NCBI GenBank assembly: GCA_030390025.1
Contig: CM059436.1
Span: 13,330,001 to 13,394,000, forward strand
From: Squalus acanthias
Taxonomy: Eukaryota
Direction: 5' to 3'
Length of the DNA: 64,000 nucleotides
Under the pieces are notes generated by a model, which worked only from the letters and a program-made list of their open reading frames with translations, was not told the DNA's origin and ran no database searches. Positions 1 through 64,000 of the stretch are shown here, piece after piece. A program made the translations under genes and the position numbers. The number at the start of each line of letters is the position of its first letter. The first letter of the stretch is position 1.

Positions 1-812
1 CTCCATTCCCTAGCCACTGATTCCATCCCTTTCCTTAACATCTGTCTGAGACTGAACCACACTGTTCGCAACCTTGGTGTCATAATTGACCCTGAAATGA
101 GCTTCCGACCACATATCCGGGGCATAACTAAGACCGCCTATTTCCACCTCTGTAACATCGCCCATCGCCGCCCTTGCCTCAGCTCATCTGCTGCTGAAAC
201 CCTCATCCATGCCTTTGTTACTTCTAGACTTGACTATTCCAATGCACTCCTGTCTGGCCTCCCACATTCTACCCTACGTAAACTTAAGGTGATCCAAAAC
301 TCGGCTGCCCGTGTCCTAACTCGCACCAAGTCCTGCTCACCCATCACCCCTGTGCTCGCTGACCTACATTGGCTCCCGGTTAAGCAACGCCTCGATTTCA
401 AAATTCTCATCCTTGTTTTCAAATCCCTCCATGGCCTCACCCCATCCTATCTCTGTAATCTCCTTCAGCACCCCCCCCCCCCCCCCCCCCCCCCCCCAAG
501 ATATCTGCTCCTCTAATTCTGCCATATTGAGCACCCTGATGATAATCACTCAACCACTGGTGGCTGTGCCTTCTGTTGCCTCGGACCTAAGCTCTGGAAT
601 TCCCTGCCTAAATCTCTCCGCGCCTCTACTTCTCTTTACTCCTTTAAAACACTCCTTAAAACTTACCTCTGACCAAGCTTTTGGTCACCTGCCCTAATTT
701 CTCCTTATGTGGCTCGGTGTCAAATTTTTTGTCTTGCAACACTCCTGTGAAGCGCCTTGGGACGTTTTACCACGCTAAAGGTGCTATATAAATACAAGTG
801 GTTGTTGTTGTT
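1..812 (+). mobile_element. L2-clade LINE, 3' part (ORF2 C-terminus plus 3' tail)
   Basis: ORF 97-516 reads AAETLIHAFVTSRLDYSNALL...QNSAARVLT...LHWLPVKQRLDFKIL, typical of the L2 ORF2 C-terminus. It ends in the tail ...gctatataaatacaagtggttgttgttgtt. It lies in the last ADSS2 intron. Confidence 0.9.
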
Positions 813-1116
813 ACCGTCCTGTCCCAAAACAAAACAACAACAAAAATCTATGATTCTGGCAGGTTTTGTTGCTGTGTTTACACAGCAAGAGAACTTGGAT
901 CAAAAACAATCAGGCAACAGATGAACTGTGAGATTATAGTGGTGTCCCTTCACCCCACACATATTCTGCTGCAAGTGTGTTGGGGGTGGCTACGGTTGAA
1001 TTATCACTGTGTCTAGAGGAGAGAATCCCGACACTGTTGTGACATATGCTAACTCAGTAAATGATGTACTATACTTGTGATCTATAGCAAAACCAGTAGC
1101 TACTCTAGACACACAC

Positions 1117-1570
1117 AACCTTGCATTTCTATAGCGCCTTTCACAACCACCGGATGTCACAAAGTGCTTTACAGCCAATGAAGTAATTTCGAAGTGCAGT
1201 CACAGTTGTAATGTAGGAAATGCGGCGGCCAATTTTTGCACAGTAAGCTCCCACAAACAGCAATGTGATTTTAAAAAAACAGATTATCTGGTCATTGTGA
1301 TGTTGATTGAGGGATAAAGATTGGCCAGGACACCAGGGATAACTCCCCTGCTCTTCTTCGAAATAGTGCCATGGGATCTTTTGCATCCACCTGAGACAGC
1401 AGACAGGGCCTCGGTTTAAAATCTCATCCAAGAGACGGCACCTCTGACAGTGCAGCACTCCCTCAGTACTGCACTGGAGGGTCAGCCTAGATATTTTTTA
1501 TGTGCTGAAGTCTCTGGAGTGGGACTTGAACCCACAACCTTCTGACTCAGAGGCAAGGGTGCTACCACTC
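1117..1570 (-). mobile_element. tRNA-derived DeuSINE (SacSINE1-like) with L2-derived tail
   Basis: The minus strand has a B-box-like GGTTCAAGTCCC, the Deu-domain string AAAGATCCCATGGCACT, and a 3' tail (AAGGCGCTATAGAAATGCAAG) shared with the L2 copies. Confidence 0.85.
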
Positions 1571-1929
1571 TTGTTCTTGCTCATTTATTACCGGGTAGCA
1601 CATCTTTTGGATCGTTGGTTTTCTTAAATCTTGCCACTATCACTCGTTTTACACTATTGCGCTGTCTAAATTACCCCCAGTGTCTTCCCATCCTCTCTGA
1701 AACATTGACTATTTCAGGCTTACTTCCTTTTTCATTCTGTTCTTCCTCCAGAGTGTTTACATATATTCTTTTCACTGAGAACTGCCACCATGAGATCAGC
1801 TGTCTGTGTCTCTACTTCCCTTAATCACCCCAATCTATCCCCCTCTAAATCTGCTGCTCTCCTTTCGCTCGGCTCCAACCCTGACATTATTAAACCAGCT
1901 TTTTAAACACTTCACATATTTTCTCACGG

Positions 1930-2380
1930 GATCAGCCTTGGCTCGGTGATAGCTCTCCCACCTCAGAGTCAGCAGGTCGTGGGTTTAAGCCTCACTTCAG
2001 AGATTTGAGCGCGTAATCTAGGCTGGCAGTGCAGTGCTGAGGAGGTGCTGCACTGTCGGAAGTGCCATCTTTCAGATGTGGCATTAAACCGAGGGCTTGT
2101 CTGCCTCCTCAAAAAAGAGACATAAAAGATCCATGGCACTTTTCAAAGGAGTTCTCCCCAGTGTCCTGCCCAATATCTAACCCTTAACCAGCATTGATAA
2201 AATAGATAATCCGGTCAGTGATCACATTGCTGTTTGTGGGATCTTGCTGTGTGCAAATTGGCTGCAACGTTCCCTACATTACAAGAGTGACTGCACTTCA
2301 AAATGTACTTCATTGATTGTAAAGCCATCTGGGGTGTCCTGAGGTTGTGAAATGCGCTTATATAAATGCAAATTCTTTCT
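1930..2380 (+). mobile_element. DeuSINE (SacSINE1-like)
   Basis: Same family as 1117-1570 in the opposite orientation (gagtcagcaggtcgtgggttt...aaagatccatggcact...tataaatgcaaattcttt). Confidence 0.85.
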
Positions 2381-2480
2381 CCATTCTCTTTGTTGCTCTA
2401 GATTCATTCCGTGTTAAAATGTGTTAACTTGAGCAGAGCTGATGTGTCCTCTAATACAATAATGCTCTTTGTGCTTGCAG

Positions 2481-2533
2481 TTAAATGGATTGGGATCGGC
2501 AAGTCAAGAGAGTTGATGATCCAGCTGTTTTAG
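2481..2533 (+). CDS. ADSS2: Adenylosuccinate synthetase (non-muscle isozyme), last coding exon
   Basis: The acceptor ctctttgtgcttgcAG (AG at 2479-2480) is followed by a phase-1 exon TT AAA TGG ATT GGG ATC GGC AAG TCA AGA GAG TTG ATG ATC CAG CTG TTT TAG = (V)KWIGIGKSRELMIQLF*. This matches the ADSS C-terminus VKWIGVGKSRESMIQLF. ADSS2 rather than ADSS1 is inferred from synteny with ZBTB18. The earlier exons lie upstream of the window. Confidence 0.92.
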
Positions 2534-4194
2534 GATTGGTCTTGCCAAGAGGAGCTTGCTATCCCCAGAGTTAACTTCAGCGAGTTCAGATCTGGACATG
2601 TTGGGTCTTCAAATACCAAAATTAGTATTGTTTGTATCTGGCAGAAATGTAGGGAAGCACGCGCTCTGATTTTCGGTGGGGGAGAATGGGGGAGTTATTT
2701 CAAAAGTAACTTGTTGAAACTGCATTCAACATTCAAAAACCTTATACATTTCATTTTATTCAGGGATGGTTTAGTAATCTGCTGTCAATAAGTGTTAAGA
2801 ATTCATTGCTCTGACATATTGAGATTCAGTATAACTTACTGGCACTTGTTTGATTTTAGATGTACATTGGAGTCGTTTTTTTTAATCTAGCCTGAATTGC
2901 TGAATGTTTTTATTAAATTAATAACATTGAATCAAACTAAATGAAAAATTATTCCCTATACTTTGGAAGAATGTAGGAGTTTGTGATTGTTTTTTGGCCA
3001 GAGCTCTTTGACATTGGTTTCTCAGACTGGGGTTGACTATCATTTCCTCGCTTTATTCTGCAGTTGCTCTATTGACGGGGCAAGACCTTTCTGAGCTTTT
3101 TGCTGTGGGAAATGGTGCAAAACCTAATTATGGTACAAGTGACACAAATTGCAATAATTTTCAGACTATAGGCAGTGGATTAGAGGGTCAATACGTGTGA
3201 CCAAAGGGATCATGTGTTTGTCGCAGACAGATTTATTTCAATGATTCTTGCTCAAGGTCATGTACAAGGAAGAAGCAAATTGTACTATTTTATTTCTTTA
3301 AAAATTCTGTTCCACCCACACTTTCTGTTTCTCTAGAAAGGTAACTGACCCCCTCTTTTATGCTAGTAACCAGGAATGATTACAAGGTGGAGATCAAACT
3401 GGGGGTATCTGGTGTGTCGTTCATGGGGGAGGTTTAATTTAATTCTGTTATTTCGTTTTGCTGGCACCAGCAGTCAGGACAGATGTTGGCGAGCAGAGTG
3501 CTGCATGCCATTGAAGCGTAATAACATTTGCATTGAAGGATTAATGACTAGCATAAACTGAATGATTGTCAACAGTTGATTACTGGGAACAATACACTCG
3601 TTAATTATTAAAATCCTAAATAACAATGTACTGCAAATTTCAAAATGACAAAGGTAGGAGCGGTGGGGGTTCTTCCAAGAAGGCAACATTTCAGGTTGCC
3701 GGAGAGATGTCGGCAGCACTTGATCCTTTAGAAAGGATTCAAATGATGCTCTGCTTCCCCCTGCCCGATACAGTAGTCCCTCAGTGTTTTTTGGTCCCCA
3801 TTGTTTGGCGTTTTACTGATGTCAAAGTGCTGTTAGATGGCGGTGAGAAACTCAAACTAGGAAGTGAAGGTAAAAGGAGGGTGGAAATGTGATTCAGAAT
3901 TCAATGCAGAGTTTCACCAAGGGAGAGAGAGGGGAAAATATTGGCAATTCAACATAACTTAGTCACTTAAGTTTCCAGCTTATGAATCATTTGTGGAATA
4001 TGTACCTTTTTGTATGGACAAATCACTGGTCAATGTTGAACTATTGAATGTATTGGGAAAGTCCCAATTTAAATAAGCCTTTTTCCTTCAAACTTTGTAA
4101 CAACTGATTTGCTTTCCAAGCTTGTGGTGTTGTCCAATCCTTCCCATTAGCTCTTTTGTGCTCCCAGTTCAGTGTTGAACCACAACAGCTCAAA

Positions 4195-4400
4195 ATCATT
4201 AAGATCCTCGAATTTTACAGCCCATCGTGCCTGTGTCAGCTCTCTGAAGGAGCTATCCACTTAGTCCCATTCCCCTGCCTTTTCCCCATAGCTTTTTATA
4301 TTTTAAAAATATTTTTCCGCTTCATTTTAAAAGCTATTACGGATTCAGTTTCCGGTAGAGTATTCCAAGTTTTAACAAGCCTCCTGTGTATACTTTTTTT
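4195..4400 (-). mobile_element. Degraded CR1 LINE 3' end fragment
   Basis: cccatcgtgcctgtgtcagctctctgaaggagctatccacttagtccc resembles the reverse complement of the CR1 3' ends at ~17990-18080 and ~25900-25980. Confidence 0.55.
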
Positions 4401-5063
4401 TTAATTGCAAAAAATTCGAATCTCTCCCAACACTGGCACTCACGCAGAAGAACACTTCAGTACTATTTGTAACGCTGGACCAGTACGCATGTCACTTTCC
4501 TAATCTTGCAGAATTCAGCAAACATGTATCCTTGAAGATGAGGAAGGGTGGGGCCTGTAAGTGATGGTTAGTTGCCTGCACCAGCCTGTATAGCATTTTT
4601 AACCTGGTAAACTTCATCCGGTGAAACCCGACACTTGTCCGTGTTCTTTTTTTGTTTAAAAAAAAAATTTGTGTGAAGATATTGTAAAAGCTTCCAATTT
4701 GGTCTGTCCCACAGGTTTGTTTTCATCAGATTTACACGAGATTAATGCAGATTTGCACAGTTTCTTTGCCACGTTAACTGTTCTCTAAAGATTGTTTTCC
4801 TATGTTTCTGCCTACTGAACTGTTCTTTGGAAGAATGTAAAGAACATGTCAGTAACTCTGTTGCACTGTAAATACTTAAGACGGCTGGTGTGCAGGATAT
4901 GTTCTCGGGTGGGGGTGGGGGATCCATGTATAATATGCATGGATGATTAAATTGTATGTGTACAGGCTGTAAGTGTTTTACTTTGTAAATTATGCAACTG
5001 TTGTCTTTTTAAACACATAACTATTGAAATTTTGGGTAGGCTGGTAAGAACTTATCTACAGAA

Positions 5064-5069
5064 AATAAA
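5064..5069 (+). terminator. Candidate polyadenylation signal of ADSS2 (3'UTR ~2534-5085)
   Basis: AATAAA followed ~20 nt later by a U/GU-rich element (ctctttgtctctgtttatttt). Weaker ATTAAA alternatives occur at 2912 and 4946. Confidence 0.5.
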
Positions 5070-5712
5070 TTCTGCAACGTAAAACCCTCTTTGTCTCTGT
5101 TTATTTTGACCTGTGGTCCTTGAAGACAAGGATGTCTTGCATTGTGCTATGTAAGCAGCGTTCCTCAAGTGTTGGAGCTCCTTTTTAACATTGCAGTCAC
5201 TTGGTGGGATTGCATTAAAATGTGTACATGGGTTTAATTGCAGTAATGGCCATGTCAGATTAGTTTTGTGATTGGTTTATCTGTATCTCTCATTCTGCTG
5301 TTGACCAACTTGTGCATTTTGCAGAAACTAAAATTATTACATGTAAATTTTCTCTCTTCATTCCTCTTATTTTGTTGAACATTAGTTAATTGTTTTAGGC
5401 CAGCAGATGATTTTAGAGCAACTGGGTGTACCTACAATGTGTATATGTATAATATACAGTATATTGGTGTGTGTGTGTTTGTGCGTATGCAGATTCTCCC
5501 ACTTGTCCGCTTTCATTCCTTGGAAGAGCTGAGAACCTGGGAAAAACAGTATAAATAGGGTTTACATCGTTTTTCTGAGGTTTTAGTGGCTCTTCTGCCA
5601 GAAGCTACGGCGCGGAGTGAGAACCACCACATATATTCACGTACGTGTCTGTCTGTCTGTCTTATGGAAACTGCAGTGATAACTCTTAAACATACTATCC
5701 CATTTGTATGAC

Positions 5713-6022
5713 AACACGGTGGCATAGTGGTTAGCACTGTTACCTCACAGCGCCAGGGACCCGGGTTCGAATCCGGCCTCGGGTGACTGTCTGTGTGGAG
5801 TTTGCACATTCTCCCCGTGTCTGCGTGGGTTTCCTCCGGGTGCTCTGGTTTCCTCCCACAGTCCAAAGATGTGCGGGTTAGGTTGATTTGGCTATGATAA
5901 ATTGACCCGTAGTGTTAGGGGGGATTAAATATGTGGGGTTACGGGGATAGGGTGGGATATGTGTCGGTGCAGGCTCGATTGGCCGAAATGGCCTCTATCT
6001 GCACTGTGGGGATTCTGTGATT
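5713..6022 (+). mobile_element. HE1-type V-SINE
   Basis: tRNA head (A-box GGTGGCATAGTGG, B-box GGTTCGAATCC), V-domain tgtgtggagtttgcacattctccccgtgtctgcgtgggtttcctccgggtgct, and a CR1-like tail. Confidence 0.9.
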
Positions 6023-7879
6023 TATAACATATCCAAGAAGGATAATTGGTTTGAAGTGCTTTACAAGATGATCTTTAATACAAATACACCTACATACAGA
6101 GACTGACTTGCCATGAACTTGAACGGTCTAGCTCCAGAAGCAGTGTATTACATATTGCACACACCCCAGTCTGTTACTACTACTTGTCTTTGAGATCAAA
6201 TTCAATATCAAAACACACCAATCCTATTCCAGACATATCGAGCTGAATTGGCAGGGTGTCCAAATAGCTTGCTTTACTTTATTTAAAGAGAATCACCAAG
6301 AAAGCCAAGAGTCCACTTAAAAATTATTAAATAGGGTATGGATTTTGAGAAACCGAACTAGTAGCAGCAACGTTGCTTCAATAATTCTACTATCAAGGAA
6401 ACATTGTTTTTTAAGTTTTTTTTTCCAGTTTTCAAAATACAGATTTCTGTACTATTTTTACAAAAATATTTTGTCTTGCTGATGCTGAAGAGAAGTAAGA
6501 TAATGTAAGTGGCCTTCTGTCTCTGGCACCAAGTCACTGGATGGCCATCTACAGAAGGCTACAATTCAAACTCCAGCCTCCACTGACAGGTGTCAATGAG
6601 CAAATTTCAGTGGCTTTTGGCTGGTCCACTAGATTTTTATTCTTTTAATTGGGAAAACCGGGAGAAGGGCTAAGGCCCATAGTAGAGAACAACATCAATG
6701 TTGGAAAGAGATGTGATGAATCAGGAGGTAGTGATTGGGTGGATAAGTTTAGATTTTAAAAGTTTGAAGATTGTAGAAGAAAGACAGGGAGGTAAGGATT
6801 TTTGAGGTCTTGAAGAATGAGTGAGGTTAAAAAAGGAGCACGCCATTGTAACAGCACTCCAGCTGGGCAGAGAGAGAAGTGGGCATCCTGTTGGCTGATC
6901 AGAGCAACTTCAGCTGGTGCGGAGAAGCCCGTAGCCCAGAGTGATTTTCCCCTTGTGCAACCCCCACCCACCCTGGGCAAGCTGGAGAAGGAGCTGTGTT
7001 GGTGGGGACCTAATGGTCTTAAGGATATCAATTGCGTTGTTGAATCATTTTGCAAAATATTTTGAGAATTTCAACCTATGTTGATACCACTTGGTGCAAA
7101 AGGAACATTTTTATACTGCAATGCAAACTTTTCAAATTTACGGAGGGGATTTTTGGTGTTGGAAGTGATAGTCTCAGTCCAGTTCTCCACCTTCCCAAAT
7201 GCTCCCTTACCAGAAAGCATCCAGCAACCCTAAGTTCAGTTGTATATGCACTCCAGTGACAATCGTACACCAAGCCTACCCCAGTATAACTTGTTACGGC
7301 AGTCTACCTGTCGCCACGCCACGAACCCCCAGCCCAAGGAACAGAACAGAACTCTTAACTGTAGCAACAGGCAAACCTCTAAAACTAATGCAGGAGAATA
7401 CAACCCTGCAATATAAAGAACTAAAATGTCTTGGAAAATATTGCATTCATTGTTGGAATCACTCATCCTAGTTTAAGTGCCAAAAGCACAGATTAAAAAA
7501 TGTTCACAGTTACTAGACTGCTGATGTGGTAAAATGTTTTACCATTCTTTGCAAATGATACATGATAGTTTAAAGATGTCCATAAGTGGGAACAACTTGC
7601 TCCAGATAAGAAAGCATGACAAAGAAAACATCCTACTATGAGGCCCATTGCTGATGCCGAATGTAAACGCCATCTGAGGAAGACTCGCTCATAAAATCAA
7701 CATTCCCAACCTGGTCTATCCGGATCCACTGTTCACTGCGGGCACTCACTCCCAGCAAAAATCAGACTCGTCAGCCATCAAAGAACTCACTGCAGAAAAT
7801 GAGATGATATTCTGTCTGTCTTCAATATCGAAAGATGAACGAATTGCAGGAATTGGACAAAAAAGTTCTCTGTGTTAGG

Positions 7880-8076
7880 TAGTGATTTTCAAACTTTTTT
7901 ATGTGTAGGATCCCCTGGAAATATATCACACTTTTGTCCTAATCTCCCAAAAACAACTGCCCAAAAGTTAACTCTTATCCATGCAATAATTGTTTTTTAA
8001 ATTAGTGTACAACAGAAATGGTGTGCTGCCAAGTTGCAAAACGCAAGCCTTGTGGATCCTAGTTTGTAAAGCTATT
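7880..8076. mobile_element. Possible degenerate hAT-like MITE
   Basis: Imperfect terminal inverted repeats tagtgattttcaaact / agtttgtaaagctatt resemble hAT-Charlie ends. No clear TSD. Confidence 0.35.
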
Positions 8077-8801
8077 ATATTAAGAATTTCCTTCAACATA
8101 TAGTTATTAAATTTTCATGTTTTGACATGCAAGTTCTTCTTGGAGAAAATGTAATGTTCTTTGCTTAGTTGATGGGCACCAGATGTTTTGTAGATTTTAA
8201 GAACGTTGGAGAGGATCAGTGTGTGGTGTTGGTGTGTACGTCATATTCTGCAAATTAAAGGCACAGTTTACAAGATTAAGATCCACTTTAACTAAATAAA
8301 TTCAATTTAAAACAAAAAAATTGATTTTCTGCAGCACTTTGGATGTACAGCAATAACCAAGTTGAAAACGTGGGGCAAGTGGCACAATCCCTTTGAGCCA
8401 TTTTACTTTGCTGATTTTATAGTGGCATTTATATAACTGTCCCTTCTCACATTATAGAGACAGTATCATAAGCTGAAAATCTGCTGTTTTCCCTCCGTGT
8501 TATTGCCTGGCTTACTCCTCGCTGAATACAAAACTTTTGCTGTTAATTTACTTCACAACAGGAAGTCAACATGTTGCCATTTCACCTCTGTCCGTGCAAA
8601 TTGGATTAATGCAAAATTGCTATACAAATGGGGAGGAAAAACAATGTAGAAGTAACAAAGCTATCTATAAAATGAGATAGTTGCTTGTCTTATGGAGCTT
8701 TTAGTGTCGGTCTTTTCCATTTTGATTCAGGAATTGGCAAAATGGCTAGTTGAGTGTATTTTACATCGCCATCAATTCACCGGTAGGGGCGCGGGTCATT
8801 C

Positions 8802-8968
8802 CTAGACTAACCTTAAAGTGGTCACGTTACATAGTTTCTTGCAGACTAACGCTTGGAGTTGTTCTCTTGCTTTTAACAATTTTATAGGACTTGGATTTAG
8901 CAGACAAGGTTGACCTACAATTTGATTGATTTTGTTCTGATAGTGTGTGTTTCAGCCCAGAATCTTGG
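8802..8968 (-). pseudogene. SPMIP3: C1orf100/SPMIP3 homolog, candidate terminal exon
   Basis: The minus frame reads KINQIVGQPCLLNPSPIKLL...*, against recalled human WNQKLATVSLNPRPLNSL. Acceptor options are exon start 8968 (phase 1, includes an in-frame TGA) or 8936 (phase 0, weak pyrimidine tract). Stop TAG is at 8802-8804. Confidence 0.4.
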
Positions 8969-9010
8969 CTAAGAAGAATTTTCACCTCCTGGTTTAGACT
9001 CCCGTGATTT

Positions 9011-9376
9011 AAGAACATAACATAAGAAGTAGGAGTAGGCCATATGGCCCCTCGGGCCTGCTCCACCATTCAATAGGATCATGGCTGATCTGAACCTAGA
9101 CTCACGTCCACTTCCCTGCCCGCTCCCCATAACCCTTAATTCCCTTATCAGCTAGGAAACTGTCTATCTCCATTTTAAATTTATTTAATGTCGCAGCTTC
9201 CACAGCTCTCTGAGGTAGCAAATTCCATAGATTTACTACCCTCTGAGTGAAGAAGTTTCTCCTCATCTCAGTTTTGAAACGGCAGCCCCTTATTCTAAGA
9301 TTATGCCCCCTAGTTCTAGTCTCACCCATCAGTGGAAACATCCTCCACCCGATCAAGCCCCCTCACAATCTTATAT
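9011..9376 (-). mobile_element. CR1 LINE 3' end
   Basis: ORF 9102-9356 reads TRTRGHNLRIRG...RRNFFTQRVVNLWNLLP, the CR1 ORF2 C-terminus, followed by the tail ...cttatgttatgttctt. Confidence 0.9.
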
Positions 9377-9764
9377 TTGGGGGGGGATTACCTTGTGGGC
9401 CTGCTTCTGACCTTCAAATGTAAACATTCTTTGTATTCCAAGATCACCCCAACCCGTGCTTCCATCCTTCATTGGTTACATTATTCTTGTGTTTTTATTG
9501 TGCTTATCACGAAAGTTTTTATGTTCTGCTTTTTGGAAAACAACCCAGGAGAGAAACCTTGTTACGATACAATGACACAGAGTTCTGTAGGCACTGTCCC
9601 TGAATTATAATGTCAACATTTTTTTAAAAGGACAATGTCCTGCGACTTCTCTTCTCCCTTCCTTGTTGTCAGCCCGGGCTTACTATTGCAGTACATGAAC
9701 AATGCCTCAATTGGAAAATAACACAGATGCTGCAAGGCAGGCGCGGTACTCTTGCCATATTTAC

Positions 9765-9936
9765 CAGGGTTGAGATAGAAGCTGAAAGCTTCCTGGTAGG
9801 TTGTCTGGATCCACTGCTTGTTCTATAAATATCTTTCCAAACTTGAACATTGCGTAAAGTTTGCAGGTCGAAGCTACAAGCGTGTTTAACCGCATTGGTC
9901 AACTGCGACTGCATCACAGAACTTGCTGGTTTAGTC
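9765..9936 (-). pseudogene. SPMIP3: C1orf100/SPMIP3 homolog, internal exon with apparent frameshift
   Basis: Strong acceptor (tcttttcttccattttactttgatttcaAG) and a GTAAAT donor. The frame continuing from the previous exon gives (R)TKPASSVMQSQLTNAVKHACSFDLQTL, 27 residues to D.QTL, the same spacing as recalled human (R)APRP...LDQQTL. A shifted frame gives KQWIQTTYQEAFS, against human PWYKETTYRRDYS. Confidence 0.65.
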
Positions 9937-10849
9937 CTTGAAATCAAAGTAAAATGGAAGAAAAGAGAGTATCTGCAACATTCTTTCAAAACAATTAAAA
10001 TTGTCACAATGGACCATTGTAAAACTGCTATTTAATTTGTTAAAGGTCCCAACTGCATATATATTAAAACTGACTCTGCTTATTATGTGTAGTCCACCCC
10101 AGATGGATTCACAGTAATCCTCGCAATTTGATTTACTTTGATCACTGAACAATCTGCTTTTAAATTGGTGTAATCCCAATTGGTGTTTGATTCTAATTTG
10201 CTCTTTCTGAAATCTGATATAGGCAAATTCTGATAAATCTTTAGTACAGTTCGTCTTTGGAAACTTGGAGTTCAGCTTTCCACTGTTTATCCGTGAATAA
10301 TGGAACATTTTATTGAGCTAACTTCTATGTGGTGTTGACTAGAGACTAACTAATAACTAGTTAATGGAATCTACTCTTAATTCAAACTTGATTAATTCAA
10401 ATTCTGAAAATTTCATTTTGTTAGCACTAAAATCAAACTTTGCTACTGTTTACTTAGTTCAAATCATTGGATAATTCTAATTTTTCTAGTGTAAAAAAAA
10501 ATGGCCCTGAATTATCGGGTAAGAGTTAAAACTTTCTTTCCTGCCGCAAATTGTCCAGCGGAAATCCGATGGAACTGCCTGGGAAAAGGGCTGGATGCGC
10601 AGAATCCCGACCTTGGTTGAGAAATCCTGTCCGGCCTTGCTAGTCACAGAGCCTCCACCTGTCCCTTACAAGGCTGGTCACGTTGGAGGAGATGGGGCTG
10701 GGGGCTGAGACTCCCTATACTGGGAGTTTTCACTTCCCAGGCTCATAAGGGACCTGACAATACAGGAGGCTGGTATGCTAAGTCAGATGAGGTCTACTAG
10801 CCTCCTAAAGGATGCAGGTGAGCCCCATCAGGAATCTAGGCTAGGGAAA

Positions 10850-11015
10850 TTTAGCATAAATGCATTTAAGGGAAACCTAGACAAGTACATGAGGGAGAAA
10901 GGAATAGAAGGATATGCTGATAAGATCAGATGAAGTAGGGTGGGAGGAGGCTATAGTGGAGCATAAACATCAGTATAGACCAGTTGGGCCGAATGTCCTG
11001 TTTTTGTGCTGTAAC
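10850..11015 (+). mobile_element. CR1 LINE 3' end fragment
   Basis: aatgcatttaagggaaacctagacaagtacatgagggagaaaggaatagaagg...gtggagcataaac, same family as 32348-33750. Confidence 0.8.
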
Positions 11016-12267
11016 TCTACGTAAAAGTGTAACAAATGATCTGGACCCTTGAAGACGTGGAAATCTTTTTTAGTCTCAAAGTGCCCTCTTACATGGGGCT
11101 GAAGGTGTGGGCAGAGGCTGTAAGAGGTTTCCATGGAGGCCAAACGACGGAGTTTCTAGCAGCATAGAGCAGGTGGGTGCCTGAGATGCACCTGTAGCAA
11201 TGTGGGTGCCTGTCAACCTCATGCAAATGTGGTGCCCTCGCAATGACCCAGAAAACACCAGAAGGGGCAACGCTGGTGTAATTGTTGGGATTGTGGCCAG
11301 CAAATTTTCCACCCCGCTATTTTTTTTTGTATCTTCTAAATGACTGTTGGATTTCTTTGCCTTCTGACTGGTCTCTGCTAACCACAGGATATCAGTCAAG
11401 TGGTTAGAAAAGTCCACAGATCAGATCCAGGACAATGTAGGCGGGACCAACTGAGAGGTTAAGTGGAAAGAATTCTAACCATTTAAGAGTAAGTAACTGA
11501 AAGTTAGTTGTAGTAACTGTAAGCGTTTAAAAATTAACATTTCATTCTGAAATCTTAACTGTGTTGGAGGCCTGAGGCAGGACAAGCCTGGGACTCAAGT
11601 TTAGAAATAAACCCAGTCAGTGATATCTGCTGCTGAGGTCTACCTTAATCCCTATTAAAAAAAAAACCCTGTAAAATTCTGCTGAGTACAGATATTTTAA
11701 ACTATTGCTGGAAATTGTTCATAATGAAGCCTAACATAAATAGGTATCAAATACAGTTCAGAATTTCCTTGGCAACAATGTGTAGCATTACCTGATCCAC
11801 TCTTGCACTAATTCCAGTTTCCACAGCATTCGTAATGGCTTCATTGAGGAAATTGTCCCATTAGTGCTGAATTATAGGTAGTTTGTGCCCTGGGCCTTGT
11901 TCAAGCTTACTTTACTTGCTCTTAATTGCCCCAAGAGATGGAAGATGTTCATCCTTTCTGTCTGTGCCGAATTTAAAATCAGGTCCCAGAAGAGAGAGGC
12001 AATATTCTAGATCACGCAATTCCCTGTTCTACTCTTAATTCAAAGTCTTTAAATTTAATTGATCTGATCATTTGTTTTAAATGCAAAATTCCTGCCTTGC
12101 TGTGTTATTTAGGTTGTTTAATTAAAAATTATTGGATAATTACTTTTTTTTTTATTGCAATAACAACTTTGAGTTATCAGGAGGACACTAATTGCATTTG
12201 CACACTCTGAAGAGGATCAATTCTGTAGCTTTCTTAGGACGATGTGTACATGCGTTGGTTGCCTTAC

Positions 12268-12351
12268 CTATTCCCCTGTGAACAAGTAATGTGTACTCAG
12301 CCTATCTGACCAGGATACATGCCCCAAACATCTCTCCCATGCCAGCTCGTG
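12268..12351 (-). pseudogene. SPMIP3: C1orf100/SPMIP3 homolog, 84-nt exon with premature stop
   Basis: AG acceptor (12353-12352) and GTAAGG donor (from 12267). Translation TSWHGRDVWGMYPGQIG*VHITCSQGN(R) aligns to recalled human [27 protein letters not shown]. The TGA at 12297-12299 replaces Arg. The phase-2 end joins the 9936 exon in frame. Confidence 0.8.
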
Positions 12352-12455
12352 CTGTCGAGAATAAGAAACATCCATCCATAGATTCTTCCACATTCTTAAC
12401 AACAAAATGTCTATTGTATTATAAGTAGCTAAGACAATCCAAACTTCAAAATACT

Positions 12456-12951
12456 GGCCCTGAATTTGCGGTCGGCGGTGTAGCTAAGGAGTACAGCACT
12501 GACCTCTGCACAGAATCCACACTTACCTGCTGCGAACCCCACTTCGAGAAGTTGCTTTGAAACGCTACGGAGTTGTGCGCAGCATAATGGGTCACGGATC
12601 CCAGGGGCGCACCATTGTGCGTAAGCGGACCTGGGATCACATGGGGCGGTGCTCTTTTCACTAGCCAATCAGGAAACATTTCAACTCGACGTCAAAGAAC
12701 TTGTAAATTAAACGGTGAGATACTAATTATATTTATTTGACAAGTACAGTAATTGGCTTTAAAAAGCACAGGGAATACTTTGGAGTAAGTACAGTTATTT
12801 ACTGGAAGTCTGCAAGATTTTTTTTTAAATTAAAACAATCTCATCCCTCAAACCGAGCCTTTACAGCTGCCTGGTAGGTTCTTTTACATGTTTGTTTTTA
12901 ATTATACAATTTTTGAGAGTACGCCGTCATGCCGACCACAAATACGGGGCC
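12456..12951. mobile_element. Non-autonomous DNA transposon (PIF/Harbinger-like MITE)
   Basis: 21-bp TIRs GGCCCTGAATTTGCGGTCGGC / GCCGACCACAAATACGGGGCC (3 mismatches), with flanks ACT / ATT consistent with a 3-bp TSD. CpG-rich interior. Confidence 0.7.
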
Positions 12952-13419
12952 ATTATGAAATGTTTGACCAGAGGTGCACATGCGTTTGTTACTACTATAT
13001 ACCCTGTAATAGCTCGACAGATACTGAAGTGAAGAAAGTATGAGTAATTATTGGGTATACCTCACTAAATAAACAGTGGATTTATTGCTCATCAGTAAAT
13101 TTGTTTTTTAGTTGAACCTCAGCACAAATACTCAAAGCAAAAGAAATAACTATGTTGGCGAAGGGACTATGATGGAGCAATATGTTTGTATTGTATCTTC
13201 ATTCATTTTTTGGAACAAAAGTAGCCACAACTCTGAGTGGATGGTGATTCCTTACCAGAGACAAGAGATGGCTGACTTTTTTTTTTACTGTTGTCACAAG
13301 TAGGTTTCCCCACAAGTGCCAGCATCAAGCATCAGGCTTTTCTGCCTCCTCGTAGAGGCCATTTGTTATATTCGCAGTTTTCCCAAGTTGCTTCTAGAAG
13401 ATTTACCAGCTCCAAGCTT

Positions 13420-13670
13420 GATTTCTCCCAACACTCCTCGCTCATCTCCCTGCGTCCATGCTACATAAACTCCATCACTTCACCACCCAAATCCTGTTCC
13501 GCACTGTGTCCCACTCCCCTATTACCCACATCCGGACCTCCTTCCATTCCCCAACGCATTGAATTCAAAATCTTTGTTCTTGTCCTCGTCATAAATCCTT
13601 CCATAGCCACGCCCCTGCCTACCTCATCAAGCCCTAAATGCCAGCCCATCCAACTCTGGCCTCTGTGATT
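13420..13670 (+). mobile_element. Degraded L2 LINE fragment
   Basis: Reads ...PQRIEFKIFVL..., like the L2 ORF2 C-terminus at 97-516. Confidence 0.65.
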
Positions 13671-14169
13671 CTCAGTACAGATTAAGTTTGGAAAATTCAC
13701 TGCACAGGTAATGAACTCTGTACTTGTACTTGCAAATGAGGATGGCTACATACAAAATGAGCTGGGTAAAGTTCTTCCAGCTCCAGTATCAAGTGATAGA
13801 AATGTGCTTTGTTCTAAAGGGACAATGCACTTCCACTTGTGAAGAGTGGGCAAGCTGCTACAAAAGACTGCTCTCAAAATAAGATCATGATAGCTGCCCA
13901 AGGATTCCCATTCCCTGGGCACACCTGGCTTTATATCTTGGGTTTCTTTCGGAGCCTATAGGATAAAATGTTAGGGAAGGGAAAACTCTGGAGAAAACAT
14001 TGGGAAGTTGCCATTAAATCTTTAGAAGCAAAGTTGCTCCAGGAACATGGGAACCCAGCAAGCCGTGCTATAGACTGGGGATGATGATTTCCCTGCCTGT
14101 AGGGTGGTTTTGGGGGGGTTGTGTAGCTGAGGCCAGTTTGAAAACCTGCATTCTCCTCTCCACCCACCC

Positions 14170-14850
14170 ATAGTTACACAGAATTTACAGCACAGAAAAA
14201 GGTCATTCAGCCCAACAGCTCCATGCTGGTGTTTATGCTCCACATGAGCCTCCTCCCATCCCTCTTCATCTAACCCCATCAATATATCCTTCTATTCCTT
14301 TCTCGGTCATCTAGCTTCCCCTTAAATGCATCGATGCTATTCGCCTCAACTACTCCTTGTGGTCGCGAGTTCCACACTCTAACCACTCTCTGGGTAAAGA
14401 AGTTTCTCCTGAATTCCCTATTGGATTTATTAGTGACGATCTTATGGCCCCTGGTTCTGGTCTCCATCACAAGTGGAAACATTTTCTCTGCGTCTACCCA
14501 ATCAAACCCTTTCATAATCTTAAAGACCTCGATCAGGTCATCCCTCAGCCTTCTCTTTTCTAGAGAAGACTAGAGCCCCAGCTTGTTCAATCTTTCCTGA
14601 TAAGTATAACCTCTCAGTTCTGGTATCATCCTAGTAAAGATTTTTTGCATCTTCTCCAGTGCCTCTATATCCTTTTTATAATATGGAGACCTGAACTGTC
14701 CGTAGTACTCCAAGTGTGGTCTAACCAACATTCTATACGAGTTTAACATAACTTTTCTGCTTTTCAGTTCTATCCCTCTAGAAATGAACCCCAGTGCTTT
14801 GCTGGCTTTTTTATGGTCATATTAACCTGCGTTGTTTATTTTAGTGATAA
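14170..14850 (-). mobile_element. CR1 LINE 3' portion
   Basis: ORF 14279-14515 reads ...TRTRGHKIVTNKSNREFRRNFFTQRVVRVWNS; VRPHLEY-like sequence near 14700-14730. Confidence 0.9.
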
Positions 14851-16857
14851 GCTGCTTTCTATGGAGTCACTCCAGGATGCACCTGAATTTTCCCCATTGG
14901 TCACATCACTGAAACACCTCGAGGGCTACATGTCTGTTGGGGAGGAAAAATACTTATATCTTCTATAAAATGGGAGAGTACTTTGAACAAAAGTACTCTC
15001 CATAGTTTCTTTCTCTCGCACATTAGATGCTTGGTCACATTTACAAATATAAGCACACAGTCACTTCTGGCTCCCCATGGAAATAAATGTATTACCACCA
15101 AACTCCTCTGCCATACGGGATTGGCTGCTGTGATACTACCCAGTTGATGCCAGCTCCGATCCAGAGTAATTAAAGACTCACTTTTAGATTTGTGCTTCCA
15201 CATCAAGCAAAATTCCATTTGACTAATTTTCCGCCAATGTTCTTGAATCCATTAGAGCAGCACTACACATAGATGAATAATCAATTTGCACTTTCTACCT
15301 CTACTTACTCATATCTATTTTCCTGCTAAAATTCGCCGTCAGAAATTTTGGACCCCAGATGTTTTTCCCTGTCGGGTGAGAAGGAAAGTGTGTCATGTAC
15401 TTTGCTCCGAGTGTGATCAAAAACCTGCTATAGTCAGAGACCTTGGAGCAGGTTGCTTGCCCCTCGGCCAGGAAATAAGCAATGAGTGGGGGGAAAAGCT
15501 AGAGGTGGTGGAAAAATAAACACTTGTTCGTATGCACGCGTAACTTACGAAGGTGCAGAAGGGCAGCACGTGGCCTGCAGACTGTGCTTAAAAGTGCCAC
15601 ATGCTGAATTAAAGTTCTGCAACCCAAAGTATTAAACGTGCTACTCCGAACATTACAGGAGAGCATAAATTAATGTTGATAAAGGAAGGTTTCGTAACCT
15701 TATTTTGTCTCATGGAATTTGTCACACTCTTGTATGTGACATGTAATTTATTGCACGGTCTCATAAAATGACAGGTATTTGTCGCACTCAAAAATCACGG
15801 AGAGAATTTGATACTGAATGCAAAATGAGTGCTGCAGCTCACGGCACCCTGCAGCCCTTGCGAACTCGCTCCCTCTGCCTCACACAGTGCAACCAAATGC
15901 TGCATCATTCTTGGAATCCGTAAATATTCAGAGTTTTTCTTTTTCTTTAAATCAGCGAAACCTTTTCAGCTCCACTTTAATCCTGCGACTAAGCATCAAA
16001 ATAGTATTTTCATGGTCAGCAAACTGACCCCAACATTGCCCAGTCTTTAAATACTTGGCAGCTCCCGTCTGCCAGCAAAACCTCTCGTCGAAACCAGCAA
16101 CCAACTCATTATTTACCAAAAGAGACATTCATTTTTTAAGAAGACAATTGTACAAAAAAGTAGGTAATAAGATGAGACACACCCAAGGGCAACAGTGCCG
16201 ACTGCAATAAGTCATCAGGTTGATCCCTCGAGTTTTCTGGTTGCTAAATATCATTCACGTAGCCAAAAAAAAACCTCCATGTATGACGACCTTTAAATAT
16301 GCCAGAGTGGTCAATGCAATGTAAAAGACTGTACCTAATGGATACGTTGCTTGCAGTGTTGGGAACCTGGTCTTTGGATTCTTTTAACTTGATTGTCGTG
16401 TCTGGTCCTGACATCCTTTCCAAGAGAAAATATGTCGAGAAGATCACGACCAGGATTTCAGCCGACTTGTGTGCAGAAAATTGTGAAAGTTAAGGAAAGT
16501 CTCCCAGTGATGTATTTTCTTTTAGTCCTCTTTTATCAAGTAACAGGACACTGACTGCATCAACTGTCGCTGTTTCCTTTGTCATGGCAGTATGGATATT
16601 TGATGCTGAAATTACCTCTATGGTTATTTGATCCACAGTCTGTTACAACTAGCAAGATCCAGCTTCAATGATAAAAGATTAAAGGGTAGAAATGACTCTT
16701 CTGACGGTTAATATGTTGACATTCCTCTGTCAGCTATTTTAACACAGGAGTTCACCTGTTTATTTTGAATGGATTAATATCTGTACTAAAGGAGCGGAGA
16801 GGGGAGTGCTATATGTCTGCTAATATCACCAATAGTAATTCTTAATCGTATATTCTC

Positions 16858-17158
16858 GCCAAGGCTTCTTCGACAGCATCTCCCAAACCCACGGCCTCCA
16901 CCACCTAGAAGGTCAAGGGCAGCAAGTGCATGGGAACACCATCAGCTCCAAGTTACACATCATCCAGACTTGGACATGTATCGCTGTTCCTTCATCGTCG
17001 CTGGATCAAAATCCTGGGACTCCCTCCCTAACAGCACTGTGGGAGTACCTTCACCACACGGACTGCAGCCGTTCAAGAAGGCGGCCCACCACCACCTTCT
17101 CAAGGGCAACTAGGGATGGGAAATAAATGTTGGCCTTGCTAGCGACGCCCACATTCCA
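16858..17158 (+). mobile_element. CR1-group LINE (second family) 3' end
   Basis: ctagaaggtcaagggcagc...tcaaaatcctgggactccctccctaacagcactgtggg...aataaatgttggccttgctagcgacgcccacattcc; homologous to 24355-25195. Confidence 0.75.
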
Positions 17159-17344
17159 AAATATATATGTCTTCATTTTCAAGATAACTTTTTTTAAAGC
17201 TGCAAGATCTCTAATTAATTTACCCATGAAATAAATTCTAAAATGATTTGAACCCAATAACTTCACATTGAGAGGCAGAGAGAGAGAAAGACAGATGTAA
17301 GTCCCAACACTTTCTCTATTTTTCTGAGTCTCTCTCGCTCTCTC

Positions 17345-18082
17345 AAGTTAGTAGATTGGGGAAGATGTCAGATGAACTTTAATGCAGAGAAATATGAGGC
17401 GATAGATACATTTTAGGAGGAAGAATGAGAGGAAATATACTCTATATGGTAAAAACAAACTAATATTTGAAAATGGGAGGACAAGTCGACACGGCTGTTA
17501 AGAAAAAGCATATGGGATCCTAGGTATTATAAATATAAGCAAACAGGTAATGCTAAGCCTATACAAATAATTGATTAGTTAGAATTTTGTGCCCTACTTT
17601 AGGAAGGATGTCAAGGCCATGGAGAGGGTGCAGAAGAGATTCACTAAAATGATACCAGGGATCATTTTAAAGAGAAACGGGAGCTCTTTTCATTAGAATA
17701 ACAATCGAGATCTGATAAAGATATTCGAAATCATGAGGGTACTTTGATAAAGTAAATGGGGAAAAACTCTTTCTGCTGCCAATGAGTCAGTAATTAGAGG
17801 GCATAAATTTCCGACCATTGGCAAAAGAACAAAGTGAGAGGTTAGGAGATTTTTTCTTTAAGCAGACAATTGTTGGGACATGGAATGCCGTACCAGAAAC
17901 TGCGGGGGAAGTAGAATCCACTGCAGTTTTTAAAAGGGAAGTGGATAAATATTTGAAAAATAAAAATTTTAAAAGGTATGGGGAAAGGGCTGAGGAATGG
18001 AACTGCGAGGACAGCTCTGTCAGTGAGCTAGCTCTGGCGTGACGGGCTGCATGGCCTCCTTCTGTGCTGTGAAATTCTATGA
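17345..18082 (+). mobile_element. Degraded CR1 LINE 3' portion
   Basis: Encodes MERVQKRFTKMIPG and FFKQTIVGTWNAVPE...FKREVDKYL motifs, followed by a CR1 tail. Confidence 0.85.
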
Positions 18083-18269
18083 GTCGAAGAAGTGTGTGAA
18101 GTTTCATCACTGGTATTTAGTACAGGCATTTTTAATTAGTACAGGAGGTCAAGGTGCATCTACAGCAGCTCTTGTGTTCCTGGTGTAAACATGGAGATAG
18201 AGCTTAACTTTTAGGATGTCTTCTGCTGCTGCTCTGGTCATAACCTTGTACAGGATTAATTACCACGTA

Positions 18270-19560
18270 TGCCAATTTGCTCTGAAGCCAGTTGGGTGAC
18301 AAACTATCTACTTGTGTTTGAGATGTGCAATTAGTTTCTCATTCAATTTGGTTTCAGTGAGCTTTGACACAATGAGCAGTTAAGGTACTGGTCTGAAGTT
18401 AGTGATTTCTTTGCAAATGAAGCAAGATCATCTGAGAGGGATAATTGCAATTTATAAGCCGGGAGGTCATCTATACCATTGGGAGCACAAACATTTCTGG
18501 CATCAATCTTTTACCGAAGTTTAACTTCATTGTGCTTGATTTCCATTCTCCTAATTGAGTCATTGCTACTGACCTTGGGAAATAGATGACTTGCAGTAGC
18601 TTCATCTTCTGAACAGAGGAGTGGAAGTGATTCCCTCCTGAAGGAAGAGTAAGGGTTATGGAGTTAAATCCAATTTCCACCACTCCTTGAAGACTATCTG
18701 AGAATCATGCATTTTGAGTTGTACCTCTAGAGATCTGATAATAGTACCTTTTCTTACCAAAACTATTAATCTACGCTTTCCTTTCCTTTTGGCTGCATGA
18801 TCTTCTCTATCTACTAAGAGATTTGTGCTTTTTGGACCATACTACATTGTGTTTCATTAAACCAGCTGCTTGAATGGGATGTTGCACTCATATTGTACCT
18901 GATATGATCTGTTTGATGCAAGCCTAGCTGAAGTGTGGATCTTTTGATCGGTAGATTGGCGGCCAGTCCAAATTAACAACTTGCTGCTTGACACCATTCC
19001 AGTTGGCCAAGTCTAAAAGGCAAACGTTGTGTTTGGTGTCCCTTTCCAAGATCTCAACAAAAGACTACTTGTATGCAGACCAGGTAGTGGTCAGATATGC
19101 TTTGTTGATTGTTTTCAACTGACCAGGGGAATAAGTCAATGCTAGATCAAGGTAAGCAATATCGCCAGCTGTGGCACAATCGTCTGGGTGAGGCATTGGA
19201 GAATGGAAAGCAAGGTGCAATATGATCATGGTGGTCTTTGGCTTGCTAACCATGCAGTCCTCATGATGACAGTTGAGTTGCTGATGAGAGAATGACGCAT
19301 CTCGGGGTTACCAATGGTATGTGACAGACAGATAAAAATGGAGTTAGCAACAGATGGCGGGTAACCTGTTCCCAAGAGGGCTTCCCTTTCCTTGAGGATT
19401 ACTCCAAAGGACTTCAAAGGCACTTGGTACCAAATGCTGCTGGCAGAAGGTTGGCAACCCATAGTTGAAACATTGGGCAACTCCAGCACAGTCGGTGCCA
19501 CATTTGTGTTGAAAGAGACAGTAGCCATGGATGAATACAGGCACACTTACATCCTAATTA
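18270..19560 (-). mobile_element. Ancient, heavily decayed LINE ORF2 (APE endonuclease to RT start)
   Basis: Minus-strand motifs appear in the expected order: GYPPS (YRPP-like), YLDLALT (~19141-19154), ISDHYLV (~19081-19098), WFNE (~18852-18864), NFRPV..LIVSKL (~18360-18400). Many frameshifts and stops. Confidence 0.7.
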
Positions 19561-20639
19561 TTGCAGGCTCATATTCTGCATAGATCAAGGATTGCACAAT
19601 CGAGTTAAATGACCTCACCCCAGTTATTGCCAGCTGAAAAATACTTCTGATGCAATGCCTCTTTTTTTAGCTGTAATGGATTAAAGAAGGGAGCGAGCTT
19701 AATTTATGACTTGCAATAAATATTACTGGAAGTGCTCATTTTTTACTCTTATGTGCCATATGTTAGCATAAATGCAACATCAAATGTTTTTTAAAATGGT
19801 TTTTTAAAGTTATTTCTGTCCTCTTTCCTCTTTAAAGTTGGTTCTGTATTGTAGTATTTCATGTAAAATTGACCTTTTTCCATCAATTTTATCCCAGTGA
19901 AAAATCTTCATTGAAAGCTTCACAGCCCATCATGAATTAGGATTATTAATGATGTCAAAACCTGTCCATAAACTGAATAATATCTGCTTTACTTACCTCA
20001 TATAATGGACGAGAGGAAACTGTATGAGGTTCGTTGGGCTCTTCAATAAGCATTTCTAATTGCAAACCAAGCTAATTGAACCAGACTAGTGAAACATTTG
20101 AAGAGAATCTGGGTAATTGCTTCTATTTCAAGCAGCTGTTGGCTGTATCATTTACCAACAAATCAATACAGCCCAACGTGACATCAGTTGCTAATCAACA
20201 TGGATTGAAATGTAACAGTTTCTTTATCTGGAGCATGCACATATATAGTGTCTCTGAGCACGTTTTATTCCTTAGTTATGTTTTTCCATGCTTTCAGTTA
20301 TTTGCCTTAGTTCCTCCCGCTGTTCGCTGTTCTTATTATGATAGCAGAACAGTCTGGAGGACAGACTTCATCGTGGTCACACAGTCATTGTCACCCGTGA
20401 TCAGATGACTGGTCCCGTCTGTTGTTACCTCCCTTGGTCAAGGAACATATGGCTGCAGCATGACATTCCATATAGTAACTTAGCTAAGAATTGTCATAAC
20501 TTAGGCAATGAGTGAAATGTTAGGCATAGGTGGGATATGAACTCATGATCCTGTCTTATGACTCCAGAACTTTCTGCTGAATGTTACTTTATCTATTCCC
20601 CCCTCCCCATGTACAATTCCTCCAATAACAGCCAGATGA

Positions 20640-20936
20640 CTCGCTTATTTACACCTCTTCTAGACCCATCTTTTCTTGTTCCATTACCATCTCCTTTTTC
20701 TTTGCACCATCATCCCTTTTGTCATTTAATCTCTCCTGCCTTCCACCCATTCCACAGACCTTCCCTTTTGTTCTTTCCTCCCCTCCACCCCTTTCCCTGT
20801 TAAAAACCTGTTACATCTCTAACTTTTTCCAGTTCTGACGAAAGGTCATCGACCTGAAACGTTAACTCTGTTTAGCTCTCCACAGATGCAGCCTGACCTG
20901 CTGAGTATCTCCGGCATTTTCTGTTTTTATTTCAGA
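20640..20936 (+). mobile_element. Penelope-like element terminal repeat fragment
   Basis: Pyrimidine-rich stretch, then ctgacgaaaggtcatcgacctgaaacgttaac...cacagatgcagcctgacctgctgagtatctccggcattttctgtttttatttcaga. Related copies at ~26560-26610, 31555-31650 and 34202-34391. Confidence 0.7.
20831..20867 (+). ncRNA. Minimal type I hammerhead ribozyme motif
   Basis: AGUU [stem I] CUGACGA A AGGUC-auc-GACCU [stem II] GAAA CGUU [palindromic minimal stem III, putative GUU site] AACU [stem I']. Confidence 0.6.
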
Positions 20937-21945
20937 TGGCTTGTTTTGTGGGCTCTGTCAATGTTGCTCAAAGCAGCCACTAGTAGTTGGCAACTTGCCC
21001 CTTGGCATTTTATTTAAACACCCTCTCTCCCCATGGGAAATACTTGGCCTCAGTCCACTCTGCCCCTGAGATTCCAGACAAAACAGGGAATCATGCGAAC
21101 AAGCACCTTATCAAAATGTGTCATCTGATTTTCCTTTAGTGGCAGCTATCTTTCGCTTCCTGACTGAAGTCTGATTTATTGAAATGATACACGATACAGT
21201 CAAAGGCTTTTAAAATTACTGTAGCAGCAATCAATTGAAGCTTTGGTCACTTCAGAGCACACGTTACTGACGCCTTATTTCTACTTCTGTTTCCCCTCTA
21301 CAATCATGTTAACTTGACATCACACATCATTCAGCACCCAGGAGGGACCAGCTGTGCCAGTCTATGGGAAGCCGTTGGGAGGTGTGATAATAGCAAGGCA
21401 AAGGTTTTTTTTCCCCCCTTTTGAAACCGAACACCTTCCCTCCGCAGCACTCGATCCAGCACCACACCCAGCACAGGGTTAGAATGATGGGGCAGCTATG
21501 GAACTTGAGATCATGACGTTCAAGCTCGGAGTCAAATGCCCAACTCAGTCGACTTTTACTTGAAATTTCCACCAGGGTTTGCAGGAAAGCAAATTAAAAT
21601 TATGCCACTTCATTTTATTTTGGAATTTGCATTTTTAATCTTGTTTTTCTTTGCCTGCAGTGTGAAGCGACAACATTCAGTCTGTAGGAGAGAGGAGAAA
21701 AACCATGTTGTATCCCATCCCTCCTTTCCATTAAGGAGAAGTAATGGATGATGTTTACTTCAACATTTATAATTCATTAAATCCTTCCCATTCGGCAGCT
21801 CAACGCTTGCACATAATTACAAAGCATGTATCTTGTAGGATATAATCTTTCTGTGTGTATTTGTATGGTTGATCTTCCCTGTAATTTAAAAAAAATGGCG
21901 TCACATGTTGCTGTGTCACAGATCGGATTTAGATGAGATGCACCA

Positions 21946-22465
21946 CAACAACAACTTGCATTTATATAGCGCCTTTAACGTAGTAAAACGTCCCAAGGCG
22001 CTTCACGGGAGCGTTATCAAACAAAATTTGACACCGAGCCACGTAAGGAGCTATTAGGGCAGATGACCAAAAGCTTGGTCAAAGAGGTAGGCTTTAAGGA
22101 GCGTCTTAAAGAAGGAATGAAAGGTGGAGAGGCAGAGAGGGTTTTGGATGGAATTCCAGAGCTTGGGGGCCTTGGCAGCTGAAGGTACGGCTGCCAATGG
22201 AGGAATGATTAAAATCGGGGATGCGCAAGAGGCCAGAATTGGAGGAGCGCAGATATCTCAAAGGGTTGTAGGGCTGGAGGAGGTTACAGAGATAGGGAGG
22301 GGGCGAGGGCATGGAGGGATTTGAAAACAGGATGAGAGTTCTAAAATCGAGGCGTTGCTTAACCGGGAGCCAATGTAGGTCAGCAAGCACAGGGGTGATG
22401 GGAGAACGGGACTTGGTGTGAGTTAGGACACGGGCAGCCGAGTTTTAGGATGAGCTTAAGCTTAA
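21946..22465 (-). mobile_element. L2 LINE 3' end
   Basis: ORF 22106-22390 reads LADLHWLPVKQRLDFR...; the tail is the reverse complement of that at ~750-812. Confidence 0.9.
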
Positions 22466-22924
22466 GGACAGTCGGCAACTCCAGATCTGCTGGGTTGTTA
22501 GATGTACCGTCCAGTTTCTGCTGGGTTGTTAGATGTACCACCCGACAGTCGGCAGGAAAATGGCAAAATCAACCAATGTTTCACCTCTTATTCCTGTTAG
22601 CAGCCTCTACTGGCTGCCCAGGTTGCACCATAAGAAAGGTCCATGGTCAACTGCTCACTCACTCCGTTGAAATCTGGGATGCACATTGTGAGAGACCTTG
22701 AAAAGGAGAAAATCAGAAGCTTTTTTCAGTCTATAAAATATGCAATATAAAAGACACTGTGTGGAAATCTATGAATAATCATTAACAAGTAGGGATAAAT
22801 AAGATCTTTCATTTTCTTCCAATTCTTGCCATTGACTCATGGTGGGAAATGAGTCCATGCACCAATATCACATTAATTCTTTCATTGAAACAAATGCGTG
22901 TGGCTGCCACTTGTCACTACCCAC

Positions 22925-23200
22925 ATCTAGGTGTGTTGTCTATCCTCGGTGCCAGGGTAAGGGATATCTCAAAGCGGCTGGAAAGGAACTTGGAAAAGTT
23001 AGGGGGGAAGAGCCAGTTGTCATGGTCCATGTTGGAACCAACGACATAGGAAAGAACATGGAGGTGATCCTGCTCAGAAAGTATCAGGAGCTAGGCGCTA
23101 AATTGTAAAGAAGGACCTCGAGGGTGGTTATCTCCGGATTACTATGCGAAGCCATGTGTTAATTGGGATAGGGATAACGAGATCAGGAAAGACAATGGGG
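22925..23200 (+). mobile_element. CR1 ORF1 (SGNH esterase-like domain) fragment
   Basis: EEPVVMVHVGTNDIGK...YQELGAKL*RRTSRVVISGLL, the typical CR1 ORF1 esterase motif. Confidence 0.8.
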
Positions 23201-23224
23201 AGAGAGATTAGGAGGGGTAGCTGA

Positions 23225-23875
23225 ATCAGTTTCTGAAGGTAGAGAGGGAAGTGGAGAGGTTTAGGAAGGGAATTCCAGACATTAGGGCTGAAGCAGCAGA
23301 AAGCATGGCCACCAGTGGTGGGTCAAAGGGCGGGAGGGATGCACAAGAGGCCAGAGTCAAAGGAATGGAGAGTTTGGGGGGGTTGTAGGGTTGGAGGTGG
23401 TTACAGTGACAGGAAAGGTAAGGTAATAAAGGGATCAATACATGAGGAAGCGAATATTAAATTTGAGTCATTGGGGGAACGGGGAACCGATGTCGGTCAG
23501 CGAGACCTTGGTGTGGGATAAGATATGGGCAACAGAGTTTTGGATGAGCTAAAGTTTACGGAGGGTGGCGGGGGGGGGAGGGCAACCAGGAAAGCATTGG
23601 AATAGGCGAGGTTGGAAATGACAGAGGGGTTCAGCTACAGATGGGCCTGGGCGAGTGTGGAGGCGGGGCTACTGAAGATGGCAGCAGGTGGTCTTTCTGA
23701 TAGATACGTGGTCAGACGCGCAACTGGGAGTCGAATAGGATGCTGAGGTCGCAAACAGCCTGCTTCAAGCTGAGACAGGTAGGGGCATGGAATTGGTGGT
23801 GAGGATACAGAATTTGCGGCGGGGGCCAAAGACAACGGCTTCGGTCTTGCCAATGTTTAGTTGGAGAAAATTGCC
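23225..23875 (-). mobile_element. Degraded L2 LINE
   Basis: Minus strand is homologous to the L2 copies (LQPYNPP..., ctctggaattccc-like segment). Confidence 0.75.
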
Positions 23876-24354
23876 TTATACATATCAGGCAAATGCAAAG
23901 CTGACGCCATCAGCCTGATGTAGTATAAGCTGCACTGATTAGCTGTTTTATGGAAACACATCAACTGAGCTAACCAGATGATTACCCACTCGGTGAGCCA
24001 GGGGAAGGCAGGAGGTGCAATTTTCAGGAAAAAAAAAATGTATTGTTTCTAAACCAAACAATTTAACTTCAGTCATTTTCATCTGTTTGATTACAAGTTG
24101 TACACCATACATTCATATTATTGAGACCATAAGACAAATTCAGCAATTTGCAATTAATTTTGTGTAATGAAGTTTTCTTTCATTTGCCAAAGTATGAGTA
24201 CCTTTATTCCAATGATGCAGATGACGGAGTTATGTTCACTATGTTTAGCATTAAATTATGAATTTAAATATCTCCTGGGAGCATGCGTGTGTGTGTGTGT
24301 GTGTTTGTATGAAACTTTTCTATTCCACACTGAAGGATTAAAAAAAAAATTGTT

Positions 24355-25195
24355 CTTGGGATGTGTGCAATGCTGGCGAGACTGCATTTATTGCCCATCC
24401 CTTGTTGCCCTGAGAAGGTGGGCTTCCCTCTTGAACCACTGCAGTGCTTGTGGTGATGGGGTTCTAAAATTGTGTTAGGTAGAGAATTCCAGGACTTTGA
24501 CCCAGCCAAGATGAAGGAGCAACAGTATATGGCCAAGTCAGGATGGTGTGTGACTGTGGAAGAGGACTGGAAGATGACGGTGCTCCCTTGGCATTGCTGC
24601 TCTCGTCCCTCTCGGTAGTAGAGGTGGTGGCGCTCTGAGGTGCTGTTGAAATAAGCTTGGCAAGTTGCTATAGTGCATTCTGTTCGGAATACATACTGTA
24701 GCCACAGTGAGCCACTGATCGAGGGGGTTGATGTTGATTCTAGTGGCAGGGGTGCCAATCAAGTCTACTGCTCTGTCCTGCATGGTGAAGCTTCTTGAGT
24801 GTCGTGGCTGCACCCATTCTAGCAAGTGGTGATTATTGCATCACATTCCAGACTTCAGCCTTGTAGATAGTGGAGAGACATTGAGGGATCAGCAGGTGAG
24901 CCACTCGATGCAGAATACCGAGCTTCTGTTCTTCTCCTGTAGTCATGGTGTTGATACTGCCAGTCAATGTATGCATCTGGTCAATAGTGACTTCCCTCCC
25001 CCTCCCCCTCCCCCTCCCCCTCCCCACCCCACCACCAAGCTATTGATGATGGGAGTGTCAGCAATGGTGGAGCCATTGAACGCTCATGGTTTGGCTTTTT
25101 CTTGTTGGAGATGGTCATGGCCTGGCACATGATTGTTATCTGCTGCTTGTGATTCCACATGTTTGCATGTTGTCCAAGCCTTGCTGCAGGCCAGC
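24355..25195 (-). mobile_element. CR1-group LINE (second family) 3' portion with internal (CCCCCT)n
   Basis: Minus strand gives GSKSWNSLPN and LSTIYKAEV motifs and is homologous to 16858-17158. A hexamer run lies at ~24993-25030. Confidence 0.75.
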
Positions 25196-25714
25196 ATAGG
25201 CTGCTTCTGTAAGATACAGCAAAGAAGTTACGGCTGGCCACCAGTGATAGTCTTTAAGTCTGGGTTACCTATTTTATAATGGGGCATTTGCTTAGCAAAA
25301 TGGGTATATTATATACTTGATTAGTACAGCTGCTAAACATTTGTCTAATAAGCTGTTTTAGTTAAAATATATTTGTCAGCACACAATGCCATGAATATTT
25401 ATTCATTTAAAATTGCAGATTTAAATATTCAATTAGTAGCCTCCATTATAAGTAATATGATAATAGTCTAAATTGGAGAAGTAATGAGGAGTGTTTTTTT
25501 TAATCACAACACTGTGTTGATTGCTAATTTCCAGAGGTGCAATAAACCAAGAAAGCAGTGGGTAAAATCTATTCCAGCATCAACTCGAGCAATTTGTCAT
25601 TGTTGTACAAAGCAAATACTGCCCGACTCAAAGTCAGTTAAATCATTGCTGTCTGCATTGGTTATGTCAAGCTGATATATCCTGTTCCAAAAGGGTGCAT
25701 ACCGCTATATTTTT

Positions 25715-25982
25715 TTATAATTGACAAAAGAACCAGAGGGGAGATGAGGAGAAACTTTTTTTACGCAGCGAGCTGTGATGATCTGGAGTTCACTGCCTGA
25801 AAGGGTGGGGGAAGCAGATTCAATGGTAGCTTTCAAAAGGGAATTGGATAGATATTTGAAAAGGAAAAACAAATGACAGGGCTGTGTGGAAAGAGCAGGG
25901 GGAGCGGGACGAATTGGATCGCTCTTTCACAGAGCCGGCCCTGGCACAACGGGCCGAATGGCCTCCTTCTGTGCTTATGATT
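25715..25982 (+). mobile_element. CR1 LINE 3' end
   Basis: gagatgaggagaaacttttttacgcagcgag...gggccgaatggcctccttctgtgc. Confidence 0.8.
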
Positions 25983-26780
25983 TAAATAACCCCAACCTGA
26001 TGTCAGAAATTCTTCTTTACAAAGACCTGAAATGGTCTTCTGGGTAGGATCGTGGGAGCAAAAATTCTGGGATCAGTCAAATAATGCTACAATGGGAGAA
26101 CCTTCAGTTCCTACTTATCTTTGTCATCCTACTGTACAGGGAAATGTGAATTTTTACCATTTGGTGGAGCAAGAGGCCACAGTTCCAGTAGTTTCTATGA
26201 CATTTTTCTGGCCCCTGCTGGCTTTTCTGATATACTGCATCGGGCCTGGTTTAGGAACGAATGCTTCGTTTTATTTCAAGAATTCCACTCTTGAGTTCGT
26301 GAGTAAAAATGCAGTTGATGATAAGAATCGTGTGCAGGACAAAAAGTTAAAGTGGAAGAAATGAAACGAGAGAACACAGAAGAAGGTGTGGCATAATATA
26401 GTCATTATTACTCATCTCAAAGACCAATTTTAAATTCACTAAGCTTCTTATTCTCTTAAAGGTGAGTTTGTGCTTTCTATTCCACTACGTGTGTACGGAT
26501 GATTTGTGAGCAGAACAAATTATGTATCTTGTGATAAAGAGTCCCACGAGACCCATTTTTCCTTCAGTTGCTGACTGACGTGCTGGGCATTTCTAGCATG
26601 TTCTATTCTTTTTTTTCTCCCTCAAGTATTATGGAAATTGTTTTTCACCCTCAGAGTCAATGCACGAGTATAGAAAACTGTACGACAATCTGCATTTTTA
26701 TGGACTGGACTTCCTTCTGAATAAAATCATTTAGGACTGTAAAACTGTTAATTTTTTTGCTAAACAAGTATCTGTACCAT

Positions 26781-27157
26781 CATAGAAACATAGAATCTAG
26801 GAGCAGGAGTAGGCCATTCGGCCCGTCGAGCCTGCTCCGCCATTCAATACGATCATGGCTGATCATCCAAATCCAGTACCCTGTCCCTGCTATAATCCCC
26901 ACAGTACACATATCCCACCCTATCCCCATAACCCCACATATTTAATCCCCCCTAACACTAAGGGTCAATTTATCATAGCCAAATCAACCTAACCCACACA
27001 TTTTTGGACTGTGGGAGGAAACCGGAGCACCCGGAGGAAACCCACGCAGACACGGGGAGAATGTGCAAACTCCACACAGACAGTCACCCGAGGTCAGATT
27101 CGAACCCGGGTCTCTGGCGCTGTGAGGCACCAGTGCTAACCACTATGCCACCGTGTT
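26781..27157 (-). mobile_element. HE1-type V-SINE with alternative CR1 tail
   Basis: Head and V-domain are nearly identical to 5713-5950. The 3' tail is ...gatcagccatgatcgtattgaatggcggagcaggctcgacgggccgaatggcctactcctgctcctagattctatgtttctatg. Confidence 0.9.
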
Positions 27158-27569
27158 ATCAGAAAATAACAGAGGCCGAAATGGGCCGAGATCGCAGTGG
27201 TGCGGGGAACCTGATAGTTCAGTTGAAGAAGAACTATAAGCTTCCCTTAAATTTACAGGTGTGTTTTTTTTAGATTAACTAAGTCAAGGGTCTTGGTATT
27301 GGGGAATGGAATATTCTTGTCTTTTTTTGTCATCAGGTCAAGTACCACACAGGCCAGGCATCGAACATATACTGTGCAGCCAACGAGATGCTGTTAACCC
27401 CACTTAGAGGAGCTCCTGGATTGCAACAGTAAGAGGTTGGTCACGGCTTCAGTGCAATTTGATATCAAGTGCCAATTTTGTGGCTCAGACCTACACCTGG
27501 GTTGAAACTACCCACACTCCTTTCACATAGGAACCCTGCAGCCAATGTAGAGAGATTTTTTTTTTAAGA

Positions 27570-27790
27570 ATTACAAAAACTTACAGCACAGCAGGAGGCC
27601 ATTCGGCCCATCATGGCTGTGCGGGCTCTTTGAAAGGGCTGTCGTGCTCAGTCCCACTCCCCCGCTTTATGTCTGAAACCCTGTAAGTTCCTCATCCCCA
27701 AGTACAACTCCCTTTCAAAATCATTGATGGAATCAGCTTCCACCACCCTTTCAGATCGAGCGTTCCAGATCCCCACAACTCTCCAAGTGT
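27570..27790 (-). mobile_element. CR1 LINE 3' end fragment
   Basis: acagcacagcaggaggccattcggcccatc...tcagcttccaccaccctttcag is the reverse complement of a CR1 3' end. Confidence 0.7.
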
Positions 27791-27889
27791 TTTCTGCTTG
27801 GGAAGACTTTCATTGTCCCGTCAGTCTGTGCTGGGTTTGAATCCGGGTCCCTAAGGTCAAAGGAGAATTCCTTTATTGCATATTTGAGC

Positions 27890-28318
27890 GTTAGCTTGAC
27901 GCAGCTGGTAGTATACCCACCTCAGTGTCAGAAGGTTGTGAGGTTCAAACCCCGGTGTAGTAGTGATGTGCTGTATGGTTTGAAGTGCTTTCCTGCAGCT
28001 GAGATGGCCCCCTCTGCCCATTCCTGTGGTTCAGTTAGATGTTAAAGATCCCATACAACTATTCAAACAGCAAGGAGTTTCTCCCAGTATGTTGGCTAAC
28101 ATCCGCCCCCACCACCCCCCTCCTAAATCAACATGACCAATAGCAGATTAGCTGGTCATCCACCTCGTTACTGTTTGCTGGATCTTGCTGTGTGCAAAAT
28201 GGCTGCTGTGTTTGTTTATATAACCGTCACTGTACTTCAAAGTTATTCATTGAATGTCAAGCATTTTGAGACACTTCTGAGGGACATGGTGAGGTACGAA
28301 TACAAATACAAGTCTTAC
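27890..28318 (+). mobile_element. Degraded DeuSINE
   Basis: tcagaaggttgtgaggttcaaaccc...gttaaagatcccatacaact...gatcttgctgtgtgcaaaatggctgc. Confidence 0.75.
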
Positions 28319-28457
28319 TAATCCACTGGATAAAAGGCCAGAAAATAACACGCATTCCTAATAACTTTACCGTGGGTGATTGTCACAATTTGAACTTTCT
28401 CCCAGCACTCAGAGCAGAGGGGAAGTTTCCAGAAGCAAGCTAAATGCCCTTTGAACT

Positions 28458-28753
28458 GAAACATAGAAACATAGAAACATAGAAACATAGAATCTAGGAG
28501 CAGGAGTAGGCCATTCGGCCCGTCGAGCCTGCACCACCATTCAATACGATCATGGCTGATCATTCAAATCCAGTACCCTGTCCCTCCTTTAATCCCCACA
28601 GTACACATATCCCACCCGACCCCCGTAACCCCACGTATTTAATTCCCCCTAACATATCCCATCCTATCCCCATAACCCCACATATTTAATCCCCCCCTAA
28701 CACTAAGGGTCAATTTATCATAGCCAAATCAACCTAACCCGCACATTTTTGGA
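28458..28753 (-). mobile_element. 5'-truncated V-SINE with (CATAGAAA)n tail and internal duplication
   Basis: Near-identical to 26781-27010; (aaacatag)x4 at 28459-28490; the atatccca...ccccctaac segment is duplicated. Confidence 0.85.
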
Positions 28754-29324
28754 CACTTGTGCCCTTATGCATGAAGTGAGTGGGCCAGGGTGCTGTGGGG
28801 CTGATATATTGCACTGAAAACAATGTGAGACGCTGGGTGTCACTCCAGAATCCCATCAGGTCCACGGGGCACCCCGAACATTTATATGACACCATGACCC
28901 AGGATTTGGGAGGGGACAACATCGAGGCCAGATGGGTGGGCAGGACTCCTGGCCTGTCTCAAAGCCAGCAGCACCACTGTACTGCCAGAATTTCTGGGCG
29001 AAAGAATTTGCCTAATTCTCCCAGTCTGCAGCCCTCATACAGGAACCATTTCAAACAGGTACTTGCCAGTCACCACACAAATTCTCAACTAACTAGTTAC
29101 TGAGTACAGCCCGTGACACCAACAAAGTGGCTCACCGACTCACATTGTACCTAGGAATGGATCTGGCCAGTTTTGTGTATTGGCTAACACCCCCTCCCCA
29201 TCCCCCCCAGAGATAAAGAGGTACCCTTTCAGTTAGAGCTAACCCCCTCCCCCACAGAGTCACAGGCTCCCGATCAGTTACAGCTAGACATAATCAGTTT
29301 TCCACTTGCTGTTATCTAAAATTA

Positions 29325-29765
29325 AAAGAAAAAAGAGACTTACATTTATATAGCGCCTTTCAGGACCACCAGATGTCCCAAAGCGCTTTACAGCCAATGA
29401 AGTGGAGTCACTGTTGTAATGTAGAAACACAGCAGCCAATTTGCGCACAGCAAGCTCCCACAAACACCCATGTGATAATGAACAGATAATCTGTTTTTTT
29501 TTATGTGATGTTGATAGAGGGATAACTCCCCTGCTCTTCTTCGAAATAGTGCCATAGGATCTTTTACATCCACCTGAGAGAGCAGACTGGGCCTCGGTTT
29601 AACGTTTCATTTGAAAGACGGCACCTCCGACAGTGCAGCACTCCCTCAGCATTGCACTGGAGTGTCAGCCTAGATTTTTGTGCTCAAGTCCCTGAAGTGA
29701 GACTCGAACCCACAGCCTTCGGACTGCAGAGGTGAGGGTGCTACCAACTGAGCCACGGCTGACAC
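29325..29765 (-). mobile_element. DeuSINE (SacSINE1-like), near full length
   Basis: Same family as 1117-1570, including the tRNA head (gtcagccgtggctcagttggtagcac on the minus strand). Confidence 0.88.
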
Positions 29766-30552
29766 AAAGTTATAAAAAAAACTCCTGATTTGCCTCACTT
29801 TGCTTTTGTCACAGTGATGATGCCACTTTAACTATTAATGTTACAGAATAATTGAACACAGAGGGGAATTTCTAAAAGCTGTGTCCAGCTCCCCCCTCCC
29901 CGCACAGACACGTGGCCATTGCAATGTGGTGCAATCATTGTCTGCCACGGTGATATCATTGACTGACATCAGGCTTTACGACATCAACAGCAGTGTTTTG
30001 GGGATAAATATTAACAGTTGAGTGTTGTCAATGTAATAAAATGTTTTTTTTTCTTTTAAAACATTGTTTCCTGCTGTGGAACTCGAGTTTAAAGCAAAAT
30101 AATGGAGCATCAAACTTTACCAAGACATGTAGGAATCATCTTGATTTCATAAATATGCACATACATACATAAAGAGCTGACAACTTAATCCCTTCTGCCA
30201 ATGAGATGCATGGGATACTAATCTCAACTGCAATACTGCCGATGTTTATGCCAGGTTTTATTACCAGGTTTTATCCTTCTCCAGTCATTACACCAGATCC
30301 ATGATTAACCTTGTGCATTGGAAGCCAAGTATTATCAAATTATTGTCTCTAGGTGGCAGCGCAGCACGCATTATAGAAAATGGACGGTGTTGCGAATAGG
30401 TTTCCCATCGTTTTCACTCTATCTTTATGTGGTTAGTGGTGGAAGAGAGCTGCGGGGACATTAGAATGTACACTAGAAATTTGTGCTTTTTAAAGAGAGA
30501 AAAAAATCCAGTCTCATACGTCAGTGCTTATTAGTAACAATGGACCTGTTCA

Positions 30553-30990
30553 ACTACACTCTCGCCTCTGAGTCAGAAGGTTGTGGGTGGATGCTCCACT
30601 CCAGACACTTGAGCACATAATCTAGGCTGCCACTTCAGTGCAGTACTGAGGGAGCGCTGCACTGTAGGAGGTGCTGTCTTTCGGATGAGACGTTAAACTG
30701 AGGCCCCGTCTATCTCAGGTAGGCGTTAAAGTTCCCATGGTGCTCTTTCGAAGAAGAGCAGGGGGAGATAATATTTATCCCTCGACCAATGTCACTAAAA
30801 ACAGATTATTTGGTCGTTAATCACATTGCTGTATGTGGGAGCTTGCTGTGCGCATTTTTGGTTGCAGTGGTTCCTACATTGCAACAGTGACTACACTTCA
30901 AAAAGTACTTCATTGGCTGTAACGTGCTTTAGGACATCCTGAGGTCGTGAAAGGTGCTCTATAAATGTGAGTTCCTTCTTTCATTCTTTT
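30553..30990 (+). mobile_element. DeuSINE (SacSINE1-like)
   Basis: ctcgcctctgagtcagaaggttgtggg...cccatggtgctctttcgaagaagagcagggg...gtgaaaggtgctctataaatg. Confidence 0.88.
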
Positions 30991-31554
30991 ACATAGATTT
31001 GAAATATGACCCCACAGTTGAACAGCTTGCCAATATCACGTTTGAATAATAGCCACTTGGGTGAGAAGCCACAGCACTGCTGATGCCTGTGGTTCTGTAT
31101 CCCTACCATAGTCAGTCCCTGGGGAGCCTGGGGAGGGCAATATTGAGCCAAAAAAATGATAAGTTTGAATGTTTTCATAATAAGATGCAAAAAGATAGTA
31201 TTTGAATAACCAGTACTTCACATTCAAATGATGTTTTTTTTATCTATAATCTATACAATAAAGTTTCCAATGGAACAGCATTAAGTGATGGATGAGAATA
31301 GGACAGAAATGGTTTTAAAAATACATTTGCTCATAGCAGGGTTAAAAAGACTGGATTAATTCCAGTAAATATAGGGGTTATTTTGAACGAGGAAGATCCC
31401 CTTAGGCCTTTCTCTGGATGATGCCAATCATCTGTGTTGGTACGCTCAGTATATCCTTCCCTACCCAGCATAACCTTCCATTATTCATTCACTGCAACAT
31501 CTTCCATAGTCATTGTCCAGACAGGGCTACACTATGGAAAATGTCGCAGTGGGT

Positions 31555-31650
31555 GAACAGGTCATCGACCTGAAAAGTTAACTTTGTTTCTCTCTCCACA
31601 GCTGCTGCCCGACTTGCTGAGTGTTTCCAGCATTTTCTGTTTTTATTTTG
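31555..31650 (+). mobile_element. Penelope-like element fragment
   Basis: aggtcatcgacctgaaaagttaactttgtttctctctccacagctgctgcccgacttgctgagtgtttccagcattttctg, homologous to 20840-20935. Confidence 0.65.
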
Positions 31651-32146
31651 GACAATTTCATTGCCTTGTAAGAAATGCTAAAGCTTCCATTTGTCATGAC
31701 GAAGGCCTGGATTCCGAAACTCAATGCAATCTGACAATACCAAACTAGGAGAGGACAGTGGAATCGGAAGAGGCAACTCAAGAATTACAGGATAAGTTAA
31801 ATTAAAAAATGTAACCGGGCAAAACAAACGCAGATGAAATTTTATCCAAAGAAGTGTAAAGTACCGCACAAAAGAAGGAAAACTATCCCATGAATGGTGT
31901 TGAGGCTGAAAGAGGCTAGAAGTATTAGTAGACTTGATGCCAAACATATCCAACCAACCAATCAGCAAAGCCAAGAGGATGTTGAACTACATAGCCGAAA
32001 CAGTAGAATATAAATTTGGGGAGGTAATGATCAAAGTTTAATGTGCTTCGGTCAGACTGCACCTTGAAACAAGAAACATTCAAGCACTGGAGGCAATGCA
32101 GAGAAGAACAGTGAGGCTGGTCCTTAGTGTCAAGGGTCTGAATTCA

Positions 32147-33972
32147 ATTGCATTTATATGGCGCCTTTCACAACCTCAGGAAATCCCAGGCAAATACTTT
32201 ATTCCTCCCCAAGAAGTGGAATTGCAGCAGTCAGTTTGTCCACAATAAGGTCCCACAAACAGCAATGAGAAAAACAGCTAGTTAATCTGTTCAGTGATGT
32301 TGGTTGAGGGATACGTGTTGGTCAGGACACCTTCCCTGCTCTTCTTCATAGGATTACATAGGATATACGGCACAGAAACAGGCCATTCGGCCCAACCAGT
32401 CCATGCTGGCGTTTATGCTCCACTTGAGCCTCCTCTCGTCTTTCCTCATCTAAATCTATCAGCATAACCCTCTATTCCCTTCTCCCTCATATGTTTGTCC
32501 AGCCTCCCCTTAAATGCATTTATACTATTCGCTTCAACCACTCCCTGTGGTAGCGAGTTCCACATTCTCATCACTCTTTGGGTAAAGAAGTTTCTTCTGA
32601 ATTCCCTATTGGATTTCTTGGTGACTATCTTATATTGATGGCCTCTAGTTATGCTCTTCCCCACAAGACCAAATATTCTCTCTGTATCCACTCTATCAAA
32701 ACCTCTCATAATCTTAAAGACCTCTATTAGGTCACCCTTCAGCTTTCTATTTTCAAGAGAAAAGAAACCCAGCCTGTTCATCCTTTCCTGATATGTATAC
32801 CCTCGCATTTATGGTATCATCCTTGTAAATCTTCTCTGCACCCTCTCCAGTGCCTCTATATCCTTTTTATAATATGATGACCAGAACTGTACGCAGTACT
32901 CCAAGTGTGGTCTAACCAAGGTTCGATACAGGTTTAGCATAACTTCCCTACTTTTCAATTCTATACCTCTAGAAATAAACCCTAGTGCTTGGTTTGCTTT
33001 TTTTATGGCCTTGCTAACCTGTGTCGCAACTTTTAGTGATTTGTGTATTTGTACTCCGAGATCCCTTTGTTCCTCTACCCCACCTGGACTCGCACCCGCC
33101 AAGTAATAAGTGACCTCCCTATTCTTTCTACCAAAATGTAATACCTCACATTTATCTGTGTTGAACTTCATTTGCCAATTATTTGCCCATTCTGCAAGTT
33201 TATTAAAGTCCTCCTGTAATTTGTTGCAGTCCTCCTCAGTATTGACTATCCCCAATTTGGTATCTTCCACAAATTTAGAAATTGTGTTTTTGATTCCAAA
33301 GTCTAAATCGTTAATATAAATTGTGAACAACAGTGGTCCCAGCACTGATCCTTGTGGAACACCACTGCTACTGTGAATATCTACCTTTTACCCCTACTCT
33401 CTGCTTTCTGTCTTGAAGACAGCTAGTTGTCCATTCTGCTACTTGTCCCCTGACTCCACATTCTCTGACCTTGTTCATCAGTCTATTATGGGGTATCTCT
33501 TCCCTAGATTCTTTTAAAATGCGTGGGTGCAATCCATCCGGACCAAGGGTTTTATTCTCTTTGAGTTTGATTAGTTTATTTAATATATCCCCCTTTTTAA
33601 TTTAAATGCACTTATCTCATTACTCATCTCATCATCCAATGTCATGTCCACCTGTTCTATCTCCCTGGTAAATACTGAAGCAAAATAATTATTTAATATT
33701 TCTGCCATCTCTCTATCGTTACCTGTGGTATTATCCTGTCTATCCCTTAATCTTCGAGTAGTGTCCTGGGGTCTTTTACTTTTGCCTAAGCAGGCCGATG
33801 GGGCCTCAGTTTAACATCTCATCCAAAAGACAGCACCTCTGACAACACAGTATTCCCTCATAACACTGAAGTGTCAGCTTGCATTATGGGCTCAAATGCC
33901 TTAGTGGGACTTGCACCCACAACTTTGTGACTCAGAAAGACGAGAGTGCTACCACAGACCCAAACTGACACA
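32147..33972 (-). mobile_element. DeuSINE split in two by a CR1 insertion (32147-32347 and 33751-33972)
   Basis: The 3' half ends at ccctgctcttctt(c) and the 5' half resumes at tcttcgagtagtgtcc. Intact copies read ccctgctcttcttcgaaatagtgcc. Confidence 0.75.
32348..33750 (-). mobile_element. Younger CR1 LINE with RT C-terminal half
   Basis: ORFs 32809-33345 (LGPLLFTIYINDLD...KFVEDTKLG...VRPHLEYCVQFW) and 32446-32808 (RRNFFTQRVMRMWNSLP); FADD is altered to FVED. Confidence 0.92.
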
Positions 33973-34201
33973 GAGTTACAAAGAAACACTGGAGAAATGT
34001 GGGCTTTTCAGCCTAGAAAGGAGGTAGCCAAGAAATGATCTTACTAAAGGCCTATAAGATTGTTAAGGATATAGAAAAATGTTATTCTGGAATATTACTT
34101 TAAATTAAATCATAGGAGTGGAACAAGGGGCTATACATTCAAACTAGTAAAAGGTAGGACTAATATCGGGAAATTCTTCTACACACAAAGAATGATCATC
34201 A

Positions 34202-34391
34202 ATATAACAACAGAAAAGGCTGGAAACACTCAGCAGGTCAGGCAGCATCGAGGAGAGAGAAACAGAGTCAACGTTTCGGGTCGAAGACCCTTGAAGGGTC
34301 TCTCTCCTCGATGCTGCCTGGCCTGCTGAGTGTTTCCAGCATTTTCTGTTGTTATTTCAGATTTCCAGCATCTGCAGTATTTTGCTCTTGT
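34202..34391. mobile_element. Penelope-like inverted-repeat insertion with 14-bp TSD
   Basis: ~56-bp inverted arms (34205-34260 / 34299-34354); flanking direct repeats AAGAATGATCATCA (34188-34201) and AAGAATGATAATCA (34392-34405). Confidence 0.7.
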
Positions 34392-35129
34392 AAGAATGAT
34401 AATCAGTTGGAATCGACTTCCAGATAGAGCAGTGGAGCCAACCCCCTGGAATCATTTAATAACCAATTCGATGCTTAAGTGGAGGGATGTTAGCATCTAC
34501 TCTGGATGGCCTTCCTCATCTGTAATTATCTTGTGATCTTGTGGCCTCAGTGTGATTGGCCACATAGCTTAGCAGGCAAGGAAATGCATCAGTGTAGATG
34601 TATTTACAATCTAAGAGTTACCTTTTCTCACTCTTATCACCCCCTCGAATTACACTGAGCGTAGCGGTAAGGCTAAACAACTGATCAATTTAGCACCAAA
34701 AATACAGCACTTTGACTACTGAAAAGAGGAGCGTCAATTTTAAATTAAAGCTGTTGGACAATTCTGTGCAATTCTATAATTCTACTGCTGTAACATTCAG
34801 TAATTGGAAATTGATAGGAAGTGCCCCAGAGCTATGGTGAGCTGAGCAATCATCCAGACATCAACATACAACATGGAAGCATATGCTAGATGAAAGTAGA
34901 ATTTTACGCTGCTTGGGGATGAATAAAGCGCAGCAGCAACATAAAGGTAAATCAGTATGGTATGTTTTGCCTTGTGCTTCCTTCTTCTCTCTGAAGTGCA
35001 AAGTGACAGTTAACATAATTTTTAGAAAAGGGCCATTATGCCCAACAGCCTTTCTATTTTTTGTATCATTTTGTACCTTACCTATCTACCTTATTACAAT
35101 ATCTTTCTTTGCAGGAACTACATAAAGAT

Positions 35130-35655
35130 GTTACATCGTCCACCCTCCATAAACTTGAACTCAGCCAAAACTCTGCGGCCCGTATCCTAACTCGCACCAA
35201 GTCCCGTTCACCCATCACCCCTGTGCCCGCTGACCTACACTGGCTCCCGGTCTGGCAACGCCTCGGTTTCAAAATTCTCATCCTTGTTTTCAAATCCCTC
35301 CATGGGCTCGCCCCTCCCTATCCCAGTAACCTCCTCCAGCCCCACAAACCCCACCGAGATCTCTGCGCTCCTCCAAATCTGGCCCCTTGCGCATCCTCGA
35401 TTTTCATCGCTCCACCATTGGCGGCCGTGCCTTCAGCTGCCTGGGCCCTAAGCTCTGGAATTCCCTCCCTAAACCTCTCCGCCTCTCTAACTCTCTTTCC
35501 TCCTTTAAGACGCTCCTTAAAACCTACCTCTCATCTGACCCAATATCTCCTTATGAGGCTCGGTGTCAAATTTTGTTTGATTACACTCCTGTGAAGCGCC
35601 TTGGGACGTTTTACTATGTTAGAGGCGCTATATAAATGCAAGTTGTTGTTGTTCT
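35130..35655 (+). mobile_element. L2 LINE 3' end
   Basis: ORF 35061-35594 reads QNSAARILTRTKSRSPITPVPADLHWLPV; tail gcgctatataaatgcaagttgttgttgtt. Confidence 0.9.
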
Positions 35656-36309
35656 TGCCGACTACAAAAAACTCCAGTAGAACAGATTTAACGGATAGCG
35701 CTAATTTTTCTTATGAGGCAGTCGAGCTGGGTATGACAAAATATCACAGTTGCTACACCAGGCAATGCAAACACAGCACAGCTGGCAAAATAGTACAGCT
35801 AACGTGGGAACACAGTTAGAAAAGGTTTCTTGGGGGAGAAAAATTGGGTTTGAGATTACCGCTCCAGATTTCTATTTGAAATATATATGTGCCTGCAGCT
35901 ATTCTTTGCTAAACATTTTCTCTGCCTTTTTTTGGTCATTGTTCTCTGCTGCATGCCAACCCACAGCAGTTGAATGGGATGGTGAGAGGCATGGACTTTT
36001 CCACACTGGCATCTTAATGCTGATCCATTGCTGGTTAACAGGACCAAGTGCGTTTCCTATTTTTTTTTGTACCTTCTCCTATTGGGGAACATCTCACTTG
36101 CCCCTCAGTGATGCACCTTGCATCCCAGACAAACAATGAATAAGCTTCGGCAAACTACAGCAACGAGTCTGAGGACAAGTAATTACTGGAGTTCGCACAT
36201 TTTAGTGAAGAAGTTAAAGCGCTCGACTGTTTGGTTCTGGTCACTTTCTGTAACTTTCCTAATCCTGATTCTGATAGCATGCTGAATGAGTTTGTTAATG
36301 ATTTGCTGA

Positions 36310-36700
36310 AAACTACTTATTCCCCCCTCCTATTGAAGGCTGGTTTCACGGGTGCCCATAGCTGCCTGAGGCCTTCCTCGAGTGGCCCTTTTTTCATCTG
36401 TAAGGCTGGAGTGAGTGACAGCGGGCTATTCAACTCTGGGGAGCTTCACAGCCAAACCTGATCCTGTCTTCATCCACTGGCAACACATAAAATTTCCAGT
36501 AAGGTCCCTGGATAGCAATTAGGAGCAAGAACCCGAGCTGATTTTTTTCCCTTCCCAAACCTGGAGGTGCTGCATCCGATTGTAGCACTCCTACTACAAG
36601 CCCAGCAGAGAGTGGTTAACCCAGCACAGACCAGGAATCAAACTTGGGACCTTCTAGTTGGAAATGGCCCAGTTACACACCTACGTTTTTAACCAACTGG
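36310..36700 (-). mobile_element. Older SINE-like repeat (second copy at ~55020-55390)
   Basis: Internal strings shared with the 55 kb copy (cacagccaaacctgatcctgtc / aacagctgaacctgaccctgta); tRNA-like head at the right end. Confidence 0.5.
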
Positions 36701-37719
36701 GGAAACTGGGGAAATGGTCCTTAAAGACTATGCTTAAAGTAGAGACAAATTTTATTTGTCTTGATATTGTCCAATATTTAAAGTTTGTCACAGTACTAAT
36801 AAATACTCTGATAAGTACTACTGGCTAGAAATAATGGCACATTGATATCGCTGCTACATTAGCTACAGGAGTCTTATTTTTGTGGTGTTCTTGCCTTTAC
36901 TCTGGGAGGTGTTGATTTATGCTACAGTATGGTTCTACACAATCCAGCAATCCTCCAGTACCATGGACAAGTGGATCTCACTTGAGATGGTTAAGTTGAA
37001 GACGTATTGTATCATACACTTTCTCTGTACTCGTACTGTGCAAGTTTGTGTTATTTGGACTTAAGTCCTAATTTTATCTGATGGAAATAGCGCCTTAGCA
37101 GCTTAACATTTGTATGACTTCTTCACTGTTGTGTATTAACACAAAGCTTCTGTAGTTAACATCTGCTTGGTGAATTTGTAATAAAATCTTCTTTTGGAAA
37201 TATCCTAATGTGGATGATCATATCATAAACCGATAAGTTTAAAGAGTCACGATTTTTTACTAACTTGATTACAACTTTGGAACTCAGTTTGGATTTTTTT
37301 TCCCTACCCCATTGTCTCTATTTATAAAGAACTTTATTGCCCACACATCCGCTTCCAGCTGGAATAAGCAGGATGATCTGGGCTTTGGACTTCCACCCAA
37401 GCAGCCCGCTCTGTGATTGGCTAGCAGAAGGTGCAAGTCAAGCACAACACACCAAAAGATGTCAGCAATCCATCTGGCAGACTGCCTGGGAGAATTAAAA
37501 AAAAAACACAGTTCAAGAAATGGAGTCAAATAAGATTGAGTGACAGGCACCTTGGCTGGAATGTTTATGGTTTACAGTTGAATAAATCTGACAAATAGTT
37601 CTCCATTCCTATAGAGGATTTAAGCTCAATACTAAACCAACTGTTTAAAGCAGAGAAACTGCCTTTTTTAGCGTGGCCTTGCTACACTGGGCATACATTC
37701 ATAGACTGGGATGAACTGA

Positions 37720-37840
37720 AACGTGGTTCCTACATTATAACAGTGACTACACTTCAAAGGTATTTTATTGGCTGTAAAAGCACTTTGAGATGTCCTGAGA
37801 TTGTGAAAGGCGCTATATAAATGCAAGTTCTTTCTTTCCG
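37720..37840 (+). mobile_element. DeuSINE 3' fragment
   Basis: ttcctacattataacagtgactacacttcaaag...gtgaaaggcgctatataaatgcaagttctttctttc. Confidence 0.85.
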
Positions 37841-40800
37841 ATAGCTGCAACTAGTTTCTCAGCACCAGCGATCACGATGCAGAAACTAGGGAACCATTGT
37901 CGTTCCAATATGGAGTACTCGCATTATTTTTCTCAACTCAACTGTTCCACACTGTGCACTGCTTTACTTTCATTTATTTTTTGACGTTTGTGAAATGCAA
38001 TTCAAGAAAGGTACAGAATTATAGAATTGTGTGTTATTCATAACCAATCTGGTGGCTAAAAAAGTGCAATCTTGATTTTAGCACTAAATATTACAGTCTT
38101 CAAAATGGTTAACGAGCAAGGATAATTCACTCAGTTGCACTGATAGGCGTCATTTATGGTTGTCAAGATTTAATTTATTTTTTGGAAAGGAATTCACACA
38201 GCAGTCCATTAGAATAGAGAATATTGGCAGCTAAAAAAGTTAGTATTAAAATACTGCATTACTGTTATAAAAATGTTACACGGATTCTTACCACTAAGAA
38301 CGAGCATTTGGTTGGTTATCACTTCACAGGACAATATGCTGTGGGTTTCAGCAGTAGGTGACCCTTTGGGAGGAGTCGATGGGTGACGGGAATCAATCTT
38401 ACGCAGCAGTATATTTTAACTCAATCACATTCAAGATTCTAAGAGTGGGATGTGATTAAAAATTGGTGTAACTGTGCGCTTGTGGTGACAAGGCAGGCCG
38501 CAGCCATTCTGCCTGTACTTTCTTTTTTGGAGAAATTCTGACGTGGAATCTAAATTCTCTTATTTATTTTATACCATCGTACAGGAAGTTTTCTGCTGCT
38601 TTTACGTGATCTGCATGCCCTGCCGTGTTAAAACCTTCCTCCACCACCCCAAAGAGGACAAAAAGAAACTTCCAGCTCCAAGAATGCTCCCAAACCCAAT
38701 CCAAGTCTCCTGGTTGTTCCTTCAACAACTCAACTAGAAGCAGTCTGAAGAAAGATATTGACGTGCCTTTTTGTGAATTCTTCCCTTCCTCCAATACCCC
38801 ATCTGCGGAGGCTTGATCCTTTCATCTCCATTATGATGCCTTCTTCTTTCCTTCTAGACCCATTTGCACATCTGCCAAGGTTTCTGTAAAGTCCACCTTA
38901 TGAAAATACCAAACTGTTGATATTTACTGGCATGGGGAGTCATCTATAAATACAACTTTCAAGGAAGAATGAATCTAACATACAATGCAGTGTACGAATC
39001 ATGCCACCTACTCAAATTAATAAATAGCTAATTGACTTATTTTTCCCTCCCCGCCACCCCTCCCCCCAAAAAAGCTAGCTTGAAAACATTCATAATCATG
39101 TACAGTACAAGGATTTTGTCGAGTTCTCAGTTTTTGTCTGCCCCTCCCAAGAATGATACTTTGGGTCAGTTTTACAATGATTTCAATACTGTAAAGGAGA
39201 ACCACCCCCAGCTTTAGAATACACTCCCAGCAGCTCAAAGATGCACTGGCCTCGATACTTTTGCTTTCATTTCCCAAATTACTGTGGATACAATTCATTT
39301 TGCCGTTTTGTTTATTAAGATAATAATAAGGCAAAATGAATTGTACACAAAAGGCCTTTTGCATAATCATATACCACCCACAATGTTTAAGAGCTGCGCT
39401 TTGGGGTTTTTGTTGCAAGCTGCAATTGAGAAGTGACATGCAGCATTTACATAATGTTCTGCATAGTTTTAATTACAACAAATTGCAAAAGCCTAGTAGA
39501 AAAATGGGGGGCGGGGGGTGGGGGGGGGGAGGAGAAGAATAAAAATAAAATGTAACATTCATTTTTTTCTTCTCATTCCTGTAATCATCTCTCCTGCAAA
39601 CAACTTAAGTCAATTTAGAAAACTTAAGATGTCAATATATCCGCAGCAAAATTGAACAACCCTTTTCATGGACCAATTTGCAACGGAGCGTACTATTGAA
39701 TTGTGTAATGAATTAAAATATAGCAATTTGTAGAAGAATGGAACATTAAAAGTTTAATCATAAAAAAACGGTCCCTTGTATTTAGAACACGCAATGGCAC
39801 TTTAAAAGGTTTTGTTCTTATAATCACAATTGGTTATATCACATACTGCTCTATTTTAAAAAGGCTCAGTTTACTTCCCATACTGTGGTGCAACAGGATT
39901 ACACATTGCTTCAAACTGCAACTTCATCCTGCCTGGAGAATGAATATTTATGATGTTTTTCCACAAGTTTGTTTTAATTTTTTGTTGTTTGTCTCTTAAT
40001 GCGCTGGTTAGGAAAGCAAAAATCCGGTGGTATGTTTGATTTGAACTCTTTATTTTCCATTTTTTTTTTTAAACTAAGGAAAACAAAGTTTGTCTTGGAA
40101 CCGCAGATACAAATTCAAACTGGTCAAGTGCAGAGTTCCAGCATGTTGTGCCCACTACCCTTCGGCACAGCCAAATGTTTAACCAGCTGCCCTTTTGGCC
40201 TGTTTTTTTTTCCCTTTTCCCAACAAAGGACAGATACAAATTACTGACCTAAATTTACAGGGGAGGAAAAAAAATGCACCATGGTTTCAGGGCAAAATGC
40301 ATGAATAGAACAGATGTTTAAACAGCCTTACTTTTGAATACAAAGCTATCTCGATTGTTTTGAACAATCCAAAATGTTGAAGATGTTAATTTTAATAATG
40401 TCCCTATTGTCATTTTTTTTTTTTTTTCCACACTGCAAAATTAACGCATCCCTAAACAGGAAGAACCACTAGCAACCTCGGAGGATAAATACTTTCAATT
40501 ATTTTGTTCGCCCTACCCCATTCTCTCCGATTTGGGGGCTGCAGGCATTGGACAATCAATAGCCCGTGTGGGATTCCTCTGTCAAGATTATAGACCAGAG
40601 GTGGTGGTACATTTCCCTCCAGCATCTGGATAATGTAATCCTTGCAGTATTTTAGCAAGTGAGAACTGTTCATAAATAGCTTTTGTTATCTACAGATTAA
40701 ACCTTTCAGTACTCCTGGTTCTTTGTCGCTTTCAAAAGGATTCTGTCCTCATCACAAAAATGTACAAACACAAGAATTTTTAGATTTTTTTGAAGCATGA

Positions 40801-41322
40801 AGGGTATTGTATTGATCCTAAAGCTTTTCTTATTTAAACTTTGGAAAAAAAGTGATTTAATGTAATAAATAATCTGTGATTCAGCCTCAGTAGACTAAAT
40901 GTTTCTTGCAGAAACAATGTTTATTCATACCCAACTTCATTTTATTTGAGGAAAAAATGTACAACTTATAAAGGAAAAAGGATCTTTACATTGGATGCAA
41001 ATTTACTAGGTTAAAACTACTTTGTGCAGCACCATTGATGTAAGGAATAAGCTAACTGAATTAAAAGATTTTATCCAAATTTAAATCTTTTAAAGATTTA
41101 GAATTAAATATGGACACAAGTTACGTGTTTTAGCAACTTGGAAAAGTTCAATTAAGGTGTGCTTGCAAAAAGTAAAGTGGGAGAAAGCCTTAATTAGGTA
41201 AAGCGCATTGGAGGTTTAAATTCTCATGAGCTCGGATGTCCAGAGATTATTCTATGCATGCACCAAGAACGTATATATTCAGCAGAAAGAAAGACAACTA
41301 ACAGCATTTTCAGTTTACATAA

Positions 41323-41328
41323 TTTATT
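41323..41328 (-). terminator. Candidate ZBTB18 polyadenylation signal (3'UTR ~41300-43194)
   Basis: AATAAA on the minus strand followed by a GU/U-rich element (gttagttgtctttctttctg), giving a ~1.9 kb 3'UTR. Confidence 0.55.
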
Positions 41329-43194
41329 GCAGTTAGCACACAATTTAAAAATTCCACCAACGGCACATCAAGGTACAAAACTAAACAGCATTATAATTTA
41401 CTTCCCCCCTCCCCCCCCACCCCCGTTCCGAAAATTAAAAACAGACTATGATTGTCAAGGCTAACGTCAGTCTAAATCCAGGTAAAAAAGGTAAAATGTA
41501 GTTGGGGGGGCGGGGGAGGTGGGGAAACGACAAAAATAAAACAAATAAAAGGTCATCTGTAAGGAAAAGGAATTGAGAGTCATACTCACAAATACCACAA
41601 AGAAAACTAACGTGGGAAAACCGAGGAAGCTGTTCATTTTAAAGACACTGATTGTCTTATCTAAACATTTTTCTTTTTTTTTTAAATCTACAGTTCAACA
41701 TACTTTTGTCAGACATTTAAACTCTTCAAGTAACTAGCGTAATTACAGAATCTTAGAGGCCATTTCACAGCTTTAAAACAATGTCAAGAGCCAAAAGAAA
41801 AACTCATTTGACCCGTTTTTTTTTAGAAAAAAAACAATCCAGCAGTACACAATCTAGTTTTCCATTAATAATCATATTGCCTTTATGCACAAAAATAAGC
41901 TATGTTTACAGTAGTTAAGGCGGTCAAGTAAAAAATAAAACATAAAACCCACAAAAAAAGGGGGGAAAACGGCCACGTTTCCGTGCTACTCCCACAGACC
42001 TTATTGCGAGTGCAAGACAGGAAAACAAACACTGTGCAAAACACTTGCCATATGTGTTGTTCATTAAAACCACACACATACCAAGCAGCAACTTCAGCTG
42101 CTTGGTTACACAATAATATAAGGAACCCCCTTTTCTCGAAAGCTGGGTTCACGAGTCCTTCCCCCGAAAACTTCATGGCCAAAGTAATCAAATGATTTCT
42201 ATTAACCATCACCAATTCTGTTCACATAAAAGCAGGGAAACCTCAACTGGAATTTGTGCTGTACCACTTTCTGTAATATATACGAGAACACAGGGAAAGA
42301 TGCTTCACACATTGAAACTGCATAGCAGTGCACTTTAAAAAAAATTAAAACGCTGTGCAACACCAGTGACATTTTTCACGGTGTTACTCCACTTGGGAAA
42401 AAATGCGTCTCAGGAAAAAAAAATATTTCTTTCACCAATTAAATAAAAGTTTAAGTTACACACTTTGCCAAGTTCATAGAATTGCAAAAAGAAAACCCCA
42501 AAACATCTGATAAAACTCATGCATTTTCTATAGCCTCAATATTTACTTTCAGGAGACCTGACTAAGAGCATAGGGACAATCCATCAGGTTCGTTAAATCC
42601 ATTCAATGCAGTAGGATGTACAGTAATATAATTCACATTTCAAACATACAGTTTTAATTTGCCTGAAAATCCCATACATTTAGAATCTAAATTACATCAA
42701 GTTTCTGGTTAAGATTAAACAGGGTAAAGAACCATTCATTTGCAAATGCATTTTCCTAGGCATATGGAAAAGAAATTCATAATTATTTTGTTTACAGCAT
42801 TGTACAAAAAAAGTTTTAAATATCCAGAAATTGTGCAACATTAAAATATTAACATGTTTCAATGAATACCTTACGGAATTAGTGGTTCATTGTTAAAAAA
42901 TTCAACAACAAATCCTCATGAACTATACAGCAGACTCCTTTGCAGTGCACTCAACAACTGCAGGGGTGCATTTGAAAAGAAAATTAGAGTATTTATTAAA
43001 TAAGTGTTGAGTTTAATAGTTAATTCTTATTTACCTTATGTTGCATTATGAATCACAGAATCTCATTTTTGTAGATTATGTGTTGTGACAAACAGTATTT
43101 ACGGCTATTATTTTGTGGAGAGAATTCAGTACCCAAAAGGCTGTAGAAGAGATTACCAGAAACTTGATTTTTCAGACTGCTCCACAGCTAGATT

Positions 43195-44771
43195 TTATTT
43201 CCAGAGTTCTTGCGAGCTCTCTTCTATGGTCCAGTCCCGCATCGCAGGCAAGTTAAGTGACTCCGTTTTAACAGAGAGTGTGTTTATCAGCTCACAGTGA
43301 AATTTCCGAATGTGTCTGTACAGGTCACCCGACTGCGTGAACCTGCGCTCACACCACTTGCATGCATGTGGCTTTTCCCGGGTGTGAACAACCGCGTGAC
43401 GGCTCAGGTTGTGCGAATACTGGAAACTCTTCCCACATTGAGTGCAAGTGTACGGCTTTTCACCTGAATGAGTCCGCTCGTGTCGTTTTAAGGTGTACAT
43501 GCACGAAAAAGTCTTCCCACACAGCGAGCAGGTGGGAACGTTGACGTCGGTGGCAGGCTTGCTGCGGAGGCCATCCTGCTCTCGAAAGTGCGTGCTCAGG
43601 TGGATCTGCAGAATATGCGGGCTAGGAAATACTTTGTTGCAGAGGGGACACATGAAGATTTGACCGGCCGAGCCAAGTATATTAGAGCAGTAAGGGAGCA
43701 AGCTGCTGTCCATGCTTCCTTCCATCTGGGCTCCATCGTTCTCTGGGGTGATCATCTCATCGTCGCTGGCTCGATCCTCTCGGTCCATCTCACTTGAAAC
43801 AGAAGCTTCTCTTCTGACGGACACATGGAGCGAGTCGTAACGAACCCTGTTCATAGTGCTTGCACCGTCTTTCACTGTGCTACTCTGTTCCATATCAAAG
43901 TCATTAGTGCTGCTTCCTTCCTCGTCGGAAAACATTTCTTTCTCTACTTTAACCTGCACCAGGTTATTTCTGGAACCGTCCCCATGGGGGGAGACATAAG
44001 GGTGGCTGGCATTTTCTCCCCCTGACAGCCCGGACTTGACAGACAAATCCAGCACACAGTCAACATCTGCTGAATCCTTAATGGAGTTGGCAGACCTTTG
44101 GGACAAAGGCCCTGTTGAGCTGCAGGGACTGGACACTGTTTTTCCAGCTGTTACTGCATGTGCCTCAACCTCCACGCCAGGCTGAGTGATGCCTGCTGAG
44201 TCAGAGGGCAATCTCATCCACATGTTCCCAGATTCAATAACTAGGTCCCTTTTGCTCGATTTTTCCTCCTCGGTTTCGTCTTCCTCGCTCGCCAGCTCCC
44301 CCACCACATGCGCGCTGCTCACAGAGGAGATCTCCCCTTTATCGGAACAGCTCAAGGCATCTTCTTCTTTCTTGGTGCTGTCCGCTTCTGTACTTGATTT
44401 TTCTTTCAGCTTCTTTTTGCAGACTTTCACGATGTCGTACATGTGAAGGTAGCTCGCAGCTGCAAGTACGTCCTCAATAGGCAAATCTTTGAACTGGAGT
44501 TTCCCTTCATACATGAATTCAAGGAGGAGAGCGAAAGCTGGGGCTGTAACAATATCGCTGTTCAGATGAACAATGTCCCTTTTGTCCAGCTGGTCCTTGT
44601 AAAAGAGATGGAAGTACATGCTACACGAAGCAAGCACAGCACGATGGGCTCGAAACTGGGCATCTCCAACCAAGACAGTGCAATCACAAAGGAAACCTTG
44701 ATGCCTCTGCTCACTCAGACACTGGAGCAAATGTCTGCTGTGGTCTGGAAACTCCATACTGTCTTCATAAC
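43195..44771 (-). CDS. ZBTB18: Zinc finger and BTB domain-containing protein 18 (RP58/ZNF238), main coding exon
   Basis: N-terminal BTB domain ([28 protein letters not shown]...), VLDLS CtBP-type motif, four C2H2 fingers, C-terminus ...SSQELWK. The acceptor tgtctgctacAG lies at 44773-44772 and the exon starts GT TAT GAA GAC (GYEDS). The in-exon ATG at 44757 gives a 520-aa protein. Confidence 0.97.
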
Positions 44772-45113
44772 CTGTAGCAGACAAAGTTTGTTAACATTTA
44801 CAGAAATAAATAAGTGCCACAAAAACAGCAAAGCCCCAAAGTATCCTGCAATCTACAGATAAAAGTTAACAGAATAGAAAAAAAAACATTTCAACAACAA
44901 ATTGTTTTGTTGCTGCTCTAGTAGTGCATACAGGGGAGGGAAAAACACGTAAACTGCCACAAGACTCAAACTCAATCACATTAAGTGTCCTGTGTCCCAA
45001 TCTCTAATCTTTAAAATGGCTAAAAATAAAGATTACATGATAGTCAGTAAGGTACTGTTGATCAAATTAGATGCCTAAAAGGACAGAGACAGGACGAAAA
45101 CGAAGCTTATAAA

Positions 45114-45193
45114 CATCTGATACAGATGACTATGGCCATATGGCAGCTGCTGCCCAGATAAAGAGATTAAAGAATGGAGTGCGATTACAGCTG
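45114..45193. promoter_or_regulatory. E-box cluster upstream of the ZBTB18 coding exon
   Basis: CATCTG 45114, CAGATG 45123, CATATG 45137, CAGCTG 45144, CAGCTG 45188. Confidence 0.55.
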
Positions 45194-45879
45194 TCTGGGC
45201 AATTCCACGCGTCGCAATCTGCGAATCCCAAATTAGTCACTATCCCCACAAACTCTTAAGAAAAAAATTAGCTTGTACGAAGAGCAATGATCTGTCAACT
45301 CAGAATAAACACAAACACTCTCATACAAAATCCCTAGCAGTATTTGCAAAAAAAAAATTATTTTTTTTTTAAAAGGAAAAAATAATAATCCCCCCTACCT
45401 GCAACAGGAATAAAAACAGATCGACTTCTCTTGATCAGTCCCCAAAAGAACAGCTTCAACGGTGCGCTAAATCTTTGTGACTCCGGTCTGTCAAGTTTAA
45501 AAAGGCAGACTGAAGAGGAATGATACCGGCACACGGAGCAAGATCACACAAAAAAAAACCAGTAATGCCAGACTGTCAGCTGCTCTGACATCACTTCAAA
45601 TGGAAATGCTACCTCCAGCTGTGCTGCTTTTTAATGCCATATGTTACTCGTGTCGTGTTTGCCGCTGCTGCCACCAATCTCACGTTTGAATACATTATCT
45701 GCTACAAAAGGGAAGAAAAAAAATCTCTTCCCCCCCCTTAAAATAAAAAAAAACAAATAAAGTACAAGATAGTCTCTCTTCCCCCCCCCCCGCCCCCCCA
45801 CACCCACCCACCCCCCCAACCTCCTTTCCCTTCTCCTTTAAATTTTCTTTTGTTGCCAAAAATATCCACTTCACTTGAA

Positions 45880-47060
45880 ATGACACACACAAATAAACTG
45901 CGGCCGCAGAGCACTGTTGAGAGAGAGAGAGAGAGAAAAAAACGCTACAGGGCGACCTGTTAAATGTGCTGCAGCAGCAGCGGCAGCAACAGCAGCGATC
46001 CTCAGTGCATGGTGACGGCAGTCAAACCACAACACACACACACAGAAAGAAAAGTAACAACAGGCTGCAGCCGCTGCTTCCTCCTCCTCCTCTTGTCCGA
46101 CGGAACGATCTGGGCTCCCGTTACCAGCAACAACTGAGAGATATGGTGGTGGTGGTGTGGGGGAAAGAGAGTAACATTTTCAAAAACAGTGCAACTACGC
46201 GCCGCTTCTGGCAACGCTGCCTCTTTCCCCCCACCTCCTCCCCTCCTTTTCACCCTCCTCCCTTTCGTAGTTGTTAAAGAGGAAATCCATGAGGATTTTT
46301 TGGATACTTACAGGAAGCAATAATTTTTTTTTTAAATAAGGAAGGGGGAGGACACTTTTTTTTCTGCCTCGGGAACAGCGAGTGTAAGTAGGAGGAGGAG
46401 GAGGAGGTGGGGGAGGAGGAGAGAGCCAATGACTTTCAGGACTTCAATGGGTGAAACACACACAGTGAAACAGACAGGGCGCTGGGAATAAGTGCGGCCA
46501 GATGTTTGGAGAGCTGTTGCTGTGGCCCTTGCTCTTCCACCTACCTTGACAGAGGAAGTGTGAGTGACATCACATCTCCATTGAAGTCTTTGGGCCGACC
46601 ACACCAACAACAACAAAAATTCGCCGGGAATCGGCCAGCAACCTTCCGAAAATAATAAAAAAAAAAATTTAATATAAAGTCCGGGATCCCGCCAGCCAAT
46701 GGGCTGAGAAAGCGGGCGGCGCTTCCGCTCTCAGGGTAGGTTGTTTCGGAGTAACCGTGAGCAAGCAAAAGAAAGGGGGGAATTTGCGCGTCTTCGGCAG
46801 GCTGGGATGCATCTCGGGACTTGTAGTCCTCGTTCACTTGGGCGAAGAGTCTTTAAGTTTTGCTCACCCTCGCCCCTTCACAACGCCAGGGCGATCTTTC
46901 AAGTTGCAAAAAAAAAAGAGCTGTAAAGCAGGTTTCTCTGAAGATTTGCACACACACAAAAAAAGCGGAAGCCTAATTTTTTTTCCGGTTCTTTCCAGCA
47001 GCCCACTTAAGAAAATGGTCAAAAGTTTACGTGCGTTAACACGCAATCGATAATCAAACA
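45880..47060 (-). promoter_or_regulatory. CpG-enriched ZBTB18 promoter / 5' exon region
   Basis: Local CpG retention, CCAAT boxes (~46426, ~46696), GC-box-like GGGCGG, a ZNF143/THAP11-type ACTACAAGTCCCGAGATGCA (minus, 46808-46827), candidate minus-strand splice donors (exon ends 46545 and 46312), and simple repeats (GA)n, (CAG)n, (GAG)n. Confidence 0.65.
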
Positions 47061-48370
47061 TCCAGGGCTGAAGATTTGAGAATATTTCAAAATATAAAAT
47101 CACTATAGGAACGGGAGAACATGACACAAAGCACAGGATCACATGTTTACAGATGTTGTAAAGTAGGTCACTCCACTGCTGGAAACTTGCAACCCATGTT
47201 CCTTTTGTCTTTTTAAAAAAAAAATATTTTTGCAAAAAGATTTTCTCCAAATTTTCAATCCTTTCCAGTTAATCGCCAGCATATGTTCTCCTCCAACTGG
47301 GACTGCCCAGGTTGCAAACGTGTCCATGACTGCTTTCGATGTTGTTCTGAGACCACTGTTACTAGTCTGCAGGAGGCACAATTAAACCTGGATGACACCA
47401 GTTGTCTTTACCTGAAATAACAAAATAAATCCTCTTCTGTATGGTGCACCATTTGTGCAGCTCACACGTAATGGCGAAACTCATGCAATTAAGGCAACTA
47501 AATTAAAATAACTAGACATTCCTGGCGGCAGATTTCACCATGGCCGCTGTCAATGTCATTCGGGATTGATAGCAAATCGCACAGTTCAAGCAGAGTGGGT
47601 TTCATAACCAGCTTTTGTGTTCCCCTCTCAGAATAGTAATCTGTTGGACGAGTCCAGCCGAGAACTAACAAAACTCACCCAACTGAGTTAAGTCTGCAGG
47701 ACAGACAGACCTCGGGCTTTAACTTGGTGACCTTATATTTCAGAGTCAACTGATCAACTGCTTGTGTTCCAGACCAACCTGCACTTGCTATTTGCTTTAA
47801 TAATTAAGAGTTAATTTCAGGGCAATGAAAATTTTCCAATGGCATTTATTTATGCAACATGAGCTTGGCATGCAACAGTCTCCTTTTTTTTCCAGTTCTC
47901 ATTTGATGGTACTAATTGAAGCCTTCCATCCTCCAAGCTGGTTAACACAAATTTCATATAATGCTATTAAATTTCATTTTTTTGGAGGCGGGAATGGGGA
48001 TCTTTGGGAAGCAACTGATTGGCTGTATCAGCAATTTATCTGCCATTTTCATTTGAATATGTATACATTTTGAAAGTGAATAAGTTATCTGCGTGGTTTT
48101 GGAATATGCTATTCCACAAAGGTGGACATACATGAAAACTAGGGGACGCTGACATTCTAGGAAATTTGGGACTCATATCACCACCTTTTTGTCAGCTGCT
48201 TTTGAGATCCTAGCTAAAGTACCATAAATATCCTTTATTTAAAAAAGTCAGAATTGGTAACCGCAAAACTAAACTAAACAGACATGTTTATTTAATGCAA
48301 AGTACTAACAATATGAAGTCAAACCTTACCAAAGTTGTATAAGAATTGATGGGGGGAGAAAGACTGTACT

Positions 48371-48530
48371 ATGCCAATATTGCCAGCTGTAATACTTCTG
48401 TGCCAGCTGTTCATGCTGTGCCAACTACACTGACACTGTCAATTGTGCCAAAGGTACTAGCTGTGCATCAGTGCCATTGATGCCAGCTGTGCCATTTGTG
48501 CCAACTGTGCTGTCTTTCCATCTGTGCCAA
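48371..48530. repeat. Degenerate short-period tandem repeat (CTGTGCCAR-like)
   Basis: Ten TGCCA occurrences in ~160 bp. Confidence 0.6.
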
Positions 48531-49599
48531 ACTTATCTGTGCACAAAATCCCTGGTCTTAGTGATCAGCATTTGCTTATGTGTCTGTGGTCTACAGATAC
48601 TAAATAAACCCAAGTTTACTTGTTTCTTGAGGCAACACACAGTAATTTTCATGAGTTAACTACTGTGGAGGATTTTTTCTGTGGAAAGTTTCAATACAGG
48701 TCATTAGTTAGATAATGGACACAAGATACTGTAGAACCTCAAAACAGAAACAAAAGCCAGTGCTGTTCAGGGAAGTGGTGGCCAATATTTCTAGATAAGT
48801 GTGTTATATGATGCCTTTAACTATACTTGTATAGTTTATTACACTCTTCTAAAGCATTTCTGCAATATAAATGTAAACATTTTAAAATTGCTAACAATTT
48901 GCAATCTGTTTTTATTTAAATCCCTGAAGCACAGTGGTGCAATTTAAATGAACAAGTTAAATGAACAGTGTCATAGGGCGAAATCAATGTATAGGACTAT
49001 AGTTAGGGGTTGATTTATATTGATGCGTATTTTCTGGCCCCCCCCCGCCCCCCCACCACCAAAACAAAATTACATCGTCATACCCATAAACCCTAATCAG
49101 TGAAGTCATAGTCCCATTCCCCTCCCACCTCAATGCCTTTGCCTATCATGCACCAGCCCACATTCTGTGCTTCTGTTCCGAAACCTGACCTGCCCGGCTG
49201 CCATTCTCAGCTGCTGGTGCCAGGATGCAACGCTGTGCCCTTTTACTTTCCAGCAAGAGAAACCAGGGGAATGCTATTGCAAGATGGAGCCAGCCCAACT
49301 TCCATGGTACAAAGCAGGAAGAATGAAGGCTCAATTAACTGGCCCATAGTGTTAATAAAGCCTTTTTGTTTGAGATATTAAGTCAAGGATAACCATACCT
49401 CCTGGTAGCATTCCTTTGGTTTATTTCGCTAGGGAGGGATTTACAAGGCAAATGAGCAGTGTGAATCCCACCACTGAAAACTGACAAAGGCAACTGAGTG
49501 GGCTATTGTGTAGGATAGAGGCCAAATGTATGGACTTTCTGCTTTATATTTAAAGGGCTGCTAATTATCAAAACAGCAACCTTGGTTACTCAATGATTT

Positions 49600-49880
49600 T
49601 TTTTTTAATTAATTGTTCCGGGGATGTGGGCAATTGCCTTGATGGCATTGTGTCAACCACATCATGTAGGCCACACCAGGTAGGAATGGTGGGATCCCTT
49701 CCCTGAGGGGCAATAGTTAACCAGTTGGGTTTTCACAACAGCTTTCATGGTCATTTTTTCTGGTACCAGGCCACACACTACCAGATTTATTGAATTTAAT
49801 CTTGTAATTTGCTATGGTAAGATATGAACTCCCAACCTCTGAGTTGCTAGTCCAGTAACATAACCACTAGACTACCTTAA
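49600..49880 (-). mobile_element. Degraded tRNA-derived SINE
   Basis: catgtaggccacaccaggtaggaatgg...gctagtccagtaacataaccactagactacc resembles a common shark SINE family. Confidence 0.55.
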
Positions 49881-52369
49881 CGGGTCTGTAAGTGTGGGTT
49901 AGGCTAGAGATTTACAAAGTGACGAGTGGAGGTTAAGTGTCATTAAGAACAGTGTATTAAGCGTTTCAAAGGTCAAGACCCGGAAGTGATCCTAGTGGAT
50001 AGAATTTTAGCACTTCCAAATTTCCACAAATGATTCTAATGACAATATTTTCTTTGGAGACACAATTATTAAGAGATTTGTTTCAAATACAAGTAGCATT
50101 AGTATTATGAACCTTTAGATTGTGACAGCAATGATGAATGTGGGGATAAACATGCTTTATACGTTTAACAAATAATTTACCAAATTTAAATTGTGAAATA
50201 TTAGATTTATGCACCATTCTCTGTTTAGAGTTACTTGGACAAGAGTTCATAGTACTCGTGTAACCTTATTCACCATATGAAGTTAAAGTTATTGAGTGAT
50301 TAGGCATGTTATTATAACAATATGAGCACTACTTTCACCCCTCATAACTTTTAGGAAGCCTTACTGAAAATCCCCGCAGCATGGATTTAGATAACAAAAA
50401 CGTTGTGTTGTCAATACTACAAATATTAAAGTGTAACAACTTCCACAGAGCTACTTAAGATGTTTAACTTTGTGATTAAAAAGGCATTCCAAACTTGAAT
50501 AATATTTCTTTAAAAGGAGTTCCATATTTTGCACCACAATGTAGGCAGCATAGATGTAGATGTTGACATCAGTGCTGGAATTTACTGCATCCACATTTTA
50601 GAGAAGCAGAATTAATTTTCAATTGACATTTGTTAATTTTTGAATAATTTCTGACCAGAGGTGGACATCACCTCACATGACCGAAGCGTGTATTAAATTC
50701 CCTCCAGATGTATAATCATTCCTCAGTTAAACCAATTCAGAGGTCTGTTGTGCAGAAAAGTGATTAGGAATGACTACGCTAGGGAATTTATACTTCTAGT
50801 TTGGTTCATTGAAATGATAAACCACACTCAGGCCACAAGACAAATAAAAGGCAGGAGTGCTTCAATATAAAAATAATGTCCCTCCACCTCCTCCATAAAA
50901 CTCAGAATAATATTCCAACCACACTAGTATGGCATTTTCATTTACTAATCTTGCTTTTTATGACCCGAGTAATATTGCTGAACTAGTGCTGAATTGAAGT
51001 GCTGTGCATTCTTGCTCAGTTGGAGCTAGATTGAGATGGTCAAACCGATTTCCGTTAGTACTTTTACATATATATGGAAATTAATCTCCTATTCATCTGG
51101 ATTGGACTCAGCAATTAAAGGATAGTGTTAGCATCCTACCACACCCAGTCTCTTGAATTACTAGTATTTCAAAAAAATAGACTTCAGCTTTATTTTTGTG
51201 ATGTATTTGAGGAGTTGAATTTCATTATAACTCACTAGGGTATATTGACTTTTTTTTTGGCAGGGGGTGGGGGAAGAAAACATGAGTTGATAGGTAAATG
51301 AAGAAAGAAAACACAGAATGTGATAAACCAGAATTGAGGCCTATTATTTTCAAAAGACCAATTGTCAGTTGGAGTCACGAGTGCTTGAGATCATTTAAAA
51401 CTATCCTAATGCTGAGGAATGTAAAACAGACCAAAATGTTCATGGAATTTTGCATCATTATTACAATATGAAAGCAATAAATAAGTTGCTTTAATTCTTT
51501 AAATTTCTAAGACATATGGAAATAGAAGTAGATAATTGTTCTAAAGTACTTTAACGTAATTCAGCAACTATGTTCCAGTATATTGAGCTTTAAATCCTAG
51601 TGATTGCATGTTTGGAAACAACATATTTCAAAGAGGAGTGGGACAAAAAAAATCTTCCGATCCCTCTCAGAAGCTTGTACAACACTATAAGAAGAAAAGG
51701 ACTGTTTCCTGGGATGTTGAAAAAAAATCTTTCTGTTTCTAAAATGAAACTGGCTTGTGTTGGTTATTGATAATATTGCCCTGATGCGGCTACACGGTAT
51801 AAAACAGAACTAGAATGTTTGTTCTCTTTTCTTCTAAAGATTGACTTTTTTGATGGATCGCTGCCCAGAACAGAAACAGATGGCAGACATATTGTCTATA
51901 TACCTACTGGAATGAAGAGCAGAGAAACAAAAAATGTTTGATTAACTGCACTGAGCATCTTCACAACTCTCCACTTAAAAGGAATTAGAAAGTACAGAAG
52001 AGTGAGTAGCAGAAGAATGGAGACGTTTGATTTAAGCTCAGCCTGGGACTAAAGTTGGAAGGTTGACCTGTCCCTGAAGGTCTGCATTCCAATCTGAGAT
52101 TATAACTGTAACCAGTTAATATGGAAGAACTCCATATTAAAAAAAATGCAAGAAAAATTTTACAAAGTTTTCATCAACTAGATGAGCAATTATGATTTAC
52201 AATTTCGTGCTCTGGAAGCTTTTTGTATTGCCATGGAGACTGATCACTTGAACCCCACCCACATAACTGTATTTGACTGTCTCAGTCACCGATGTCTTTA
52301 TAGTGTTCTCAATTTTGGACTGTCAGCAGAACAAAACTGGAGAAACTAAGTCAAACAACCCAAGAAAAG

Positions 52370-53380
52370 TCAGAGATGAGAAAAGGCCATGGGGTCCACT
52401 GAAGCTCATTTCTCTAGTATCCTAACTGTCCTGTCATGACATCCAACTGTATCTTGAATAATCACGGTGTTTTCACTTTTGTTACCTGCCTGGCAAAACA
52501 TTCCAAATATTTAACACACTCTGAATTTACTTCTCACTTATTTCCACTAAAATATCAAAAGAAGAAATTTCTGACTATGTTGTGTCCATACATTAATATC
52601 CCATGATATTATTTCATGGCCCCATGCTAATTTAGTTCTATTCATTGTATACTTATTTTCTATATTTTTGATCTATATGCGATACTTTGTATTTATCAAT
52701 GTTAAACTTCATTTGCAAAATTTCAGTCATTGAAGCTTACTCAATAATGTTGGTTAAAAAAAACAGCTATTGCTCCATGGTCTTCTGCCATTATGACTGA
52801 TATTCAAGTTTTATCCATATATATCTGTTCTTTGAATCCATTAAGACCTCTGGTCCGAGTGGTATCCCTCCCATCATTCTTTAAATTTAACCATCCTACA
52901 TTGTCTCTTCATACCAGTTCTTTAATCACTCTTGTCCTCAGTCAATCATTCTTTCTACTTGAAATATGCTCGTATAATCCTACATCCAATAAAAGGTGCT
53001 TTGTTGCCCTTTCGAGTACCACCCTATTGCCTTTACATTGGTAATTCCTAACATCATATAAGTTGTTGTTAACTCTCAAATTAGCTATTGTCAAAGTTCT
53101 GGCTTAATTTATAATGGTTTCAATATGACTTTTCAATTGGTGAACTCATTTCCTATGTTAATTGAATTAAGACAAGAAAGTAGCACCAGAGGATGTAAAT
53201 TGGTGCAAATATAAAATGGGCATTAGGAAAAACTTCCTTACTGAAAGGGTGATGAATGTTTGGAATAATATGCTAGGGCAGAATATTAGAGACAAATAGA
53301 TTAGGGATGTTTAAAATGCAGTTGGATGCTGGACAGTCAAGGTACTAGAGAGATGAGCTGAAATGGAGTGAATTGAATTT
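52370..53380. mobile_element. Highly degraded CR1 fragments (both orientations)
   Basis: Minus-strand QMKFNIDK-like motif near 52690-52720; plus-strand RKNFLTERVMNVWN near 53225-53270. Confidence 0.55.
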
Positions 53381-53439
53381 TCTCATCTTGACTTTTGTTG
53401 TTTTCTTATTTTCTATTTTAAGCATCTGTGAAGCTCTAA

Positions 53440-54500
53440 ACTTGAACAATTCAGTGAGTCATTTGTCATTACCTTGGATATCACCAAAGGCTCTGACAGT
53501 GTCTGCACCGTGTACTTCTAAACAAGTTACTTCTCATCAAAGCTTTGTTCATGGTTATACAGTACCCTCTCAAATTGTTCCATTTGTGCTGCAGTTGATG
53601 GCTAATCCTGATTCTCTTTTATCAAAAAATGTGTTCCCCAGGGCTCTATCCTCTCCCGCCTTGTTTCTTCTCCACGTCAACTATTTCCTCCACTTATGTA
53701 GCCATATCCACTCTTTTGCTGATGATTCTATTCTACGTTGATCAACTTCCTTCAGAACTCCCTCAGAATATATAACGCTCTCCACTCTTGCGGTGTAATG
53801 TTTAAATCACATCTTGATCTTTCCTCCATGCCCTTTAACAGGGCACTGAAAAGCTTAGGGTAGATTTTACAAATTCATACTCCTACACCGAGTTGCACTC
53901 GCTGAGAGTGCATATTGGAAATTTGGTTGCAGAGGTCAGTTCTTCAAAAGGCACAGCTTCTTTGTGTCTCACAAGTCCAACCAACAGCTACTACTTCTCA
54001 TTTTTAATAGATCAACTCTTCATCTATTGCTATTCTTGGCTGCACTATCTACTTCGACCTCAAACAGATTGACCACATTCTCTCCATTGTTAAAGTTGCC
54101 TTGAGGAAGCTCAGTGTTTTTATGTGCAAAACACTTCTTTTCAACAACTTTTAACTCTTGGAAAGATTTGTGCTTTGTAGAGTTGAATAGTGCCCCAAAT
54201 CTCGAGAGGCCTTTCGAACACCTCCTTTGAACATGCACAGGATACATGGAAAAATCTGATAGCTGATCCCACTCACTCCTCTGGTCACGTGTTTTTATGT
54301 CTCTTCATTTTATCAGTAATTCCATGATCAGTGCTCCTTTGGATATTCCTCTCTATATTTTTTTTTAAAGCTGCAAATACACAGTTCCATACACTCCTTT
54401 CTCCATCCTCACTGTATTGAAATCATGGCTTAAAATCTACTCAAACTCATTCTTTTCCCAGGGCCTCAAAACTGTGGAACTGCTCACCTCCCTTCGGCCC
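53440..54500 (+). mobile_element. Decayed non-LTR retrotransposon RT, family distinct from the local CR1/L2 copies
   Basis: Motifs in order: LDI.K..D.V (~53474), VPQGSILS (~53633), IHSFADDS (~53705), and C-terminal SFPRASKLWN (~54450). Confidence 0.7.
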
Positions 54501-55649
54501 TGATATTAGCATTTGAACATCAACACATTGGACCAAAATTTCTTTTCTCATTTATTTTAAATGCAGTAATGTCTCTGCTAAAATCGTTGAAAGGAATTTC
54601 AGATACATTAATATCGCAAGGTGCAATTTCAGTCAGTCTTTCCTTCCTCTTATAATCGTCAGGCTTTTAAAATGCAGTTTAGCACCACCTAATCATGATT
54701 TCTTAAATTTATCTTTTTCAACGCTGGGGTTTTGGGTTTTAACCTCTGTTTAAAAAAAACACTCGGGGTAAATCTGGCAAGCACAATATCTAAATCAGGA
54801 AAAAACAGAGTTTGAAACTGTACATACCACTTAACAGTCTAAACCTACTGAATAGTACTGGCAACTATGAACATCCTATATAAATCTGTCCTGGAACACT
54901 AAAATCGCAATGAAACACTGTTGACTGTGAAGCAGGATTGGAGGAAGTGAGTAATGCAATAGAAATTCAGTGTTTTGTGTGTGTGTGTGTGTATCTCTCT
55001 CTTTCTCACACAAAAGCACATCTTTTACCCTTTCTCTCCTGAAGGTAGCAAATCAGGCGGCAGTATGGTGCCTAGGCCACAACAGCCCTTTAGTACCTTG
55101 CACAACTAGCCATTCTTCATATGGGAGCATGGACAGTGAGCAGTGAAGTATTTGATCGTGGAGGCTGTAACAGCTGAACCTGACCCTGTACTTGCCCAGC
55201 AGGCAGGTACTTCTGGCAGAGGTTGTTCAAAAGGGATCCTTGTTGAGTTTTGTTTTTCCCTCTACAGCCAGGGGTAAAGTCAGTTGTGGCAGCCCAATGC
55301 CAACTTAATCCTAGATTATCTCTCTTAGCCAGACTACGATAGAACCTGATTAGTCTGTATGCTTCAGGGCTGCATCACACATGGAGGGAGGGGAATTTGA
55401 TACATGAGCCCCAAAATTTTGATATGAGCAAAACCACGGCAGTTTATATGCCCATCATGCCAGCAACAAGGAGGGCTGGCCTCATTAAATTTTGTGATGC
55501 TGAGCCTCTCCTTCTAATGGGCTCCCTGCACACAACAAAAGGGGACAATCTTTCCTTTTTTTTAACATGTACTTTTATTGCCAAAAAGTTTTAGGGCACA
55601 TTTTTTGTAGGGCGCACAAATAGTTTGCACTGTGACGCATAAAAGTTTT

Positions 55650-56200
55650 AAGGTGCGTTGAGAATCAATGGTGCCAGCAGAATTTACATGCACTCGCACA
55701 AGGATGTAGGCTGGTCATGTGGGTGCTTGTCCTTTTGGGAACCCGACCACCTGGCAACAGTTCTGCACCCTACCTAGCTGACACCTCATTTCCATTAACA
55801 AAATGAAGAAGGTGTTTTGTGTGCAAATATTGTGCTGATCATTTGCTTAATGCATCTATGACCAGCGGGTCTTTCTGATTTGACATGTCTCCTGTGCGTC
55901 ACTGGAAGAATGCAGTGACATAAAAGCTTAACGTTAACCTTCACGGCTATGGAAGAGTTGTCCCCATTGTCGAAGTTTTCTGCAGGTCAGTCTGTAGCAG
56001 ACAGTATTGCTGTATGACAACCTCCCTGTGAGGTGGAAGCAGCACCAACAGATCTCTTCTGATTTGCCCATGTCGGAATGTCTGGATCTCTATATACAGA
56101 TCCTGGGTTAATGGTAGGTACTCACATAATGCCTCAGGTGTCGTTGCACCTACATTTGCAGTCCCCTCATTAATTTGTCTTTGGCCACGAAATTGTGCAG
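55650..56200 (-). pseudogene. Decayed PIF/Harbinger (HARBI1-like) transposase fragment
   Basis: Across frames on the minus strand: REVVIQQYCLLQTDLQ, LP/IAVKV, SFYVTAFFQ*RTGD, HRCIKQM, GFPK. These are collinear with Harbinger transposase N-terminal motifs (KEVVTELC.LL..DL, LPVAVKV..L.FYASGSFQ..GD, HRCI.QV, GFP.V.G). Confidence 0.7.
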
Positions 56201-56399
56201 CTGTTTTGGAATTCCTCAAGAAATTCCTATTCTCGGTACTTTGTTTGATGGTAACTTCAATTTGCAACAGCAAGCAACAATACTAGGGGGGAAACGTTTT
56301 GTAAAACAAGATTTAAGATGCAAAAATGGAGGCCTCCACAACAGCAGGAACTACTGCAGGAAGCAAAATGCAACTAACTTGAATGCTTTTTCAAAAGTA

Positions 56400-56790
56400 A
56401 AAGGTACTCCAGAGGTAACAGTGCGGGTGGAGGAAGAGAAGCCATTGCGGGAGATTCTCTGGCTACGACTGGATCAATAAGAATGGAACCAGAGGAGGGC
56501 AGTCCCACTCAGCTGGACAACGGAGGAGAGGCGTTGGGAGGAGGATGGTGTGGTCAACCATGTCAAAGGCTGCAGATGGGTCGAGAGGGATGAGGAGGGA
56601 TAGTGCACCATGGTCACAGTCATATAGGATGTAATTTGTGACTTTGATTAGGGCCATTTCAGTGCTGTTCAGGGGCAGAAACCTGATTGGAGAGGTTGAA
56701 AGACTTGAGAGGAAAGGGAGGTTGGCGATGGGGTGGTAGTTTGCAGGGACAGAGGGGTGAAGGAAGAGTCTCGCAATTACAGGACTATAA
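56400..56790 (-). mobile_element. L2 LINE RT fragment
   Basis: ORF 56463-56828 reads NYHPIANLPFLS...STEMALIKVTN...LLIPLDPSAAFDMVDHTILL. Confidence 0.85.
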
Positions 56791-57265
56791 TGTATTAGAA
56801 AATTTATAGGGTGAAGATGAAAAAACATACAATTCCCCAGCTCAGCTGTATAATTTGACTGGAATGATGTAGTGGGGAATGTGAGTTACCAATCCAAGAA
56901 ATCAATATTAGTGAAACCGAGAATTAATCTAAAATAATGCCAAAATATGATGAAATATAATGTAAACTCACAGGCACAAAGATCAACCAGATGCCTTTTT
57001 ATGGGATCATTTAATTTAATGGAAGGTTTGGATGAGTTGTTACAATAATAAAGTGGAATGGTTTAGTGAAACCCATGAAAGGAATAAAGAAACCAATAGT
57101 TTGGCTGAGACTAGTGTAAATTGAACAGGAAATATTCAATCTTTTGAAGCTAGTTCCGGAATAGAAACACTGGTGAGGTTGGGATCAATACATTTCTATT
57201 TGCTTTATTCTTTCTCTATTTTACATGTTACTTCAATTGACATTTACACAGATTAGAGAAAGTTG

Positions 57266-57572
57266 AAGGCTGATTTTAACCGTGCCTACCCAGTTCGCGT
57301 TTGGTGCCATTTTACATCACTTACCGTAGTGCCAGGGACCATTCTCTCGAGTCCTCGGTGGCCACTTCCTGCTGCAAGATAGCCCACTCCCGCCTGTCAG
57401 CCGACCACCTGACAATTCCCGCCGGTATTGGTGGGGGAGCCCATCCTGCAACATGTTAATGAGGCCCGGGAATTAAAACAGACTGGGCCTCACGCCCACG
57501 CTGCAATTTGCACTTCCCACCCGCCCTGGCTTCCACACGCCATACTCACACGCCACGTTAAAATCGGGGCTT
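57266..57572. mobile_element. Possible degenerate MITE
   Basis: GC-rich segment bounded by the inverted core GATTTTAAC (57272-57280) / GTTAAAATC (57557-57565). Confidence 0.45.
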
Positions 57573-57608
57573 TGATTACCCATATAGTGAACCACCCTTA
57601 AAGATTTG

Positions 57609-58501
57609 GGGGGAAAAATTCAGTTGGTTGCACCTCCCGTTAGCGCCTTAAGAGGGCGCTAATGGGGCGCAAAGCATCTAGCGCCGAGGCGTGGCGAAGT
57701 TTGCGCCGCTCGCGAAATTAACTAGACATTTTGCGGCGGCGCTAAACACTACCGCCACGATCTCCTGCGCCGGCAGATCATGACGTCACTCGAGTGCGCA
57801 ACGCCCCGGTATCGCCCCGGAGCGGATATTGCGTGGCGCCCCCTGCCTTACCGCCTGACGCTAGCAACGACAGGTTGAGGGGAGCGTTCTGCAGTCATGA
57901 AGGGAAAGGGGGAGCGCTATTTAAAGGTGACCGCTTCCTGCCTTTTATTGTTGGTGCCATTTTTGAACTACGCATTCTGAGAGAGAGAGGGAGAGACTTC
58001 TGGAGAGATTCAACGTTGTGTGAAGGAGTTTTGGGTACTGAGCAGCACTTTGCAGGTTCATTTTGATTTGCCATTCCTTGTATCAATTTAGCAGAGACTG
58101 TGGGGGCTGCACTCTGAGCTCTTTGCCTGGTACTCTCCATTGTTCTTTATAGCAGATTTGATGTGCAGGTCTCTCCAGGCCGAGATTCAAGGCTGCAATG
58201 AGCAGGATGTGGATGGAAAGCAAGATTAACCATCCCCTTTAAGAACTGGCCCGTGCCATTGTGTGTGTGTTCCATTGCTGACTGACATTACATGAGCTTC
58301 GCCAGCGCTCTGAGGTAGCGCCTCGCTCCTCGGCCTTTGCGCCTTAAGACAGGTGTGAAGCACCTGATATAGCGCTGCAATCACCTCCAGGGGCGATAAA
58401 AGTCAAGTTTGCAGTCGGTGGCGATAATTAGCGACAGGCGCTAATCTTTGCGCCCGGCCGATAATTGCGCCCCAAATGGGGCGATACTGAATTTCTCCCC
58501 C
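57609..58501. mobile_element. Non-autonomous PIF/Harbinger-like DNA transposon (893 bp)
   Basis: 16-bp TIRs GGGGGAAAAATTCAGT / ACTGAATTTCTCCCCC (1 mismatch), perfect 3-bp TSD TTG (57606-57608, 58502-58504), and CpG-rich subterminal GGCGC repeats. Confidence 0.82.
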
Positions 58502-58589
58502 TTGGGATTTTGACGAAATTTAGTACTTTCATTTTAAAGATCTTCATACACAATTATTTTGACTATAGTGGTTGTTATGTAGGCAACAG

Positions 58590-59200
58590 TGCAATACACT
58601 TCACGGAGAGAATGCTGCATCGTCAGAGGTGCCATGTTGTAGATGGGTCTTTCATTTCACATCTCATCTGCCTGTTTCATATAGACATGATAGATTTCAC
58701 AGCTCTATTCAAAGAAGAGCAGAGTTCTCCAGGTGTCACGGCCAACATTTTTCAAGCCACACCACCAAAAATAGATTAGCTGGTCATTCATCCCATTGCT
58801 ATTTGTAGAGCCTTGCTGTGCACAGAATGGCTGACATATTTGTCTACATAATAACAGTGACTTCACTTCAAAGTAAGTCCCTTTGGGACATTTGAGAGAT
58901 GTGATAAGATGCACACAGCAAAACGAATGTCTAGTTGATCTGCATTTGGTGTTATTGGTTGAGGAAGGAATAGTGGCTGGGACACCAAATTCCTTATTGG
59001 CTTTGAACAGTGCCATAGGATCAGTAACGTCTACTTGACTCAGTGTTACAAACTTAACATCTCATCCATAAAGCATATGATAATGCAGCACTTCCTCAGC
59101 ATTGGCCTGGAATGTCAGGCTAGATTAAATGCTCAAGTCCTGGAGTGGGGTTTGACCTTCTGACTCAGGTGACAGTGCTGCCAACTGAGCCAAGCTAACA
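58590..59200. mobile_element. Two degraded DeuSINE copies, tail-to-tail (+ ~58590-58920, - ~58930-59200)
   Basis: Plus: ctattcaaagaagagcagagttctccaggtgtc. Minus copy (plus-strand text): ctttgaacagtgccataggatc...ttctgactcaggtgacagtgctgccaactgagcc. Confidence 0.65.
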
Positions 59201-59209
59201 TATGACAAC

Positions 59210-60366
59210 TGAAGGGATATTTACTAGTCCTAGCCCCTTTGGGGCTATCCCAAATCAGGTGTATTTCTCAGACGTTCACTTTCAACTAAAATTTGAGGTA
59301 GCCAAATCCTAAAGATGCTTAATTGGGTCTAAAGGTCTGGGCTATCTCTCCCTAAAGGAAAGGAACAACCCGAGAATGTTACCATCCTCCAGATAGCGCT
59401 TTTAATAAGTTTAGCTAGACTGTAATATCCCGGATATTATGAGGGTCCAGAGAACTCCTTCAGAATTCTGTAACTCTTCACCAAAGAGTGTACAGAGATT
59501 GAGTTCGTGAGTTATTGATACAGAAGACTTATGTGAGACAATTCTAAAAATATATAGAGATTTATTAAAAGAACTGACATGCAATTTTTACAGCTGGTGA
59601 ATCAGTCAATCGCAACGTTAACAGTTCTAAAAAGAGAAAAAATACTATCTTATTATTAACAGAGAATCTTACTTTTAAATCTTAACTTCGCTACAGTATT
59701 ACAGTTCTTAAAGTTTTCTATACAGGATATCCATCAATATCAAATACCTTTGATCCCCGAGGTACAAAGTGTTGGAGACCACAGAGTCGCCTCCTAAGCC
59801 GAGAACCGCTTTGCCCGATTAAAGCGAGTCTGATATCCCATTTGAAACTTCAATATTTATTCCCTTTTCCAGTTGTATTTCCTTTAAGGTTTTCTGCTGA
59901 TGCAAGTCAATTATCCCTATTCATCTTTCTGCCGACGTCTGCAATTCTTACTGCTACATCAGCTTGTAATATTCCAGAATCTTGTCTCATCTCCAGGTGT
60001 TCTGAGTTTATCATATAGAACGGTGTGAAGGGCAGGTGTTCCTTATTTTATGTCATCTTTACAAGGGCAGATGTTCCTTATCTTATGTGCCATCTTTACA
60101 AAGTTTAAATTAGAACACCTTATCCAGGGTGAACCATTGTTTTTGTTCCCAAAGGTCAGCCTGTCGGAACCATGCACCTTCTGTTTCAATAAGGTTATTT
60201 ATTCAGGGTCAACAACTGTCTTATCTCAATAGCCAGGATTCTTTCACAGCTATTTCATAGTTAGGTTTCTAAATTTCCAAACCCAGTTTGTCATGTTTTA
60301 ATAAGGCCAGAATTCTTTCATAAGATAGTGTATTTTTCTGAATAGGTTATATGGCTTATTCCTTCA
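59210..60366 (-). mobile_element. Probable solo LTR (ERV-like), 1157 bp
   Basis: Termini TGAAGG...CCTTCA; flanks CAAC / CAAA (4-bp TSD with one mismatch); minus-strand AATAAA at 59561-59566; ~35-bp tandem duplication at 60028-60099. Confidence 0.55.
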
Positions 60367-62094
60367 CAAACACTCTGCTTCTATAATGCCAACCCCTTAA
60401 CAAGCGTGATCACTGACTGAATAAGTCTAATTCCATATTTACATTGACCGAATAAGTCAGAATCTGCGAATTTTACTGGTGTTTGGGGATCGTATTCCAT
60501 TCATTGTTCTATGAAAAGTATGCATCAGTGTTACAAAACTTAAGATAGAGACATGTTATGATGTGTCAGTGAACAGTAGTACAGATTGAAGTAACTATTA
60601 GCAGTAGAGGACTTTCTTTTGGTTAATCTGTATTTTATATAGCAAGTTTCCATTTATAGATCCCTACTCATTTCAACAATAACCTCCTGCAGCCAGGGTA
60701 CATGGGCCATCCCATGGCTCCGATCAATGGCATTCTACAACTGTCAACAGAGAAAAAATTCAAATGTGACATGTGTCACTTCTCTCCTCGAGACAGAACA
60801 CTGCAGTACTCCATCCTGCAAACCAAACTGTAAAATAATGAAACCCACCCAGCAAGTATGATCAAGTGACGGTTCAGCAAAGTGACTTGAACTTGTGACC
60901 TTCTGATTGATAGTAAAACACTCAACTACTCGAGCTACTGGGCAACCAGCTCTATTGAGTCCAAATATCTTTCATTGCAACAGGTGTTGAGCTCCCTGCA
61001 TTCCAGAATCATATACCAATTGCACAGACATCTGGTTGCATTGAAATATTAATGGAAACGCACATGTTCTCCTTGTGTTACTGCATTTGCAAAGAAACTT
61101 GTTCATTTTAAACAATGTTAGAGTAGCGACATTGGGGAAGACTCATTGGACCTCATTCTGAATCTGTTTCTATCCTACAGATGTACAGGGAAAATGATTC
61201 ATATTGACATGAACCATGTTTAATCTACTGTACACAGAGCCAAAGTGAAAGGAGAGAAGTGGGGAGATACTGCAATGCATTTGCAATGGAAGGTACAGTG
61301 ATTATATGGTAAAATAGTAATCCTATACCATTGTCAGCTGTAAGATATGGATACTGTTTATTCCATCTCATATTGTAAAAAGAAGTGAAATAAAGGTTAT
61401 GTTAATTTATTAGGCAGTCCCTGTGCACTCCTGTCATAGGACATACATGCTTGGAAATGTTGAGACAAGATTTCTTTTAACAAGCAGTGACCCAAATAAA
61501 TACATATAGTAGAGTGTGCCATGCCTAAATGGATCACCAGTTGTGGTTAAAAAAAATATTGTTCCAGCATTATGGGACTATATTGCTTATAGCAACAATG
61601 CACTGATAAATATAATTTTAGTTATTTTTAAAATTACATTCTAGTATTGGTACTGCTGTTGAGATGGTGGTTCTAGACCAGTGACTTGAAGCAGCATGTG
61701 TTGTTGCCACAGTCTGACAAGATTTTACATAGAACACTGAAAATTGGAGTTTCTATAAGCACAATATGGAACAGAGGGAATACATGCAATAGAGAAAGTT
61801 ATTAATATTCAGGTGCAAAAAATCTCTAATGAAGGTGTAGTGCACTCATTGTTTTTTGCTGGTGAACACCAGTTTGAATAAACTATAATTGATAAATGGT
61901 GAAACTGTTGATTTTGAATGTTATTTGTATTCTAAATTATAAAGTAAATAAGTAACCAGGTGGACAGAGCAGCTTTCGTATTTGTACATTGCCAAGAATT
62001 AATAGTCAAGGGTGCACACATTGAGATGAAGTCAGACTGGTGAGACATGGAACTTTTAAGGATCTTCTGAATGTGTAGGTTGCTACAAACTACT

Positions 62095-62356
62095 TGTTGT
62101 AACAGATATGGAGTGTGACATGAATCTTGTCATTCATGTGGAAATGACTTATGAAATAATACTGGGCGGCCTGCTGGTGGCACTGTCCAGGGAGAGTATA
62201 AATACTCGGGCACGGGCCCAGCTTGCGCGGGACATTCTTAACAGGAACTAGTGAAGGACACAACTAGACCTCCATGTTGTAAAACAGTTGATTAAAGCTT
62301 TGTTTAACGCTTAGACCAAGTGCCTAGTAGTTTTCTTATGTCAGAGTGTATTGACA
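62095..62356 (+). mobile_element. Possible short solo LTR
   Basis: TG...CA-bounded segment with GTATAAAT, a CpG-rich patch and ATTAAA; no convincing TSD. Confidence 0.3.
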
Positions 62357-62699
62357 TGAGAAGTGCAAGGAAGAGATTAAGCAATTCCTCAGGATTACAA
62401 TAGAATTTTTAAGAAATGGTCTTTATTTGGAGAATGCTACAAGCGGAGAAGTTTTTGTGGTTTCACATATATATAAAAAAAGTTCCTCCCTCCCTATTTT
62501 CTTCCTTTCAAGTTAACTGCTGCAACTCTATTCTCGTTGGTCATAAGGAGAAGTGTTGATAACATTTCTGTGGGAAGGCAGCTGGGTTGAGATCATGAAG
62601 TACTGGGTGGTTGGGGGAGGAGGCAGAGAGGAGGGGAGAGGGAACAGTGTATCTAAAGTCTAGGATGTTCAAAGACCTGCAGGGCATATTATGGTTTTA

Positions 62700-64000
62700 T
62701 AGATATGAGAAAGGATGAAAAAATGTTGAGACCCAGTTTATGGATAAAATATATATTTTTATGTATGCTATGAAATAAATTTTATTTTTAGGATATATAT
62801 GGAGGGCTATATTTCAGAGAATTTTTTGTTGGAATGCGATTGGGGAGATAGATTTTGCATAATATCCATGATAAATAATGAAAGTAGAAGATAGCCAATT
62901 AGAAAGGAGAGATACTTAGCCAATGAGAAGAATGGCTTACCCCTTAAATTGTTTGAGCAAGATGTATTCCAAGTGGATATTGGAAAGCCCCATGATATAG
63001 TGTATCTGGACGTCCAGAAAGGCTTTGATAAAGTTCAAAATAAAAGGCTGCTACACAAGCTAAAAGCCGTGGATATGCCAGATAAAACTCAAAGTGGATA
63101 AAGAACTAGCTGAAAGAAACAAAACAGAGTGCCATTTAGCAAAGTGATGTTTGGCTGGAAATTTGTACTGAGTGGAGTGCCCCTGGGACCCCCACTGTTT
63201 CTAATTTAGATAAATGTTCCAAAATACAATGCAAGTTGCTCAAAGTTACGGATAATACTAAACTTGGGAGAGCAGTTGAGTCTGATGAATCAGTTACAGA
63301 AGGATGTAAAAAATATTTTTAAGTGGCCAGAATTATGGCAGGTGAAATTCAATACAGATAAGTGCAGGATGCTACATAGTGGGAAGAAAATAAAAATGGG
63401 GGACATACTTATTCAATGAATGGTGTGGAACTGACTAGGTGAGAGGCTAAAAATGATTCGAGTGATAAGCTTAACACTGACCATGCCCAGTCATTGCAGT
63501 GCAGCAATCAACAAAACAAATATAATGGTGAGCTATATTGCCAAATGAATAGAGCTTAATTCTGAAGCTTTCTTGTTGAAGCTGTATTGTGCTTGGGTGC
63601 AGATAGGTGGCAGATGCAAGTCAATGTAGAAAAAAAATGGAAAGTAATATATTTTGGAAGTACTAGGGAAAAGAAATGTGTCCTACTTGGCCAGATTTTA
63701 AATGGAGTAGAGGAACAAAGGGAAATTAGCGTGCAGATATACAGGTCATTAAACGTGGCACCGGAGGTAGATAAGGCCATAAAAAAGCAAACAGAATCCT
63801 TGATTTCGTATCTGAAGGCATAGGGGTTAATTTTGGGGTGACCAATTCCATCGGCAGATGGTGTGAGCACACCACCCCCCTGTTGGAATCGGTCCGAGGC
63901 CGACCAATTTTTATTCTTGCCCCAACCAATAGATGCATTTAAAGGGACAAAGAAATAAAAGTTAGATGAAGTAGGGTGGGAGGAGGCTTGTGTGGAGCAC
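62700..64000 (+). mobile_element. Degraded CR1 LINE fragments
   Basis: IVYLDVQKGFDKV, LSGVP, DNTKLG, WQVKFNTDKC; a second fragment DRWQMQVNVEK...VEEQRE and a CR1 tail at the window end. Confidence 0.8.

What the first reader, a model, noticed from the sequence alone, without database searches (positions are those of the whole stretch)
8802..15005. Unannotated, apparently inactivated C1orf100/SPMIP3 (sperm microtubule inner protein) gene between ADSS2 and ZBTB18
Seen in sequence: an 84-nt exon (12268-12351, minus) with clean AG/GT sites encodes HGRDVWGMYPGQIG*VH. It splices in frame to a 172-nt exon (9765-9936) carrying D.QTL and, in a shifted frame, W..TTY...FS. A candidate last exon with LNP.P lies at ~8802-8968. 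Established (from recall): human C1orf100/SPMIP3 contains QGRDVQGYYPGQLARLH, LDQQTL, WYKETTYRRDYS and SLNPRP, and lies between ZBTB18 and ADSS2 on the ZBTB18 strand. Inference: the gene predates the chondrichthyan-osteichthyan split and carries two disabling lesions here (a probable CGA>TGA at 12297-12299 and a frameshift near 9815-9830). That would be lineage-specific loss of a sperm-axoneme inner protein, recent enough that the splice sites survive.
Basis: partly seen in the sequence, partly recalled or inferred. Interest (0 to 1): 0.82.

Follow-up and report, generated by a model that had tools for sequence, protein, structure and literature searches.

The report
Broken sperm-tail gene between ADSS2, ZBTB18
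A probable shark genome carries what looks like a broken copy of SPMIP3, a small sperm-tail protein gene, in the same place as in humans, which hints that the gene is older than its mammalian record and can be lost.

Summary
The gene call mostly holds; the dating and scope do not yet.

An 84-nt AG/GT exon (12351-12268, minus) has one hit in Pfam (DUF5530, E=0.0038, below the family cut-off) and one in the PDB (mouse SPMIP3, E=0.055). It lies between an ADSS2-type last exon and ZBTB18. An in-frame TGA (12299-12297) aligns to SPMIP3 Arg39.

The next exon (9936-9765) has no database hit. Its only Mn microtubule-binding unit sits 4 nt from the position published for SPMIP3, in a shifted frame (3.5% of shuffles do as well). 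That supports a frameshift at 9823-9805.

New here: an upstream exon ending at 12527, with the best minus-strand donor, in a CpG-rich patch. Its in-frame ATG meets a TAG at codon 7. The proposed last exon and the 15005 boundary are unsupported.

Best reading: a decayed SPMIP3 ortholog (unitary pseudogene), perhaps still transcribed. No relative from another shark was retrieved, so "lineage-specific" is untested. Surviving splice sites do not show a recent loss at shark rates. The clade and the annotation state were not verified.

The parts
12500..12700 (-). CpG-rich promoter-like patch: CRE-like TGACGT at 12694, reverse CCAAT at 12669, loose X-box-like site at 12563
   Evidence: 12 CpG in 12501-12700 against 1-3 per 100 nt in the adjacent bins; o/e 0.85 for 12501-13000. 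The motif patterns are recalled and weak on their own: 7 loose X-box matches in the window, and a stricter 14-bp pattern does not match here.
12527..12640 (-). Probable first exon (5' end not known). It holds an in-frame ATG at 12585 followed by TAG at codon 7: a possible decayed start region and third lesion.
   Evidence: The donor at 12526 ranks 1 of 3423 minus-strand GTs. CAGGTAAGT occurs once in the window, 0.41 expected, 175 nt upstream of the next exon. The ATG puts the conserved Gly at codon 25, against 26 in mouse. No Pfam or PDB similarity.
12268..12351 (-). 84-nt phase 2-2 exon matching SPMIP3 residues about 22-49
   Evidence: Pfam PF17670 E=0.0038; PDB 9v10_Ka E=0.055; donor rank 8 of 3423 and acceptor rank 60 of 4244.
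12297..12299 (-). In-frame TGA, premature stop
   Evidence: Seen in sequence. It aligns to Arg39 of mouse SPMIP3 and the match continues past it.
9765..9936 (-). 172-nt exon, probable middle of the gene
9805..9823 (-). Interval holding the inferred frameshift (net loss of 1 or 4 nt)
   Evidence: Offset from the His codon to the Mn unit is 206 nt against 210 expected; the TAG at 9825-9823 bounds the shifted frame. Inferred, not aligned to an ortholog.
9784..9804 (-). Mn microtubule-binding unit [TS][TS]x4[YF], out of frame
   Evidence: Signature from PMC10973386 section 8; SPMIP3 Mn at 95-101 in its Table S1; the only match in the joined exons.
8802..8968 (-). Candidate last exon; not supported
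   Evidence: Acceptors score -5.3 (8968) and -7.4 (8914); the 8968 reading stops after 5 codons; LNP.P occurs 4 times in the window; no Pfam or PDB hit.
2481..2533 (+). ADSS2-type last coding exon (synteny anchor, convergent)
   Evidence: PDB hits to adenylosuccinate synthetase C-termini.
43195..44771 (-). ZBTB18 main coding exon (synteny anchor, same strand), intact
   Evidence: 531-codon open frame; BTB and C2H2 domains; best PDB hit ZBTB18; acceptor seen.

Best explanation
This is the ortholog of SPMIP3/C1orf100 at its ancestral site between ZBTB18 and ADSS2, and it no longer encodes the protein: a unitary pseudogene, possibly still transcribed. SHOWN: SPMIP3-like coding sequence in a canonical exon at the syntenic position, broken by an in-frame stop. 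INFERRED: (1) The intact gene ran first exon (donor 12526), 84-nt exon, 172-nt exon, then a last exon. It made a protein of about 145 aa that held the inner wall of sperm doublet microtubules through its single Mn unit, as mouse and bovine SPMIP3 are placed in sperm doublets. (2) One lesion knocked it out, probably tolerated because sperm inner proteins overlap in function. Further lesions then built up neutrally: the TGA, a frameshift that puts the Mn unit out of frame, perhaps the TAG near the start, and decay of the last acceptor. (3) A transcript today would give only short peptides (7 codons from ATG 12320), or a frame from ATG 9914 that lacks both motifs, and would probably be a nonsense-mediated-decay target.
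For: Pfam and PDB hits fall on the same residues; control 0 of 54. By my arithmetic, E=0.0038 over 24736 families times about 3000 pieces in the interval gives about 5e-4 for a family named in advance by synteny. Flanking genes. Human neighbourhood: deletion tables list AKT3, ZNF238, C1orf100 and C1orf100, ADSS, C1orf101 (passages of PMC3198697, and PMC6219057). Mn unit at the expected offset. None of 14 AG acceptors at 10000-9800 and neither of 2 donors gives an open frame from the 84-nt exon to the Mn unit. Against assembly error: one lesion is a substitution, the shift interval has no run longer than 2 nt, and the 1.6-kb ZBTB18 frame is intact. Dispensability of relatives: Spmip8 knockout mice are fertile, and SPMIP6 and SPMIP9 are reported not needed (PMC12808527 passages).
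Against: The Pfam score of 17.5 bits is below the curated cut-off of 25, and the PDB E-value is only 0.055. Only about 20 of about 145 residues are aligned to a real SPMIP3. The 172-nt exon has no library hit and weak splice scores; its position test is 3.5%, and an open frame of 38 codons arises in 13.5% of shuffles. The N-terminal 20 residues are not recognisable: a 7-residue motif from a published mouse primer scores at most 20 of 34 anywhere, and 15 in the first exon. No last exon was found. No reads, second haplotype, RNA or other shark genome were available, and the rest of the genome was not searched for an intact copy.
Confidence: 0.72

Rival explanations
1. SPMIP3 is functional in this species and the lesions are an assembly error or a null allele on one haplotype. 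The 'frameshift' could be a mis-assigned exon, leaving the TGA as the only defect.
For: The 172-nt exon lacks a library hit. Splice sites and a CpG-rich promoter-like patch are intact. Only one sequence was seen.
Against: There are two, perhaps three, independent breaks within about 330 coding nt. The first exon offers no in-frame ATG without a stop before its donor. There is no homopolymer at the shift, and ZBTB18 is intact.
Confidence: 0.1
2. This is a dead remnant, but the species keeps SPMIP3 function through a duplicate or relocated copy elsewhere, so no function was lost.
For: Nothing positive; only 64 kb were seen.
Against: The remnant sits at the ancestral syntenic site. No second copy within the window (self-BLAST).
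Confidence: 0.08
3. Chance resemblance: an intergenic or lncRNA exon that happens to look like SPMIP3.
For: Sub-threshold scores; no support for the N- or C-terminal parts.
Against: Two libraries give the one family that synteny predicts, on the predicted strand and inside a strong AG/GT exon; control 0 of 54; motifs follow in order in the next exon.
Confidence: 0.05
4. The locus is maintained as a different product, either a spliced testis lncRNA or a 78-codon peptide in another frame from ATG 12679. That would explain why the promoter and splice sites survive.
For: Best donor in the window and retained CpG; a 78-codon alternative frame across the first two exons.
Against: Neutral survival of these signals is expected at the estimated divergence. 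ATG 12679 lies among the promoter-like motifs, probably upstream of the start site. No Rfam match.
Confidence: 0.05

Closest known systems
SPMIP3/C1orf100 (mouse chain 9v10_Ka, 145 aa; Pfam PF17670 DUF5530)
   Same: Same position between ZBTB18 and ADSS2 and same strand as ZBTB18 (human strand recalled); 9 of 20 identical over residues 25-44; a Mn unit at nearly the same offset.
   Different: In-frame stop at the Arg39 position; Mn unit out of frame; N-terminus and C-terminus not recognisable; no product expected. That PF17670 is the C1orf100 family is my recall, backed by the matching coordinates.
Mn-repeat microtubule inner proteins (MAP6, SAXO1/2, SPMIP6, SPMIP9/TEX37, TEX36; PMC10973386)
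   Same: A minimal [TS][TS]x4[YF] unit is present.
   Different: A single unit that cannot be translated here. The pattern alone is common: 217 matches in the six frames of the window.
Unitary pseudogenes (disabled single-copy genes at the ancestral locus; concept from general knowledge)
   Same: Exon-intron structure kept, syntenic site, stop and frameshift.
   Different: Absence of another functional copy, and an intact ortholog in a sister lineage, were not shown.

Membership tests
SPMIP3/C1orf100 ortholog | Sequence similarity to SPMIP3 in the N-terminal conserved block | tested here: met
   Sole hit in the PDB (E=0.055) and in Pfam (E=0.0038); 0 of 54 controls.
SPMIP3/C1orf100 ortholog | Pfam PF17670 curated cut-off (25 bits, whole protein) | tested here: inconclusive
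   17.5 bits from one 27-residue exon. The joined gene model could not be scored. Other pieces gave no hit.
SPMIP3/C1orf100 ortholog | Position between ZBTB18 and ADSS2 | tested here: met
   human neighbourhood from passages; human strand recalled.
SPMIP3/C1orf100 ortholog | Mn unit near residues 95-101 | tested here: met
   Present at predicted 93.7 but in a shifted frame; 702 of 20000 shuffles do as well.
SPMIP3/C1orf100 ortholog | Recognisable N-terminal 20 residues and C-terminal exon | tested here: inconclusive
   No match found, but short diverged pieces fall under the HMMER filters.
SPMIP3/C1orf100 ortholog | Placement in a gene tree, or reciprocal best hit | not testable with these tools
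   No full-length relatives were retrieved.
Functional SPMIP3 (sperm microtubule inner protein) | Open reading frame of about 145 codons | tested here: not met
   TGA at 12299-12297; no tested splice form reaches the Mn unit.
Functional SPMIP3 (sperm microtubule inner protein) | Testis expression and presence in sperm doublets | not testable with these tools
   No RNA or proteome data.
Unitary pseudogene | Disabling lesions at the syntenic locus | tested here: met
   Stop shown; frameshift inferred.
Unitary pseudogene | Lesions fixed in the species; no intact copy elsewhere; intact ortholog in relatives | not testable with these tools
   One 64-kb sequence only; no eukaryotic genome collection was available.

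The most novel reading that the evidence does not exclude
SPMIP3, so far resolved only in mammalian sperm in the papers I saw, was already a sperm-doublet protein in the first jawed vertebrates. It was lost long ago across a broad group of sharks, not in one species, in sperm whose tails are braced instead by two helical accessory columns (PMC11856307 passages). The old testis promoter may still drive a non-coding transcript. Slow shark evolution would then preserve a readable fossil of sperm inner-protein turnover. A mild hint: an intact relative at 70% identity or more would have been found in 96% of simulations if it were a library representative, and none was. I could not show that the library holds shark proteins at all.
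Probability: 0.2. Interest if true: 0.55.

Novelty: new member of a known kind. Interest (0 to 1): 0.35.

Why it matters
If the window is from a cartilaginous fish, it pushes SPMIP3 back to the ancestor of jawed vertebrates and gives a natural knockout of a sperm inner protein for which my searches found no knockout study. It bears on the view that sperm doublets gained complexity by accretion (PMC11779644 passages) by showing that subunits can also be shed. The weight is modest: loss of small, apparently redundant testis genes is an ordinary event, and mouse knockouts of several SPMIPs are fertile. Gene databases, which I could not query, may already list shark orthologs.

Tried and rejected
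SEARCHES FOR RELATIVES
- Word-index search with the first frame of the 172-nt exon: 9 candidates, none with E<=10.
- Word-index search with the shifted frame: no candidate.
- HMMER over 1.84 billion representatives with the first frame: 2 hits, P0001 (2109 aa) and P0002 (1319 aa). Both are singleton JGI/IMG proteins, one called hypothetical and one unnamed; rejected as unrelated on length and source. They were not scanned against Pfam because those calls failed.
- ESM Atlas with the first frame: no usable hit.
- The 84-nt exon, the best-conserved piece, was not searched against the large protein collections or the Atlas, so relatives detectable only through it stay unchecked.

A FRAME SLIP OF MINE
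- The pieces starting at 9821 (protein 3) were in the unshifted frame and say nothing about the Mn frame (found). They were redone from 9822. One of three homolog searches was lost to this.

OTHER PARTS OF THE GENE
- Upstream coding exon elsewhere: of 50 donors between 12.4 and 43.1 kb, 38 (those with at most 2 stops) were scanned with no DUF5530 hit; 12 were dropped.
- Last exon elsewhere: 16 of 38 acceptor readings were scanned, none hit. The 22 dropped were near-duplicates or lay below 5950.
- ATG at 15003 as the start: no usable donor and no hit.
- Rescue by alternative splice sites or by skipping the 84-nt exon: it does not restore the Mn frame.
- Stop read-through: it would not cure the frameshift.

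CLADE AND REGULATION
- Exact look-up of the short ZBTB18 protein: not in the collection. The SINE paper's supplement was unreadable. The clade therefore stays recalled.
- Rfam and ARAGORN: 0 matches.

NOT RUN
- No fold or complex job: the product is broken and no alignment was available.
Full report
OBSERVATION. The two exons are there as described: 12351-12268 (84 nt) and 9936-9765 (172 nt), on the minus strand, with AG/GT ends, joined in phase 2, and a TGA at 12299-12297. With X at the stop, the 84-nt exon has a single Pfam hit, PF17670 DUF5530 positions 24-45 of 141, E=0.0038, 17.5 bits against a cut-off of 25. It also has a single PDB hit, 9v10_Ka 'Protein SPMIP3', residues 25-44, E=0.055, 9 of 20 identical, with the stop opposite Arg39. 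9V10 is the mouse sperm doublet model (PMC13066092 passages). As a control I scanned 54 other splice-site-anchored pieces from the interval: 38 of 50 upstream donor readings and 16 of 38 downstream acceptor readings. None hit DUF5530 and one hit any family, at E=0.14.

SURROUNDINGS. An adenylosuccinate synthetase last exon lies at 2481-2533 (+). ADSS1 and ADSS2 score alike (E=1e-4 and 2.1e-4), but the exon-encoded residues agree better with ADSS2. ZBTB18 lies at 43195-44771 (-), intact, with best PDB hit ZBTB18 at E=5.6e-89. Human 1q44 deletion tables list AKT3, ZNF238 (ZBTB18), C1orf100 together and C1orf100, ADSS, C1orf101 together (passages of PMC3198697, and PMC6219057); the human strand is recalled. 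The family hit is thus the one that synteny predicts. None of the candidate exons overlaps a within-window repeat. That the source is a shark or ray I take from recalled SINE and LINE families; no call tested it.

THE SECOND EXON. It has no SPMIP3 hit in either frame and weak splice scores (donor 101 of 3423, acceptor 256 of 4244; the scoring weights are rough and from memory). PMC10973386 gives the Mn unit as [TS]-[TS]-x4-[YF] (section 8) and places SPMIP3's at 95-101 (supplementary Table S1, file 1 part 1 of 6). The joined exons contain exactly one such unit in three frames, at 9804, which is 206 nt from the His codon against 210 expected, and it is out of frame. Shuffled exons do as well in 702 of 20000 cases, and in 12 of 20000 if a Tyr in third place is also asked for, a condition added after the fact. 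A TAG at 9825-9823 in the shifted frame confines a single frameshift to 9823-9805. I rate this exon probable, not proven.

175 nt upstream of the 84-nt exon is the best-scoring donor of the minus strand (12526; 1 of 3423; exact 9-mer once in the window, 0.41 expected). It closes a CpG-rich patch with CRE-, CCAAT- and loose X-box-like motifs. RFX2 and CREM drive spermatid genes, and RFX sites cluster at start sites (PMC4498915 passages), but these motif matches are weak: a stricter X-box pattern misses the site. Joined to the 84-nt exon, ATG 12585 is in frame and puts the conserved Gly at codon 25 (26 in mouse), but codon 7 is TAG and the peptide shows no similarity to SPMIP3. It may be a decayed start and a third lesion. 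No better upstream exon was found.

WHAT DID NOT HOLD. The last exon at 8802-8968 has a poor acceptor (1678 of 4244), the reading from 8968 stops after five codons, LNP.P occurs four times in the window, and there is no library hit. The 15005 boundary has no support.

MECHANISM. Most likely this is a unitary pseudogene. The intact product would have been a small luminal protein bound to the doublet wall through one Mn helix; Mn units bind between tubulin pairs, and SPMIP3 is listed as sperm-specific in mouse and bovine doublets. Here translation ends at or before the TGA. None of 14 acceptors or 2 donors tested opens a path to the Mn unit. Loss is plausible because mouse Spmip8 knockouts are fertile and SPMIP6 and SPMIP9 are reported dispensable (PMC12808527 passages). 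Assembly error is unlikely for a substitution plus an indel outside a homopolymer, next to an intact 1.6-kb frame, but reads were not available.

AGE AND SCOPE. One or two neutral lesions in 249 nt imply about 0.02-0.08 substitutions per site, with 95% limits of 0.001-0.3 and assumed indel ratios of 0.05-0.15. At about 1e-3 per site per My (PMC5499810 passage) that is tens of My. At 7e-10 per generation (PMC10587355 passage) it could be hundreds. Ten splice bases survive d=0.1 in 37% of cases, so intact splice sites do not show recency. No relative was retrieved. Simulation says a library representative at 70% identity would have been seen in 96% of trials, at 60% in 63% and at 50% in 25%. This leans slightly against a close intact shark ortholog in the library, but I could not show that the library holds shark proteins, and the best-conserved exon was not searched there. 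'Lineage-specific' is therefore open.

LITERATURE. Five searches bear on prior reports: SPMIP3/C1orf100 (36 papers, 30 listed); gene, family and mouse identifiers (10 of 10 listed); shark gene loss with axoneme terms (1, on tektins); inner proteins with cartilaginous fish (0); synteny terms (4). In the listings and abstract openings I saw no report of SPMIP3 in cartilaginous fishes, of its loss, or of a knockout. What I saw of each paper: PMC10973386, passages, section 8, supplement searches and one supplement part; PMC13066092, passages and a supplement search without hits; PMC4498915, passages and a supplement search without hits; passages only of PMC12808527, PMC3198697, PMC6219057, PMC11779644, PMC5499810, PMC5838959, PMC11856307 and PMC10587355; PMC6357514, listing only. 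The paper that named the SPMIPs (PMID 37327785) is not held and I saw none of it; its supplements, and the figure alignments of PMC10973386, may show the taxonomic range of SPMIP3. The supplement of PMC5499810 could not be read and bears on the clade.

VERDICT. The feature is real and probably correctly named: a disabled SPMIP3 ortholog, a new instance of a known kind. Confidence in the pseudogene reading 0.72; interest 0.35.

Noticed in passing
No link to the gene was found.
   Followed up: partly
window 12597-12638: 14-nt inverted repeat, 86% complementary, inside the probable first exon.
   Followed up: no
window 12679 to 12268 (-): ATG 12679 opens a 78-codon frame across the first exon and the 84-nt exon, in a frame other than SPMIP3's. 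It is probably upstream of the transcription start and was not searched.
   Followed up: no
window 57500-58500: Strongest CpG patch of the window (o/e 1.05 at 57501-58000), with a TGACGTCA palindrome at 57781 and the top-scoring minus-strand exon candidate, 57976-57852. It could be a regulatory element of ZBTB18 or a repeat.
   Followed up: no
window 44772-47300 (-): The ZBTB18 main exon has a phase-1 acceptor at 44771, but the short upstream coding exon of the long isoform (recalled from mammals) was not obvious. Donor candidates lie at about 45399 and 46545.
   Followed up: partly
window 2534-5700 (+): About 3 kb without within-window repeats after the ADSS2 stop, probably a long 3' UTR.
   Followed up: no
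window, 31 intervals: 14% of the window is within-window repeat, including SINE-like copies (e.g. 1120-1568, 5709-5964) and reverse-transcriptase LINE fragments (e.g. 14169-14848, 32218-33082). I recall these as shark-type families; not verified.
   Followed up: partly
window 1-64000: No Rfam match at the gathering threshold and no tRNA gene.
   Followed up: yes
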